Source of the DNA: Thermoplasmata archaeon
GTDB lineage: Archaea; Thermoplasmatota; Thermoplasmata; Lutacidiplasmatales; UBA184
Direction of reading: 5' to 3'
Assembly: GCA_021812305.1 (NCBI GenBank)
Contig: JAKAOB010000002.1
Location: 1 to 46,949, forward strand
Length of the DNA: 46,949 nucleotides
Of this stretch, positions 1 through 46,949 are shown piece by piece (position 1 is the stretch's first letter; every line of letters starts with the position of its first letter). The notes below the pieces were generated by a model. It saw nothing but the letters and a program-made list of their open reading frames with translations, made no database searches and was not told where the DNA came from. The position numbers were made by a program, and so were the translations under genes.

Positions 1-398
1 CGGATCGCGAGGTGGCGCTTGTCGAGGAGGAACTCCTCGGTCTGATTGGCGAAGATCGGGAACGCCTCGCCCGCGTCGACGACCTCGATGCGGTCGGCGC
101 GCAGCTCGCGCCCGCCGGGGGCCCGCGGGTCCGCCGCGACGCTCCCCTCGACGACGACGGCCCCCTCGACCTGCACGCGCTCCGCGGCGGCGAACGCGTC
201 GGCGCCCACGCGGTCGCGCTTCGCGGTCACCTGGAGCGCGCCGGTCCGGTCGCGCAGGACCAGGAAGAGGATCCCCCCGCTCGACCGGGAGCGCAGGACC
301 CAGCCCCGGAGCCGTCGGCGCCCGCCGAAGGCGTCGGGGTCGAACGCGCTGCGGACGCTGTCGAACGCGGCGGGCGGGGCTACTGGTACTCCCGCCAC
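1..398 (-). CDS. asnS: asparaginyl-tRNA synthetase, N-terminal OB-fold part; the gene runs off the window start
   Basis: Not in the ORF track because it is edge-truncated. My reverse-strand translation reads ...RLRGWVLRSRSSGGILFLVLRDRTGALQVTAKRDRVGADAFAAAERVQVEGAVVVEGSVAADPRAPGGRELRADRIEVVDAGEAFPIFANQTEEFLLDKRHLAIR. This has the class IIb OB-fold plus the ADxRAPGG and FPI...EFLLDxRHLxxR blocks I recognise from archaeal AsnRS. The only in-frame start candidate is GTG at 396-398, which overlaps the tfs 3' end. Confidence 0.7.
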   Translation of the reverse strand, partial: MAGVPVAPPAAFDSVRSAFDPDAFGGRRRLRGWVLRSRSSGGILFLVLRDRTGALQVTAKRDRVGADAFAAAERVQVEGAVVVEGSVAADPRAPGGRELRADRIEVVDAGEAFPIFANQTEEFLLDKRHLAI

Positions 399-691
399 TT
401 GTGCCCGCACTTGGTGCACTCGAAGATCCGGGTCTCGGGCTCGTCGGCCCCCCGGGTCTGCCGGAGCACCCAGTACGCCTCCGGGTTGCCGCACTTCGGA
501 CACTCCTCGTTCGCCTTCGGGAGCGTGGCGGCGGCGCGTTCCTCGAGGACAGGCATCTCGCGGGCCGTCGGGGTCGACGAGCCCACGACGCGGCCGTTCC
601 CGAGCGGAACGCGCGTGCCGCACGCCGCGCACCGCCAGACCCCGGCCGACTTGTCGGGGCGCATGAGGCGCTTGCACTTGGGACAGAACAT
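380..691 (-). CDS. tfs: transcription factor S (TFS, RpoM/TFIIS-like)
   Basis: 103 aa. N-terminal zinc ribbon CPKC...CAACG. C-terminal TFIIS-type ribbon CPKCGNPEAYWVLRQTRGADEPETRIFECTKCGHKWREY with the acidic DE loop. Confidence 0.9.
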   Translation of the reverse strand: MFCPKCKRLMRPDKSAGVWRCAACGTRVPLGNGRVVGSSTPTAREMPVLEERAAATLPKANEECPKCGNPEAYWVLRQTRGADEPETRIFECTKCGHKWREYQ

Positions 692-714
692 GCGTCCGGT
701 CGAGCCGGGGGAGC

Positions 715-723
715 GTATTTGAC
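715..723 (-). promoter_or_regulatory. TATA-like box for tfs
   Basis: GTCAAATAC on the minus strand, 24-32 nt upstream of ATG 691. Confidence 0.45.
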
Positions 724-744
724 GGTTGGGGGCCGCGCCCGGGG

Positions 745-2163
745 CTACGCGGACAGGACCTGATCCGGCGTCCCGGCCGAGGAGGGCGGGGCATCCGGCG
801 CCGCGACGCTCAGCGGGAGCGGCGAGGCCTTCGCCCCGGGAACGAGGAGCCGCCGCAGGTGCTCCGTCCGGCGGACGAGGTCCTCGCCCGTTCCGATGTC
901 GTGGCGCACGAGGTAGTCGCCCGAAACGAATCGCAGCGCGGCCTCGACCCGAACGGCCGCTTCGTGCACGGCGCTCGCCTCGCCGACGAGCGCGAGCCCG
1001 CGCGAGGTCGACAGGCGCACGCTCGCCGGCCCGGCGGGCTCGACGGAACCGTAGCGGACCCGGACGCCGGCGGACTCGATCGCCGGCAGGTCGAGCGTGA
1101 GCAGCCCGCCCGCGGTCGGCGCGGCGGGGTATCCGGGGGGGACCAGGTAGCGGACGACGGTCGCCCGAAGGCGGAAGTGCAGCAGCGTGGGGTCGACGCG
1201 GCCGGTCGCGACCCCGTAGAGCAGCTCGGCGAAGTTGCCCTCCTCGTAGAGCGAGAGCACGTTGATCGATTCGGGGTCGCCGAACCGGGCGTTGTACTCG
1301 AGCAGGATCGGCCCCTGCTGGGTGAGCATGAATCCGCCGTAGAGGATCCCGCGGTAGGGGATCCCTTCCTGCCGGAGCGCGTCCACGGTCCGGACGAGGA
1401 TCTCCACCGCCCGGTCGCGCATGGACGGGGAGAGGAACGGCAGAAGGTGGTCGCGCTGCGAGTACGAGCCCATCCCGCCGGTGTTGGCTCCGGTGTCGCC
1501 CTCCCCTACCCGCTTATAGTCCTGGACGACGGGCATCGGGTAGATCCCCGAGTCGGTGACGAACGCCATCAGGCTGAACTCCTCGCCTTCGACCCGCTCC
1601 TCGAGCAGGACGCCCTCGCGGCCGCTCGCCGTCGCGAGCAGCTGCTTGGCGTAGGACGCACCCTCGGCGGGCGTCGCGAAATCGGCGCCCTGGACCCGGA
1701 CCCCCTTGCCGCTCGTCAGGCCGACGGGCTTGACCACGAACGGCCGGTTGAGCTCGGCGACGCGCGCGTCGACCTCGTCCAGATTCATCACCGGGACCAC
1801 CCGGGGGGCCGCCGGGATCCCGTGCTTCGCCAGCAGCTCGCGGCAGAACTGCTTCGACGATTCGATCCGCGCGCCGGCACGCGAGGGACCGACGACGGGG
1901 ACCTCCGCCGCGCGCAGCGCATCCCCGACGCCCGCGGCGAGCGGGGCCTCGGGACCGATCACGGCGTAGTCGACGGCGCGTTCGCGGGCGACGCCGACGA
2001 CCGCCTCAGGGCGGTTCGGGTCGACGCGCGCGTAGGCCTTCGCGAGGGCGCTGAGGCCGGGGTTCGTCGAAGCGGCCGCCACCACGACCTGCGCGCCGGC
2101 CGCCGCGAGGCACTCGCCGATCGCGTGCTCCCGGGCGCCTCCGCCGACCACAAGGACGCGCAT
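745..2163 (-). CDS. purD: phosphoribosylamine-glycine ligase
   Basis: MRVLVVGGGAREHA start at ATG 2163, which is internal to track ORF 745..2415. ATP-grasp blocks are present (VVKPVGLTSGKGV, GANTGGMGSY, EYNARFGDPE). There is a C-terminal Ala/Pro-rich extension. Confidence 0.92.
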   Translation of the reverse strand: MRVLVVGGGAREHAIGECLAAAGAQVVVAAASTNPGLSALAKAYARVDPNRPEAVVGVARERAVDYAVIGPEAPLAAGVGDALRAAEVPVVGPSRAGARIESSKQFCRELLAKHGIPAAPRVVPVMNLDEVDARVAELNRPFVVKPVGLTSGKGVRVQGADFATPAEGASYAKQLLATASGREGVLLEERVEGEEFSLMAFVTDSGIYPMPVVQDYKRVGEGDTGANTGGMGSYSQRDHLLPFLSPSMRDRAVEILVRTVDALRQEGIPYRGILYGGFMLTQQGPILLEYNARFGDPESINVLSLYEEGNFAELLYGVATGRVDPTLLHFRLRATVVRYLVPPGYPAAPTAGGLLTLDLPAIESAGVRVRYGSVEPAGPASVRLSTSRGLALVGEASAVHEAAVRVEAALRFVSGDYLVRHDIGTGEDLVRRTEHLRRLLVPGAKASPLPLSVAAPDAPPSSAGTPDQVLSA

Positions 2164-2186
2164 CGGGCCGCCCAACCATGGGGTTC

Positions 2187-2196
2187 GCATATAGCC
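2187..2196 (-). promoter_or_regulatory. TATA-like box for purD
   Basis: GGCTATATGC on the minus strand, 24-33 nt upstream of ATG 2163. Confidence 0.45.
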
Positions 2197-2238
2197 GTGT
2201 TGGACGGCGCTCCGCCGGCCGACACGCGGGCCGCCACC

Positions 2239-2247
2239 GTTAAGAAG
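2239..2247 (+). promoter_or_regulatory. TATA-like box for rpoL-kptA
   Basis: GTTAAGAAG, 28-36 nt upstream of ATG 2275. Confidence 0.4.
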
Positions 2248-2274
2248 GGGACCCCCGTGGCCGCGCCGACGCGC

Positions 2275-2562
2275 ATGGAGATCCACGTCGCCGAGAAGGA
2301 GCACGATGCGCTGCGCATCGAGCTGCCGAAGGGCGAGGAGACCCTCTTGATCCCCCTCGTCGAGGCCCTCCAGGCCGAGGAGAAGGTCGTCGAGGCACGC
2401 TACTACCTGGGCCACCCCTTCCTCGACAAGCCGAGCCTCTACCTCCGGACCAAGGGAGAAAAGCCCCAGGCGGTCCTCAAGCGCGTGCTGAAGGACCTCG
2501 CCGACGTCTACGGCGATGCCCTGCAGGACTTCGACAAGAAGGCGGACAAGATCAAGTCGTAG
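2275..2562 (+). CDS. rpoL: DNA-directed RNA polymerase subunit L (Rpb11 homologue)
   Basis: The 95-aa tail of track ORF 859..2562 starts at ATG 2275: MEIHVAEKEHDALRIELPKGEETLLIPLVEAL...ARYYLGHPFLDKPSLYLRTKG. This is the typical RpoL pattern. A TATA-like box lies at 2239-2247. Confidence 0.85.
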   Translation: MEIHVAEKEHDALRIELPKGEETLLIPLVEALQAEEKVVEARYYLGHPFLDKPSLYLRTKGEKPQAVLKRVLKDLADVYGDALQDFDKKADKIKS

Positions 2563-2576
2563 GGGGCTCCCCGCCG

Positions 2577-3227
2577 ATGCTCAAGGAGTGCGCGCAGCAC
2601 GGTTACTTCCGGGCCGAGAGCTGTCCGGTCTGCAACGCCTCCGGCCGCTTCCTCATGAACGACCGGGAGCTCGACCATCTCGGGCGGGTCATGACCGGCA
2701 TCCTCCGGCATTTCCCGGAGAAGTACGGCCTTACCGTCGACGCCCACGGGTGGATCGAGCTCCCGCGGCTCGTCCAGGCCATCCAGGGCCACCACCGCGG
2801 CTACCACTGGTTGCGCACCCACCACCTGGTCGCGATCGCGGAGAGCGACGCGAAGGGCCGCTACGAGGTCAAGGACGATCGGGTCCGGGCGACCTACGGT
2901 CACACCGTCGAGGTCGACCTCGACCTGCCCACCGAGAACATCCCGGACGAGCTGTTCTTCCCCGTCACCCCCGAAGAGGCCGCGATCGTCCTCGAGGTCG
3001 GGCTCAAGCCGTCGGACCGACGCAAGGTCCACCTGTCGCGGACGGCGGCCGACGCGCGCGCCGCGGGGGCCGTCCGCACCCCGGAGCCCGTGATCCTCGA
3101 GGTGGACGCCCGCCGCGCCCGCGCGGACGGCATCGTGATCATGCAGGCGGGGAAGACCGTCTTCCTGACCGACCAGGTCCCCCACGACTACCTCAAGCGC
3201 CACGAGGCGCCCGGCGCGCCCGACTGA
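2577..3227 (+). CDS. kptA: RNA 2'-phosphotransferase (Tpt1/KptA family) with an N-terminal zinc knuckle
   Basis: Motifs ILRHFPEKYGL, RATYGHTV, RRKVHLS and VILEVDA...ADGIVI...GKTVFLT match the KptA layout. The N-terminus carries C-x2-H-x7-C-x2-C. Confidence 0.85.
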   Translation: MLKECAQHGYFRAESCPVCNASGRFLMNDRELDHLGRVMTGILRHFPEKYGLTVDAHGWIELPRLVQAIQGHHRGYHWLRTHHLVAIAESDAKGRYEVKDDRVRATYGHTVEVDLDLPTENIPDELFFPVTPEEAAIVLEVGLKPSDRRKVHLSRTAADARAAGAVRTPEPVILEVDARRARADGIVIMQAGKTVFLTDQVPHDYLKRHEAPGAPD

Positions 3228-3240
3228 ACGCGGGCGGTCC

Positions 3241-3849
3241 TCAACCGAGGACGACGTTCGACTGGTAGTTGGTCGCGACGTACACGGTCTGGACGATCCC
3301 CGACGAGGGGAGGTAGGGGTTCTCGAAGACGAGGTAGAACGTGTCGGTGTACGGCGCGGCGAAGACGAGCGGGGCCGAGGAAGCGCCGGTGCTGTTCCAC
3401 TGCGCTACCGTCGGCTGGCCGTGGACGAACGCCACGAACTCGGAGGAATTGTACACCTGGAAGGTGAGCGACGTCCCCACCGGGCTGAGGACGGTGTAGT
3501 TGCCGTCGATGTAGTCCTCGCCGGTGATCGACCCGCTCAGGTAGGTGTAGCTCCCCGGGGCGATCGTGTAGGTCCCCCGGGTCGTGAGGGGATCGGGGAA
3601 CGTGGGCGGGCCGGCCAGGACCGCGCTCAGGATCGCGTAGGCGATGCCCACGGCGACCCCCACCACGATGAGGGAACGCACGCCTTGGCTGAGCCTCAGG
3701 TGGCGGCGCTGGCGCGCCGGCAGGCGGGGGATCTCCTCGGGGCGGACCGCGGCGCCCGTCCCGCACCTCGGGCAGACCGTCTCTCCCGGCGCGACGGTCC
3801 CCGCGCAGAAGCGGCAGGTGCGCCAGGTCGTGTCGTCCGGGTCGGTCAC
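3241..3849 (-). CDS. zinc-ribbon / single-pass membrane protein with an extracellular beta-rich domain (hypothetical)
   Basis: GTG start. CRFC...CPRC ribbon, one hydrophobic helix (LIVVGVAVGIAYAILSAVLAG), then a Tyr/Thr/Ser-rich domain with NxS/T sequons. Amino-acid composition is non-shadow-like. Confidence 0.7.
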   Translation of the reverse strand: MTDPDDTTWRTCRFCAGTVAPGETVCPRCGTGAAVRPEEIPRLPARQRRHLRLSQGVRSLIVVGVAVGIAYAILSAVLAGPPTFPDPLTTRGTYTIAPGSYTYLSGSITGEDYIDGNYTVLSPVGTSLTFQVYNSSEFVAFVHGQPTVAQWNSTGASSAPLVFAAPYTDTFYLVFENPYLPSSGIVQTVYVATNYQSNVVLG

Positions 3850-3925
3850 GGGGGCGGCGTCCCAGCCGGCACGGGGGTTTTCCCCGTTTCGTATGAACCC
3901 GGCGCCACCGCCCCACCGGCCCGGG

Positions 3926-5410
3926 CTACGCGGACCGGCGCGGCTTCGCCGCGCCGAGATTGACGAGGACGTTCTTGCGGCGGGTGAACTGGCGGACCGT
4001 GTCGGTCCCCTGCTCGAAGCCGATGCCGCTGTCCTTGAACCCGCCGAACGGCGTCTGCGGGTAGCTGTTCGGTGGTTCGTTGACCGAGACCATGCCGGCC
4101 TCGAGCTGCCGCGCGACGGTGTGCGCCCGGACCAGGTCCCGGGTCCAGAGGGCCGCGAAGAGGCCGTAGCGGGAGTCGTTCGCCAGGCGGACCGCCTCGT
4201 CGGCCTCGTCGAACTCCTGGACCGTCAGCACGGGACCGAACACCTCCTCGCGCACGATCCGGGCATCGGGCGGAGCGTCGGCGACGACCGTCGGCCGCAC
4301 GAAATTGCCCCGCGCGAGACTCGGCTCGTCGACCTTCACCCCGCCGGTCACGATCCGCGCCCCCGCTCCGCGCGCCTCCTCGATGAACCCGACGACCCGC
4401 GCCAGGTGATCGGCGGCCACGAGCGGTCCCATCTCCGTCGCCGGGTCCGTGCCGGGGCCGAGGTGGTAGGCTTCGGCGAGCGCGCGGACCTTCGCCAGCA
4501 GCTCGTCCCGCACCGGCCGCGCGACGAGCAGCCGGCTCCCCGCCCAGCACATCTGGCCGGCGTTGCCGAAGATGCCGAACGCGATCCCCTTCGCGGCCCG
4601 GTCGAGGTCCGCGTCCGGGAACACGATCACCGGGCTCTTTCCCCCGAGCTCGAGCGTGACCGGGATCACGCGTCGGCCGGCGAGCTCGGCGATCCGCTGG
4701 CCGACCTCGCCGCTGCCCGTGAAGGCGACGGAGCGGCCCCGCCGGTCGCTGACGAGCGCCTCCCCGACGTCGGTTCCGCCCCCGACGACCACGTTGAGTA
4801 TCCCGTCCGGTATCCCCGCCTCCTTCGCCAGACGGGCGAGCGCGAGCGCCGTGAGGGGGGTGGCGCTCGCCGGCTTGAGGACGGCGGCGTTGCCCGCCGC
4901 CAGGGCCGGCGCGACGGAGCGCATGGCGAGCAGGAGCGGGTAGTTCCAAGGAGCGATGTGCACCGTCACCCCGAGCGGTTCGCGCAGCGTGAAGTCGAAG
5001 CGGGGGCCCGGAACGGGGATGGTCTCCCCCTCGATCTTGTCGGCGAGACCGGCGACGTACTCGAACGTCCGCACGACGTACGCCACGTCGCCCCGCGCCT
5101 CCTTGAGCGGCTTGCCCATGTTGCGGGTCTCGAGGAGGGCGAGCGGCTCGGCGCGCTCCTCGATCAGGCGCGCCAGGCGATACAGGGTCCGCCCGCGTTT
5201 GGCGCCGTCGTCCCCCGCCCAGGCGCTCTCGCGGAACGCGCGCTCGGCGGACTCCATCGCGAACCGGGCATCGTCGGCGGTTCCGAAGGCGACGGTCGTG
5301 AGCGGATCGTTCGTCGCCGGATCGAGGAGGGTCCGCGTTCCGCCGCCGGAGGCCGGGACCTCCGCGCCGCCGATGAAGAGGTTGTAGCGGGGCTCGATGG
5401 ACGCCGACAT
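3926..5410 (-). CDS. NAD(P)-dependent aldehyde dehydrogenase family protein
   Basis: Blocks FTGSGEVGQ, LELGGKSP (catalytic Glu) and GNAGQMCWAGSRLLV (catalytic Cys). I prefer ATG 5410 (MSASIEPRYNLFIGG) because it avoids overlapping the upstream gene. Confidence 0.9.
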   Translation of the reverse strand: MSASIEPRYNLFIGGAEVPASGGGTRTLLDPATNDPLTTVAFGTADDARFAMESAERAFRESAWAGDDGAKRGRTLYRLARLIEERAEPLALLETRNMGKPLKEARGDVAYVVRTFEYVAGLADKIEGETIPVPGPRFDFTLREPLGVTVHIAPWNYPLLLAMRSVAPALAAGNAAVLKPASATPLTALALARLAKEAGIPDGILNVVVGGGTDVGEALVSDRRGRSVAFTGSGEVGQRIAELAGRRVIPVTLELGGKSPVIVFPDADLDRAAKGIAFGIFGNAGQMCWAGSRLLVARPVRDELLAKVRALAEAYHLGPGTDPATEMGPLVAADHLARVVGFIEEARGAGARIVTGGVKVDEPSLARGNFVRPTVVADAPPDARIVREEVFGPVLTVQEFDEADEAVRLANDSRYGLFAALWTRDLVRAHTVARQLEAGMVSVNEPPNSYPQTPFGGFKDSGIGFEQGTDTVRQFTRRKNVLVNLGAAKPRRSA

Positions 5411-5444
5411 GCACCGACCGGCGCCGCCGAGAGAGCTCGGTCGC

Positions 5445-6617
5445 TTAACCTCGTCGCGCCGCATCGCCCGGTCCCTCGCCGGGGTCGAGCGGGTAGGTCC
5501 GGCCCTTCCATAGCAGCGGTCGGCGCGCGACGCCGCGACGGATCGAGGCGCCGACGAGGACGACGTAGAAACCGACGGCGACCGGGAAGAGCAGGCCGTA
5601 GGCGGCCGGGCCCCGCGCGCCCGCGGTGAACGCCACGTGCTTGACGAAGAGCAGGGCGGCCAGAACCGCCCCGACCCCGGCGACGAGCGGATCGTGGAGC
5701 GCGATGCCGAGCGGGAGCAGGCCGAGCGGGAGCCAAAAGAGCCCCACGAGCGCGACGAGGAAGCCGGTCTGGCGGGCCGCCGAGAATCTCAGCCCGTGGA
5801 CGTTCTTGAGGAGGCCCTCGAACATCTCGTGCCGGTCGCGGTACATCCGGGTGGTGAGCAGCTCCGGTGCCCAGGCGACCCTCAGCCGCCGGCCCTTCGA
5901 ACGGAGCTCCTGGGCGAGGCGCACGTCCTCGAGGACCGCTCCACGGATGCGGGCATGCCCCCCCACGGCGTCGTACGCGGCCCGTCGGACCAGGGTGTAC
6001 TGCCCGTTGGCCATCGCGGCCCGGGAGTTCGCCCGATTGACCCGCGGGGTACGGAAGTACGTGAGGACCATCTGGGTGTAGAACGGCAGCACGACCTTCT
6101 CCCAGAACCCGACGGTCTCGATCCGGGGGGCGAGGGTCACGAGGTCGGCCCCCTCGGCCTCGGCCCACTCCACGCTGCGGCGCACCGTCTCCGGTCCGTA
6201 GTGCATGTCCGCATCGGTGAAGAGAAGGTACTCCCCCGAGGCGGCGGAGGCGCCGAGGTGACAGGCCCAGTTCTTCCCGACCCAGCCCGCGGGTAGGGGA
6301 GGCTCTTCGAGGAGGCGCACCCGCGGAGCGCGGGCCCGTGCGACCTCGCGCGTCCCGTCGGTCGAACCGCCGTCCACGACGAGGATCTCGAGGTCCGGGT
6401 AGTCCTGCGCGATCAGCGAATCGAGGCACCCGGGAAGATCCGCCTCCTCGTTGCGGGCCGCGATGACGGCGCTCACCCGGGATCTCCGCTCCGGTAGGGT
6501 GGCCGGGGCCGGGTCGAGCCGCGGCATCTGGAGGGCGAAAACGACCGCGACCCCATGGAAGACGAGGACCGCCCCCGTCCCCGCGAGCAGGAGGAGGATC
6601 CCACCGAGAGACAGCAT
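5445..6617 (-). CDS. family 2 glycosyltransferase, membrane-bound
   Basis: N-terminal TM helix, then VSAVIAARNEEADL...LVVDGGSTDGT...FTDADM (GT-A DxD), and C-terminal TM helices. I prefer ATG 6617 (MLSLGGILLLL). Confidence 0.85.
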   Translation of the reverse strand: MLSLGGILLLLAGTGAVLVFHGVAVVFALQMPRLDPAPATLPERRSRVSAVIAARNEEADLPGCLDSLIAQDYPDLEILVVDGGSTDGTREVARARAPRVRLLEEPPLPAGWVGKNWACHLGASAASGEYLLFTDADMHYGPETVRRSVEWAEAEGADLVTLAPRIETVGFWEKVVLPFYTQMVLTYFRTPRVNRANSRAAMANGQYTLVRRAAYDAVGGHARIRGAVLEDVRLAQELRSKGRRLRVAWAPELLTTRMYRDRHEMFEGLLKNVHGLRFSAARQTGFLVALVGLFWLPLGLLPLGIALHDPLVAGVGAVLAALLFVKHVAFTAGARGPAAYGLLFPVAVGFYVVLVGASIRRGVARRPLLWKGRTYPLDPGEGPGDAARRG

Positions 6618-6637
6618 CGGCCGCGCGAGCGCTCGCC

Positions 6638-6646
6638 CTATTAAGG
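6638..6646. promoter_or_regulatory. single TATA-like element in the 58-nt divergent GT2 / helicase intergenic region
   Basis: CTATTAAGG is the only AT-rich patch between start 6617 (minus) and start 6676 (plus). It lies 21-29 nt from the first and 30-38 nt from the second. Confidence 0.45.
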
Positions 6647-6675
6647 CGCGCCCGGTCCTTGCCGTCGACCCAGTG

Positions 6676-8289
6676 ATGGACCGCGTGGAGCACCCGCGCA
6701 TCCGGCCGGGCGTCCTCGAGAACCGCCTCTACCAGGAGCGGATCAGCGAGACGGCGGCCCACCACAACACGCTCGTCGTCCTACCGACCGGGCTCGGCAA
6801 GACCGCGATCGCGCTCCGGGTGATCGCCCAACATCTGCTCGACCACCCGACGCGCTCGGTGCTCTTCCTCGCCCCCACCCGTCCGCTGGTGGTCCAGCAC
6901 GCCCGAAGCGTTGGGGAGAGCCTCTTCGCACCGGAACCCGTCGTCCTCACGGGGACGATCTCCCCCGAGCGCCGACTCGCCTTGCTCGCGCCGCCCCAGG
7001 TCGTCGTCGCGACGCCCCAGGTGATCGCGAACGATCTCCGGGGGGGGGCGGCCTCCCTCGACGCGTACTCCCTCATCGTCTTCGACGAGGCGCACCGCGC
7101 GGTCGGCGACTACCCCTATGTGATGATCGGCCGAACGAACCGGGACTCCCCCCGCGCCCGGGTGCTCGCGATGACCGCCTCGCCGGGAAGCCGGAAGGAC
7201 CGTATCGAGGAGGTCTGGGCGAACCTCGGGATCGAACGGTTCGAGTACCGCACCGCCGACGACGACGATGTCCGGCCGTACTTCCACGGCATCGGCGTCG
7301 AGAACATCGTCGTGCCGGTCCCGCCGGAGGTCCGCCACCTCGGCATCCTCTTGCGCGCCGCGGTCCGTCGGCAGGCGGAGCTGCTCCGCCGGTTCGGGCT
7401 GCTCGCGGACGGGGAGGCCACGCGGCGCGACCTCCTCGTGATCAGCCAACGCCTCCAGCGGGAGGTGCAAGCCGCCCGCCACCGGGGCGAGAACGCGGCG
7501 AACGGTGTGTGGGCCGCGCTCACCGCCGAGGCCGTGGCGATGAAGGGCCTGCACGCGCTCGAACTGATCGAGACGCAGGGTGTCGAGGCCCTTCGCGAGT
7601 TCTTCGAGAAGCAAGCGCCCCGCGCCGGCGCCCGACCGACCCCCGCGCAACGGACGTTCCTTGGGGATCCGGACGTCCAGAAGGTCCGGGAGCTCCTGCG
7701 CTCGCTCACCCTCGAGCACCCCAAGGTGGCGCGGGCCGTCGCGGTCGTGACCGAGGAGCTCCACCGCGCCCCCGGGTCGCGGGTGATCGTCTTCGCCCAG
7801 TACCGGGACACCGCGTCGCTCCTCGTCGAGGAGCTGCGTCGCGGCGCCGACCCCGTCGTGCGCCCCGCCCGGTTCGTCGGACAGGCGAGCCGCGTGCGCG
7901 ACGAAGGGCTCAGCCAGAAGGAACAGATCGCTCTCCTCGATGAATTCCGCACCGGACGGATCAACTGCCTCGTCGCGACGTCGGTCGCCGAAGAGGGGCT
8001 CGACATCCCGTCGACGGACCTCGTCCTGTTCTACGAACCGGTGCCGAGCATGATCCGCACGATCCAGCGCCGGGGGCGGACGGGCCGCGCGCGGGCCGGC
8101 CGAGTCGTCGTCCTCGTGGCGGAGGGGACCCGCGACGTGAGCCTGGAGCGGTCCGCCCGTTCCAAGGAACGACGCATGCACGATCTGCTCGAGGAGATCC
8201 AGTCCGAGATGGATCGGGGGCGTCCTCCCCCTCCCCCGCCGGCCCACCGTGTCCAGAGCGTCCTCGACGAGTTCGGCGGCCGCCCGTAG
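6676..8289 (+). CDS. Hef/FANCM-like superfamily 2 helicase (helicase part only)
   Basis: LVVLPTGLGKT (motif I), FDEAHRA (DEAH), MTASPG, and the C-terminal lobe ATSVAEEGLDIP...QRRGRTGR. No ERCC4 nuclease or HhH segment follows. ATG 6676 is internal to the track ORF. Confidence 0.85.
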   Translation: MDRVEHPRIRPGVLENRLYQERISETAAHHNTLVVLPTGLGKTAIALRVIAQHLLDHPTRSVLFLAPTRPLVVQHARSVGESLFAPEPVVLTGTISPERRLALLAPPQVVVATPQVIANDLRGGAASLDAYSLIVFDEAHRAVGDYPYVMIGRTNRDSPRARVLAMTASPGSRKDRIEEVWANLGIERFEYRTADDDDVRPYFHGIGVENIVVPVPPEVRHLGILLRAAVRRQAELLRRFGLLADGEATRRDLLVISQRLQREVQAARHRGENAANGVWAALTAEAVAMKGLHALELIETQGVEALREFFEKQAPRAGARPTPAQRTFLGDPDVQKVRELLRSLTLEHPKVARAVAVVTEELHRAPGSRVIVFAQYRDTASLLVEELRRGADPVVRPARFVGQASRVRDEGLSQKEQIALLDEFRTGRINCLVATSVAEEGLDIPSTDLVLFYEPVPSMIRTIQRRGRTGRARAGRVVVLVAEGTRDVSLERSARSKERRMHDLLEEIQSEMDRGRPPPPPPAHRVQSVLDEFGGRP

Positions 8290-8298
8290 AGCGGGCGC

Positions 8299-8763
8299 CT
8301 ATCGGCCGGTGCTGCCGAACCCGCCCCGGCGCGACCCCATCGGCCGGACGGTCCCCGGTCGGAACACCGCGATACGGTCGGCGACCAAGCGGATCTGTCC
8401 GATCCGGTCGCCGACCTCGATCTCGTACGACCCCGGGAAGAGGTAGGTGAGGGGAACCTTCACCTCGCCGGCGTAGTCGCGGTCGATCGTGCCCGGGGCG
8501 TTCGCCATCAGGACGCCCTTCGTGCTGAGCCCGCTGCGGGGGCGGACCTCGAGAAAGGTGCCCGGTGGGGCGCGCATCCTCAGGCCCGTACGCACCAGGG
8601 TGATCTGGCCGTACGTGAGAGCCGCGGCCTCGGCCGCCCGGAGGTCAAAGCAGGCCGACCCGTCGGTCGCCCGAGCCGGCAGCGGGACCGACGCGGCGCC
8701 GTCCACCCTCTCCACGACGATTCGGCCCGGGCGCGCCACACCGGGGGACCGGCGTCCGTTCAT
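8299..8763 (-). CDS. dut: dUTP diphosphatase (trimeric dUTPase)
   Basis: Blocks ATDGSACFDL, RPRSGL, GTIDRDYAGEV and GDRIGQ, plus the C-terminal RRGGFGSTG motif V. Confidence 0.9.
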   Translation of the reverse strand: MNGRRSPGVARPGRIVVERVDGAASVPLPARATDGSACFDLRAAEAAALTYGQITLVRTGLRMRAPPGTFLEVRPRSGLSTKGVLMANAPGTIDRDYAGEVKVPLTYLFPGSYEIEVGDRIGQIRLVADRIAVFRPGTVRPMGSRRGGFGSTGR

Positions 8764-8801
8764 CTACCTTTTGGCGCGGGGGCGGGCCCCCCCTGCCCCG
8801 C

Positions 8802-9527
8802 TCAGGGGACGAGGTCCGTTGGACCTTCCGACGGGCCCCCGGTCTCCTCCGTGGAGAGCGCCCGCGCCACGAGAAGCCCCTCCGCCCGTCGAAGCATCTT
8901 CCCGAGCGCCGGCGGGCTTTGGCCTGTCAGGCGGGCGAGCCGTGTCAGGGTGATGCGACGCGGAACGGCGAAGTAGCCGAGGGTCCACGCGCGGGCGAGA
9001 ACCTCCCGCTGTCGGGCCGTGAGCCGGGCCTCGCCGGCGTCCGCGAGGTACGGGTGGGCGGAGGCGCGGACCACCCGGAACGGCATCTCCTGCCGCTGGA
9101 GCCAGCGCAGGACGCGGCGCAGCCAGCGCTCCTCACCGTGGAACGTGGCGACGACACGGGTCGGGGTGAGCCGGAACGGGATCGTCGGGGTGATGTGGCC
9201 CCCCGCGAGCTCGAGGAGGCGCTTGAGGCCGGGGGGGTTGCGTTGCCGCACGAGGAGGATGTAGTCCCGGGTCCGAGGGCGACGCTCGACCAGCTCCAGC
9301 CGCTGGAGCCCGTACAGGCTTCGGATGCGCCGGGACTCGCGCTCGAGCTCGGCGGCGCTCCGCAGGGCTCCGCGCCGTCGGACCCGCAGCAGCTGCAGCC
9401 GCCAGCCGTGCTCCAGCCGGAGGGTCTCGAGCAGCTCCACCTCCTCGTAGCGGGCGAAGAACCCCTCGGGGACGATCCCGAGGACTTCGAGATCCGGGGT
9501 GCGGAACTCGAGCGTGACGGTCTGCAT
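8802..9527 (-). CDS. HTH_10 (bacterio-opsin-activator-type) DNA-binding protein
   Basis: C-terminal LTARQREVLARAWTLGYFAVPRRITLTRLARLTGQSPPALGKMLRRAE is the Bat-type HTH signature. Transcribed divergently from ubiD. Confidence 0.7.
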   Translation of the reverse strand: MQTVTLEFRTPDLEVLGIVPEGFFARYEEVELLETLRLEHGWRLQLLRVRRRGALRSAAELERESRRIRSLYGLQRLELVERRPRTRDYILLVRQRNPPGLKRLLELAGGHITPTIPFRLTPTRVVATFHGEERWLRRVLRWLQRQEMPFRVVRASAHPYLADAGEARLTARQREVLARAWTLGYFAVPRRITLTRLARLTGQSPPALGKMLRRAEGLLVARALSTEETGGPSEGPTDLVP

Positions 9528-9587
9528 CGGCGCCGCCAGGGAGGGTTTCCGTATGAACCCGAGGCCGTTCGCGGCGGGTTCCCCGCC

Positions 9588-9595
9588 TTAAATAC
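9588..9595 (+). promoter_or_regulatory. TATA box for ubiD-ubiA
   Basis: TTAAATAC, 23-30 nt upstream of ATG 9618. Confidence 0.55.
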
Positions 9596-9617
9596 GCCGG
9601 CCGGCCTCCCGCCGGCG

Positions 9618-11099
9618 ATGGCGTTCCGGTCCCTGGGGGAGTTCCTGAACGAGCTCGAGTCGCGCGGCGACCTTTTGCGCGTCCGCTCGCCCGTCTCCCG
9701 GGACCTCGAGATCACCGAGGTGACCCAGCGGGCGGTGCGGAAGGACGGGCCGGCCCTCCTGTTCGAGAACGTTCCCGGGGCCACGATGCCCATCGCCATG
9801 AACGTCCTCGGCTCCCCCCGACGCATCGCCCTCGCCCTCGGGGCCGAATCGTTGGACGCCCCCGCCGAGCGCATCTCCCGCCTGGTCCATCTCCGGCCCC
9901 CGAGCGGGGTCCTGGGGGCGATCCGGGACCTCTCCGGTACGATCGAGGCGCTCGACACCTTGAGGAGCCTTGGACCCAAGCGGGTCCGTTCCGGCCCCTG
10001 CCAGGAGGTCGAGCTCGACCGCGTCGACCTCGACCGCCTCCCGATCCTGAGGTGCTGGCCGAACGACGGAGGGCGAACCATCACGCTCCCGGTCGTGATC
10101 ACGAAGGATCCCGAGACCGGCGAGCCGCACACCGGGATCTATCGGCTCCAGCAGTACGGTCCCGACACGCTCGGTATGCACTTCCAGGTGCACCGGATCG
10201 GGGCCCAGAACCACCGCAAGTGGGCCGCACGGGGCGAGCGGATGCCGGTCGCCGCCGTGATCGGGGCGGACCCCGCGACGGTCTTCGCGGGGCTTGCCCC
10301 GGTGCCCGAGGGGATCTCGAACTTCGTCTTCGCGAGCTTCCTTCGGAACGAGCCGCTCGAGCTCGTCCGCGCGCGGACCGTTGACCTCGAAGTACCGGCG
10401 CAGGCCGAGATCATCCTCGAGGGGTACGTCGACCCGTCCGAGCGCAAGATCGAAGGTCCGTTCGGCGACCACACCGGTTACTACTCCGCTCCCGAGCCGT
10501 TCCCGGTCTTCCACGTCACCCACGTGACGCACCGCGAGCGGGCGGTCTACCTCGGCACCGTGACCGGAAAGCCCCCCACCGAGGACGCCGTGCTCGGTAA
10601 GGCCGTCGAACGGGTCTTCCTGCCCGTCATCCGCCTCGTCCTCCCCGAGATCGTCGACATGAACCTCCCGATGGAGGGGCTGTTCATCAACCTCGGGATC
10701 GTCGCGATCCGCAAGCGCTACCCCGGGCACGCCCGCAAGGTGATGCACGCCCTCTGGGGGCTCGGGCAGATGATGTTCACTCGCTACCTCATCGTCGTCG
10801 ACGCGGAGGTCGACGTCCACAACCTGCGCGAGGTCCTCTACCGGGTGGCCCTCCAGGCCGACCCCGAACGGGACCTCGAGCTCGTCCATGGTCCGGTCGA
10901 CCAGCTGTCGATCTCGAATCCCGTGCCGAACTTCGGCGCCAAGATGGGGCTGGATGCGACCCGCAAGGGGCCCGACGACGGCTTTCCCCGGCCGTGGCCC
11001 GAGGAGATCGCCATGGACGCGGCGGTGACCCGACGGATCGACGAGCTCATCGCGCGCGACCCGGGCCTCGGGAGACTGGGCAGCCGCCCGGCGCCGTGA
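9618..11099 (+). CDS. ubiD: UbiD-family (prenyl-FMN dependent) decarboxylase
   Basis: Starts at ATG 9618 (MAFRSLGEFLNELESRGDLLRV), internal to track ORF 8919..11099. Has typical UbiD blocks (GIYRLQ, FGDHTGYY). TATA box at 9588-9595. Confidence 0.9.
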   Translation: MAFRSLGEFLNELESRGDLLRVRSPVSRDLEITEVTQRAVRKDGPALLFENVPGATMPIAMNVLGSPRRIALALGAESLDAPAERISRLVHLRPPSGVLGAIRDLSGTIEALDTLRSLGPKRVRSGPCQEVELDRVDLDRLPILRCWPNDGGRTITLPVVITKDPETGEPHTGIYRLQQYGPDTLGMHFQVHRIGAQNHRKWAARGERMPVAAVIGADPATVFAGLAPVPEGISNFVFASFLRNEPLELVRARTVDLEVPAQAEIILEGYVDPSERKIEGPFGDHTGYYSAPEPFPVFHVTHVTHRERAVYLGTVTGKPPTEDAVLGKAVERVFLPVIRLVLPEIVDMNLPMEGLFINLGIVAIRKRYPGHARKVMHALWGLGQMMFTRYLIVVDAEVDVHNLREVLYRVALQADPERDLELVHGPVDQLSISNPVPNFGAKMGLDATRKGPDDGFPRPWPEEIAMDAAVTRRIDELIARDPGLGRLGSRPAP

Positions 11100-11962
11100 A
11101 CGCCGCACCGGCCGGTCCGACCGCGGAGCTCGGACGGTTCCTCGAGATCCAGAACCTCGGCCTGAACCTCCCGTTCGCGCTCGCGTTCCTCCTCCTTGCG
11201 GCCCGGGGCGTTCCGTCGCTAGTGACGACCGGACTCCTCGTCCTCGCGTTCGTCGCCGCGCGCAACGCCGGCCACAGCTTCAACCGCTTCGCGGACCGGG
11301 AGCAGGATGCCCGGAACCCCCGTACGCGCGGCCGGGCCTTGGTCACCGGCCGGCTCAGCCCGGCCTTCGCCCTGGTCTTCACCGCCGTCAGCGCCGCGGT
11401 CATGGTCCTCGCCGCCGCGCTCCTCAACCCCCTGGCCCTCGCGCTCGCCCCGGTCGCGCTCGTCCTGATTCTCGGCTACAGCTACACGAAGCGGTTCACC
11501 TGGCTCACCACGGTCTTCCTCGGCCTGGTCGAGTCCATCACCCCGGCCGCGGCGTACGTCGGGGTCACCGGGACGCTTGCGCCCACGGTCCTCTTGGCCG
11601 TCGGGGCGATCCTTCTGTGGGGGACCGCGTTCGAGACGATCCACAGCCTGGGCGACCTCCCCGCCGATCTCGCGCTGGGCCTCCGGTCGCTGCCGGCGCG
11701 CTTCGGGGTCCGGCGCTCCGTCGCGCTGGTGCCGGTCCTGCACGCCGGTGCGCTCGCGCTGTTGGCGGCGTTCGGCGCGGCGGAACGTCTCGGGCTCGCC
11801 TACTTCGTCGCCCTGGCCGCCATGGGGGCGCTCGCCGCCCGGACGGACCGCGTGCTCGCCCTGCGCCCCGAGGAGGCGGCCAGGCCGTTCCGCGCCCACT
11901 TCGCGCTCGGGGCGCTCTTCTTGGCCGGCATCCTTATCGCGCTGTTCGTGCCGTTCCCCTGA
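11095..11962 (+). CDS. ubiA: UbiA-family aromatic prenyltransferase
   Basis: NRFADREQDARNPRTRGR (the NxxxDxxxD-type motif) and multiple TM helices. The GTG at 11095 overlaps the ubiD TGA (GTGA), suggesting translational coupling. Exact start is uncertain. Confidence 0.85.
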
Positions 11963-12018
11963 GGGGTTCGGCCAACCACTCCCATACTATTGAGAACACT
12001 ACGGGATTCGTAGGACAA

Positions 12019-12028
12019 CTAAATAAGG
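12019..12028 (+). promoter_or_regulatory. TATA-like box for the small gene at 12058
   Basis: CTAAATAAGG sits in a low-GC intergenic patch, 30-39 nt upstream of the ATG. Confidence 0.45.
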
Positions 12029-12057
12029 CGGAAGGGACTGGCCCGTTCGAGGCGAAG

Positions 12058-12414
12058 ATGCCGCAGGTGATGATTGGCCTCTCGGCCAGAGATTACCGAA
12101 CGACGAACGAAGTATGGCGAATGGCGAAGCGACACCTCAATCCGCTCGTCCGGAGGCGCATTGGTTGGCGCGGCCGCTCGAGCTTCCTCCGGCAGCTGAT
12201 CCTGTACGGGTTCGAGAAGGCGAGCGAGAACCCCGGGGAGTTCCTCCGCTCCGTCCGGGACACGCACGACCCGCTCGTGGGCAAGCGGGGCCGCTCCGAA
12301 GCGGGTGCGGATCGCCGCGAAACCCTCGTCACCACGTGGGAGTCGTTCTTCCCCGGGACCCCGCCGGCGGGCCGCCGCGGGAAGAAGGCCGCCAAGTCCG
12401 AGACCCCCTCGTAA
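12058..12414 (+). CDS. small hypothetical protein, possibly ribbon-helix-helix
   Basis: ATG 12058 lies 30-39 nt downstream of a TATA-like box. High third-position GC after the first 25 codons. The N-terminus VMIGLSARDY...EVWRMAKRHL...FLRQLILYGFEK resembles a strand-helix-helix, and the tail is basic. Confidence 0.6.
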   Translation: MPQVMIGLSARDYRTTNEVWRMAKRHLNPLVRRRIGWRGRSSFLRQLILYGFEKASENPGEFLRSVRDTHDPLVGKRGRSEAGADRRETLVTTWESFFPGTPPAGRRGKKAAKSETPS

Positions 12415-12423
12415 ACCCCGAAA

Positions 12424-12465
12424 GCGCCTTCCCCCCCCGGCGCTGCGCCCGGCGGGGGAAGGCGC
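12424..12465 (+). promoter_or_regulatory. strong GC-rich hairpin between the 12058 gene stop and the arcS homology region
   Basis: GCGCCTTCCCCC (12424-12435) pairs perfectly with GGGGGAAGGCGC (12454-12465), with further partial pairing inside. The hairpin begins 10 nt after the TAA stop. Confidence 0.5.
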
Positions 12466-12906
12466 ACGAACCGCTCCGTCGAGCGCTTAGAGGGGCTGCT
12501 CCTCGCAGGACGGGCCCGGGCCGGCGCGCTCAGCTTTCCGGTCCCGGCGCTGGGCAGCCTGCGCCCTCCCCGGAGCCCCGACGGGCGCTCGATCGATTTT
12601 GAGATCGCGTCCGACCCCACCGCGCCGGCGGGGCGCCGACGCCTGTCGCTGGCGACCGGCGACGCGCACCTCGACCTGGAGTATCCGATCCTGGCCCCGG
12701 AGATCTCGGGAGTTCCGGGCGCGGCCATCGAGGCGGCCCCCGGCGCCTGGCTGGTCCACGCCCCGCTCAGCGCCGAGGACCGCGACCGGCTGGCCAAGGC
12801 CCGACCGGAGCTCATCGTCCTCGCGAACGCGCGGAGTCTCTTCGCGGAGGGGGAGCCGTTCGTCGAAGCCCTCCGGGAGATCCGCGACAGCGCCGGCGCA
12901 CGCCCC

Positions 12907-14313
12907 GTGCTGTGGACCCCCCGGGTCGCGCTCCCCCACCGCCTCGCGCTCCTGAGCTACCTGGGCATCGACCTCGTCGACACGACCGAAGCGCTGTGGC
13001 GAGGCCAGCAGGGCGAGATCGTCGATGCCACGCTCGGTGTCGCGTCCGGACCGGACGCCCCGCGGAGCTGCCGCTGCCCGGCCTGCCGGGAGATGCCCGA
13101 GACCCCGGGGAGCGAGCACGCGCTGCACGCCATGCTCGACGAGATGGACCGGATCCGAGCGGTCGTTTCGGCCGGACGGCTGCGCGAGCTGGTCGAGGCC
13201 CGGCTCACCGCCGAGCCGTTGCTCGCCGAGATCCTCCGATATGCCGACCGCGACCTCCGAGGACTCCTCGACGAGCGGGTGCCCGTGGTGTCCTCGGTCC
13301 AGCGGGGGTACGTCCTGCGGGAATCGCAGCGGCGCCCGGAAGTGCTCCGCTTCCGCGCCCGGCTCCTGGAGCGCTACCGCCCTCCCGCTTCCAAGCGCTG
13401 CCTCCTCCTGGTCCCCTGCTCGAAGACCAAGCCGTACCGTTCCTCGCGCTCCCACCGGCGGTTCCAGCGGGCGCTCGAGGGGGTCCCCAACCTCGAACGG
13501 GTCCACACGGTGTCGGTTACCTCGCCCCTCGGTGTCGTGCCCCGTGAGCTCGAGGACACCTATCCGGCGCGTCACTACGACATCCCCGTGACGGGCGAGT
13601 GGGACGAGGCCGAGCGCGAGGCGGTCCGCGCGGCCGTGGGCCACCTGCTCTCCAAGGGCCGTTACGACCATACTGTCGTCCACCTCGACCCGATCGAGTA
13701 CGGCTTCCTCGCCGACCTGTTCGAGTCCGCCCCGAGGGTCACCTGGACCGCGACGGATCACCGGACCACGAGCGGTCCCGCGCTCGCCGCCCTTCGGTCC
13801 GCGGTCGAGCAGGCCGTGGGCGGTTCTCCGCCCACCCCCGGCGGCCCGCTCACGGTGGTCCGCGAGGAGCTCGCGCAGGTCGCCGCGTACCAGTTCGGGG
13901 CCGCGGCCGCCGAGCTCCTCTTCGCTGCCCCGGTCCGTCTCGCCGGCCGGCCGTGGTTCCAGCGGTTGACCGACGGAAACGGCACCGACCTCGCGACCTG
14001 GCGCGAGCCCCGCGGGCTCTTCCAGCTCACCGTGGCCGGTGGGCGCCGCCTGGCGCCCGCCCACCCCCTCGAGGTCCACCTCGACCCGAACGTCCGGCTG
14101 GCCGGCGACCTCTTCGCCCCCGGCGTCACCTCCGCCGACCCGGCGATCCGGGCCGGGGACGCGGTCCTCCTCGTCCAGAACGGCGAGCTGTTCGGGGTCG
14201 GCGAGGCGGCCCTGCCGGGGCGGCTGATGACGGAGCTCGGACGAGGGATCGCCGTGCACGTGCGCCATCGCGCACGGCCGGAAGCCCCCCCGACCCCACC
14301 GACACCCACATGA
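12907..14313 (+). CDS. arcS: archaeosine synthase ArcS (TgtA2-like); the conserved frame is open upstream to 12415
   Basis: Has the PC-x3-KPY signature (VPCSKTKPY), a CRCPAC zinc site, and a C-terminal PUA-like GDAVLLV...GELFGVGEAALPG. 12907 (GTG) is the first canonical start, but the TGT-like N-terminal homology continues about 150 codons further upstream (see findings). Confidence 0.8.
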   Translation: MLWTPRVALPHRLALLSYLGIDLVDTTEALWRGQQGEIVDATLGVASGPDAPRSCRCPACREMPETPGSEHALHAMLDEMDRIRAVVSAGRLRELVEARLTAEPLLAEILRYADRDLRGLLDERVPVVSSVQRGYVLRESQRRPEVLRFRARLLERYRPPASKRCLLLVPCSKTKPYRSSRSHRRFQRALEGVPNLERVHTVSVTSPLGVVPRELEDTYPARHYDIPVTGEWDEAEREAVRAAVGHLLSKGRYDHTVVHLDPIEYGFLADLFESAPRVTWTATDHRTTSGPALAALRSAVEQAVGGSPPTPGGPLTVVREELAQVAAYQFGAAAAELLFAAPVRLAGRPWFQRLTDGNGTDLATWREPRGLFQLTVAGGRRLAPAHPLEVHLDPNVRLAGDLFAPGVTSADPAIRAGDAVLLVQNGELFGVGEAALPGRLMTELGRGIAVHVRHRARPEAPPTPPTPT

Positions 14314-14336
14314 CGCTGCCGCGCACTGGGAGAACG

Positions 14337-14409
14337 GGGCCGGTCGTCTAGCGGTGAGGACGCCGCGCTTACAACGCGGAGATCGGCGGTTCGAATCCGT
14401 CCCGGCCCA
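14337..14409 (+). tRNA. tRNA-Val (anticodon UAC)
   Basis: I folded the cloverleaf by hand. Acceptor GGGCCGG/CCGGCCC. D-stem GUCU/GGAC. Anticodon stem CCGCG/CGCGG with loop CUUACAA. 5-nt variable loop. T-arm GGCGG-UUCGAAU-CCGUC. Discriminator A. No encoded CCA and no intron. Confidence 0.92.
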
Positions 14410-14522
14410 CTCGATCCTTGCGCTATACTACGGAGGCCCGTAAGTAGGTCCACTTCGGCTCGCCTCTCGGCCCTCTAAATATCCCCTCAGATGGCGCGGG
14501 CCAGTGGATCGCGCGGAGGCCC

Positions 14523-14975
14523 TCAAGGACGGCGTTGCGCCTTCTGTTGGGCGACGGCGAGGCGCAAAATATCGGCCGTCGCTGAATCGATGAAGTACAC
14601 CCCGGTTCTCGGTTTGGTGACAGAGAGGACGGCCCCGGCTCGTCCATAGCTACGAGAGACCGAAGCAGCGTCCAGCGAACACTCCTCAACGTGGCCCCAG
14701 AGTCCGAGCTTCATGGAGGTCAAGGACAACAATATCGAACGGGGCACCGCCAGCTTACTGAGGAGCAGGGTCGCGGCGAAAACGGCGATCAAGAGGGCGG
14801 CGGTGTACTCAAACAGGAACGTGCTTGAGGGCCGGTAGTACGGCGGCTCCGCAAGAAAGAGATAGATGGTCAACGGCAAGGTCACGGCCGTCACCGATCC
14901 CACTATCACGGGGAGAAATGTCCGCAACGGGTTAGGCGTAAGCTCCCGAGTCAGTGGCAGGGCCCCCGTCGCCAT
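14523..14975 (-). CDS. hypothetical membrane protein (2-3 TM helices plus a small soluble C-terminal domain)
   Basis: I prefer ATG 14975 (MATGALPL...). Two long hydrophobic segments. GC and third-position GC are lower than in neighbouring genes. Confidence 0.55.
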   Translation of the reverse strand: MATGALPLTRELTPNPLRTFLPVIVGSVTAVTLPLTIYLFLAEPPYYRPSSTFLFEYTAALLIAVFAATLLLSKLAVPRSILLSLTSMKLGLWGHVEECSLDAASVSRSYGRAGAVLSVTKPRTGVYFIDSATADILRLAVAQQKAQRRP

Positions 14976-15019
14976 GCGATTGCCCCTCTGTTGCGGAGTT
15001 GAGTAGACTCTCCCGAGTT

Positions 15020-15712
15020 CTAACCTCTTGACCCTGGCCTTGAAGCTCCTCCAATCAGCGCCCACTTCAGCCTTCGAAGAGCATCCCCGCGAAGCGCCCC
15101 CGTCCTACGAACGGTCCACTTCCAGCCCCCCACCCGATTCCACGGAAGCCCCAGCCGACGTGCCTCGGCGCGGCCCATCACGAGGAGGCGGCGCTTCCAG
15201 TCGATGAAGACCGAGGGGTCGGCGGAACCGGCCTTACCGAGCTTCAGGCGGGCGGTGAGCTGGGTGCCTTCTTTGCCGAGTCCGACGAGAGAAGGCTTCC
15301 GAACAAGGACATTGCGGCGGACGATATGGCCGTCCGTCCCGACCTCGTACTTCCGATCTCGGTGCTCCGCGTAAGCTTTGATGACGTGAGCCCACGTCTT
15401 CGCCCCGTCCTCCTCCGCGAGCGCGAGCCAAGCAGGCTCCTTCGCCGAGACGAACGGTCGCCGCTCAAACGTCTCAGCTCGTTCGAGGAGCGCGGCAGGG
15501 TCGAGGTAGCGTATCGTCAGGAAGCCGAACGGACGAATCCCATCGATCTTGCGTACGTGCGGGAGCAGTGCCGGTGTCTTCAACGCAAACTGCGCCGTCG
15601 CGGGAAGGTGGACGAAGTCTCCGAAGCCCTGTTCGCCGTCGCCCGAGGTTCGAGTCGGCCGTTCCCAAACCCTCTTCGTGAACGTCTCTCGGTCTTCTGG
15701 GACCTGAAACAT
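15020..15712 (-). CDS. hypothetical protein (ORFan)
   Basis: 230 aa with balanced amino-acid composition and no motif I recognise. Third-position GC is roughly 70 percent, against about 90 percent in core genes. Confidence 0.6.
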   Translation of the reverse strand: MFQVPEDRETFTKRVWERPTRTSGDGEQGFGDFVHLPATAQFALKTPALLPHVRKIDGIRPFGFLTIRYLDPAALLERAETFERRPFVSAKEPAWLALAEEDGAKTWAHVIKAYAEHRDRKYEVGTDGHIVRRNVLVRKPSLVGLGKEGTQLTARLKLGKAGSADPSVFIDWKRRLLVMGRAEARRLGLPWNRVGGWKWTVRRTGALRGDALRRLKWALIGGASRPGSRG

Positions 15713-16011
15713 CCTGAGACCGTGGTCAGACGCTCCCGTCTTGAAGACGACAGGCGCCCAGAGCGGTCGTGGGCGAACAGGCAGTAGCGTTTCGAGGTGA
15801 GCCCGAAGAATCGAGGATGCGAATCACGCGTAAGATTCCTCCTGGCATCCGCGGCATCCGAGCGGAGGCCACATAGCGGTGTTACCCCCCACTCGGTCCG
15901 ACGTATGGCCCCCGAACCGGCGTGGCCCGCCCGCTCCTATCTGACGAGGATGACCTCCCCACCTCGGAACTCCCCGGAGGGGGGCGTCGATCCCGTGCGC
16001 TCCGGGAGCCC

Positions 16012-16596
16012 CTAGCGTACGGTCTCGTAATGCAAGAACAGCTCGCCCGCCTCGAAGCGCCGGACCTCGACCAGGCGCAGGGTCTGCTGAGCTTCCATCT
16101 CGCCGAAGAACGCGTGTCCCTTGCCCAGGATCACCGGCGCGATCGCGAACAGGTACTCGTCGATGAGTCCCCGGCGCATGAGCTCCCGCCCCAGCGCCGG
16201 TGCGACCACGACCATGGCCTTGCCCGGCTCTCCTCGTAGCCGGGCCACCGCCGCCGCGACGTCGCCCTCAAGCGACCGCGAGCGGGCCCACGGGGTCGGT
16301 ACCGGCGAATCCGAGAGGACGACCTTCTGGGCCCTGTCGGCGAACTCGGACATCTGCCGAAACCACGGGTGTTCTCCCGTCGTGCGCTTGGACTGGGGCC
16401 AGAACTCCGCCCACTGATCGTAGGTTTCCCGGTCGAAGAGCAGCGTGTCAAAATCGCCCCAGCGCTCGACCCACATGGCCTCGGCCACCCGCTCGGGCTC
16501 CGAGGCCGGCGGTTCCGACCCGGGGTAGCTCGGAAACTCGTTGAATCCATCGAGGGTGAGGTACATGCTCAGCAGGATCTTCCGACGCGCGGGCAT
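16012..16596 (-). CDS. dihydrofolate-reductase-like (RibD C-terminal domain) family protein
   Basis: MPARRKILLSMYLTLDGF..., then ...GKAMVVVAPALGRELMRRGLIDEYLFAIAPVILGKG, the typical RibD_C/YyaP pattern. ATG 16596 is internal to the track ORF. Confidence 0.8.
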   Translation of the reverse strand: MPARRKILLSMYLTLDGFNEFPSYPGSEPPASEPERVAEAMWVERWGDFDTLLFDRETYDQWAEFWPQSKRTTGEHPWFRQMSEFADRAQKVVLSDSPVPTPWARSRSLEGDVAAAVARLRGEPGKAMVVVAPALGRELMRRGLIDEYLFAIAPVILGKGHAFFGEMEAQQTLRLVEVRRFEAGELFLHYETVR

Positions 16597-16604
16597 CGTC
16601 CGGT

Positions 16605-17054
16605 TCACCCGTCCTTCTTCGACCGAAGGTCGTGGCCGCTCTCGAGGACGGACTTCAGGTTCATCGCGAAGTAGGTCCAGCCCCACTCCGCGCCCCCGTA
16701 CAGCTCGACCCACTTCTCCTGGCGGGGGAATCCGGTGTGGGCGACGCGGAGCAACGTGCCGCCCTCCTGGGGCTCGACCTCGAGCGAAAAGACCGTCCCG
16801 TGGACGGGGACCCCGGGCCAGGTCCAGGCGAGGGCGATCCGGGTCCCGGGTACGAAGTCGACGATCGCCCCGGCATGGGTGGGCCCGTCCGTCCACCCGA
16901 GCCGGTAGGACCCTCCTTTCCGGGGAGATATCTCCGCGGAGTCGCAGAGCCAGCGGGTGAGCCCGGCCGCCTCGGTGAGCGCCCGGAAGACCGCGGTCGG
17001 AGCTGCCCGGATGAAGTACTGGTGTTCCACGGCACGGCCGGACCTCTCCGTCAC
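16605..17054 (-). CDS. SRPBCC / AHSA1-domain protein
   Basis: IRAAPTAVFRALTEAAGLTRWL...GGSYRLGW...GTLLRVAHTGF is the Aha1/START-like pattern. GTG start. Confidence 0.85.
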   Translation of the reverse strand: MTERSGRAVEHQYFIRAAPTAVFRALTEAAGLTRWLCDSAEISPRKGGSYRLGWTDGPTHAGAIVDFVPGTRIALAWTWPGVPVHGTVFSLEVEPQEGGTLLRVAHTGFPRQEKWVELYGGAEWGWTYFAMNLKSVLESGHDLRSKKDG

Positions 17055-17087
17055 GTTCCGACTCCGATGGGTCTATCGCCCCCTTGG

Positions 17088-17096
17088 GATTTAGCC
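17088..17096 (+). promoter_or_regulatory. TATA-like box for the HxlR regulator (69-nt divergent region)
   Basis: GATTTAGCC, 28-36 nt upstream of ATG 17124. Confidence 0.4.
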
Positions 17097-17123
17097 ACGT
17101 AAGGGAAACGAAGTAGGGCAGCG

Positions 17124-17609
17124 ATGGCAGCGCGACGATCCCTCTACCCTGCCGGCGAGATGAAGGTCGAGTTCCTTTCCTGCCCGGTCCAGGCCAGCCT
17201 CAAGGTGCTCGGTCGGGAGTGGGCCTTCCTCGTCATCACCTCCATTGCCCTCTTCCGGGCCAACCGCTACAACGACATGCTGCGCGCCATGCCCGGACTG
17301 TCGAAGCGGTTGCTCTCCCTGCGTCTGAAGGAGCTCGAGACCGCCGGCTTCATTGTTCGCGCGGAACGCCGAAGGGGATTCGTTCGTTGGGGGCTCACCG
17401 TGAAGGGCGCCGACGTGGTGCCGATTCTCCTCACGATGGTCCGGTTCGGTGCCAAGTGGTACGCCGACGAGCTCTTCGACGATCGATCTCCGCGCGCCCT
17501 GGGGGAGATCTTCGATGAGGGGTTCATTCGCAGGGCCTTCGGGATTCGACCGCGGCGAGGGCCCCGCGCGCGGGCGGGGCCGGCGAGATCCGGTGTACCC
17601 GTCGCGTAG
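17124..17609 (+). CDS. HxlR-family winged-helix transcriptional regulator
   Basis: CPVQASLKVLGREWAFLVI...RYNDMLRAMPGLSKRLLSLRLKELETAGFIVR. Divergent from the SRPBCC gene, which is a common pairing. An alternative start is ATG 17160. Confidence 0.85.
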   Translation: MAARRSLYPAGEMKVEFLSCPVQASLKVLGREWAFLVITSIALFRANRYNDMLRAMPGLSKRLLSLRLKELETAGFIVRAERRRGFVRWGLTVKGADVVPILLTMVRFGAKWYADELFDDRSPRALGEIFDEGFIRRAFGIRPRRGPRARAGPARSGVPVA

Positions 17610-17785
17610 CGTCCTCGATGCGCCGGGACGCACCGCGGGCCGGTACCGGAGCGCCCCTGCCGGCCGGTCACGCCACCTCGCCCGGCGGTTCGGATCATCC
17701 AGGCACGGTCCCTTGGCAGCGGGCCCCGAGCCACTCCCGACGGCGGCTCGGTGCGACACCGGGTGGACCGACGCCCGACCCGGCC

Positions 17786-19075
17786 CTATCCACCGGTCCC
17801 GGGGGCTCGGGCCGGTACCGACCATACCCGTGACGGCGCCGGTCCATCCGCCGAGATCGGCCATGGCGGTAGCGAGGGGTGACGGAAGACCGACCCCGGT
17901 TCGAGCCACGCCGCCAGCGCACGGCCGCCCGGCTGGGCGACGGGAAGGACCAGGCACTCGCGGAGCTGCGCCCCGCTTCCCGAGCCGGTCCAGTCGGTCC
18001 CGGGGATCATCTGGAACCGTTGGCGGGTGAGCCAGCCGATGAGCTCGAGGTCGCTTTGGCGGACGGCATACGCCTCGGGGAGGGCCACGGACCGCAGCGT
18101 CTCCACCCGGTCGTAGAGGTCCCGAATCGGCACCTGACGACGTTCGCCCGAGACCCGGTCCCGGACGGTGGCCCAGCTCGACCGGTGCGAACGAGCCCAG
18201 CGGCCCGCGATCGGCACCCGCTCTCCCGGCCGTGGCGAACCCATATCGGGGGCGTCGAGGCTCCCGCGGTGACGGGCCGCCCACCGGAGGACCGCGAGCA
18301 GCGCCCGGCGCTGCGCGGCCCGCAGCCGGGCCCGTTCCGAAAGGGCGTCCTCGGACCGGGGGGCCCGACCTTCGAGGAGCACGGTGAAGGTGTCGTAGCG
18401 CAACGCGATGGAGTTCCTGAGGTCGGGGCTGGTGAAGGAGCTCGCACGCAGGCGGCCCGACGGCTGAAACAGTCGGTACTCACCGGCCGCGTATCCTTCC
18501 CGGGCGAGCTCGCCGGAGATCTCCGGCAGGAATCCCTCCACCTCGTCGGGCGTGAGGCGGGTCCGCACCCCGGGATGGGTGGCCGTCGCGACCAGCACAT
18601 CGTCGTCCAGGACCCACCCCCGCCGTAGGGCGGCCCGCCGCCGGGACGGATAGTTGTGGAGGTCGATCACCACGTCGGGGCGCACCGTGCGCACGATGCG
18701 GTGGATCGCCCGGGTCTCCTCGGAGTCCAAGGCGATGTGGTCGCGGTTGAGGTCGACCCCGTCCCCGTTCGTCCGCGAGCCGTTCGTGAGGCCGTCCGGG
18801 TTCGCCACCGCGATCCAGCCGAACCCGATCCCGAGGCCATCGATCTCGGGCCGGTCCCGGCCCACCGCCTCGCGCAGCGACTCGATCGCCGCCGCCTCGT
18901 CCCCGTGCTGCCCGGCGACGGCGAGCACATAGGGCCGGCGCGGGTGGGGGGCCAGGGTCTCGAACCGGATCGGGGTTCCGCGGGCCGTCCGTCCGATGAC
19001 GGGCGCGCGCTCCGACCCCTGTCCGACCGGGCATCCGGGGGGAGATCTCTCGTCCGCGAGCGTTCCGGCGGTCAT
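17786..19075 (-). CDS. M14-family zinc carboxypeptidase-like protein, cytosolic, with a long C-terminal extension
   Basis: GQHGDEAA (HxxE zinc ligands), ANPDG, DLNRDH, DLHNY. No signal peptide. ATG 19075 overlaps the stop of the ABC gene (ATGA). Confidence 0.8.
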   Translation of the reverse strand: MTAGTLADERSPPGCPVGQGSERAPVIGRTARGTPIRFETLAPHPRRPYVLAVAGQHGDEAAAIESLREAVGRDRPEIDGLGIGFGWIAVANPDGLTNGSRTNGDGVDLNRDHIALDSEETRAIHRIVRTVRPDVVIDLHNYPSRRRAALRRGWVLDDDVLVATATHPGVRTRLTPDEVEGFLPEISGELAREGYAAGEYRLFQPSGRLRASSFTSPDLRNSIALRYDTFTVLLEGRAPRSEDALSERARLRAAQRRALLAVLRWAARHRGSLDAPDMGSPRPGERVPIAGRWARSHRSSWATVRDRVSGERRQVPIRDLYDRVETLRSVALPEAYAVRQSDLELIGWLTRQRFQMIPGTDWTGSGSGAQLRECLVLPVAQPGGRALAAWLEPGSVFRHPSLPPWPISADGPAPSRVWSVPARAPGTGG

Positions 19076-20889
19076 GCCGGCACCCCGCTCGGGACCTGCG
19101 GACGTTCCCGTCGGGCCTCGCGGGCGGTCGCCGCGGCCGCGGGCCCGGCCGGGCCGAGGCCGGACGGCACGACCCGCCCTTGCTCCATCACGACGACCTG
19201 GTCCGCCGCGTCCAGGATCCGGTCGGAGTGGTGGGCCACGACCAGCACGGTGAGCCGGCCCTTGAGACGCTCGAGCGTCGCGACGAGGCGCGCTTCCGCT
19301 TCCGGGTCCAACGCAGAGTTGGGCTCGTCCAGGAGGAGGATCTTCGGCCGTCGGAGGAGCGCTCGGGCGATCGCGATCCGCTGCGCCTCGCCGCCCGAGA
19401 CGTTGCCGCGGCCCGGACCGACCCGGCTCGCGAGGCCCTCGGGAAGGCGCGCCACGAGGTCGAGGACGCCCGCATCCCGGCAGGCCTCCCACAGCTCCCC
19501 CTCGGTCGCACCGGGGCGCCCCAATCGGAGGTTCTCTTCCACGGTGCCGGCGAAGAGGACCGGACGCTGCGGGACCACGGCCACCTGGGCCCGGAGGGAG
19601 GCGAGCCGCACCTGGCGCAGGTCCTGGTGGTCGATCCGTACCGAGCCGGCCGCGGGGTCGTGCAGACGGGAGAGGAGCTTCAGCAGCGTGCTCTTGCCCG
19701 AACCGTTCCGGCCCAGTACGACCGTGATCCCCCGGGGCGCGAGGTCGAGCGAGACGTCCCGAAGGACGGGGCGGGAGGCGTAGGCGAAGGAGACGTGCCG
19801 GAACTCGATCCGTCCACCGTCGATCGTCAGGTTCGGCGCGCGCGGGTCATCGACGATCGAGGAGGGGCTGTCGAGGACCTCCCGGATCCGCTCGAACGCC
19901 ACCAGCCCGCGCTGGTAGACGTTCAGCACCAACGTGAACCGCTGCATCGGCGTGTAGAGCAGCACGACGAACCCGGTGATGGCGACGAGGGTGCCGAGCG
20001 TCATCGTGCCGGCGAGCACTGCGGACCCGCCGAGCCACCACGTCAGGGCGAGCCCGAGGCTCGTGATCGCCCAGGTCGACCCCGTGATGAGGCCGCCGTA
20101 GACCTTCGCCGCGATCTGGTCGGTGGCCAGGCGGTCGCTGTCGCGCCAGAGGCGGCCCACGGCCACCGCCTCCGCGCTGGAGGTCTGGATGGTCTCGATG
20201 CCGTCCAAGTGCTCCTTGACCGAGGCGGTGAGCTGGCCCTGCGTGGTCCGGGCCACCCGCGTCGCCTCCCGAAGGCGGGCCTGGAGCCGACGGGTGATCA
20301 CGTACTGCACCGGAAGGAACGCCGCCGCGATGAGGGCGATCTCCGGGTTCAGGAGGAAGAGGATCGCCACCGGCCAGGCGACGCGCAGGACGTTCTGGAT
20401 CGTATTGAAGAACACCCGTTCGACGAACTCGCGCATCGATTGCGTGTCGACGATGATGCGATTGAGCAGCTCGCCCGGCCCGAAGCGATCGTGGACGTCG
20501 ATCGAGGAGTGGGCCAGGTGCCGGACGATCGACTTGCGGAGGTCCGCGACCGTCCGCCGGCTCAGCTCCGAGACCGAGGCGGTGCTGAGGTAGGCGGTCG
20601 CGCCGTAGGCCCCGGCCGTCAGGACCAGCCCGGCCACCGAGACGGCGAGCACCGTTCCGGGGTCGGAGATCGGGACGAGGCCGAAGAAGAGCGCTCCGTG
20701 TCCGGTGATGCCGGTGACGAGGTCGCCGGTGAGGAGGGGGACCTGCATCGGCACGATCACGAACAGGAGCGACCAGAGGAGCGCCTGGACGAGGGTGGCC
20801 CGGTGGGCGGCGAGCAGGGGGAAGACGGCACGGAGGGGCGGAGCCGCGGGGGGGGACGGGCGCCCGCGCTCGGTCACGGAGACAGGCAC
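19072..20889 (-). CDS. ABC exporter, fused permease and ATPase (MsbA/MdlB-like)
   Basis: Six-TM region, then GRNGSGKST (Walker A), VSGGEAQRIAIARAL (signature) and ILLLDEP (Walker B). The start is GTG 20889 or 20877, 14 nt after the upstream stop. Confidence 0.9.
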   Translation of the reverse strand: MPVSVTERGRPSPPAAPPLRAVFPLLAAHRATLVQALLWSLLFVIVPMQVPLLTGDLVTGITGHGALFFGLVPISDPGTVLAVSVAGLVLTAGAYGATAYLSTASVSELSRRTVADLRKSIVRHLAHSSIDVHDRFGPGELLNRIIVDTQSMREFVERVFFNTIQNVLRVAWPVAILFLLNPEIALIAAAFLPVQYVITRRLQARLREATRVARTTQGQLTASVKEHLDGIETIQTSSAEAVAVGRLWRDSDRLATDQIAAKVYGGLITGSTWAITSLGLALTWWLGGSAVLAGTMTLGTLVAITGFVVLLYTPMQRFTLVLNVYQRGLVAFERIREVLDSPSSIVDDPRAPNLTIDGGRIEFRHVSFAYASRPVLRDVSLDLAPRGITVVLGRNGSGKSTLLKLLSRLHDPAAGSVRIDHQDLRQVRLASLRAQVAVVPQRPVLFAGTVEENLRLGRPGATEGELWEACRDAGVLDLVARLPEGLASRVGPGRGNVSGGEAQRIAIARALLRRPKILLLDEPNSALDPEAEARLVATLERLKGRLTVLVVAHHSDRILDAADQVVVMEQGRVVPSGLGPAGPAAAATAREARRERPQVPSGVPA

Positions 20890-20903
20890 GGTCGGTCCGG
20901 CCC

Positions 20904-22130
20904 TCAGGCCGATGGGGCGGCGATCGGCGCGGTTCCGTCGACCCGGGCCCCGGAACGAGCGGCGGCTTGCAGGGCCGGCAGGACGGCCGCGGCGAGCTCG
21001 CGGCCGTCGTCGGCCGAGGACGCCACCGGGATCGGGGAGTGGGCGGTGAACTCGCGGACGTAGAGGGGCGCGGAGGTGAGCGCCCCCGAGACCGCCTCGG
21101 GGCGGTAGCCCCATCCGACCAGACGGTCCACGGCGGCGAGCGCACCGAGGGCGCTGTCCGCCGCCAGCAGGAGACCGCTCACGTGGTCGCGGAAGCCGGG
21201 GTCGGTGAGGATCATCTCCGTCTCCCGCTGGAGGATCCCGTCCGCGATCTCCATCACCGTCACGTCCGGGTGGGCCGCGGCGACGTCCGACAGCATCGTC
21301 CGCCACAGGTGGCGCAGCTCGTCCGCCGACGCGAGATAGGTCGAGGGAAAGCCGTAGTCGCTGAAATCGACGACCACCTCGGCCGCGGCGGCGCGCATCT
21401 CGTCCTGGTCCCGGTTGGAAACGCTCCCCGTGAGCTTGGTGGCCGCGACGTGCAATCCCCGGGTGGAGAGGGCGTGGATCAGGCGGGAGGCCACGGTCGT
21501 CTTGCCGGCGTTCATCCCGGTTCCCACCACCACCAGGAGGGGGCCCGGAGACGGCCGCCCGTCCGTCGGGCGGAACCGGAGCTCCTTGAGGTTGAGACGG
21601 TCGCCGTGCGCGTCCCTCAGGTAGCCTTCGAACACCACGGAGGTCGCCCGGGCCATCTCCCGATGGCGGCTCAGGATCGTTCCGATCATTCCGCCCGCGG
21701 TGAGCAGGCTCAGCTCCTCGAGCCCGTCGACCCGCGCCTCGTAGGCGTCGGTGGCGTAGCGGTGGCCGAAGACGCCGACGATGCGGTCGCCCTCGTAGAT
21801 CCGCAGCTTGCGGTTGTCCGCGGTCACGACGGTGGAGTGGTAGCCCAGGGACGCGATGCGGACGATCGCCAAGTCCCCGGGGCGCGGGGCGTCCGCGCCG
21901 CGCTCCGGATCCGAACGGACACCGGACGGGTCCAGGCCGCGGCAGGCCCAGGACCACTTCACGTCCGGTCCGATCGGCGCCAGCGGTCCTCGGCCCCCCG
22001 TGCGGCCGAGGCCGGGCGGCGGGTTCGGGCCGGCCGGCCCCCGCGGCCGGGGTGCGGTTCCAGTACCGCCGAGGGACGGGATCGCGTTCAGGCCAGGGAA
22101 CGGTGTGAGGGGGGTCGCGGGGGCGGCCAT
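20904..22130 (-). CDS. uncharacterised P-loop protein (BioD/CobQ/DUF1611-like nucleotide-binding domain)
   Basis: Pro/Gly-rich N-terminus, a beta-rich domain (DLAIVRIASLGYHSTVV...IYEGDRIVGVFGHRYATDAYEA), then LLVVVGTGMNAGKTTVASRLIHALSTRGLHVAATKLTGS. I recognise no specific family. Confidence 0.7.
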   Translation of the reverse strand: MAAPATPLTPFPGLNAIPSLGGTGTAPRPRGPAGPNPPPGLGRTGGRGPLAPIGPDVKWSWACRGLDPSGVRSDPERGADAPRPGDLAIVRIASLGYHSTVVTADNRKLRIYEGDRIVGVFGHRYATDAYEARVDGLEELSLLTAGGMIGTILSRHREMARATSVVFEGYLRDAHGDRLNLKELRFRPTDGRPSPGPLLVVVGTGMNAGKTTVASRLIHALSTRGLHVAATKLTGSVSNRDQDEMRAAAAEVVVDFSDYGFPSTYLASADELRHLWRTMLSDVAAAHPDVTVMEIADGILQRETEMILTDPGFRDHVSGLLLAADSALGALAAVDRLVGWGYRPEAVSGALTSAPLYVREFTAHSPIPVASSADDGRELAAAVLPALQAAARSGARVDGTAPIAAPSA

Positions 22131-22293
22131 GTTCTTCTCGAGGCCCCTTCCGCCGAGAGGGGGGTTATGGGTTTTGGCGCAACCCCCGAACTCATTGGGT
22201 CGCTCCCCGAACCGGGGGTCGTCCGGAGCCCCCGGTCCCCCGCCGTCGACGTTCCCGCCGACCCCGGCCCGGCGGGTGATGCGCCCCGCGGGC

Positions 22294-23619
22294 TCACCGA
22301 CGCACGACCCGCTCCATGAAGCGATCGAGGATCGCGGCCATGCGGCCGCCGATGTCCCGGTAGTCGTACCGCACCGTCACGATCGGAGGGGTGACACGGA
22401 TGAGCCGCTTGAGATCGACCGGGCTCCCGTCGACGACGACCTCGGGCGCCGCGCGTTCGATCGTTGCCTCCAGTTCTCGGACCTGGGCCGCACCGTAGCC
22501 CATCGCCGGCAGGACCGCGGCGAGGTGCGGATAGGCCGCGTAGACCTGGGCGATGGACCCGACCGCGAACGGTCGGGGGTCGATGACCTGGGCGCCGTGG
22601 GCCCGGGCGAAGAGCACGCCGGCGCCGAACGCCATGCCCCCGTGGGTCACCGTCGGCCCGTCCTCGATGACGAGCGCCCGCTTTCCCGCCAGCCGGTCGG
22701 CCCCGTCCGCCGAGATGTCCAGGGCCGCCCGCAATAGCTCGGCCCGGGGATTGGCCCGGGCGGCGTTCTCCTCGACGGTCCGTATGCCCTCCGCGGGAGC
22801 GGAGTCGGTCTTGCTCACGATGAGGACGTCGGCGGCGCGGAAGTTGGCCTCTCCGGGGTAGTAGGACATCTCGTGCCCGGCCCGGTGCGGGTCGGCGACG
22901 ACGATCTGGAGATCGGACGCGTAGAACGGCTGGTCGTTGTTGCCTCCGTCCCACAGGACGAGGTCGGACTCCGACTCGGCCCGGCGCAGGATCGCCTCGT
23001 AGTCGACCCCGGCGAAGACGACCGCCCCGTCGCGGAGGTGCGGCTCGTACTCCTCGCGTTCCTCGATCGTGCACTGGGCCCGGTCGAGGTCGTCGAACGT
23101 CGCGAACCGCTGGACCGCCTGCGCGGCGAGGTCCCCGTACGGCATCGGGTGCCGGACGATCGCCACGCGAAGCCCCTTGGACCTCAGATGGCGGGAGACG
23201 AACCGCGTGAGCGGGCTCTTCCCGGCGCCCGTGCGTACCGCGCAGACGCTGATCACCGGTTTGCTCGAGCGCAGGCAGGTCTCCCGCGGGCCGGCGAGGA
23301 GGAAGCTGGCACCGGCCGCTAGGGCGATCGACGCTTTGTGCATCACCTCCAGGTGCGGAAGGTCCGAGTAGGCGAGGAGGACCAGGTCGACCTGCTCGCG
23401 CCGGACGAGATCGGCGAGCTCCGCCTCGGGAACGATCGGGATGCCGCTCGGATAGCCCGGCCCGGCCAGCGCCGGAGGATAGGCTCGGCCGGCGATGTTC
23501 GGGATCTGGGCGGCGGTGAAGGCGACCACCTCGTACTCCGGCCGGTTCCGGTAGAGGACGTTGAAGTTGTGGAAGTCCCGGCCCGCCGCCCCCACGATGA
23601 CGACCCGACGACGCGACAT
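22294..23619 (-). CDS. cyclic 2,3-diphosphoglycerate synthetase-like protein (COG2403 'predicted GTPase' family)
   Basis: Blocks GAAGRDFHNFN, AVRTGAGKS, VRHPMPYGD, CTIEEREEYEPH and WDGGNND match my recollection of this family. I prefer ATG 23619 (MSRRRVVIVG), which has a TATA box 25-31 nt upstream. Confidence 0.75.
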   Translation of the reverse strand: MSRRRVVIVGAAGRDFHNFNVLYRNRPEYEVVAFTAAQIPNIAGRAYPPALAGPGYPSGIPIVPEAELADLVRREQVDLVLLAYSDLPHLEVMHKASIALAAGASFLLAGPRETCLRSSKPVISVCAVRTGAGKSPLTRFVSRHLRSKGLRVAIVRHPMPYGDLAAQAVQRFATFDDLDRAQCTIEEREEYEPHLRDGAVVFAGVDYEAILRRAESESDLVLWDGGNNDQPFYASDLQIVVADPHRAGHEMSYYPGEANFRAADVLIVSKTDSAPAEGIRTVEENAARANPRAELLRAALDISADGADRLAGKRALVIEDGPTVTHGGMAFGAGVLFARAHGAQVIDPRPFAVGSIAQVYAAYPHLAAVLPAMGYGAAQVRELEATIERAAPEVVVDGSPVDLKRLIRVTPPIVTVRYDYRDIGGRMAAILDRFMERVVRR

Positions 23620-23625
23620 GCCCTT

Positions 23626-23643
23626 CCGTTCCCTTGGGAACGG
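23626..23643. promoter_or_regulatory. perfect palindrome (candidate operator) between the TATA box and the start of the COG2403 operon
   Basis: CCGTTCCC-TT-GGGAACGG, located 7-24 nt upstream of ATG 23619 and directly abutting the TATA-like element. Confidence 0.5.
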
Positions 23644-23650
23644 TATAGGC
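23644..23650 (-). promoter_or_regulatory. TATA-like box for the COG2403 operon
   Basis: GCCTATA on the minus strand, 25-31 nt upstream of ATG 23619. Confidence 0.45.
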
Positions 23651-23816
23651 TCGCCGTCAAATAGCGAGCGCCGAACCGGGCTCAACGGCCCCGCTGGGTC
23701 CGCGGAGGTGCCTCACGGGGGTGCCCCGTGCTATCTCGCAACGAGCCGACCCGTCAATCCGGCTTGACGCGCACGCTATGAACCCGGCTCGGACACGGGA
23801 GGGCTGAGGTAGGCCC

Positions 23817-24509
23817 ATGTCGTCGACCCCAGCCCACCGGCTGTCTCCCCTCGATGAGGCCCCGCCCCCCGCCTATCGCTCCCGGAGCGATGGGCCGCGG
23901 GGTCTGCTGCCCCGGGGGGTCTACGCCGTCCTGATCGGCGCCTCGTTGGTGTGGATGGCCAGCGCGGCCGTGCTCGGCCTTGGTGTCTCCCTGCCGAGCC
24001 TGCCGTCCTCGACCGGTTCGGGGGGAGGCAGCTCCACCGTCGACTACCTGTACCTCACCATCGCGTTCAACCCCCTCAACGGGATGGACGAGTACTTCCC
24101 CGCGAACTTCACCGTCCCCGCCCACGCCGCGGTGGTCGTCACGATCACCAACTACGACAACGGCACCAACCTCGTGCCGTCGCAGTACGGCCAGGTCGTG
24201 GGGACCGCCGGCGGAACCGCCCTGGTCTCCGATCCGGTGACCGGCCAGGTCGCCACCGTGACGAGCGTTCCGCTCGCGGAGATCGCGCACACCTTTACGC
24301 TGCCCACCCTCGGCGGGTCCGGAGCGTCCGGCACCCCGGCCGTCAACGTCCCGATCCCGGCGGCGGCATCGGGCCTCGAGCCGACCCAGGTGACGTTCAC
24401 CCTTCACATCGGCGCGGCCGGTTCGTACACGTGGATGTGCATGGCCCCGTGCGACCCGGGCTCCATGACCACCCCGGGCTTCATGACCGGCACGCTGGAC
24501 GTGGAGTAG
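23817..24509 (+). CDS. membrane-anchored cupredoxin-like protein
   Basis: One TM helix, a Ser/Gly linker, then YLYLTIAFNP...FTVPAHAAVVVTITNYD...HTFTL...YTWMCMAPCD...GFMTGTLDV. This is a cupredoxin-type beta sandwich, but the usual C-P-H copper ligand His is missing. A GAGGT Shine-Dalgarno-like element lies about 10 nt upstream. Confidence 0.7.
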   Translation: MSSTPAHRLSPLDEAPPPAYRSRSDGPRGLLPRGVYAVLIGASLVWMASAAVLGLGVSLPSLPSSTGSGGGSSTVDYLYLTIAFNPLNGMDEYFPANFTVPAHAAVVVTITNYDNGTNLVPSQYGQVVGTAGGTALVSDPVTGQVATVTSVPLAEIAHTFTLPTLGGSGASGTPAVNVPIPAAASGLEPTQVTFTLHIGAAGSYTWMCMAPCDPGSMTTPGFMTGTLDVE

Positions 24510-24665
24510 ACGGCCGGGCGACCCTACGGTCCCGAGCGGCCCGCGAAGATCGGTGGCCCGGGGCGGCGGGGGCTCGCCCGGGACCGGGCGCGGCCCGCCG
24601 ACCGCCGGCGTCCCGCCGATCGGACGATGATCCCGGGGCCGGTCCTGTCGCGGAGTAACGGTCGG

Positions 24666-25031
24666 CTAGAGCCGGGCGCGCCCGCCTCGCTCCCGTGTCG
24701 GGGCCGAACCGCCCCGGGCGTCGGCGGAGGGGAGCGTCCGCCCTGCCTTGAGCTCGATCTGGACGGGGGGCGCCACGCGCGTCAGGTAGCCCACGAAGTG
24801 GCCGTCCTGGTAGACGCGCCACCGCTGCGGCTCCGGCTCGCAGAGGACCCGGTGGTGACCGGGGAGATGCAGCAGCGCCTCGATCGGGAGCGCGAGCGGC
24901 GGTTCGCGTTCGCCCAGAAGGGGAACTTCGGTATGCGGCTCCTCCAACATCGCCGGGAGCTCGCCCTCGGCGATCCGGGAGGATCGGGGGTCCTTGCGGC
25001 GCGAGAGGAACGCGGGCGTGCGGGCGGCCAT
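24666..25031 (-). CDS. small hypothetical protein
   Basis: ATG 25031 lies 23-30 nt downstream of a TATA-like box. Third-position GC is about 89 percent, like core genes. No motif recognised. Confidence 0.6.
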   Translation of the reverse strand: MAARTPAFLSRRKDPRSSRIAEGELPAMLEEPHTEVPLLGEREPPLALPIEALLHLPGHHRVLCEPEPQRWRVYQDGHFVGYLTRVAPPVQIELKAGRTLPSADARGGSAPTRERGGRARL

Positions 25032-25053
25032 CCGCCGTTTCAGCCGGGATACG

Positions 25054-25061
25054 GTATATGA
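25054..25061 (-). promoter_or_regulatory. TATA-like box for the small gene at 25031
   Basis: TCATATAC on the minus strand, 23-30 nt upstream of the ATG. Confidence 0.4.
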
Positions 25062-25138
25062 TGGGGGGGTCAACCGCGATTCACCGGCCGAGGGCCGTGT
25101 CGCCACCCTCATACCCGTGGGGGGTCTAGTACCGGAGC

Positions 25139-26629
25139 ATGGCGGACCGCCCGACGGACCCCGCCCTTCTCGAGGAGATCCACCGCCGCGTCCCGGTCGG
25201 GATCCTCACCATGGGCCCCGACGGGCGGCTCACCTCGGCCAACCCGAACGCGCGGCGGAGCCTGGCGCTCGGTGACGCGCCGGAAGGGCTCGACCTTCTC
25301 GCGGATCCGCGGGTCCGCACGGCGGGGCTGGACGGTCCGCTTCGCAAGGCCGTCGAGGGAACCCCGACGACCATCCGGGCCGTCTCCTTCGCGCCGGAGC
25401 CCGGTCGCGCCATCACGCTCGACATCGAGCTCGTCCCGATGCCCGGGACCCCGGGCTGGCACCAGGTGCTCGCGATCGTGACGGACGTCACCGAGCGCCT
25501 CAATGTCCAGCGCCGGGCGGAGCTGTTCTACCAATCGTTCCTGCACAGCCACGACGTCATCGAGGTGACGGACCGCCAGGGGGTCCTGGTCGACGTCAAC
25601 CCGGCGTTCGAGCGGGTCTACGGCTACTCGCGCGAGGAGGTCGTGGGCTCGAAGCCCCGCATCGTCCGCAGCCCGCGGACGCCGGACGACGTCTACCAGC
25701 GCCTCTGGAACGAGATCCTCGACCCGAAGAAGGGGCGCTGGTCGGGGGAGATCGTCAACATCGATCGCCAGGGGCGCGAGCACCCGATCCTCCTCTCGAT
25801 CGACGCCATCCGCAACGCGGCCGGCGAGATCACGCATTTCATCGGCGTCGCCACGGACCTCTCCGAGCAGAAGTCGTTCGAGCGCCAGGTCGCCCGGGCG
25901 GACCGGCTCGCGTCGATCGGCCAGCTCGCCGCGGGGGTGGCCCACGAGCTCAACACGCCGCTGGCCAACATCATGCTCATCGCCGAGAGCCTGCACCGGC
26001 GCGCCCCGAGCCCGTGGGTCCAGGGCCGGGCCGACGCGCTCATGAAGCAGGTCGATGCCGCGAGCCGCATCGTCCACGGCCTCCTCGACTTCTCGCGCAA
26101 CTACCCGCCGAGGGTCGACGAGGTCGACCTCACGGAGATCGCGGCCGAGGCCGTGTCGTTCGCGCGGGGCAAGCAGTCGATGGACATCGAGGTCGTCGAG
26201 CACTACGAGGTCGCCTCCCTGCCGGTCCGGGGGGACCGTCTGGAGCTCCTCCAGGTCTTCGTCAACCTCATCAACAACGCCTACGACGCGATGGAGGGCA
26301 AAGGGACGCTCACGATCTCCTCCGGGGTCGCCGAGGGGCTCGCCGAGGTGAGCATCACCGACACGGGCCCGGGGATCCCGCCGTCGATCCTCCCGCGGAT
26401 CTTCGAGCCGTTCTTCACCACCAAGACCGACGGGAAGGGCACCGGCCTCGGGCTCGCGATCTGCCACGGGATCGTCCGGGCCCACGGGGGGGTCATCGAC
26501 GTCGCGACGGAGCTCGGGCGCGGCGCCCGGTTCACGGTCCGTCTCCCGATCGTCCCCGGTCGCGCCCCACCGGAGCCCGCGGAGGGGGCGGCGGCCCGCG
26601 GGTCACTCGCTGCGGACGAGGTCCGCTAG
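25139..26629 (+). CDS. PAS-domain sensor histidine kinase (soluble)
   Basis: Two PAS-like segments. H-box AAGVAHELNTPL. N-box NLINNAYDA. G1 DTGPGIP. G2 GTGLGLAI. Confidence 0.9.
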   Translation: MADRPTDPALLEEIHRRVPVGILTMGPDGRLTSANPNARRSLALGDAPEGLDLLADPRVRTAGLDGPLRKAVEGTPTTIRAVSFAPEPGRAITLDIELVPMPGTPGWHQVLAIVTDVTERLNVQRRAELFYQSFLHSHDVIEVTDRQGVLVDVNPAFERVYGYSREEVVGSKPRIVRSPRTPDDVYQRLWNEILDPKKGRWSGEIVNIDRQGREHPILLSIDAIRNAAGEITHFIGVATDLSEQKSFERQVARADRLASIGQLAAGVAHELNTPLANIMLIAESLHRRAPSPWVQGRADALMKQVDAASRIVHGLLDFSRNYPPRVDEVDLTEIAAEAVSFARGKQSMDIEVVEHYEVASLPVRGDRLELLQVFVNLINNAYDAMEGKGTLTISSGVAEGLAEVSITDTGPGIPPSILPRIFEPFFTTKTDGKGTGLGLAICHGIVRAHGGVIDVATELGRGARFTVRLPIVPGRAPPEPAEGAAARGSLAADEVR

Positions 26630-26944
26630 GCCCGTCGGCTCCTCGTGGGTCCCCGAGCGCAGGAGCGCCCGGGTGACGTCACCGTGCCGCACGAACCCGA
26701 CGAGGTGGCCTTCCTCCACGACGGGGAGCCACTCGAGCCCGCAGGCGTGGAAGAGCCGCTCGGCGTCGCCGATCAGGGTATCGGGGTCCAGGGCCGGCGG
26801 GGGAGGGTGCATGAGCCGCCGGACCCGGTCCGGGTCGGCGCACGCCCCCGCGGGGGCCGGGCCGGGCGCCCGCGCGAGCGCCCCGGCCCTCAGGAGCGCG
26901 GAGATGAAGGCGTCGCCATCGGCGGCTCGCTCCGCGCGGACCAC
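26603..26944 (-). CDS. CBS-domain protein (single CBS motif)
   Basis: VRRLMHPPPPALDPDTLIGDAERLFHACGLEWLPVVEEGHLVGFVRHGDVTRAL. GTG start. Its 3' end overlaps the kinase 3' end by 27 nt (convergent). Confidence 0.6.
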   Translation of the reverse strand: MVRAERAADGDAFISALLRAGALARAPGPAPAGACADPDRVRRLMHPPPPALDPDTLIGDAERLFHACGLEWLPVVEEGHLVGFVRHGDVTRALLRSGTHEEPTGLADLVRSE

Positions 26945-27004
26945 GACCGTCGCTGTCGGCCGGGGCTACTTGAACCCCAAGTCAAGGCCGGCTGACCTCA
27001 GGGG

Positions 27005-27014
27005 TCTTAAATCC
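27005..27014 (+). promoter_or_regulatory. TATA box for the response regulator
   Basis: TCTTAAATCC, 22-31 nt upstream of ATG 27036. Confidence 0.5.
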
Positions 27015-27035
27015 CGGGGCCCCCGTGCGGGCGGC

Positions 27036-28088
27036 ATGCGGATCCTCGTGGTCGACGACGACGCGACGTTCCGGGAGGAGGTCTCGGAATTCTTGGCCGA
27101 GCAGGGCCACGACGTCGCGGTGGCCCCGTCGGCGCACCGGGCCCTCGATTACCTCCAGGGCGAGGAGCGGGACGTCGTCTTCACCGACCTCAAGATGCCC
27201 CGCCAGAGCGGCCTCGACCTCCTCAAGGAGGTCCGGCGGCAGTGGCCGCGTACGTACGTCGTCGTCGTCACCGGCTTTGCCACGGTCCCCACGGCCGTCG
27301 AGGCGATGAAGCTCGGGGCGTTCGAGTACATCCAAAAGCCGTTCCGGTCCGAGCAGGTCCTGTCGGTCCTCCACCTCATCGAGGAGGAACAGCGCTACGC
27401 CGGCGGCGCCCTCCCGCCCCGCGAGGCGGTGGCGCTCGCACGGACGCTCCATCGCGAGCAGGGGATCGCGATCCTCCTCCTCACCTCCCCGCCGGTCCCG
27501 GCGGGCGACGGGATCGAGGTCCGGCCGTTCGACGGCACCGAGCCGGCGCTCGCCCGCGACGAGGTCGAGGCGTTCCTCCGCGACCACGAGCGGGGCGGCG
27601 TCGTCATCGCGCATGCGGAGCGGATGCTCGCGAACCATCGGCTGGACGACATTCTCGAGCTGCTGGCCGATCTCCGCGAGCGCCTGCGCGGGCGCGGCCC
27701 GTTCGCCCTCGGGCTCGACCCCGCCCACCTGTCGAACGTCCAGGCGGAGGCCCTGCGGGCCGTGATGGTCGCCGAGGAGGTCCACGGGGCCATCGAGGCG
27801 CTCTCGAGCCCGATCCGACGCCGGGTGCTCCTGCGCCTGCACGACGGGCCGGCGCCGTTCAGCGACGTGATGCACGCCGCCGAGCTCGACGACTCGCCGA
27901 AGATGTCGTTCCATCTCCATCGGCTCGTGGACGAGGGGCTGATCTCCCACGCCAACGAGGTCTACCGGCTCACCCCGAAGGGCCAGGGGGCGGTCGACGT
28001 CCTTCGTTCGATGGAGCGGCTCGCCGCCGGCCGCACGGGGGAGGCGCTCGTCTTCCAGCCCCCGCTGCACGCGGGCCCGCACGCCTGA
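27036..28088 (+). CDS. response regulator: receiver + DUF835-like middle domain + ArsR-type wHTH
   Basis: MRILVVDDD...FTDLKMP...VVVTGF...KLGAFEYIQKPF (REC). AHAERMLANHRLDDILELLADLRERL (DUF835-like). SSPIRRRVLLRL...HLHRLVDEGLIS...YRLTPKG (wHTH). TATA box at 27005-27014. Confidence 0.85.
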   Translation: MRILVVDDDATFREEVSEFLAEQGHDVAVAPSAHRALDYLQGEERDVVFTDLKMPRQSGLDLLKEVRRQWPRTYVVVVTGFATVPTAVEAMKLGAFEYIQKPFRSEQVLSVLHLIEEEQRYAGGALPPREAVALARTLHREQGIAILLLTSPPVPAGDGIEVRPFDGTEPALARDEVEAFLRDHERGGVVIAHAERMLANHRLDDILELLADLRERLRGRGPFALGLDPAHLSNVQAEALRAVMVAEEVHGAIEALSSPIRRRVLLRLHDGPAPFSDVMHAAELDDSPKMSFHLHRLVDEGLISHANEVYRLTPKGQGAVDVLRSMERLAAGRTGEALVFQPPLHAGPHA

Positions 28089-28160
28089 TCGCGCGGAGAG
28101 CGCCCCCGCGGCGGGTCCGTGCGGCGCACTCTTGATTAGCCGGAGCGCCGATGCTCCCGC

Positions 28161-29663
28161 GTGGCCGGCCGCGCAGCCCCGGGGTCCGTCCCGGAGCTCC
28201 GGGCCGCCCTCGCCGAGACCGGGGCGATCGGGTCGACGCTCCGCCAGCTCGCGGGACGGCTTTCCCAGCCCCTTCCCCGGGTCCGGCACGACCTGCACGC
28301 CCTGCGGGCCGCCGGGGACGTGCTGGAGATGGGCCGGGGGCTCTGGATCCTCCGGGACTTCGAGCGGCTGGAGCGCCGGGAGGACTTCGTGGACCCCGCG
28401 GAGTACGTCGAGCGATTCCTCCGCGACGGCGGCGTGGCGCTGGGCACGTACCGCGGTCCGATCACGTTCTCCTCGAACGAGCGGCTCGCCGTGCACCGGT
28501 GGTGGCCGTACGTCCAGGGCTATTCCGCCGAGTTCGTCCGCGGGCTCCTCGACCGGTCCGGCCTCGGCCGCGGCGGGACCGTCCTCGACCCGTTCGCGGG
28601 GAGCGGCACGACGCTCGTCGAGGCCCGCCGGGCCGGTCAGCGGGCGCTCGGGGTGGAGATCCTGCCGCCCGCGGCCCTCGCGGCCCGCGTCAAGACGCGG
28701 TTCGAGCTCGACGGATCGTCGCTCGCGGCGAGCGCGGAGGGCGTGCTGGCCCGGGCCCGGACGCGTCCCACGGGGGACCTGCCGTTCCTTCGGGAGACCC
28801 CGCGACAGTTCGCGCCGCGGGTGCTGGCCGACCTCACCCGTCTGCGCGACGCCCTGCCTCCGGAAGGTCGGCCGAGCGATGAGGCGCTGCGCCTGGCCTT
28901 CGGCAAGATCCTCATCCCGGTGAGCCGGCTCCGGCGCTCCCCCTGTCTCGGCTACGGGGGGCCCGACCGCCCGGAACGCGACGTCTTTCACGAGTTCGAC
29001 TCCGCGGTCGCGCGGATGCGGGAGGATCTCCGTGCGCTGCAGGCCGAGCGGCCGGACTGGGGGCCGCCGGCCCGAGTGTACACGGGCGACGCGCGCCGCC
29101 TCCGGCTCCCCCCGGCCTCCGTCGATCTGGCCGTCACGAGCCCTCCGTACGTGAACGGGATGGACTACGTGACCAACTACAAGCTGGACCTCGCCTGGCT
29201 CGGGTACGCCTCGAGCTATCCGGACCTGGTCGCGTTCCGTCGGGCCATGATCGCCTGCGACAACCTCCCCCGCGGGGACTCCGACGCCTTCCTTTCCCCG
29301 GCGCGCCTGCCGGATCCCTGGCTCGAGGAGATCCTCGGACGGATCCGCCGGAACGTCGAGCAAAAAGGGACCTACCGCCGCAACGATGTGCACGGGATCG
29401 TGCTGCGGTACTTCCTCGACCTCCTCGCCGTGCTCCGCCGGACGTTCCGGGCCCTGCGGCCCGGGGGCGGGTTCGTCCTCGTGGTCGGCGACTCCCTCCT
29501 GGCCGGGACGTATGTCCCGGGCGACCTTCTGACGGCGCGGCTCGGCGCCCGGGTCGGCTTCGAGATCGGGTCGGTCGAGGTGGCGCGCGAGCGGCGATCC
29601 GGTCAGCGCCGGAGCTTCCGGCTCCGCGAGTCGATCGTCACGCTCCGTCGCCCGCGCGGCTGA
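28161..29663 (+). CDS. DNA (N4-cytosine or N6-adenine) methyltransferase with an N-terminal wHTH
   Basis: Motif I VLDPFAGSGTTLVEA at about aa 141-155. Motif IV TSPPYVNGMDY at about aa 326-336. N-terminal LRQLAGRLSQPLPRVRHDLHALRAAGDVLE is wHTH-like. GTG start. Confidence 0.85.
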   Translation: MAGRAAPGSVPELRAALAETGAIGSTLRQLAGRLSQPLPRVRHDLHALRAAGDVLEMGRGLWILRDFERLERREDFVDPAEYVERFLRDGGVALGTYRGPITFSSNERLAVHRWWPYVQGYSAEFVRGLLDRSGLGRGGTVLDPFAGSGTTLVEARRAGQRALGVEILPPAALAARVKTRFELDGSSLAASAEGVLARARTRPTGDLPFLRETPRQFAPRVLADLTRLRDALPPEGRPSDEALRLAFGKILIPVSRLRRSPCLGYGGPDRPERDVFHEFDSAVARMREDLRALQAERPDWGPPARVYTGDARRLRLPPASVDLAVTSPPYVNGMDYVTNYKLDLAWLGYASSYPDLVAFRRAMIACDNLPRGDSDAFLSPARLPDPWLEEILGRIRRNVEQKGTYRRNDVHGIVLRYFLDLLAVLRRTFRALRPGGGFVLVVGDSLLAGTYVPGDLLTARLGARVGFEIGSVEVARERRSGQRRSFRLRESIVTLRRPRG

Positions 29664-29705
29664 CGGGGGGAAGGTTCTTTTCCGAGCGGCCGTTCGGCCC
29701 GGTGG

Positions 29706-29999
29706 ATGTTCTGTCCGGTCTGCGGCCGAGCGATGGCGGGGCCCGCGAACCCGGCCGTCGCCTACCCGGTCTTCGTCTGCGCGGCCGACGGGGTCATCTT
29801 CGACCAGCGGCGCGCCGAGTGGCACGGCATGCCGGAGGTCCGCGACCGCCTCTGCTGCCCGGCGTGCGGCGCTCCGATGGAGCGCGAGCCGAAGGATCCG
29901 CCCGCCCGCATGTTCCTCTGCTACCAGTGCGGGACGACCTACGACCGCACGCGCGCGGTGTGGTACGGCCTCGCCTACCACGCGGCCGGCCCCGCGTGA
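29706..29999 (+). CDS. small double zinc-ribbon protein (internally duplicated)
   Basis: 97 aa with third-position GC above 90 percent. Two repeats of CPxCGxxM-x(12-15)-FxCxxxG-xx(F/Y)D-xxRAxW(H/Y)G. Confidence 0.7.
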   Translation: MFCPVCGRAMAGPANPAVAYPVFVCAADGVIFDQRRAEWHGMPEVRDRLCCPACGAPMEREPKDPPARMFLCYQCGTTYDRTRAVWYGLAYHAAGPA

Positions 30000-30066
30000 G
30001 CCCGTCGTGCCACTGGACGAAAACCCTTACCTAATCCCGGGCCGGTGGATCGCCCGCGGGGACCCG

Positions 30067-30810
30067 ATGCCGAACGACGGCGAACCCGACTACGTCGAGC
30101 CGATCCTCGGGATCGTCTTCGACCTGGACGGGACGCTCGTCGTGAGCCGCCACGACTTCGACCGCATGCGCCGGGAGGTCATCGCGACGGCCGTCCGCCA
30201 CGGGGCCGATCCCGGCGCCCTGTCGCCGAAGGAGCCGGTCGCCCGCCTCTTCGAGGCGGTCCGCTCCGATCTGACCTCGCGCGGGAGGCCCGAGGGCGAC
30301 CTCTACCGGTTCGAGGCCGAGGCGAACCGGGCGATCGACGCGATCGAGATGGAGGCACTGCCGCGGACGACGGTGCGCGACGGCGCCGCGCCCCTCCTCG
30401 CCCACCTCTCCGAGCGCGGATACCGTCTCGGCCTTCTCACCCGCAGCGCCGAGCCGTTCGTGCGCGCCGCCCTCGCCCGGACCTCGCTCGCCGAGTACTT
30501 CCCGTACCTCCGGACCCGCAGCGCCCCGGGGCCGGCCAAACCGTCGCCCGAGGCGCTGTTCCTTCTCCTGAGCGAGATGGGGGTTCCCCCGGACCGCGCC
30601 CTGTTCGTCGGGGACCACCTGATCGATGCCGAGTGCGCGACGCGGGCCCGCGTCCACTTCTACGCGCTGCTGCCGGTGCCGGGCGACGACAACGGGATGA
30701 CGCGCGAGCGGTTCCTCGCCGCCGGGGCCGCCGCCGTCGCCGAGGACCTCCCGGACCTCGGCCGCATGCTCGGTCTCCCGGCGCGGGGCCCGTCCGCGCG
30801 GCCGGCCTGA
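30067..30810 (+). CDS. HAD-superfamily phosphatase
   Basis: IVFDLDGTLV (motif I), LGLLTRS (motif II) and FVGDHLIDAE (motif IV). I prefer ATG 30067; the track ORF begins at GTG 30007. Confidence 0.8.
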   Translation: MPNDGEPDYVEPILGIVFDLDGTLVVSRHDFDRMRREVIATAVRHGADPGALSPKEPVARLFEAVRSDLTSRGRPEGDLYRFEAEANRAIDAIEMEALPRTTVRDGAAPLLAHLSERGYRLGLLTRSAEPFVRAALARTSLAEYFPYLRTRSAPGPAKPSPEALFLLLSEMGVPPDRALFVGDHLIDAECATRARVHFYALLPVPGDDNGMTRERFLAAGAAAVAEDLPDLGRMLGLPARGPSARPA

Positions 30811-30818
30811 CCCGGACG

Positions 30819-30828
30819 GTTATATCGG
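30819..30828 (+). promoter_or_regulatory. TATA-like box for sixA
   Basis: GTTATATCGG, 23-32 nt upstream of GTG 30851. Confidence 0.45.
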
Positions 30829-30850
30829 GGCGTTCCCGCCGGGGGGAACG

Positions 30851-31357
30851 GTGCAGGTGGTCCTCGTCCGCCACGGGCCGGCCGCCCCCCGGGACCCTCA
30901 GCGGTGGCCCGACGACGAGCTCCGCCCCCTCACCCGTGAGGGCCGGTCGCTCGCGCGCGCCGCCGCACGGGGCCTCCAGCGCGCCGGGGTCCAACGCCCC
31001 TGGATCGCGTCGAGCCCGCTCGCCCGGGCGCGGGCCACGGCCGAGATCGTGGCGGGGGTCCTCGACGCCGACGGGTCCATCGAGACCTGGCCGGAGCTCC
31101 GGCCCGAGGGGACCGGTGCGGCCGTCCTCCGGCGCCTCGCCTCCCGGCGCGCGCGCGAGGGCCCCCGGCTCCTCGTCGGGCACGAGCCGAACCTCGGTCT
31201 TTTGGCCGGGCTCCTCCTCTCCGGCGAGGAGGTCCGACCCTTCCGCCTCGCGAAGTCGGGCGCGGCGCGCCTCTCCCTCCCGCGTCGGATCGCCCCCGCG
31301 GCGGCGAGCCTCGACTGGCTCCTCACCCGGAAGCAGCTCGTGCGCCTCGGCGAGTAG
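30851..31357 (+). CDS. sixA: phosphohistidine phosphatase SixA-like (histidine phosphatase superfamily)
   Basis: VVLVRHGPA (RHG motif), SSPLARARATAEIV, LVGHEPNLG. GTG start 23-32 nt downstream of a TATA-like box. Confidence 0.8.
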   Translation: MQVVLVRHGPAAPRDPQRWPDDELRPLTREGRSLARAAARGLQRAGVQRPWIASSPLARARATAEIVAGVLDADGSIETWPELRPEGTGAAVLRRLASRRAREGPRLLVGHEPNLGLLAGLLLSGEEVRPFRLAKSGAARLSLPRRIAPAAASLDWLLTRKQLVRLGE

Positions 31358-32084
31358 ACGGCGCCCGCAGGGAGGCCTCCTCCGCCTCCTCGTCGCCGGC
31401 GGCGCGCCCGTAGAGCGGTTGGACGAGCGCGCGGACGTCCCGATGGACGAGCGCGGGCGGCCGGTTCCCGTCGACGGAGCGGAACCCGTACTCCCGGCCC
31501 ATCCAGTCGAACTCCTTGCGCAGGAGGTTCTGGTAGAGGAAGAAGCTCTCGAAGCGGTCCCGCGAGAGCGACAGGTCCATGCCGCTCTCCCAGTAGTCGA
31601 GTGAGCCGTACTTCCCGATCGCCCGGTGGAGGAGGATCTCCGGCTTCGCATCGAGGTAGATCGTGAGGTCCGGGACGACCGCGAACCCGTAGAGCCGCCG
31701 GGCCCAGTCGCGGGAGGCGCCCCGCACGACCGCCCGCGCCATGAGGGTGTAGATATAGCGGTCGGCCAGGACCGTCGAGCCGGCCGCCAGGGACGGGAGG
31801 ATCTTGTTCTCGAGCTGATCGGCGAAGTCCGCGGCGTACATGAGCGCCATCGTGGTGGCGGCGAGGGTGTGTCCCTGCTTCGCCTGCGCGATCTGCTCGC
31901 CGACGAGCGTCGAGCGGCGAAGGCCGGTGTCGACGACGGGGTGGCCGCGGATCTCGAGCCACTCCCGCAGCAGCTCGGCCTCCGTGGTCCGACCCGAGCC
32001 GTCGGCGCCCTCCAGGACGATCAGGCGGCCGCGGTAGTGCTCCTTCGACAGCCCCGGGAGGGGCGTGCCGTAGGTCCTACGCAT
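31323..32084 (-). CDS. thymidylate-kinase-like P-loop protein B (Walker A Lys replaced by Arg)
   Basis: LIVLEGADGSGRTTEAELL, ADRYIYT (DRY box), LDYWESGMDLSLSRD. Its ATG overlaps the stop of the upstream paralogue by 8 nt (CATGCGTAG). Confidence 0.8.
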   Translation of the reverse strand: MRRTYGTPLPGLSKEHYRGRLIVLEGADGSGRTTEAELLREWLEIRGHPVVDTGLRRSTLVGEQIAQAKQGHTLAATTMALMYAADFADQLENKILPSLAAGSTVLADRYIYTLMARAVVRGASRDWARRLYGFAVVPDLTIYLDAKPEILLHRAIGKYGSLDYWESGMDLSLSRDRFESFFLYQNLLRKEFDWMGREYGFRSVDGNRPPALVHRDVRALVQPLYGRAAGDEEAEEASLRAPSTRRGARAASG

Positions 32085-32799
32085 GGACGAGCGCCTCCGT
32101 CCGCGGGAGGCCCGCGAGGAGGGGGCGGATCTCCCGGCGGACGACGTGGAGGACCTCCTCGATCGGCCGGTCGGCCGGGATCACGACGAGCGGGTCGGTG
32201 TCGGCGAGCCGGTCGTAGGCGCGCTTGAGCCGCCCCTGGAACCGCTCGTAGCTCTCGATGAGGTCGTCGGCGAGGCCGAGGTCCATGCCGGCCTCGTAGT
32301 AGGAGATCTTCTGGCGCGAGGCGAGCTTGCGCTTGAGGGACGTCTCGACCGTCACGCGGAAGTAGAACGTCTTGTCCGGGAGCGGGGCGAACCCGTAGAG
32401 GTTCCGCACCCAGCCCGGATCGCAGCCCCGGACGGTGTCCCGAGCGAAGGCCGTGTAGACGTAGCGGTCGCACACCACGATGTACCCCGCGCGCAGGGGC
32501 GGGAGGATGTGCCGCTCGAACCGATCGGCGAAGTCCGTGGCGTGGAGGAGCGAGAAGGTGGTGGGCGTGAGCAGTCCCTTCTTCTTTCCCTTCCGGATGG
32601 TCTCCGAGACGAGCTCGGAGGAGTTCCATTCGGTGAAGAAGACCCGGTAGCCTCTCGACTGGAGCCACTTGACGAGGAGCCGCGCCTGGGTCGACTTCCC
32701 GCTCCCGTCGAGCCCCTCGAAGACGACGAGGCGGCCGAGCCCGGTGGGCTTCGGGATCGGCGACGCGACGGCGGCCCGGCGATCGGGCGCGGACGGCTC
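32077..32799 (-). CDS. thymidylate-kinase-like P-loop protein A (5' boundary unresolved)
   Basis: My translation upstream of track ORF 32077..32478 reads ...PIPKPTGLGRLVVFEGLDGSGKSTQARLLVKWLQSRGYRVFFTEWNSSELVSETIRKGKKKGLLTPTTFSLLHATDFADRFERHILPPLRAGYIVVCDRYVYT... The Walker A sits about 220 nt upstream of the first canonical start (GTG 32478). The frame is open right up to the ppx stop. Confidence 0.75.
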   Translation of the reverse strand, partial: EPSAPDRRAAVASPIPKPTGLGRLVVFEGLDGSGKSTQARLLVKWLQSRGYRVFFTEWNSSELVSETIRKGKKKGLLTPTTFSLLHATDFADRFERHILPPLRAGYIVVCDRYVYTAFARDTVRGCDPGWVRNLYGFAPLPDKTFYFRVTVETSLKRKLASRQKISYYEAGMDLGLADDLIESYERFQGRLKRAYDRLADTDPLVVIPADRPIEEVLHVVRREIRPLLAGLPRTEALVHA

Positions 32800-34390
32800 A
32801 GCGCTCGTGGTACACCACCCGGTACTGGAAGGTGCGGCGGAGGACCCGGGCGATCCGTTCGATGACCCGGGGGGGGAGCCCCTCGGCGGCGCGGTGGGTC
32901 GCGCGCAGGTGGACCGTGCGCTCCCGCAGCGTGAACCCGACCGGGGTCCCGTCGAGCAGCTCGGCGACGAACAGGATCGCCCCCAGCTCCACCGCGGTCC
33001 GCACCCCGGCGCGGCGGAGGACCGGTCGCCAGATCTTGCGGAGGTCGCCCGGCAGCTCGGCGCCCTCGTGCTGGAGGAGCGCGAGCGTCGCGAGCGCGAT
33101 CTGGCGGTGGTCGACGCCGAGGAACGGGAAGTTGCTCAACAGGTAGGCGGAGTGCTCCTCGTGGGCCCAGCCGGCCACGGACATGCCCGCGTCGTGCATC
33201 CCGGCCGCCACTTCGAGGGCCAGCGCCTCCGAGTCGGTCCAGCCGAACCGCGGACGGAGACGGGAGAAGAGCGCCAGGGCGCTCTGGGCGACCGCGTCTC
33301 CGTGCTCGAGCGAGAACCCGAAGGAGCGATGGGCGACCGTGAGCGACCGGCGCGCGAGCGCCCGGGCCGAGGCGGGCACGGCGATCCCCGCCGCTTCGAC
33401 CGCCGCCCCTTCGCGGATGCCCGTCCCGCTCACGACCAGACGGTCGCGGTCCGTGGCCCGCAGGACCTCCTCCACCACGATGATCCCCGCGACGATGACG
33501 TCCGCACGGTGGCCCGTCATGCCGGGCAGCTGCCGCCGCGCCGAGGCGGGCACCGAGGCCATCAGCTCCTCGAGGTCGCGCAGGGTGGCCCGCGTCAGCT
33601 CGAAGCCGTGGGTCTGGTGCAGCGGGTACCGGTTCGCCTCGATCGCCACCCGCGCCAGGCACCGGATCGTGCCTCCGACCCCATAGATCCGCTCCGGACG
33701 GCGTCCCGACTCCCTCCGGGGGAGGTCGGCGAGCGCCCGCCGGACGTGGCCGCGGAGCGCGCGCATCTCGCGGCGCTTGGGCGGGTCGTGCCGGAGGAAC
33801 CTCTGGCTCAGGCGCAGTGCCCCGAGCGGGAGGCTGGTGGACCGCCCGGGGAGTCCGCGGTGGGTCAGCACTGCCTGCAGGGAGCCCCCGCCGAGGTCGA
33901 CGATGAGGTCGTTCGCGAGCTCCCAGGCCGTGGCGACGCCGAGGTAGGCCAGACGCCCTTCCTCCTCGCCGCTGATCACTCGCAGGCGAAGGCCCGTGTC
34001 CCGCTCCACCTGGTTGACGAACGTGGGGCCGTTCGGCGCGTCGCGGATCGCGCTGGTGGCGACCGCTTCGAGCGGAGGGTTGCCCAGCCGATCGAGCTGC
34101 AGGGCGAACCGGCGGAGCGTCGCGCGCCCACGCTCGATCGCGTCCGGGGTGAGCGCGCCGTCCGGGCCGATCCCCTTGCCAAGGCGCGGTACCTCCTTCG
34201 ACTCGAACATCGACCGAAGACCCCCTTCGGCCGTCCGCTCGAAGACGACGAGTCGAGCCGTGTTCGAACCGACGTCGATCACGGCGATACGGCCGACCGG
34301 GGCCCCCGGTTGGACCATCGCGCGGAGGACACCCTCCGCCGGGGCCATCGCGACCCGGGCGGGGGCCCGCACGGGGCCGGGAAGGCTCAT
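32798..34390 (-). CDS. ppx: exopolyphosphatase / GppA-family phosphatase with a C-terminal HD-like domain
   Basis: IAVIDVGSNTARLVVFE, ATSAIRDAPNG, ISGEEEGRLAYLG, DLGGGS. I prefer ATG 34390 (MSLPGP...). The 150 codons further upstream in the track ORF have poor third-position GC. Confidence 0.85.
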   Translation of the reverse strand: MSLPGPVRAPARVAMAPAEGVLRAMVQPGAPVGRIAVIDVGSNTARLVVFERTAEGGLRSMFESKEVPRLGKGIGPDGALTPDAIERGRATLRRFALQLDRLGNPPLEAVATSAIRDAPNGPTFVNQVERDTGLRLRVISGEEEGRLAYLGVATAWELANDLIVDLGGGSLQAVLTHRGLPGRSTSLPLGALRLSQRFLRHDPPKRREMRALRGHVRRALADLPRRESGRRPERIYGVGGTIRCLARVAIEANRYPLHQTHGFELTRATLRDLEELMASVPASARRQLPGMTGHRADVIVAGIIVVEEVLRATDRDRLVVSGTGIREGAAVEAAGIAVPASARALARRSLTVAHRSFGFSLEHGDAVAQSALALFSRLRPRFGWTDSEALALEVAAGMHDAGMSVAGWAHEEHSAYLLSNFPFLGVDHRQIALATLALLQHEGAELPGDLRKIWRPVLRRAGVRTAVELGAILFVAELLDGTPVGFTLRERTVHLRATHRAAEGLPPRVIERIARVLRRTFQYRVVYHER

Positions 34391-34605
34391 GGGGCCCGTC
34401 CCGCCCCGCCCACCCCATCCCTCGGCGGGCAGGACCGGCGCGGCGCGCTCGACCGGCCGTTGACGGAGGGCCGACGCTGGGGCCGCCGACGTTCCGCGAC
34501 CGCGCCTGCCATCTGCGAGAGCTCCGAGTGGGCTCGGGTAAGGTTCAGAGTGCCGCCGCCTAAATTGGGTTTCGCCTTTACGGAATCGGTCCCCCGACGT
34601 TCCCT

Positions 34606-34860
34606 CTATCGCCCCGGGCGCAGGGTCCGACGAACGATCCACCGCCAGCGCCCCCGGCGGACACCGGGCCCGCTCTCCGCCCGGTCCCCGACGCGCCGGT
34701 CGACCTCGCGCGCCGCCCACACCGGGTCTTCGTTCGGGAACTCGAGCCGTGCCCACTCCCCCACGGCGCCGGGCCGGGCCCCCCGTCCGCCCGTTGCCGA
34801 CCGTCTCCTCGTCCCGCCCGACTCCCGCCGTGCCTCGAGGTCCATCCATTCGATCTCCAT
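34606..34860 (-). CDS. possible small basic protein (84 aa)
   Basis: ATG 34860 directly abuts the AT-rich promoter region, with ATATAG 23-30 nt upstream. Third-position GC is about 88 percent in this frame. It is Arg/Trp-rich with no recognisable motif. Confidence 0.4.
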   Translation of the reverse strand: MEIEWMDLEARRESGGTRRRSATGGRGARPGAVGEWARLEFPNEDPVWAAREVDRRVGDRAESGPGVRRGRWRWIVRRTLRPGR

Positions 34861-35049
34861 CGTTTCTACATATTTATTTCAGAACTATATATCTGCTTCT
34901 AACCAGCGGAACCGACCCGCGTGCGCCGATAAGAAATGAAGGGCAGTGGGACCGCGAGAGAGGATGCCCCGTCGGACCCCGCACCGGCGGAAGGCCGGCG
35001 TACGGTCCTTATGTGAGAGTATTGAGTAGACTATATTCTAAATTGGGAA

Positions 35050-35061
35050 GATATATATTTC
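35050..35061 (+). promoter_or_regulatory. TATA box for the PhoU-type regulator
   Basis: GATATATATTTC, 21-32 nt upstream of ATG 35082. Confidence 0.55.
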
Positions 35062-35081
35062 AACCTGACCTTGGACACGCC

Positions 35082-36323
35082 ATGATGGGAAAGGAAGGAA
35101 CCCGGGACGGCGCCGTGAGCCGGTTCCCACCGAAGGGCCGGACCGAGATCGAGGAAGAGCCGTTCAGGCGGCTTCAGCGGATGGGCGCGGTGACGATCGG
35201 CGTCTCGCTTCCCAAACCCTGGGTAGCCCGGCACCGGCTCGGGGTCGGAAGTCCGATCAAGCTGCGGGCCCTGGCCGACGACTCGATCCTCCTGCGGGCG
35301 GAACCGCCGCATCCGGGAGGGCTCGGGGCGGTGGTGGCCGTCGACCGTACCGCGTCCCCCGAGCATCTCTTCCGAGACCTCGTGGGGTCGTACATCTCCG
35401 GGGCTCACGAGTTCGAGATCCTCGAGCCGGGCGGACTGCGGCCGGAGACCCGGCAGATCGTCCGGACGTTCGCGCGCCGCACGTTGCAGATCGAGATCGT
35501 CTCCGAGGACGCGGAGCGGCTGGTCCTGCGGGACGTCTCGCGCGGGGGCGACCTCGCCCTGGGACCCGTGCTTCACCGGATGTTCCAGGTGGTCTTGGAC
35601 CTCCAGCGCCAGGCGGGCGCCGCGTGGGGCGAGTCGGAACCGACGGAGGCCGTCTCGCTCGGCCTGCGGGACGACGAGGTCGATCGCTACGCTTGGCTCG
35701 TCGAGCGCGTCCTCGCCCTTCGCCTGGCCCCCGAGACGCTCGGCGAATACCCCCAGACCGCCGAGGGCCATCCCCTTCACGCCCTGCTCCTCACGCGATA
35801 TCTCGAACGGATCGCGGACCACGCGGTCAAGATCGCGGATGTGCACGCTCGCCTCGGCGGGGCCCGCCTGCCCCCTCGGCTCACGTCGGCGCTCCGGGAC
35901 CTCCATGGGCAGATCCTCCGTGCCCTCGAGGCGGCGGTCGAGGTCGCCGAGCATCCGGATTCCGCCCGGGCGAACGAGGTCATCGACACGACCGAGGCCC
36001 TGCACCAGACCCAGGAGACGCTGAGGGAGGGTCTGCTCGCCCGTGCCCGACCGGCGGACCTCACCCCCGCCGCGGCCGCCGGCCTCGGCCTGGTGCTGGA
36101 GTCCCTCGACCGGACCGTCGCGTACGCCCAGGACATCGCGGAGATCGGCCTCGACCGGGCGGCGCGCGCCGCCCTCGCGCCGGTGCCTTCCCGCGAGGGC
36201 CCCTCCGCGGCCTCCGCTTCGCCCGCGCGGTCGGCGGGCCGCACCGAGGACGCTCCGGCCCCCCGGCGGCGTCGCATCACCCCGAACGCCGCGCCGGCGG
36301 CGCGGTCGTCCGACTACAGGTAG
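35082..36323 (+). CDS. phoU: PhoU-family phosphate regulator with an N-terminal SpoVT/AbrB domain
   Basis: AVTIGVSLPKPWVARHRLGVGSPIKL (AbrB-like swapped hairpin). PhoU repeats DDEVDRYAWLVERVL and LTRYLERIADHAVKIAD. ATG 35082 lies 21-32 nt after GATATATATTTC. Confidence 0.82.
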   Translation: MMGKEGTRDGAVSRFPPKGRTEIEEEPFRRLQRMGAVTIGVSLPKPWVARHRLGVGSPIKLRALADDSILLRAEPPHPGGLGAVVAVDRTASPEHLFRDLVGSYISGAHEFEILEPGGLRPETRQIVRTFARRTLQIEIVSEDAERLVLRDVSRGGDLALGPVLHRMFQVVLDLQRQAGAAWGESEPTEAVSLGLRDDEVDRYAWLVERVLALRLAPETLGEYPQTAEGHPLHALLLTRYLERIADHAVKIADVHARLGGARLPPRLTSALRDLHGQILRALEAAVEVAEHPDSARANEVIDTTEALHQTQETLREGLLARARPADLTPAAAAGLGLVLESLDRTVAYAQDIAEIGLDRAARAALAPVPSREGPSAASASPARSAGRTEDAPAPRRRRITPNAAPAARSSDYR

Positions 36324-37309
36324 CTCGCGTAGGCGTGGATGACCGCCCGCTCGGCGGTGGCCCAGGCCTCCGGGATCGAGTTCCAGCCGTTGCGGAGATC
36401 CCCGACGCAGTACAGGCCCGGGATCGGCTCGCCGGTATCGGCCGCCAGCGCCCGGCAGTCCTCGTCGGTGACCACGTACCCGTCCCCGTCGAAGCGGCAG
36501 CCCAAAGAGCGCGGGATCTCCGAGTGCATCGAGTACCAACCCAGTCCCGAGAAGCCGCGGTCGTAGGTGCGCTCGGCCCCGTCAGCGAAGCGGACCCGGA
36601 ACTCCTTCTCCCTCAGCCCGCCGAGCTCCGCCAATTCCGCTTCGTGCACCGGGACCCGCTGCTCGGCCAGTGCCGAACGCAGCGCGAGGGCCTCACCGGG
36701 CTCGACGCCGCCGAGGAACGGCCAGCCGTGGGTGAGGATCTCCACCGACCGGGGCTCCCAGTGGAGCAGCTCGAGCGCGAGGCGCGCGGTGTAGGCGTCG
36801 TGCCCTACGACCGCGACCGAGCGCCCGGTCATGTCGTGCGCGTCGCAGAAGAGGCAGAAGTCGAACAGCGCGAAGTTCGCCCAGGGGAAGATCGTGTCGA
36901 TCTTCCCGCCGACCTCGGGCATCCGGTCCACGACGCCCATCGCGAGGACGACGGCCCGGGCGTGGACCGTGCGCGGCTGCTTGAGCCAGTCGAATGCGAC
37001 CGCGTACCCCTCCGGGGTGCGGTCGACCCGGGTCACCAGGGCGGGGGAGAAGTAGCCGACCCGGTCGCCGACCCGGCGCAGCGCGGCCGCCTGGTGATCG
37101 AGGAGGGCGTGTCCGCTGATCCCGTCCGGGAACCCGGGGATGTTGTCCATCCGCGGCGCGTAGAACGACCGGGAATACTTCGGTCCGCGATCGAGGACCG
37201 CCGCCGAGTGGTGCAGGAGACCCGCCTTGAGGCCGGCCTGCAGGCCCGCGTGGCCTCCACCGACGACCACCAGGTCGTAGGACTCCCTCAAGCGGGGAAA
37301 GCCCGGCAT
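36314..37309 (-). CDS. thioredoxin-reductase-like FAD-dependent disulfide oxidoreductase
   Basis: YDLVVVGGGHAGLQAG (FAD GxGxxG), redox CLFC in FCLFCDAHDMTGRSVAVVG, and the C-terminal GLYCVGD. The NADPH-site GGGDSA is not conserved (GHDAYTA). Confidence 0.8.
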   Translation of the reverse strand: MPGFPRLRESYDLVVVGGGHAGLQAGLKAGLLHHSAAVLDRGPKYSRSFYAPRMDNIPGFPDGISGHALLDHQAAALRRVGDRVGYFSPALVTRVDRTPEGYAVAFDWLKQPRTVHARAVVLAMGVVDRMPEVGGKIDTIFPWANFALFDFCLFCDAHDMTGRSVAVVGHDAYTARLALELLHWEPRSVEILTHGWPFLGGVEPGEALALRSALAEQRVPVHEAELAELGGLREKEFRVRFADGAERTYDRGFSGLGWYSMHSEIPRSLGCRFDGDGYVVTDEDCRALAADTGEPIPGLYCVGDLRNGWNSIPEAWATAERAVIHAYASYL

Positions 37310-37465
37310 CGCTCCCGGGTGAGCCGAACGGGGATTTGAGACCGGACCCCGGGGCCGGGACACCGGGCCCGCGGCCGGAGCGACGGAACGGGCAAGATTC
37401 GTCCGTTCGCCAACGCAAATGTTAAGGCTCACGCGCTTCCTCGGAGCCGCTGGGTTGCCTCGACC

Positions 37466-38617
37466 GTGCCGTCCGACCGTGCGCGAACCGCGCTCGGGGG
37501 GACGCTATTCCTCGAGGACGGGACCCGGTTCGAAGGGGTCGGGTTCGGCGCCGAGAGAAGCCGCGTCGGCGAGGTCGTCTTCACCACGGGGATGGTCGGC
37601 TACCCCGAGTCGCTGACCGACCCGTCCTACCGCGGCCAGATCCTCACCTTCACCTACCCGCTCCTCGGCAACTACGGCGTTCCCTCGCCGCGCGAGCGCG
37701 ATGCGCACCACCTCCCCGCGTTCGTCGAGTCGGAGGAGGTCCAGGTCCGCGGCGTCGTCGTTCGCGGCCTGACCCAGCCGCACCATTGGGCCTCGGCGAC
37801 CCGCCTGGAGAACTGGCTGAAGGACGAGGGGGTCCCCGGGATCGCGGGGGTCGACACGCGCCGGCTCACCGAGCACCTCCGGTCGTTCGGGGTGGTCCGG
37901 GGCATCCTCGACGTCGGACGGGCGGACGATCGGCCCTCGGACGAGGAACTTCGGGCGCGGCTCCGCCGCGCGCCGCAGTACGCCGACGAGGCGCTCGTCC
38001 CCGAGGTCTCCGTTCGGGAGCCGACCCTGTACGCGAGCAACGGCGGTCCGCTCGTCGCGGTCCTCGACTGCGGGGTCAAGGCCAGCATCCTCAAGGCGCT
38101 CCTTGCGCGGGGCGCCTCGGTCCTCCGGCTCCCCAGCGACCACGAGGTCCCGGAGCGCTTCGAGGGGCGGCGGGTTTGCGGCCTCCTGGTCGGGAACGGG
38201 CCCGGCGACCCCGCGCTCCTCACCGAGACCATCGCCGAGCTGCGCCGGCCGTCGACCCGGGCGCTCCCGACGCTCGGGATCTGCCTCGGGCACCAGCTCC
38301 TCGCGCTCGCGCGCGGCGGGACGACCTTCAAGCTCAAGTACGGCCACCGGGGGCAGAACAAGACCGTCTGCTTCGACGACGGCCGGGCACTGATCGCCAG
38401 TGAGAACCACGGCTACGCCGTCGAGCCGCGTTCTCTCAAGGGAAGCGGGCTGCGCCCGTGGGCGGTCAACCCGGACGACGATACCCTCGAGGGCCTGCGC
38501 GACGCCCGCGGCCGCCTCTGGGCCCTCCAGGGCCATCCCGAAGGCCACCCCGGCCCCCAGGAGGCCGGGTTCGTCTTCGACCGCTTCCTCGAGCGGGTCC
38601 GCAAGGAGGCCCCGTGA
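37466..38617 (+). CDS. carA: carbamoyl-phosphate synthase small (glutaminase) subunit
   Basis: LFLEDGTRFEGVGFGA...GEVVFTTGMVGYPESLTDPSYRGQI. Catalytic GICLGHQ. The triad continues with HGY...GHPE. Confidence 0.92.
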   Translation: MPSDRARTALGGTLFLEDGTRFEGVGFGAERSRVGEVVFTTGMVGYPESLTDPSYRGQILTFTYPLLGNYGVPSPRERDAHHLPAFVESEEVQVRGVVVRGLTQPHHWASATRLENWLKDEGVPGIAGVDTRRLTEHLRSFGVVRGILDVGRADDRPSDEELRARLRRAPQYADEALVPEVSVREPTLYASNGGPLVAVLDCGVKASILKALLARGASVLRLPSDHEVPERFEGRRVCGLLVGNGPGDPALLTETIAELRRPSTRALPTLGICLGHQLLALARGGTTFKLKYGHRGQNKTVCFDDGRALIASENHGYAVEPRSLKGSGLRPWAVNPDDDTLEGLRDARGRLWALQGHPEGHPGPQEAGFVFDRFLERVRKEAP

Positions 38618-41600
38618 AGACCTACCGCAAGATCCTCGTGCTCGGGAGCGGGGCGCTCAAGATCGGGGAGGCCGGCGAGTTCGACTACTCCGGCAGCCAG
38701 TGCCTCAAGGCGCTGCAGGAGGAGGGGATCTACGTCGTGGTCGTCAACCCGAACATCGCGACCCTGCAGACCGACCCCCCGACGAACGGGCGCGTCTATT
38801 TCCAGCCGCTCACCGCCGACTTCGTCGAGCCGATCCTCGCGGCCGAGCGGCCCGACGGGGTCCTGCTGAGCTTCGGGGGGCAGACCGCGCTCAACTGCGG
38901 GATCGCGCTGGCCGACCGCGGGGCGTTCCGCCGCTACGGTGTCGAGGTCCTCGGCACCCCGCTGTCGGGGATCCGGGCGACCGAGGATCGGGCGAAGTTC
39001 GTCAAGGCGATGGAACGGGCCGGGGTCCCGACCCTCCCGAGCCGCGCCGTCTATTCCATCGAGGAGGCCCTCGCCGCGGCCGAGACGCTGCACTATCCCG
39101 TGATGGTCCGGGTCGCCTACACCCTGGGAGGAAAGGGCGGGGGGATGGCCCGCACGCCCGACGAGCTGCGGGAGGTCGCGCAGCGCGGGCTCCGGGCGAG
39201 CCCGCTCGGTCAGATCCTCCTCGAGCGCTACGTCGGGGAGTTCAAGCAGCTCGAGTACGAGGTGGTCCGCGATCGGGCGGGCAACGCGCTCACGGTCTGC
39301 AACATGGAGAACGTGCTGTCGATGCGCGTGCACACGGGCGACAACATCGTCATCGCCCCGAGCCAGACGCTCACCGACCACGAGTACCAGATGCTCCGCC
39401 AGGCCGCGCTGCGGGCCGTCGAGGTCTGCGGGATCGTCGGCGAGTGCAACATCCAGTTCTGCCTCGACCCGAACAGCGACGAGTACTACGCGATCGAGAT
39501 CAACGCCCGGCTCTCCCGCTCGAGCGCGCTCGCGAGCAAGGCGACGGGCTACCCCCTCGCCTACGTCGCGGCCAAGCTCGCCCTCGGCAAGACCCTGCCC
39601 GAGCTCAAGAACCGGGTCACCGGCGTGACGAGCGCCTGCTTCGAGCCGGCGCTCGACTACGTCGTGGTCAAGCTCCCCCGCTGGGACCTCGACAAGTTCG
39701 CCCGGGCCAACCGCAAGCTCGGGCCGTCGATGAAGTCGGTCGGCGAGGTCATGGGGATCGGCGCGTCGTTCCCGGAGGCGCTGCTCAAGGCCGTGCGCAT
39801 GGGCGACCCGCGGGCGGAGCTCGTTCCCCCGCCGGAGTGCCGACCGCTCGCCGAGCTCCTCCCGGAGCTCTCCGAGCCGGAGCCGACGGTCCTCTACCGG
39901 GTCCTCGAGGCGATCCGGGCCGGGGCGTCCCTCGACGAGCTGCAGAAGCTGACGTACATCGACCGCTGGTTCCTGCAGGCGCTCTCTGAGGTCGAGGAGA
40001 CCCACCGCGCCCTCCAGGCCGGGGCGGGACGGGAGCTGCCCGAGCCGATCCTCCGGCGGGCCAAGGAGCTCGGACTGTCGGACCGCGCGATCGCCCGCGC
40101 CACCCGGCTCGACGAGGAGGAGGTCCGGTCCCGCCGCCTCGCCGCGGGGATCCGGCCCCACCTGAGGATGATCGACACCCTCGCCGGCGAGTGGCCGTCC
40201 CCGACGAACTACCTCTACATGACCTACCGATCGGACGCCGACGACGTCGTCCCCACGCCGCCCGGTAGCGTGCTCGTCCTGGGCGCGGGTCCCTACCGCA
40301 TCGGCTCGAGCGTCGAGTTCGACTGGTCGACGATGAACCTGGTGAGCGGGCTCAAGGCGGAGGGGATCCCGTGCGTGGCCCTGCTCAACTCCAACCCCGA
40401 GACCGTCTCGACGGACTACGACCGCTCCGACCGCCTCTACTTCGAGGAGATCACCCTCGAGCGCGTGCGGGACCTCTTCGAGTTCGAGAAGTTCCGCGGG
40501 GTCGTCACCTGCGTCGGGAGCCAGCTCGCGCAGAACCTGACCCCGCTGCTCCACGCCTGCGGCATCCCCGTCCTGGGCACCGCGGCCGAGTCGATCGACG
40601 CCGCCGAGGACCGCGCCCGCTTCGGCCACCTCATGGAGCGGCTGAAGATCCCGCAGCCGGCCTGGCGGGCGTTCACGACGGTCGACGCGGCGGCCGCGTT
40701 CGCCGACGACGTCGGCTACCCGGTGCTCGTCCGGCCGTCCTACGTACTGTCCGGCGCCGCGATGCGCGTCATCCACGGGCGCCACGACCTCGCCCGGTTC
40801 CTGTCGGAGGCGGCGGCGCTCTCCCCGGAGCACCCGGTCGTCCTCACCAAGTTCATCGAGGGGGCGAGCGAGGTCGAGCTCGACGCGATCTCCGACAGCC
40901 AGGGGGTCCTCGTCGCGGGGATCCTCGAGCACGTCGAGCGGGCCGGGGTCCACTCCGGCGACGCGATCTTCTGCCTGCCGCCCCGGCACACCTCCGTTCA
41001 GGTCCAGGCGGAGCTCGTCGAGGCCGCCGGTCGGATGGCGCGCGCCCTCGCGATCCGCGGTCCGTTCAACGTCCAGTTCCTGGTCAAGGACGGCGCCTTC
41101 CAGATCATCGAGCTCAACCTGCGGGCGAGCCGCTCGCTCCCGTTCCTCCAGAAGGCGACCGGCGCGCCGCTGCTCACCGAGGCCGCCCGCGCCATCCTGG
41201 GCCGTCCGGTCTCGCGGACGGGGATCGCGCCGCTGCCTCCCGGCCGCTGGGGCGTCAAGGTCCCCCAGTTCTCCTTCCTCCAGCTCACCGGCTCCGACCC
41301 GCTCCTCGGGGTCGAGATGCAGTCGACCGGTGAGGTCGCCTGCTTCGGGCCCACGTTCGCCGACGCCCTGGTCAAGGCGCTGGTCGCGACCGGCGTGCGC
41401 CTCGTCCCGAAGGGCGGGACCGCGTTCCTCTCGGTCGGGGGACCGCAGAACAAGGAGGCGATCGAAGCGCCCGCCCGCGAGCTCAGCCGGATCGGCTTCC
41501 GCCTCGCGGCGACGGAGGACACCGCCGCGTTCCTTTCGGCGCGCGGCTTCCGCGGCGTGAAGGTCCTGCACAAGGTCAGTGAACCGGACCGGCACCCGAA

Positions 41601-41931
41601 CGTCCTCGAGGAGGTCGACCGGGGCGGGATCGACCTGATGCTCAACATCCCCTCCTCGCTCACCCAGGAGAAGCTCGAGCGGATGCTCGAGGACGAGTAC
41701 GTCCTTCGACGCCGGGCGATCGAGCTCGGGATCCCGCTCTTCACGAGCCTCGAGCCGTTCACCGCCTACATCGAGGGGCTCGCGTGGCTCGACGAGCATC
41801 CCGTCACCGTCGAGCCGCTCTACGGCTCGCCGGAAGCGGGCGCTCCCGCGGTGCCGCGGGCGCCGCTCAGCGTGCCGGTCCCGCGTCTGGCCCCGGCCCG
41901 TCGCCGGGCGCGGCGGTCGGCGTCGCGCTAG
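38614..41931 (+). CDS. carB: carbamoyl-phosphate synthase large subunit
   Basis: GTG 38614 overlaps the carA TGA (GTGA). [24 protein letters not shown], two ATP-grasp halves, and an MGS-like C-terminus. Confidence 0.95.
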   Translation: [1105 protein letters not shown]

Positions 41932-42614
41932 AACGGGAACTTCGTCACCGTGTACTCGGGGACGACGGTGCTCGTGTCGAGCACCTCGGGGATCGCGCGG
42001 ATCCGCTCCGTGACGAAGTCCAGGACCGCGCGCTTGCGGCCCCGGGCGATCTCGAACTCGAGCACGATGAAGACGTCCCAGTCCCCGGTCAAGAAGTGCA
42101 TCTCGCGGACCTCGGCCAGGCCCAGGAGGGTCTCGCGGATGCGCTCGAGGTCCCCGCCGCGGACCTTGAGGTAGGTGTACGCCCGCTGCGCCTGCAGCTC
42201 GGCCGGCATCATCTCGCAGAGGTGCTCCTCCGTGAACCGCTCGCATCCCTCGAGCCGCGCGTCGCCCGGCCCGATGAGGACCGGGAAGGTCTGGACGCCG
42301 CGCAGGCGCTCCGTGACGAGCCGCTCGAAGCGGCCGACCCTCGCGACGTCGACGACCTTGATCGCGTAGCCGCGCTTCGCGGCCAGCTCCTCGGTGAGGG
42401 CCACGCACCGGGCCTGGTCGTCCGAAAGGAAGTACGTCTCCTCCGTCGCCCGGGACGCCTCGGAGTCCATGTGGGGCGGCTGGCGGTACTCCGTGACCCC
42501 GCCCTCCTCCGGGTGCGAGGCCGCCCCCGTGGGGCTCGGGGGCCGGTAGAAGCTCGTCACGGCCTTCCGGCTCTGGACGTAGAGACTGAGCTCGCGCCGC
42601 TGTTCTTCGGGCAT
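41928..42614 (-). CDS. Lrp/AsnC-type ligand-binding (RAM) domain protein with a glutaredoxin-like N-terminal region and no HTH
   Basis: C-terminal AYTYLKVRGGDLERIRETLLGLAEVREMHFLTGDWDVFIVLEF is the AsnC_trans_reg pattern. The N-terminal half has YFLSDDQARC...VQTFPVLIG. Its stop overlaps the carB stop in the sequence CTAG. Confidence 0.7.
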   Translation of the reverse strand: MPEEQRRELSLYVQSRKAVTSFYRPPSPTGAASHPEEGGVTEYRQPPHMDSEASRATEETYFLSDDQARCVALTEELAAKRGYAIKVVDVARVGRFERLVTERLRGVQTFPVLIGPGDARLEGCERFTEEHLCEMMPAELQAQRAYTYLKVRGGDLERIRETLLGLAEVREMHFLTGDWDVFIVLEFEIARGRKRAVLDFVTERIRAIPEVLDTSTVVPEYTVTKFPF

Positions 42615-42643
42615 GGAACGGTCGGCGGAAAGGGTGGGGGCTC

Positions 42644-42650
42644 TATTTAA
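42644..42650 (-). promoter_or_regulatory. TATA box for the RAM-domain gene
   Basis: TTAAATA on the minus strand, 30-36 nt upstream of ATG 42614. Confidence 0.45.
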
Positions 42651-42676
42651 CGAATGACGCCGAGAGGGAAAGGGTA

Positions 42677-42698
42677 GGGGCGGGCCGAAGCCCGCCCC
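42677..42698 (-). terminator. hairpin downstream of ssb
   Basis: GGGGCGGGC-CGAA-GCCCGCCCC, a perfect 9-bp stem, lies 25 nt after the ssb stop. On the transcribed strand it is followed by a pyrimidine-rich CCCTTTCCCTCT. Confidence 0.45.
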
Positions 42699-42722
42699 GT
42701 TCCGGTCGGGTCGCCGGGCGGC

Positions 42723-43226
42723 TCAGTAGCGCTTGTACGACTCGGAGCGCTCGCGGCCACCGCCGCCACCGCCCCCGCCGTACCCGCGCCCGCCACCGTA
42801 GCCACCGCCGCCGCCGCCACCGGGCCGGTCGCGGTAGCCGCCACCGCCCCCGAAGGAGCGGCGCTCGGACTCGAACTCCTGCTGGCTCATGTCGAGGGTC
42901 TGGTTGACCTCGCCGATCGGGTCTGTCGACTTCGTGAGGTTGCCGTAGCGGCCGACGTTGAGGCGCATGTGGCCCCGGACGAGGGAGACGTAGCCGTTGT
43001 CGACCAGGATGATGTCGTCCTTCGCGATCGACCCGATCTGCTCGTTCCACAGCGACAGCGTGATCGTGGCGGTGTCGTCGCCGATGACCGCCTCGGCCAC
43101 CTTGCGGGGGTCGCCGTACTTGCCCATGACCTCCTTCGCCTCGCCCACGTTCAGTACCTTCGCGTGGACGTTCACTTGCTTCGAGCTCGGGGTCAGGTCG
43201 CGCACTTTCGTCAGGGGTTTCTCCAT
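42723..43226 (-). CDS. ssb: single-stranded DNA-binding protein, crenarchaeal-type single OB fold with a Gly/Arg-rich tail
   Basis: VNVHAKVLNVGEAKEV...KVAEAVIGDDTATITLSLWNEQIGSI...LNVGRYG parallels Sulfolobus SSB. The C-terminal tail is GGGGGYRDRPGGGGGGGYGGGRGYGGGG. Confidence 0.88.
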   Translation of the reverse strand: MEKPLTKVRDLTPSSKQVNVHAKVLNVGEAKEVMGKYGDPRKVAEAVIGDDTATITLSLWNEQIGSIAKDDIILVDNGYVSLVRGHMRLNVGRYGNLTKSTDPIGEVNQTLDMSQQEFESERRSFGGGGGYRDRPGGGGGGGYGGGRGYGGGGGGGGRERSESYKRY

Positions 43227-43371
43227 GTCGGTTCCTCTTCGCGTTTCGCGTGGGTCCGAACCCTAGGGCCCGAGCCCAATCCAAGCATCTCGGGTCAGAA
43301 GTAAGGTCTGACGGGGCGCTCGAACAGGGTCGGGCTTTCGGGTTCTACTGAACGTGAGGATTCGGCCGCTG

Positions 43372-43380
43372 TATTTAAAG
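43372..43380 (+). promoter_or_regulatory. TATA box upstream of the TPR gene leader
   Basis: TATTTAAAG, about 115 nt upstream of the preferred start at 43494. Confidence 0.5.
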
Positions 43381-43493
43381 ACTGTCCCGGCGTGAGCCGG
43401 CGTCGCTCACCGGTGCGCCCCGAGGGCGGGACCATCGCTCCGGGGACTCGGCAGGCTTTTTTCCCGGGCCCGACTTGCGCGACCGGGGGCACC

Positions 43494-44243
43494 GTGAGCC
43501 AGCGCTTCGACCTGGGCGTTCATTACTTCCTCAAGGGGGAGTACGATCGGGCCGTCCGGGCCTTCCAGGACGTCCTGATGGACGACCCGAACAACGCCCG
43601 GGCGCTGACGTACCTCGGCGTCTCGCTCGCGCACCTCGGACGCGCCGCGGAGTCCGAAGCGACCCTCTCGCGGGCGATCTCGCTCGGCCCGCAGAACGGC
43701 GAGGCCTGGTTCCACCTCGGCGTCGCCCGGTCGCTGCGCAGCGAATGGCCGGAGGCCGTTTCGGCCTACCGCCACGCCGTCGCGCTCCTCCCCGGCGACC
43801 TCGTCGCCTGGCACCGCCTCGGCGTCGCGCTCGCGGAGAGCGGGGACGAGGACGCCGCCTCGGCGGCGTTCGAACGGGCGCTCGTGCTCTCCCGCGAGAC
43901 CTCGACCGCGCCGCTCGAGGAGCCGGTCCCCCTGCGCGCCGATCCGCACCTCACCGAGGTCGGCGAAAAGGAGGGCATGCGGGAGGCGCAGAGCTGGATC
44001 GACCTGGCCCTCTCGCTCCTGAGCCTCGGGGAGGAAGAGGAGGCGATGGCCGCCTACGACCGCGCGCTCAGCCTCGACCCGGAACGCGCGCGCCGCTCGC
44101 TGTTCTCGCCGATGCTGCGTCTGCTGACGGCGGTGAGCGGCCAGCCGGTCGAGGACGAGCCCGAGGAGGAGGACGCCGAGGGCCCCGCCCCGAGGGTGTA
44201 TCGCCCACCGGGCGGACCCGACGACCGTCCCGAGATCGCCTGA
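43494..44243 (+). CDS. TPR-repeat protein
   Basis: At least four TPR units (YFLKGEYDRAVRAFQDVL, ALTYLGVSLAHLGR, AWFHLGVA, AWHRLGVALAESGD). I prefer GTG 43494 because codons 43392-43493 of the track ORF have poor third-position GC and contain a T6 run. Confidence 0.75.
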   Translation: MSQRFDLGVHYFLKGEYDRAVRAFQDVLMDDPNNARALTYLGVSLAHLGRAAESEATLSRAISLGPQNGEAWFHLGVARSLRSEWPEAVSAYRHAVALLPGDLVAWHRLGVALAESGDEDAASAAFERALVLSRETSTAPLEEPVPLRADPHLTEVGEKEGMREAQSWIDLALSLLSLGEEEEAMAAYDRALSLDPERARRSLFSPMLRLLTAVSGQPVEDEPEEEDAEGPAPRVYRPPGGPDDRPEIA

Positions 44244-44426
44244 GCGGCCCGCGGGCCGCGGGGGCGACGCCCCCCGGGGTGGATCGGGACCCGAGGCTCC
44301 GCCCCGCCGGTCCGCACGACCGCGCCGCGGGCCCCGCCGGATCCCCCCCTCCGCGGGCTCCGGGAGTGGGGCCCCGCCAGGTTCGGCCATCCCGTCCTGG
44401 AGGCGCCGGGCGCCCGGACCGCGCCG

Positions 44427-45629
44427 TCAGTCGCCGTCCGGCCCCGCGGAGGACGCGGGCGCGCCCCCGGTCGGGGGGAACGGCGCCTCGGCACCCTCCG
44501 GCGGCCGGTCGATGATGAGCGACGCGGCATAGTCGCGGACCTTCTCCCGCCGGGCCCGGTGCTCCTCGAGGAACCCCTGGACCCGTTCGATCAGCATCCC
44601 CTTGCACTCGCCGCAGAGCAGCGTGCCCTGGCGGCAGCCCTCGGTGATCCGCGTGAACTCCGCCTCGTCCGGGGCGAACTTCGACCGCCACGCTGCCCAC
44701 ACCGAGCAGATCTCGGGCGTCGCCCCGAGGCGGCGCTGCTCCTCGACGCTCGCGCGCCCGCCGGTGAAGGCCTTCCGGATCTTGCGGTCGATCTCCTTCG
44801 GCGGATCGTTGAGGAAGAGCGCGTTGTCCCTCCCGTCGCCGGTCGTGGACATCACGCGCCCTCCGAGGAGGCCGGGGAGCATCTGCGACAGGAGCAGGGC
44901 CGGCTTCGGGTAGCCGAGCCCCTCGGCGATGTCCCGCGTGACACGGAAGTGCGGATCCTGATCGATCCCGCAGGGGATGAGGCAGGGAACGGCGCGCTTC
45001 GCGACCCACGACGGGTAGAAGCACGGCACGGTCTGGAGCGCCGTGTAGAACACGAGCCCGACGTTCTGGCTGGGGGGAAAGCCGAAGACGGCGCGGACGG
45101 TGGAGTACGGGACCTTCTTCGCCACGTCGACGGCGAGCGGGTAGAGGGCCGCGATCGAGCGGGTGTCGAAGAAGACGTGCGTCCGCTTCGGGTCGAACCC
45201 GACGGCCAGGAGATCGAGGAGGTTCTCCCAGCCCCACCGGGCGGTCTCGGACCGCGTGAGGTGCGGGCGGAACCAGAACTTCTCGTCGTCGGTGATCTGG
45301 ATGTACATGGGCACGTCGAACTTCTCCTGCACCCAGCGGCACAGGTCGAACGGCACGAGGTGGGCGGTGTGGAGGGGCCCGGAGGGCCCCCGGCCGGAGT
45401 AGAGGAAGAAGCGCCGGCCCCGCGCATGGTCGGCCAGCAGGGCGGCGAGGTCCCGATGGGAGTAGTAGATCCCACGCCGGAGCAGCGGGTGGAGCTCCCC
45501 CGCGACCGACCGGATGCCCTCGAGAATCTCCGGGGTCAGGCGCTCGGCCCCGAACTTCTCCCGGAGGCGGTCGTGGTCGACGGGGCCCCGGACCTCGTAG
45601 GGAGTGACGACGAACTCCTCGTCCGCCAC
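44427..45629 (-). CDS. trpS: tryptophanyl-tRNA synthetase, archaeal/eukaryotic type, with a C-terminal four-Cys motif
   Basis: YSGRGPSGPLHTAHL (HIGH region), QITDDEKF, GIDQDPHFR, and a VMSTT KMSKS-like loop. C308-x23-C-x6-C-x2-C lies near the C-terminus. Confidence 0.92.
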   Translation of the reverse strand: MADEEFVVTPYEVRGPVDHDRLREKFGAERLTPEILEGIRSVAGELHPLLRRGIYYSHRDLAALLADHARGRRFFLYSGRGPSGPLHTAHLVPFDLCRWVQEKFDVPMYIQITDDEKFWFRPHLTRSETARWGWENLLDLLAVGFDPKRTHVFFDTRSIAALYPLAVDVAKKVPYSTVRAVFGFPPSQNVGLVFYTALQTVPCFYPSWVAKRAVPCLIPCGIDQDPHFRVTRDIAEGLGYPKPALLLSQMLPGLLGGRVMSTTGDGRDNALFLNDPPKEIDRKIRKAFTGGRASVEEQRRLGATPEICSVWAAWRSKFAPDEAEFTRITEGCRQGTLLCGECKGMLIERVQGFLEEHRARREKVRDYAASLIIDRPPEGAEAPFPPTGGAPASSAGPDGD

Positions 45630-45639
45630 GGCCCTTCGC

Positions 45640-45951
45640 CTACGCCTCCGGGAAGGTGATCTTGGAGAGGAGGGCCTCGCGCTCCTGCAGGGGGACCCCC
45701 GCCGAGGAGAGGGCCTCCGCGACGCACGAGCGGCTGTGATTGTGGTAGATGGTGTGCCCGCACCCGGGACAGCTCGCCCATCCCTGGATGATGCGCCGCA
45801 GCCCCTCCCGGCTCGACGAGGAGTCCCGGCGCGCGAACCGGTCGACGAGGACCGCCGCCCCGCTCGAGCTCTCGAGGTTCGTGAGCCCGACCCGGACCGG
45901 GGTATTGCAGACCGGGCACCGAGCGGGGGCGCGGCAGGTGCACCGCATCAA
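45640..45951 (-). CDS. small zinc-binding protein (hypothetical)
   Basis: CTC-x6-CPVC and CPGCGH...H-x-H-xxx-C clusters. High third-position GC. TATA-like box 22-29 nt upstream. The stop lies 10 nt before the trpS start. Confidence 0.65.
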   Translation of the reverse strand: MMRCTCRAPARCPVCNTPVRVGLTNLESSSGAAVLVDRFARRDSSSSREGLRRIIQGWASCPGCGHTIYHNHSRSCVAEALSSAGVPLQEREALLSKITFPEA

Positions 45952-45972
45952 ATCCCCTTGACCCGCGTACGA

Positions 45973-45980
45973 GTTAAAAC
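45973..45980 (-). promoter_or_regulatory. TATA-like box for the zinc protein - trpS unit
   Basis: GTTTTAAC on the minus strand, 22-29 nt upstream of ATG 45951. Confidence 0.45.
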
Positions 45981-46046
45981 GTACCCACGGACGACGCAGG
46001 GCGTCGACCGCCGTCCTCCCCCCCAGCCGACGGGCCCCCCGGGGGG

Positions 46047-46053
46047 CTTAAGG
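46047..46053 (+). promoter_or_regulatory. TATA-like box for wHTH paralogue 1
   Basis: CTTAAGG, 25-31 nt upstream of GTG 46078. Confidence 0.4.
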
Positions 46054-46077
46054 GGCGGGGGGAGCTCGGCGTCCCCG

Positions 46078-46419
46078 GTGGCGACGCTCGGCCCGGCCTC
46101 ATCGGCATGGGCCCTCCACGAGACCCTGCTCGAGGTCCTCCGCCGCCTGAACCAGGCCGAGGGCCGCGACCTGGACGTCCCCGGGCTCGAGTACGCCGAG
46201 CTCGAACGGGCCATGCGACTGTTCTGGGCCGCGCTGGCCGGCGAGGTCGAGCTCGACTTCGCCCTCCGCCTCCTCGTCGAGAACGGGCTCGTCGGACAGC
46301 AGGACGCTCCGGCCTACTCCTGGGAGCGGCGACGGCTCGTCGGCGAACGGTTCCGCATCACGACGCTCGGCAAGTCGTACCTCGTCCGCCAGATCGAGGA
46401 GTCCGACCGCATCCGCTGA
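46078..46419 (+). CDS. small winged-helix-like protein, paralogue 1
   Basis: GTG 46078 lies 25-31 nt after CTTAAGG. It aligns along its whole length with the next gene (LLEVLRRLNQA.../...LVENGLVGQQDAPAYSWERRR..ERFRITTLGKSYLVRQIEESDRI). Confidence 0.65.
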   Translation: MATLGPASSAWALHETLLEVLRRLNQAEGRDLDVPGLEYAELERAMRLFWAALAGEVELDFALRLLVENGLVGQQDAPAYSWERRRLVGERFRITTLGKSYLVRQIEESDRIR

Positions 46420-46441
46420 CCCGCGGCCGCCGCGCGAGGCT

Positions 46442-46450
46442 CCATATACC
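46442..46450 (+). promoter_or_regulatory. TATA-like box for wHTH paralogue 2
   Basis: CCATATACC, 27-35 nt upstream of ATG 46477. Confidence 0.45.
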
Positions 46451-46476
46451 CCTTCCCCGCGTAATCTTCCGATACG

Positions 46477-46821
46477 ATGGTCCCCCCGGCGGCCACGCAG
46501 GACCCGGTGCGCGCCACCCTGGTGGCGATCCTGAAGCAGCTCAACCAGGCGATGTCCCAGAACGAGGGGAAGGTCGAGGAGCAGGCGCTCGAACTGCCGG
46601 AGATCGAGCAGCGCCTCCAGGACTTCTGGGCCGTCAGCCAGGGAGCGATCAAGGTCTCGCTCGCGCTCGGCCTGCTGCTGAGGAACGGGCTGGTCGGGGT
46701 CCAGGACCGATCGGGCTACTCCTGGCAGCGGCAGCGGGCCGCCCGCCAGCGCTTCGTCATCACGGCGGCGGGCAAGAAGTTCCTCGTGGACGCCCTCGAG
46801 ACCTCCGACCGCATCGCCTAG
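46477..46821 (+). CDS. small winged-helix-like protein, paralogue 2
   Basis: ATG 46477 lies 27-35 nt after CCATATACC. LVAILKQLNQA...LLRNGLVGVQDRSGYSWQRQR..QRFVITAAGKKFLVDALETSDRI. Confidence 0.7.
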   Translation: MVPPAATQDPVRATLVAILKQLNQAMSQNEGKVEEQALELPEIEQRLQDFWAVSQGAIKVSLALGLLLRNGLVGVQDRSGYSWQRQRAARQRFVITAAGKKFLVDALETSDRIA

Positions 46822-46837
46822 GCGTGAGTTTGGCACT

Positions 46838-46949
46838 TTATAAGCCACCTTCGACGCCCGGGAACTGACCCTTTTCGGCGAGCGAGAAGACCTGCACGAG
46901 GTGCGCCAGAGTTCCATCCGCCCGGGTCAACTTCCGCACCGCTCCGACC
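46838..46949 (-). CDS. 3' end of an unidentified gene entering from beyond the window end
   Basis: The reverse frame reads VGAVRKLTRADGTLAHLVQVFSLAEKGQFPGVEGGL then TAA. It is too short to assign and third-position GC is only moderate. Confidence 0.3.
   Translation of the reverse strand, partial: VGAVRKLTRADGTLAHLVQVFSLAEKGQFPGVEGGL

Follow-up and report, generated by a model that had tools for sequence, protein, structure and literature searches.

P-loop enzymes of the BioD/CobQ class form amide or ureido bonds through ATP-driven activation of a carboxylate or carbonyl oxygen. Glu, Asp or Dap are the sites at which the murein tripeptide amidase MpaA, bacterial CCP-like M14 enzymes and the AstE/AspA deacylases cut gamma-linked or N-acyl bonds. 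Bond-forming enzyme, peptidase and transporter come together in the lasso-peptide trio of the McjB protease, the ATP-dependent lactam synthetase McjC and the ABC exporter McjD, and ABCB exporters are also frequent in self-resistance. The HTTM fold, in turn, is known from carboxylases acting on peptide-bound Glu (GGCX) or Asp (MloH), and an arrangement of a small membrane-anchored DUF5819 protein with an HTTM–DCC1 protein has been described (10.64898/2026.08.19.745780). We found no description in the literature of a module of P-loop enzyme, ABC exporter and M14 protein such as the one analysed here, which lies in a stretch of 46,949 nt (the window) from a Thermoplasmata archaeon (GCA_021812305.1, contig JAKAOB010000002.1). 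The suspicion, raised when the sequence was read on its own, that the locus matches no known pathway thus holds for these three genes, to which no described pathway could be fitted.

Four adjacent genes on the minus strand occupy positions 17786-23650 of the window. The outermost (ATG 23619 to TGA 22294) encodes a protein of 441 aa resembling cyclic-2,3-diphosphoglycerate synthetase (cDPGS-like; annotation type COG2403 ‘predicted GTPase’), and the TTG start at 23685 in the list of open reading frames is a mere upstream extension of it. A palindrome, CGTTCCCAAGGGAACG, is located immediately upstream of this gene (23627-23642). After a gap of 163 nt follows the P-loop gene (ATG 22130 to TGA 20904; minus strand), encoding a two-domain enzyme of 408 aa, and after only 14 nt the gene of a 605-aa ABC half-transporter (GTG 20889 to TGA 19072; minus strand). 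The stop codon of the latter shares letters with the start of the last gene (ATGA, 19075-19072), which encodes a zinc carboxypeptidase/amidase of peptidase family M14 with 429 aa (ATG 19075 to 17786; minus strand). All sequence features listed in the sequence-only reading (minus-strand genes, 14-nt gap, ATGA overlap, palindrome and an AT-rich patch) were recovered. Of the tightly coupled four-gene operon that it proposed, the coupling of genes 2 to 4 stands, but gene 1 lies outside the tightly coupled group, being set off by 163 nt in which a conserved promoter-like element is located.

The promoter- or operator-like element (22165..22199, minus strand) was recognized by conservation upstream of the P-loop gene. 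It has the consensus CCAA-n3-GTTC-n8-GCRCCAAAAnCGATAC, followed by a C-run, and is located ~35 nt before the P-loop ATG. Nine Thermoplasmata loci keep it at an equal distance from the start codon while the flanks diverge, whichever gene stands upstream. Its two-part pattern occurs once in the window (0 expected) and, in the fetched loci, was found solely before P-loop genes; it has no match in Rfam. The ‘weak AT-rich patch’ noticed earlier at 22164-22175 exists, but belongs to this larger element. No terminator is recognizable in the 163-nt gap, and transcription may read through from the cDPGS-like gene into the three genes downstream. The 14-nt gap, the ATGA overlap and the upstream element lend indirect support to co-transcription of the P-loop, ABC and M14 genes, and positions 17786-22199 (minus strand) are predicted to form an autonomous operon of three genes, headed by a conserved promoter-like element of its own.

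Comparison with 68 related loci, 48 of which are informative in having enough downstream sequence, showed the same gene order and strand (P-loop, ABC exporter, M14) in 38 of the 48. These cassettes come from ~12 phyla of archaea and bacteria, including Thermoplasmata, Nitrososphaerota, Acidobacteriota, Planctomycetota, Desulfobacterota, and others, and relatives repeat the start/stop overlaps. The exporter gene directly follows the P-loop gene in most loci, and the identities of the three proteins to their window counterparts co-vary across loci (Spearman 0.33-0.56). Reduced versions were also observed, either as P-loop and M14 pairs without the exporter (loci L046, L047, and L058) or as P-loop and ABC pairs without the M14 gene (loci L051-L053). 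The three-gene operon appears to have been exchanged between archaea and bacteria. Absence of synteny from every relative, which had been named as an outcome that would speak against the operon, was found for gene 1 but not for genes 2 to 4: a cDPGS-like gene is present within 8 kb of the cassette in none of the 68 loci.

The possibility that all four genes, including the cDPGS-like gene, form one pathway making and exporting a phosphorylated or amide-linked solute has in its favour the shared strand, the adjacency and a 163-nt gap without a recognizable terminator. Nevertheless, it appears highly improbable. Besides the count of 0/68, even the closest homologue of the cassette has no cDPGS-like gene beside it. 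Conversely, the closest relative of the window genome retains the cDPGS-like gene and the same upstream neighbours and lacks the cassette; synteny breaks 7 nt past the cDPGS-like stop codon (window position 22287), after which a Pst/PhoU operon follows. In the MAG JAKAWX, the cDPGS-like gene and the cassette are on separate contigs, and a conserved promoter-like element intervenes between the cDPGS-like and P-loop genes. The cDPGS-like gene has upstream boxes of its own in addition to the palindrome; the latter is not retained in the closest relative. Membership of the gene in the unit is contradicted by the 0/68 loci, the synteny break and the separate contigs. It is an unrelated backbone gene brought beside the cassette by rearrangement, and its place in the proposed pathway was that of a chance neighbour. 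The idea of a ‘phosphorylated solute’ loses its basis, because it rested on this gene. For the three-gene unit, synthesis, trimming and export, as proposed in the sequence-only reading, would still be a reasonable account.

The cDPGS-like protein itself belongs to a very abundant family, annotated as ‘predicted GTPase’, with 70-89% conservation among Thermoplasmata. Solved cDPG synthetases match it with an E-value of 0.006 in a single-sequence search and 1e-6 with a profile. The match is collinear but partial, with ~190 of 441 residues aligning in two partial stretches; the two share a COG2403-type superfamily, but the relationship is remote. Assignment as a true cDPG synthetase failed for want of close, full-length similarity, and in the 10 kb to either side, none of the genes with a Pfam annotation suggests a 2-phosphoglycerate kinase partner. 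A plausible but wrong operon call is thereby corrected, and the cDPGS-like gene is seen as an independent, highly conserved Thermoplasmata gene.

The P-loop protein is the founder of a well-conserved family without a Pfam or NCBIfam model. More than 300 homologues with 45-68% identity were found in archaea and bacteria, and the family comprises at least 452 cluster representatives (50% identity clusters) at E<1e-30. All its matches in Pfam and NCBIfam are under the cut-offs (AAA_26, 21.0 vs. 27 bits; CbiA, 21.0 vs. 25.4 bits; TIGR00347 (bioD), 16.6 vs. 83.3 bits). The AF2 model (pLDDT 85.5) consists of a disordered, P/G-rich N-terminus (residues 1-46), a beta-rich domain (~58-172) and a BioD/CobQ-class SIMIBI domain (~198-392). 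Foldseek retrieved dethiobiotin synthetases as the best matches of the latter (E 7e-6; TM-scores 0.53-0.60), and the N-terminal beta domain had no structural match in the same search. Without variation among 20 homologues, the motif G203-T-G-M-N-A-G-K210-T-T gives the GxxxxGK[ST] pattern where strand 1 ends, and it can be aligned to the P-loop of BioD. In the family profile, this alignment (GTGMNAGKTT...K232) extends to the Lys after strand 2, where the invariant K232 (‘ACKLTGS’) pairs with ‘VCKP’ of Mycobacterium tuberculosis BioD, which we take to be the position of BioD Lys37. Strands 3 and 4 end with the invariant residues D255 and E294 (in MEIADG). The earlier description of the protein as BioD/CobQ-like is therefore confirmed by fold and motifs, at the superfamily level only. 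With ~70 invariant residues, many of which are polar and which are distributed across its two domains, the protein looks more like an enzyme than a switch. Some homologues are annotated in NCBI as ‘DUF1611 domain-containing protein’, and a weak similarity to DUF1611 (PF07755) does exist in the P-loop (~18 bits over ~40 residues). This assignment was rejected, as the match reaches 18.1 bits against a cut-off of 25, covers 42 residues of the P-loop alone and leaves an N-terminal domain predicted to be all-beta; no DUF1611 structure is among the 50 best fold matches.

The exporter combines a six-helix transmembrane domain with a nucleotide-binding domain of the ABCB/MsbA type (Pfam ABC_membrane and ABC_tran, E ~1e-31). 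Its top NCBIfam match is MsbA (TIGR02203), at 327 bits far under the cut-off of 602, so that a role as MsbA lipid A exporter was rejected, and its PDB matches are generic ABCB exporters. The former label ‘MsbA-like’ is thus apt in the sense of a generic MsbA/ABCB-type half-transporter. Based on this exporter type, we assume export rather than import or flipping.

For the M14 protein, both motifs and structure agree with the peptidase family: HxxE (H57/E60), R101, N110-R111, H140, and E235 show no variation among 24 homologues, and the AF2 model (pLDDT 88.7) has the carboxypeptidase fold. Foldseek found carboxypeptidase T, bacterial CCP and MpaA (E ~1e-9 to 1e-7), and the structures of MpaA and CCP-like enzymes could be aligned to it at HxxE, NR and the second zinc His. 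E235 is likely the catalytic Glu, as assigned by pattern and fold only. The nearest sequences are MpaA and bacterial CCP-like enzymes, while Pfam AstE_AspA_cat scores 25.3 bits, just over the cut-off of 25. No hydrophobic stretch is present at the N-terminus, where a signal peptide was judged absent by eye alone. An extra C-terminal region had been correctly noticed, but has ~150 aa (~286-429 of 429) and not ~250 aa. This domain is conserved, with the motifs LPxAYAVP and GGRxLAxxLEPxS, and has no match in Foldseek. The protein was rejected as an MpaA equivalog (NF007897, 37 vs. 157 bits) in an archaeal host, archaea being without murein.

Many of the bacterial cassettes are more elaborate. An HTTM–DCC1 membrane protein, related to vitamin-K-type carboxylases, is encoded within the operon or added to its end in 22 bacterial loci. 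In bacterial versions of this kind, a single-pass membrane protein of ~170 aa precedes the HTTM–DCC1 protein, and some also carry an M48 protease. The window cassette and the other archaeal cassettes contain neither gene of this pair.

Reading from the operon structure, synteny, promoter-like element, folds and motifs to reaction chemistry, substrate and transport direction, we infer that the three-gene operon may serve the ATP-dependent synthesis, the trimming or recycling, and the export of a small acidic amide-linked compound, a proposal whose chances we place a little short of even. The P-loop enzyme would build an unusual amide-linked compound containing an acidic amino acid, and the M14 enzyme would hydrolyse a bond of this kind, so that the product is matured or else recycled and limited inside the cell. 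The ABCB exporter, presumably as a homodimer, would move the product outside. An acidic substrate is suggested by the activities of the nearest relatives and the conserved Arg residues. More speculatively, and with a rather doubtful claim to be right, the P-loop protein may represent a new class of ligases that use ATP to form amide or ureido bonds. With the M14 protein and the exporter, it would make a secreted acidic metabolite, e.g. a metal-binding or redox-active small peptide-like compound, common to ammonia-oxidising archaea, Thermoplasmata, Acidobacteriota, and Planctomycetota, and further modified in bacteria by a split vitamin-K-type carboxylase.

Other explanations have to be weighed against this synthesis-and-export proposal. 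In a RiPP-like system, the P-loop enzyme would modify a ribosomal peptide encoded elsewhere, the M14 protein would remove a C-terminal follower and the exporter would secrete the product. The analogy to McjB/C/D logic is in line with this, as are the HTTM–DCC1 and occasional M48 genes added to bacterial cassettes, given that Glu or Asp in peptide linkage is what HTTM enzymes modify (10.64898/2026.08.19.745780). Yet no small ORF upstream of the P-loop gene is conserved across loci, the AT-rich, compact Nitrosopumilus operons show no candidate precursor, and Pfam detects no C39 peptidase domain in the exporter. The high cross-domain conservation of the P-loop protein also suits variable peptides less well than a small substrate that stays the same, and we consider the RiPP-like explanation unlikely. 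Similarly unlikely is a role in resistance or detoxification, where the M14 protein would hydrolyse an imported peptide-like toxin, the P-loop enzyme would phosphorylate or otherwise inactivate the warhead and the exporter would pump the product out. The patchy spread over ~12 phyla of soil and sediment organisms suggests horizontal transfer, the window genome shows a break in synteny where the cassette sits, winged-helix regulators often adjoin the cassette, and self-resistance commonly involves exporters of the ABCB type. On the other hand, neither the P-loop nor the M14 protein matches any PADLOC model, no plasmid copy of the cassette was found, members of the BioD-like class are ligases and not small-molecule kinases, and the P-loop and M14 pairs do without the exporter.

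Finally, the P-loop protein could be an NTP-dependent accessory factor, either loading the M14 protein with zinc as a metallochaperone or regulating the exporter. Roles as switches or metallochaperones are common among SIMIBI proteins, the fold matches include HypB and SRP GTPases, and a fusion with a receiver domain occurs in some distant homologues. The protein lacks, however, an NKxD motif, a deviant Walker A lysine and any conserved Cys/His cluster that could form a metal site. A Lys after strand 2, as present here, is a typical BioD/CobQ trait, the beta domain is rich in invariant polar residues, and the P-loop and ABC pairs occur without an M14 gene, making such a function very unlikely.

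The P-loop family, with its nearly constant linkage to exporter and peptidase genes, is of wider interest. Its carriers include environmentally dominant groups (such as soil and marine ammonia oxidisers, Bryobacterales, and Pirellulales), about whose secreted metabolites very little is known. Identifying the product would define a new enzyme activity, and might bring to light an exported compound that is new and has a bearing on metal, redox or interspecies biology.

Among the known systems, BioD and the SIMIBI amidoligases of the CobQ/CobB/CTP-synthase type share with the P-loop protein the fold, the GTGxxxGKT motif with the Lys after strand 2, and the acidic residues ending strands 3 and 4. 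It differs from them in its low identity (just 14-21%, under Pfam and NCBIfam cut-offs), its additional highly conserved beta-rich N-terminal domain of ~115 aa, and a gene context without biotin or cobalamin genes. The M14 protein has the fold, HxxE, NR, second zinc His and cytosolic location in common with MpaA, bacterial CCP-like and AstE/AspA enzymes, but occurs in archaea and carries the conserved C-terminal domain without a match. Lasso-peptide clusters have the three-part logic proposed for the cassette, in which a single operon supplies ATP-dependent amide formation, a peptidase and an ABCB exporter, although the protein families are unrelated and no precursor gene was found here, leaving this an analogy only. 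The bacterial cassettes resemble split vitamin-K-type carboxylase pairs (GGCX, MloH) in combining a small membrane protein with HTTM–DCC1, and differ from the DUF5819/HTTM–DCC1 pairs in that their small partner is not detectably DUF5819.

All four minus-strand genes that the sequence-only reading had joined into one operon are present in the window (72% GC): a gene resembling cyclic 2,3-diphosphoglycerate synthetases (cDPGS-like; ATG 23619 to TGA 22294, 441 aa), a BioD/CobQ-like P-loop gene (ATG 22130 to TGA 20904, 408 aa), an ABC exporter gene (GTG 20889 to TGA 19072, 605 aa), and an M14 peptidase gene (ATG 19075 to 17786, 429 aa). The spacing was as described, with the exporter start 14 nt past the P-loop stop and the exporter stop overlapping the peptidase start as ATGA. 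The proposal that the four genes form one unit did not hold. When 68 loci were fetched from species-representative genomes with a profile of the P-loop protein, none had a cDPGS-like homologue within 8 kb, and we are confident that the P-loop, exporter, and M14 genes form an operon of three genes that is independent of the cDPGS-like one.

The loci closest to the window cassette are from Thermoplasmata. In 38 of the 48 informative loci, which have at least 3.5 kb of sequence downstream of the P-loop gene, an ABC exporter and an M14 gene follow on the same strand; the ten exceptions (exporter alone, n = 3; M14 alone, n = 3; neither, n = 4) are mostly more distant P-loop homologues. According to the record titles, archaeal carriers include Thermoplasmata and Nitrososphaerota (Nitrososphaera, Nitrosopumilus, Nitrosotalea, and Nitrosocosmicus), and bacterial carriers include Acidobacteriota (Bryobacterales, Blastocatellia, and Terriglobia), Planctomycetota, Desulfobacterota, Verrucomicrobiota, Chloroflexota, Gemmatimonadota, Actinomycetota, and others. 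The three genes are nearly gapless in Nitrosopumilus, where AT-rich sequence leaves few spurious ORFs, and neighbouring genes overlap by 4 nt in Nitrososphaera evergladensis and in the closest cassette homologue (locus L071). The identities of the three proteins to those of the window co-vary from locus to locus. The operon is both conserved and mobile. A tblastn search of PLSDB returned no plasmid copy of the P-loop protein, and no flanking repeats indicative of mobility were found around the cassette. The stretch from ~14.4 to 22.3 kb of the window could be an inserted island; a tRNA-Val gene lies at 14337-14410 (+), 3.4 kb beyond the M14 gene, and synteny with the closest genome (GCA_027315455.1, below) breaks off at 22287. 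In N. evergladensis (CP007174, locus positions 3688-4880), the region lying 3-4 kb ahead of the cassette encodes a ferritin and an iron-dependent repressor of the DtxR type, which weakly suggests a connection to metals; a closely related metagenomic contig has the ferritin upstream without the DtxR-type repressor.

The conservation of the cDPGS-like gene neighbourhood, a question raised by the sequence-only reading, was also checked and revealed no link to the cassette. Upstream of the cassette in L071 (65% identity) is a divergent, unrelated gene, and in the MAG JAKAWX the cassette and the cDPGS-like gene are on separate contigs. The locus from GCA_027315455.1 encodes a cDPGS-like orthologue 89% identical to that of the window and shares its upstream neighbours (a HAD hydrolase, a methylase, a response regulator, a CBS protein, a PAS kinase, and a 230-aa protein). 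At the nucleotide level, the two are similar from window position 30683 to 22287, a match that ends 7 nt past the cDPGS-like stop codon, and beyond this break GCA_027315455.1 carries a PhoU/Pst operon. The 230-aa ORF (23817-24509, +) is divergent from the cDPGS-like gene, and its position is conserved in GCA_027315455.1; it has no Pfam match, and its C-terminal part contains a Cys-x3-Cys stretch (YTWMCMAPCDPG). The palindrome noted ahead of the cDPGS-like gene was found (CGTTCCCAAGGGAACG, 23627-23642) and rejected as a conserved operator because it is not kept in GCA_027315455.1. Since the boxes GCTATTTGACGG and CTATACC of the same stretch (23627-23665, -) are both conserved there, they are more likely to represent a promoter than the palindrome is to be an operator. 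The cDPGS-like family is very large (>8000 hits; 70-89% identity within Thermoplasmata), lacks a Pfam model, and is labelled "predicted GTPase" or, by NCBI, "cyclic 2,3-diphosphoglycerate synthase". The window protein resembles solved cDPG synthetases only remotely and partially (E 0.006 with the sequence, 1e-6 with the family profile), and we know of no function for the family outside methanogens. Abundant and extremely conserved in Thermoplasmata, it may merit study by itself.

Ahead of the P-loop start codon, nine Thermoplasmata loci with diverging flanks have a two-part element in common (CCAA-n3-GTTC-n8-GCRCCAAAAnCGATAC, then a C-run), which ends ~30-35 nt short of the ATG. In the window it occupies 22165-22199 (-) and covers the weak AT-rich patch (22164-22175) previously noted between the cDPGS-like and P-loop genes, which are 163 nt apart. 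The two-part pattern occurs once in the window (0 expected), and across all fetched loci the element is present only at the position upstream of the P-loop gene. No Rfam families were detected in window 17000-24200. The element may combine a BRE/TATA-type archaeal promoter with a repeated GCRCCAA half-site to which a regulator would bind. Its fixed distance to the ATG supports ATG 22130 as the true P-loop start codon, and therefore the P/G-rich first ~56 residues are probably translated. In Thermoplasmata relatives, the gene immediately following M14 encodes a tandem winged-helix regulator (PF24266, ~174 aa; L071 6041-6565 (-), L001 12131-12646 (-), L003 13023-13544 (+), L005 12926-13447 (+), and L022 13063-13578 (+)), a candidate for binding the repeated GCRCCAA boxes. 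The window has no copy of this regulator; a convergent HxlR gene (17124-17609, +) occupies the site after its M14 gene. Nitrosopumilus cassettes are flanked by ArsR-like regulators (L008 2259-2624 and L015 4610-4948).

The P-loop protein has more than 300 homologues at 45-68% identity, named only "hypothetical" or "DUF1611 domain-containing", and 452 cluster representatives match at E<1e-30, a number that rises to 1165 at E<1e-10. No Pfam or NCBIfam match reaches its cut-off, and all are limited to ~50 residues around the P-loop. In the AF2 model (pLDDT 85.5), residues 58-172 form a beta-rich domain and residues 198-392 a SIMIBI domain. Dethiobiotin synthetases match the structure best, with SRP GTPases and HypB next. 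Family-profile alignment places GTGMNAGKTT…ACK232LTG onto the BioD P-loop and the Lys after strand 2; D255, E294 (in MEIADG), and many polar residues in both domains are invariant, and neither an NKxD motif nor a Cys/His cluster was found. The protein has a BioD-class P-loop fold with the key residues of that class. Its N-terminal domain is unrelated to the M14 C-terminal domain in profile-profile comparison. Residues 1-~56 (21963-22130, -) are variable, unconserved, and predicted to be disordered; other Thermoplasmata homologues have extensions of about this length, and in Nitrosopumilus and many bacteria the homologues begin only ~15-25 residues ahead of the conserved KWSWACR. In distant family members (P0365, P0433, P0444, P0450, and P0475), AFTTRR replaces KWSWACR, and the proteins are fused to a response-regulator receiver domain, a fragment resembling the N-terminal portion of Mutator-family transposases, or, by eye only, an alpha/beta-hydrolase-like C-terminal region; unannotated extensions also occur among distant homologues. 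These fusions gave no functional clue.

The exporter is a generic ABCB/MsbA-type half-transporter. The M14 model (pLDDT 88.7) has a carboxypeptidase fold. H57 and E60 (HxxE), R101, N110-R111, H140, and E235 are invariant, and the enzyme retains HxxE, NR, and the second zinc His. In sequence it is closest to MpaA and to CCP-like enzymes of bacteria, with AstE_AspA_cat as its top Pfam model. Its conserved C-terminal domain (~150 aa; motifs LPxAYAVP and GGRxLAxxLEPxS) found no match.

We infer that the cassette is a small make/trim/export operon. Tentatively, and with rather less than even confidence, we propose that the P-loop enzyme would activate a carboxylate with ATP to form an amide or ureido bond, that hydrolysis of such a bond would fall to the M14 enzyme, and that the exporter-type ABC protein would release the product. 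All of the nearest relatives of the M14 protein target gamma-linked or N-acyl bonds, and do so at acidic or diamino acids; by analogy we would expect an acidic, non-standard amide. The exporter-less P-loop and M14 pairs, and the bacterial link to homologues of Glu/Asp-directed carboxylases, also fit a core of synthetase and hydrolase that acts on an acidic compound.

A RiPP-like system with an unlinked precursor is unlikely, as a small-ORF search upstream of the P-loop gene matched only between close relatives and the Nitrosopumilus operons offered no precursor candidate. Resistance is a similarly doubtful role, given that neither the P-loop nor the M14 protein matches PADLOC defence models, the ABC protein gives only generic ATPase matches, and PLSDB lends no plasmid support. 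That the P-loop protein is a chaperone or switch is very improbable in view of its motifs, and a four-gene pathway including the cDPGS-like gene, contradicted by synteny, is the reading to which we give least credence.

Each cassette component comes from a known superfamily, but the libraries and papers searched contain no description of the P-loop family, of the M14 subfamily that has the C-terminal domain, or of the complete module, and literature on DUF1611, on BioD-like proteins with carboxypeptidase and ABC transporter, on Nitrososphaera with M14, and on HTTM neighbourhoods did not describe the cassette. Although we only infer its function, it is widespread, strongly conserved, found in ecologically important lineages, and experimentally tractable.

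Additional genes, absent from the window and archaeal cassettes, are inserted between exporter and M14 or follow M14 in 22 bacterial loci (L009 12143-13962, L013 12140-15309, L014 10814-12767, L051 10883-12333, and 18 others). They encode a membrane-anchored protein of ~170 aa and a polytopic HTTM protein (6 of 14 members match in per-member Pfam scans, best E 3.7e-12), to which a DCC1-like thiol-disulfide oxidoreductase is either fused or adjacent; some cassettes also include an M48 protease. The HTTM-like protein had no match among PDB sequences, as single sequence or profile, and was identified solely by the per-member Pfam scans; NCBIfam gave no name for the HTTM, DCC, or small membrane proteins and only sub-threshold matches for the M48 protease. 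A 2026 preprint describes a pair of this kind, a single-pass DUF5819 protein plus an HTTM–DCC1 protein, and regards it as the split equivalent of GGCX and MloH, vitamin-K-dependent carboxylases that target Glu and Asp residues (10.64898/2026.08.19.745780). DUF5819 is not detectable in the small partner of the bacterial cassettes. Taken together, these additional genes resemble a split vitamin-K-type carboxylase.

Follow-up and report, generated by a model that had tools for sequence, protein, structure and literature searches.

The window analysed here, a 46,949-nt stretch of DNA from an uncultured Thermoplasmata archaeon, contains three consecutive, co-directional genes on its minus strand, which encode an exopolyphosphatase (ppx) and two thymidylate kinase (Tmk)-like paralogues, A and B (Table 1). 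The ppx product of 530 aa, a call identical in the NCBI annotation and with an uncertainty of ~25 codons at its start, also matches domain III of the Ppx-GppA family (PF21447, 1.2e-11) and scores 281.6 bits against TIGR03706 exo_poly_only (cutoff 307), well above the GppA model. The ATG of B (32084-32082) lies inside the cATGcgTAG that ends A, so that the two frames share 8 nt, and the gene of a SixA-like phosphatase (65.7 bits with TIGR00249 sixA; cutoff 74.5) converges on the B gene with a 35-nt 3' overlap. A preliminary description of this DNA had given the coordinates of ppx, the two Tmk-like paralogues after it, the Walker A and CDRYVYT motifs of A, the EGADGSGRTT motif of B, the 8-nt overlap and the SixA and HAD phosphatase genes abutting the 3' side, all of which were recovered. 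No CHAD gene is present in the window.

On the other side, phoU is divergent from ppx across a spacer of 691 bp. Two AT-rich patches in this spacer (34860-34905 and 35010-35075) have a GC content of 0.42-0.47 vs ~0.72 for the window, a 10-nt motif, CTAAATTGGG, occurs at 34560 and again at 35038, and the AT-rich blocks and both CTAAATTGGG sites form conserved islands in an alignment with the sister MAG L002. The preliminary description had envisaged a PhoU-type regulator with an AbrB domain, transcribed divergently from an AT-rich upstream region; the PhoU domain and the AT-rich region hold, whereas the N-terminus matches AbrB/MazE (PF04014) at a sub-threshold E of 0.0034. An AbrB/MazE-type N-terminus is recorded for the PhoU homologue of the relative L016. 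The protein scores 63.7 bits on TIGR02135, under the cutoff, and is a candidate phosphate-responsive regulator with a putative link to the operon.

Table 1. Features of the ppx-A-B locus (positions in the window).
Feature	Position	Strand	Evidence or remark
HAD phosphatase gene	30007-30810	+	abuts on the 3' side, beyond sixA
SixA-like histidine phosphatase	30851-31357	+	PF00300, 4.9e-12
rPPK3 (Tmk-like B), predicted to be a regulatory or scaffold subunit	31323-32084	-	motifs, ST1543 match, gene order
cPPK3 (Tmk-like A), predicted catalytic subunit	32077 to about 32757	-	ST1543 match, Sulfolobales cPPK3 profile, motifs
ppx, exopolyphosphatase of the Ppx/GppA family, heading the unit	32798-34390	-	Ppx-GppA PF02541, 9.8e-59
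Divergent control region, ppx to phoU	34391-35081	.	two AT-rich TATA-like patches, repeated 10-nt motif
PhoU-domain regulator, weak AbrB/MazE-like N-terminus	35082-36323	+	PF01895, 1.7e-15

The reading frame of A is open from 33135 to the TAG at 32079-32077 and contains FEGLDGSGKSTQ and CDRYVYT, as well as the P-loop GSGKST and an RKGKKK block, with the P-loop Lys21 at 32697-32695 and DRY at 32469-32461. No canonical start codon (ATG/GTG/TTG) is found in this frame from 33135 down to GTG 32478, and thus none ahead of the P-loop. The sole near-cognate start before the P-loop, differing from ATG at a single base, is the ATC at 32757-32755, 40 nt past the ppx stop, so that the earlier statement that nothing separates ppx from A holds for the open frame but not for a recognizable start. 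Sister MAGs begin A with TTG, and the aligned codon in the window is CTC (32739-32737). The 5' end of A is therefore uncertain; NCBI annotates only a 133-aa stump, and the same short call is found on three contigs. In comparison with a sister MAG, pN/pS is 0.034 across the whole gene and 0.015 over its P-loop-bearing part upstream of GTG 32478 (23 synonymous and 1 non-synonymous change; pS 0.35), and, judged by these substitutions, this part is under strong purifying selection despite falling outside the NCBI call. The corresponding pN/pS of B is 0.16.

Two ppx-linked genes of Sulfolobus acidocaldarius, namely Saci_2019 and Saci_2020, both annotated as dTMP kinases, have been reported to encode the catalytic (cPPK3) and regulatory (rPPK3) subunits of a heteromeric kinase, PPK3 (Hofmann et al., JBC 2026; PMC12995831; preprint 10.1101/2024.08.28.610084), which bears out the mention of such a Sulfolobales enzyme in the preliminary description. 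For both A and B, the best match in the PDB is S. tokodaii ST1543 (2plr/5h70; E 7e-60 for A and 5e-39 for B, true Tmks ~1e-15), named as a cPPK3 homologue in the same study (PMC12995831). AF2 models were built for monomers only, A and B separately; ST1543 chains take Foldseek ranks 1-8 for both, and the A model (pLDDT 79) superimposes on 5h70 with a TM of 0.86/0.93 and an rmsd of 1.7 A, compared with a TM of about 0.7 for Tmks. In the B model, a C-terminal tail (residues 232-253) of very low confidence (pLDDT < 50) is probably disordered. The A-family profile prefers Sulfolobales cPPK3 (E 5.7e-68) over rPPK3 (5e-28), and by its sequence A is clearly assigned as a cPPK3 orthologue. The B-family profile scores Sulfolobales c and r proteins nearly equally (254 and 253). 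In a neighbor-joining (NJ) tree, the only tree method used and with two partial outgroup sequences, the P-loop-Arg sequences including B form one clade, except for one stray (P0157), with a bootstrap of only 24%. Because of the equal profile scores and this bootstrap, it is by shared motifs and by gene order that B is assigned as the orthologue of Saci_2020.

Both proteins match Thymidylate_kin (PF02223; A 2.4e-28, B 1e-22), are paralogous to each other (phmmer ~1e-48) and have in common a block already pointed out in the preliminary description, ISYYEAGMDLGLADD in A and SLDYWESGMDLSLSRD in B. Like the canonical Tmks of T. thermophilus (5x7j) and T. maritima (3hjn), they have the P-loop kinase fold, DRY and the LID Arg, but they differ from these enzymes in their low similarity (~1e-15; model TM about 0.6-0.7), in the missing P-loop Lys of B and in sharing an operon with ppx. 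HMMER alignments with these two Tmks revealed that TREPGG is replaced by TEWNSS in A or TGLRRS in B, the stacking Phe by His or Tyr, and the AYQ dyad by ARD or ARA. We take the TREPGG Arg, the stacking Phe and the Tyr-Gln of AYQ to be the dTMP contacts of true Tmks; neither A nor B retains these canonical residues. The PPK2-family domain (Pfam PF03976) has no match in A or B at E<=0.01, where only Thymidylate_kin and weak generic AAA matches appear. The dTMP-contact residues are likewise replaced in PPK3, whose nucleotide and polyphosphate (polyP) sites have exchanged places compared with PPK2 (PMC12995831). Within the Tmk superfamily, both subunits fall into the PPK3 branch, apart from canonical dTMP kinases, and the ST1543 matches, the Sulfolobales profile, the shared motifs and the synteny all point to a pair from the polyP-kinase clade rather than canonical Tmks, as had been proposed.

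The P-loop of B reads EGADGSGRTT, with Arg32 (31991-31989) in place of Lys. This replacement, noted before, is seen in every r-type sequence examined and is not special to the window. Indeed, all 120 A homologues listed carry Lys at this position and all 120 B homologues listed carry Arg. Characters common to B, seven Sulfolobales r proteins and bacterial r proteins are GSGR(T/S), TG(L/W)xRS where TEWNSS would stand, ADQxEN for ADRxER, and TLMA, and B is in this sense a degenerate paralogue with derived characters of the Saci_2020 type. The polyP-binding basic residues are located on the catalytic subunit (PMC12995831). Seven positions are mostly Lys/Arg in c-type but not in r-type sequences (chosen by a c-vs-r contrast here, not from a figure of PMC12995831); they read R, K, R, R, R, R, S in A (six of seven basic) and A, Q, Q, N, D, Y, D in B, a pattern that agrees with the published finding of polyP-cleft charges conserved in c and not in r. 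A thus combines the intact P-loop Lys, the DRX Arg and the basic cleft residues of a PPK3 catalytic subunit. The DRX arginine is described as replaced in rPPK3s (PMC12995831), whereas B (ADRYIYT), like all r-type representatives from outside Sulfolobales, keeps it; DGY occurs only in the Sulfolobales r proteins. DRY is retained by 119 of the 120 B homologues listed.

The published PPK3 operon reads sixA-ppx-cPPK3-rPPK3-CHAD, and SixA is a listed PPK3 neighbour (PMC12995831). As in this system (SaPPK3), two adjacent Tmk-fold paralogues with overlapping frames directly follow ppx, the first with an intact GxGK(S/T) and DRY and the second with GSGR(S/T), ADQxEN and TLMA; SixA adjoins, the dTMP-contact positions are replaced, and, among solved structures, that of the S. 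tokodaii cPPK3 homologue is the nearest. Taking adjacent, co-directional c and r genes with ppx and with SixA and/or CHAD nearby as the definition of a PPK3 operon, the window contains one. Unlike SaPPK3, the locus belongs to a member of the Thermoplasmatota with about 72% GC, lacks CHAD, has a divergent PhoU-type regulator and a catalytic gene without canonical start, and carries sixA convergently at the 3' end rather than co-directionally at the 5' end; its lid block (YYEAGMD or YWESGMD) is absent from Sulfolobales, which have IKPQEAGAD or LDPLSxGID.

The synteny that the preliminary description proposed to compare is conserved, since ppx-c-r with convergent sixA recurs in four related Thermoplasmata loci (L002, L003, L013 and L016, read with flanks of up to 10 kb), in all of which the c-r junctions overlap too; a phoU neighbour is present in L002, L003 and L016 and absent in L013, and L016 has a CHAD gene. 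For each paralogue there are at least 120 clusters of close proteins, and in 26 cases longest contigs of equal size are shared by the A and B match lists (120 listed each). With A as query, 357 clusters (50% identity) were obtained at E<=1e-30, and c-type and r-type motif classes are apparent among the best 150 of these. Linkage to ppx is kept across Thermoplasmata, Sulfolobales and bacteria. PPK3-like operons of the order ppx-c-r-sixA, known from sequence alone, occur in a Deltaproteobacteria MAG (L011) and a Pseudomonadota MAG (L012), a c-type cluster also in Nitrospira and an r-type cluster in Verrucomicrobiota. The bacterial r proteins have GVGRTT and keep DRY, and the bacterial lid blocks YYEAGMD and DYWESGxD resemble that of the window, while the bacterial sixA is, unlike in the window, co-directional. 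In phmmer searches, the bacterial proteins score 254-265 bits with A and 205-209 bits with B, above the Sulfolobales proteins; the deep NJ nodes, which bear on the direction of any transfer between bacteria and Thermoplasmata, have <35% support.

We consider it very probable that the locus is the Thermoplasmata version of the PPK3 operon, ppx-cPPK3-rPPK3 with convergent sixA, and predict its function on this basis. The PPK3 family itself is already known; the published PPK3 papers make no mention of the class Thermoplasmata. We infer the activity, complex formation, stoichiometry and regulation of the pair as follows. A, with its Tmk fold, intact P-loop Lys, DRY Arg and basic residues at most of the c-type positions, would be the catalytic subunit, and B, which has Arg for the P-loop Lys and has lost the c-specific basic residues, its non-catalytic partner. 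By analogy with SaPPK3, the 8-nt overlap might couple translation of A and B at a ratio of about 1:1, the two proteins might assemble as an alpha2-beta2 complex, and this complex could pass the terminal phosphate from ATP to polyP and back. PPK3 is reversible and strongly favours the direction from polyP to ATP (PMC12995831), and the term 'polyP kinase' should therefore be taken to mean a reversible polyP:ADP phosphotransferase. In the window host, polyP might be made only at high ATP/ADP, with ATP being regenerated from polyP and ADP at falling energy charge, while PPX would trim the same polyP to Pi and the divergent PhoU-type regulator may link expression to phosphate status. The predicted cooperation of an active and a degenerate P-loop kinase module on polyP is reminiscent of class II PPK2 (P. 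aeruginosa PA3455; discussed in PMC12995831), although the modules of the window are two polypeptides and not one fused chain.

The NCBI and JGI annotations imply a different reading, in which A and B are ordinary duplicated dTMP kinases and their adjacency to ppx is incidental. The PF02223 matches of both proteins agree with this view, as do their TIGR00041 equivalog scores (A 107.4 bits, B 87.5 bits; cutoff 83.25), the labelling of all named homologues as 'dTMP kinase' or 'thymidylate kinase' and the deposition of ST1543 as a dTMP kinase. However, TIGR00041 cannot discriminate here, because the tested, dTMP kinase-inactive catalytic subunit has an Acidianus counterpart (80% identical to ST1543) that scores alike (106.4 bits). 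Given the replaced dTMP-contact positions in A and B, the absence of the P-loop Lys from B and the ppx linkage conserved from archaea to bacteria, as well as the lack of dTMP kinase activity of both Saci_2019 and Saci_2020 (PMC12995831), a pair of duplicated dTMP kinases is highly improbable. No third Tmk paralogue, PPK1 or PPK2 was found among the scanned genes and ORFs of the 47-kb window.

Assuming a PPK3 pair, the module could still be decaying in this population, A having lost its start and being either untranslated or made as a P-loop-less 133-aa fragment, with no working PPK3 as the outcome. Expression of A is indeed not assured, because the MAG offers no ATG/GTG/TTG between the upstream stop (33135) and GTG 32478 and the 133-aa call recurs on three contigs, and the CTC at the TTG start of the sister MAGs fits the same scenario. 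Yet the frame is intact and its P-loop part strongly constrained, reinitiation at the in-frame ATC shortly after the ppx stop is conceivable, and the three contigs may stem from related data and share a consensus error; we therefore regard decay as unlikely. The start loss, if real, could be very recent. Somewhat doubtful, but a serious possibility, is that within a PPK3-type complex B would be more than a dead scaffold, either a ligand-binding subunit, sensing ATP/ADP or polyP, or one with weak activity, given that it keeps the P-loop geometry, the DRY Arg and the invariant LID Arg. The near-universal DRY among the B homologues listed and in all r-type representatives outside Sulfolobales, the P-loop position that is always Arg and never non-basic, and the trace ADP formation by Saci_2020 (PMC12995831) are in line with such a role, whereas the loss of the c-specific basic residues and the absence of measurable PPK or dTMPK activity of Saci_2020 (PMC12995831) argue against it.

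Relatives of the c domain are also found as fusions with other modules, namely with an r domain together with an HD/PPX-III domain, with NUDIX, with inorganic pyrophosphatase and with a region that matches SPX weakly.

The window carries what, judged from its sequence, is a PPK3 operon: a ppx gene followed by two thymidylate kinase (Tmk)-like paralogues, A and B, which we assign to the catalytic (cPPK3, or c) and regulatory (rPPK3, or r) subunits of a heteromeric polyphosphate (polyP) kinase. The PPK3 system is already described, and the locus adds no new mechanism to it. In S. acidocaldarius, the operon sixA-ppx-saci_2019-saci_2020-CHAD encodes the heteromeric polyP kinase SaPPK3 (Hofmann et al., J Biol Chem 2026, PMC12995831; preprint 10.1101/2024.08.28.610084), the published form of a ppx-linked Sulfolobales enzyme that the preliminary description had mentioned. 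Saci_2019 (cPPK3) is catalytic and Saci_2020 (rPPK3), inactive alone, stimulates it; the enzyme is an alpha2-beta2 complex, with an rPPK3 dimer at the core and cPPK3 on its flanks, and works reversibly, with polyP + ADP -> ATP strongly favoured (PMC12995831). The true dTMP kinase is Saci_0893 and neither PPK3 subunit is one; ST1543 of S. tokodaii (PDB 5h70) is a cPPK3 homologue (PMC12995831). Based on 47,545 GenBank genomes, PPK3 was assigned mainly to Sulfolobaceae and Nitrososphaeraceae, with few bacteria (PMC12995831), and the texts of the paper and its preprint make no mention of Thermoplasmata. For Thermoplasmatales, an earlier inventory of polyP genes in archaea recorded no more than traces, of PPK1 and PPX.

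At a window GC content of ~72%, ppx, A and B are arranged as the preliminary description had read them, as co-directional minus-strand genes with SixA and HAD phosphatases on the 3' side, and the motifs it had picked out in A (CDRYVYT) and B (EGADGSGRTT) are both present. Compared with each other, A and B give an E of ~1e-48; they overlap by the 8 nt noted earlier, the ATG of B (32084-32082) lying within cATGcgTAG. The frame of A also overlaps the 3' end of ppx by 335 nt; at 72% GC, long open alternative frames are expected. A ppx-A fusion via frameshift was considered and rejected, as no PPX-cPPK3 fusion of such kind occurs among the homologues checked. The likely genes scanned in the window include no other Tmk paralogue and no PPK1, PPK2, CHAD or Pst gene.

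Features of the PPK3 locus and of the remainder of the window
Feature	Position	Strand	Remarks
PhoU-domain protein	35082-36323	+	divergent from ppx, 691-bp spacer between
CTAAATTGGG, first copy	35038-35047	+	in AT-rich block just upstream of phoU
Small ORF, 84 aa	34606-34860	-	MEIEWMDLEA...; upstream of ppx
CTAAATTGGG, second copy	34560-34569	+	~170 nt upstream of ppx ATG
ppx, 530 aa	32798-34390	-	Ppx-GppA 9.8e-59 + domain III; TIGR03706 'exo_poly_only' 281.6 bits, under cutoff 307
Paralogue A	frame open from 33135 to TAG 32079-32077	-	FEGLDGSGKSTQ, CDRYVYT, ISYYEAGMDLGLADD; PF02223 2.4e-28
Paralogue B, 253 aa	31323-32084	-	EGADGSGRTT, ADRYIYT, SLDYWESGMDLSLSRD; PF02223 1e-22
SixA-like phosphatase	30851-31357	+	convergent with B, 35-nt overlap
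HAD hydrolase	30007-30810	+	
N6/N4 DNA methyltransferase gene (PF01555), then 97-aa ORF	28161-29999	+	three CxxC pairs in the ORF
tRNA-Val and the lower-GC stretch after it	14337-17000		GC 0.645-0.69 vs ~0.72
tRNA-Val	14337-14410		

Comparison with solved structures and with the Sulfolobales proteins separates A clearly from thymidylate kinases. In a phmmer search of the PDB, A matched ST1543 at 7e-60 and the best true Tmk at 2e-15. Its AF2 model (pLDDT 79, pTM 0.78) retrieved ST1543 chains at all of ranks 1-8, with a TM of 0.86/0.93, an rmsd of 1.7 Å and 47% identity to 5h70_B; canonical Tmks came next in the list (E about 1e-11, TM about 0.62-0.72). Sulfolobales reference loci were retrieved using the ST1543 sequence, and the one in Acidianus hospitalis (L004) has the order sixA, ppx, c (GSGKSS, SDRYIYT), r (GSGRTA, ADGYVLT), CHAD. 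Against profiles of the Sulfolobales proteins, the A-family alignment scored E 5.7e-68 (44% identity) for c and 5.2e-28 for r, bearing out a placement of A with the ppx-linked Sulfolobales pairs. On profile and predicted fold, A is a cPPK3 orthologue.

The assignment of B requires a different argument. Its best solved relative, by sequence (5e-39) and by fold, is again ST1543, and to our knowledge no rPPK3 structure exists. A case for orthology from reciprocal best hits was abandoned because phmmer and hhalign place B equally near Sulfolobales c and r: the B-family profile scored 253 (E 3.8e-39) for r and 254 (E 7.3e-39) for c. Given these equal scores, we argue the r assignment from shared derived motifs and gene order. 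The r-type motif set, drawn from B, seven Sulfolobales r and two bacterial r proteins, differs from the c-type at the P-loop (GxGR(S/T) vs GxGK(S/T)), after strand 2 (TG(L/W)xxS vs TEWNSS), in the helix before DRY (ADQxEN vs ADRxER) and after DRY (TLMA vs TAFARD). In a motif scan of the 150 best representatives of the homologue search, all sequences in which it detected an Arg P-loop, except P0183, carry a (Y/F)WE(S/A)G lid, and the c-type lid reads (Y/F)(Y/F)EAG. A neighbour-joining tree (Kimura distances, two partial Tmk outgroups) gathers the Arg-P-loop sequences, the stray P0157 apart, into one clade with B and the Sulfolobales and bacterial r proteins, although its deep nodes are weak, with bootstrap values of 24% for the r clade and 32% for B with Sulfolobales r. 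Seven further positions, predominantly Lys/Arg in c-type and not in r-type sequences, read R55, K59, R79, R82, R134, R148 and S152 in A and A, Q, Q, N, D, Y and D in B; this contrast of a basic A and a non-basic B agrees with the published statement on the polyP cleft (PMC12995831). With A matching the c profile, B carrying r motifs and synteny kept, the sequence data favour the earlier proposal that the pair is a two-subunit polyP kinase, a counterpart of the Sulfolobales enzyme in a distant, GC-rich archaeon. Activity, complex formation and regulation of the A/B pair we infer by homology only.

One published hallmark does not extend to B. In rPPK3s, the DRX arginine was described as replaced (PMC12995831), whereas it is kept in B (ADRYIYT), in 119 of 120 B homologues and in all r-type sequences examined from outside Sulfolobales. 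DGY in place of DRY occurred only in the Sulfolobales proteins among the r-type sequences examined, and the universal r lesion across this sample is the P-loop change from Lys to Arg. With a conserved Arg in the P-loop and both DRY and LID Arg143 intact, r may still bind a phosphate ligand.

The competing explanation, a duplicated dTMP kinase, has the public annotation models on its side. TIGR00041, the NCBIfam equivalog for dTMP kinase (cutoff 83.25), is passed by A (107.4 bits) and B (87.5 bits); it is also passed by Acidianus cPPK3 (L004 4989-5636; 106.4 bits), the counterpart of the dTMP kinase-inactive Saci_2019. For these three proteins we found no PPK3-specific NCBIfam model, only dTMP-kinase models and one unrelated hypothetical-protein model. 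These models cannot separate PPK3 from dTMP kinase; that PPK3 subunits pass TIGR00041 accounts for their uniform and systematic naming as 'dTMP kinase'. The residues speak against a dTMP kinase: in HMMER alignments with the Tmks of T. maritima and T. thermophilus, the TREPGG loop falls on TEWNSS (A) and TGLRRS (B), the stacking Phe on His and Tyr, and the AYQ dyad on ARD and ARA, respectively. In true Tmks, the loop, the Phe and the dyad contact dTMP. Their replacement in both proteins, and the far closer match of A to ST1543 than to any true Tmk, uphold the earlier view that this is not a duplicated dTMP kinase; the same point on replaced Tmk residues has been made for PPK3 (PMC12995831). A domain search detected no PPK2 domain in A or B.

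The synteny of ppx, A and B anticipated for related genomes was recovered. Two sister MAGs (L002, L003) and two further Thermoplasmata, L013 (GCA_037025365.1, on a 1.2-Mb contig) and L016 (GCA_022750015.1), share the order ppx-c-r and a convergent sixA; L016 has in addition a CHAD gene in divergent orientation and a gene for AbrB-PhoU. The c and r genes overlap by 8-11 nt in all these loci and the window, and the 3' ends of sixA and rPPK3 overlap as well (5/5 loci; 35 nt in the window and as much as 119 nt in L013). The Thermoplasmata loci thus have sixA converging on rPPK3, whereas in Sulfolobales and bacterial loci it is co-directional with the operon. After clustering at 90% identity, the best 120 clusters show 71% identity or more to A, and the best 120 for B show 68% or more to B; within these best 120 each, all organism-named clusters are labelled Thermoplasmata archaeon, and 26 longest-contig sizes are common to the two match lists. 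Clustering at 50% gave 357 representatives at E<=1e-30, whose named clusters include Nitrospira (c-type, 294 members), Verrucomicrobiota (r-type) and an Alicyclobacillaceae c-r fusion of 460 aa. By score, no named relatives stand closer to the window pair than two bacterial loci (L011, L012), which have the order ppx-c-r-sixA and keep DRY in r. TACK is the archaeal group that contains Sulfolobales and Nitrososphaerales; the window locus, with its numerous relatives in metagenomes, suggests that PPK3 is not confined to TACK archaea and is also common in uncultured Thermoplasmata.

Several cPPK3-like representatives are domain fusions (P0122, P0132, P0134, P0170, P0165, P0184, P0239, P0209, P0227 and P0121). 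Besides the Alicyclobacillaceae c-r type (460 aa), they comprise proteins of 620-696 aa with the order c-r-HD/PPX domain III, a NUDIX-Tmk type, an inorganic pyrophosphatase-Tmk protein of 1610 aa, a 794-aa protein in which Tmk and DUF2252/APH accompany a weak SPX match, and an MFS-Tmk-DUF2252 protein of 1237 aa. Fusion to such phosphate-related modules is consistent with a role in phosphate metabolism.

The start of A is unusual. Its frame contains no ATG, GTG or TTG from the upstream stop (33135) to GTG 32478, which lies downstream of the P-loop, and NCBI therefore annotates a 133-aa C-terminal fragment from this GTG that lacks the P-loop, the gap (32479-32797) being filled by a spurious ORF of 47 aa in the opposite orientation. 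The same shortened product is present on three contigs. Even so, the A gene looks functional: in the part upstream of GTG 32478, window and L002 differ by 23 synonymous and 1 non-synonymous changes (pN/pS 0.015, pS 0.35; simple Nei-Gojobori-type counts for this one pair), which argues that the P-loop part was translated through nearly all of the divergence. Both sister MAGs, with 98% protein identity in A, start at a TTG exactly at window CTC 32739-32737, and more distant relatives start ~12 residues earlier at an ATG overlapping the ppx stop. The only upstream codon in the A frame that is one base away from ATG is ATC 32757-32755, 40 nt past the ppx stop. Either A uses non-canonical initiation (at this ATC, or by reinitiation 40 nt past the end of ppx), or a canonical codon was lost very recently, or the missing codon is a shared consensus error.

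It is conceivable, if on the doubtful side, that these observations combine as follows: a large, uncultured, high-GC clade of Thermoplasmata, beyond the host range published so far, would have PPK3 as its standard polyP kinase; the second subunit, in a form also seen in bacterial loci, would be no dead scaffold, its P-loop Arg beside an intact DRY and LID Arg hinting at a regulatory site that senses ATP/ADP or polyP; the lesion defining rPPK3 would be the P-loop change and not the Sulfolobales DRX loss; and translation of the catalytic gene of the window would begin at a non-canonical start (ATC, or by reinitiation downstream of ppx). What the locus adds to the published description is a host lineage not mentioned there, a cleaner sequence rule for c vs r (P-loop Lys vs Arg, TEWNSS vs TGxxRS, ADRxER vs ADQxEN), a regulatory subunit that retains DRY, and a catalytic gene that has no canonical start and is shortened by annotation pipelines. 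This shortening and the mislabelling as 'dTMP kinase' both bear on metabolic reconstructions of phosphorus cycling.

The spacer between ppx and phoU contains two AT-rich patches (GC 0.42-0.47), in line with the AT-rich upstream region reported before. Of the divergent PhoU-type regulator with an AbrB domain proposed for this side, the divergent PhoU gene stands, and the AbrB/MazE-like N-terminus is a weak match here (E 0.0034), the domain being on record for the L016 homologue. In the spacer lie two copies of the 10-nt motif CTAAATTGGG, both within islands conserved relative to L002; the motif may be a promoter element or an operator to which the AbrB-PhoU protein binds. The 84-aa ORF, whose start immediately follows a TATA-like patch (GATATATAGTT...AAATAAATAT), is missing from L013 and L016, which are more distant. 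The stretch coding GEWARLEFPNEDP differs from L002 at third codon positions only, which hints that the ORF may be a real short gene. A promoter at the TATA-like patch would give ppx a leader of ~470 nt, in which Rfam and tRNA scans found no known RNA element, the sole match in the window being the tRNA-Val.

Elsewhere in the window, the 97-aa ORF that follows the DNA methyltransferase gene has the look of a zinc ribbon and no family match on record. In the lower-GC stretch that follows the tRNA-Val, the ORFs tested gave no Pfam match except a partial RibD_C, and the stretch may represent an integrated element or foreign DNA.
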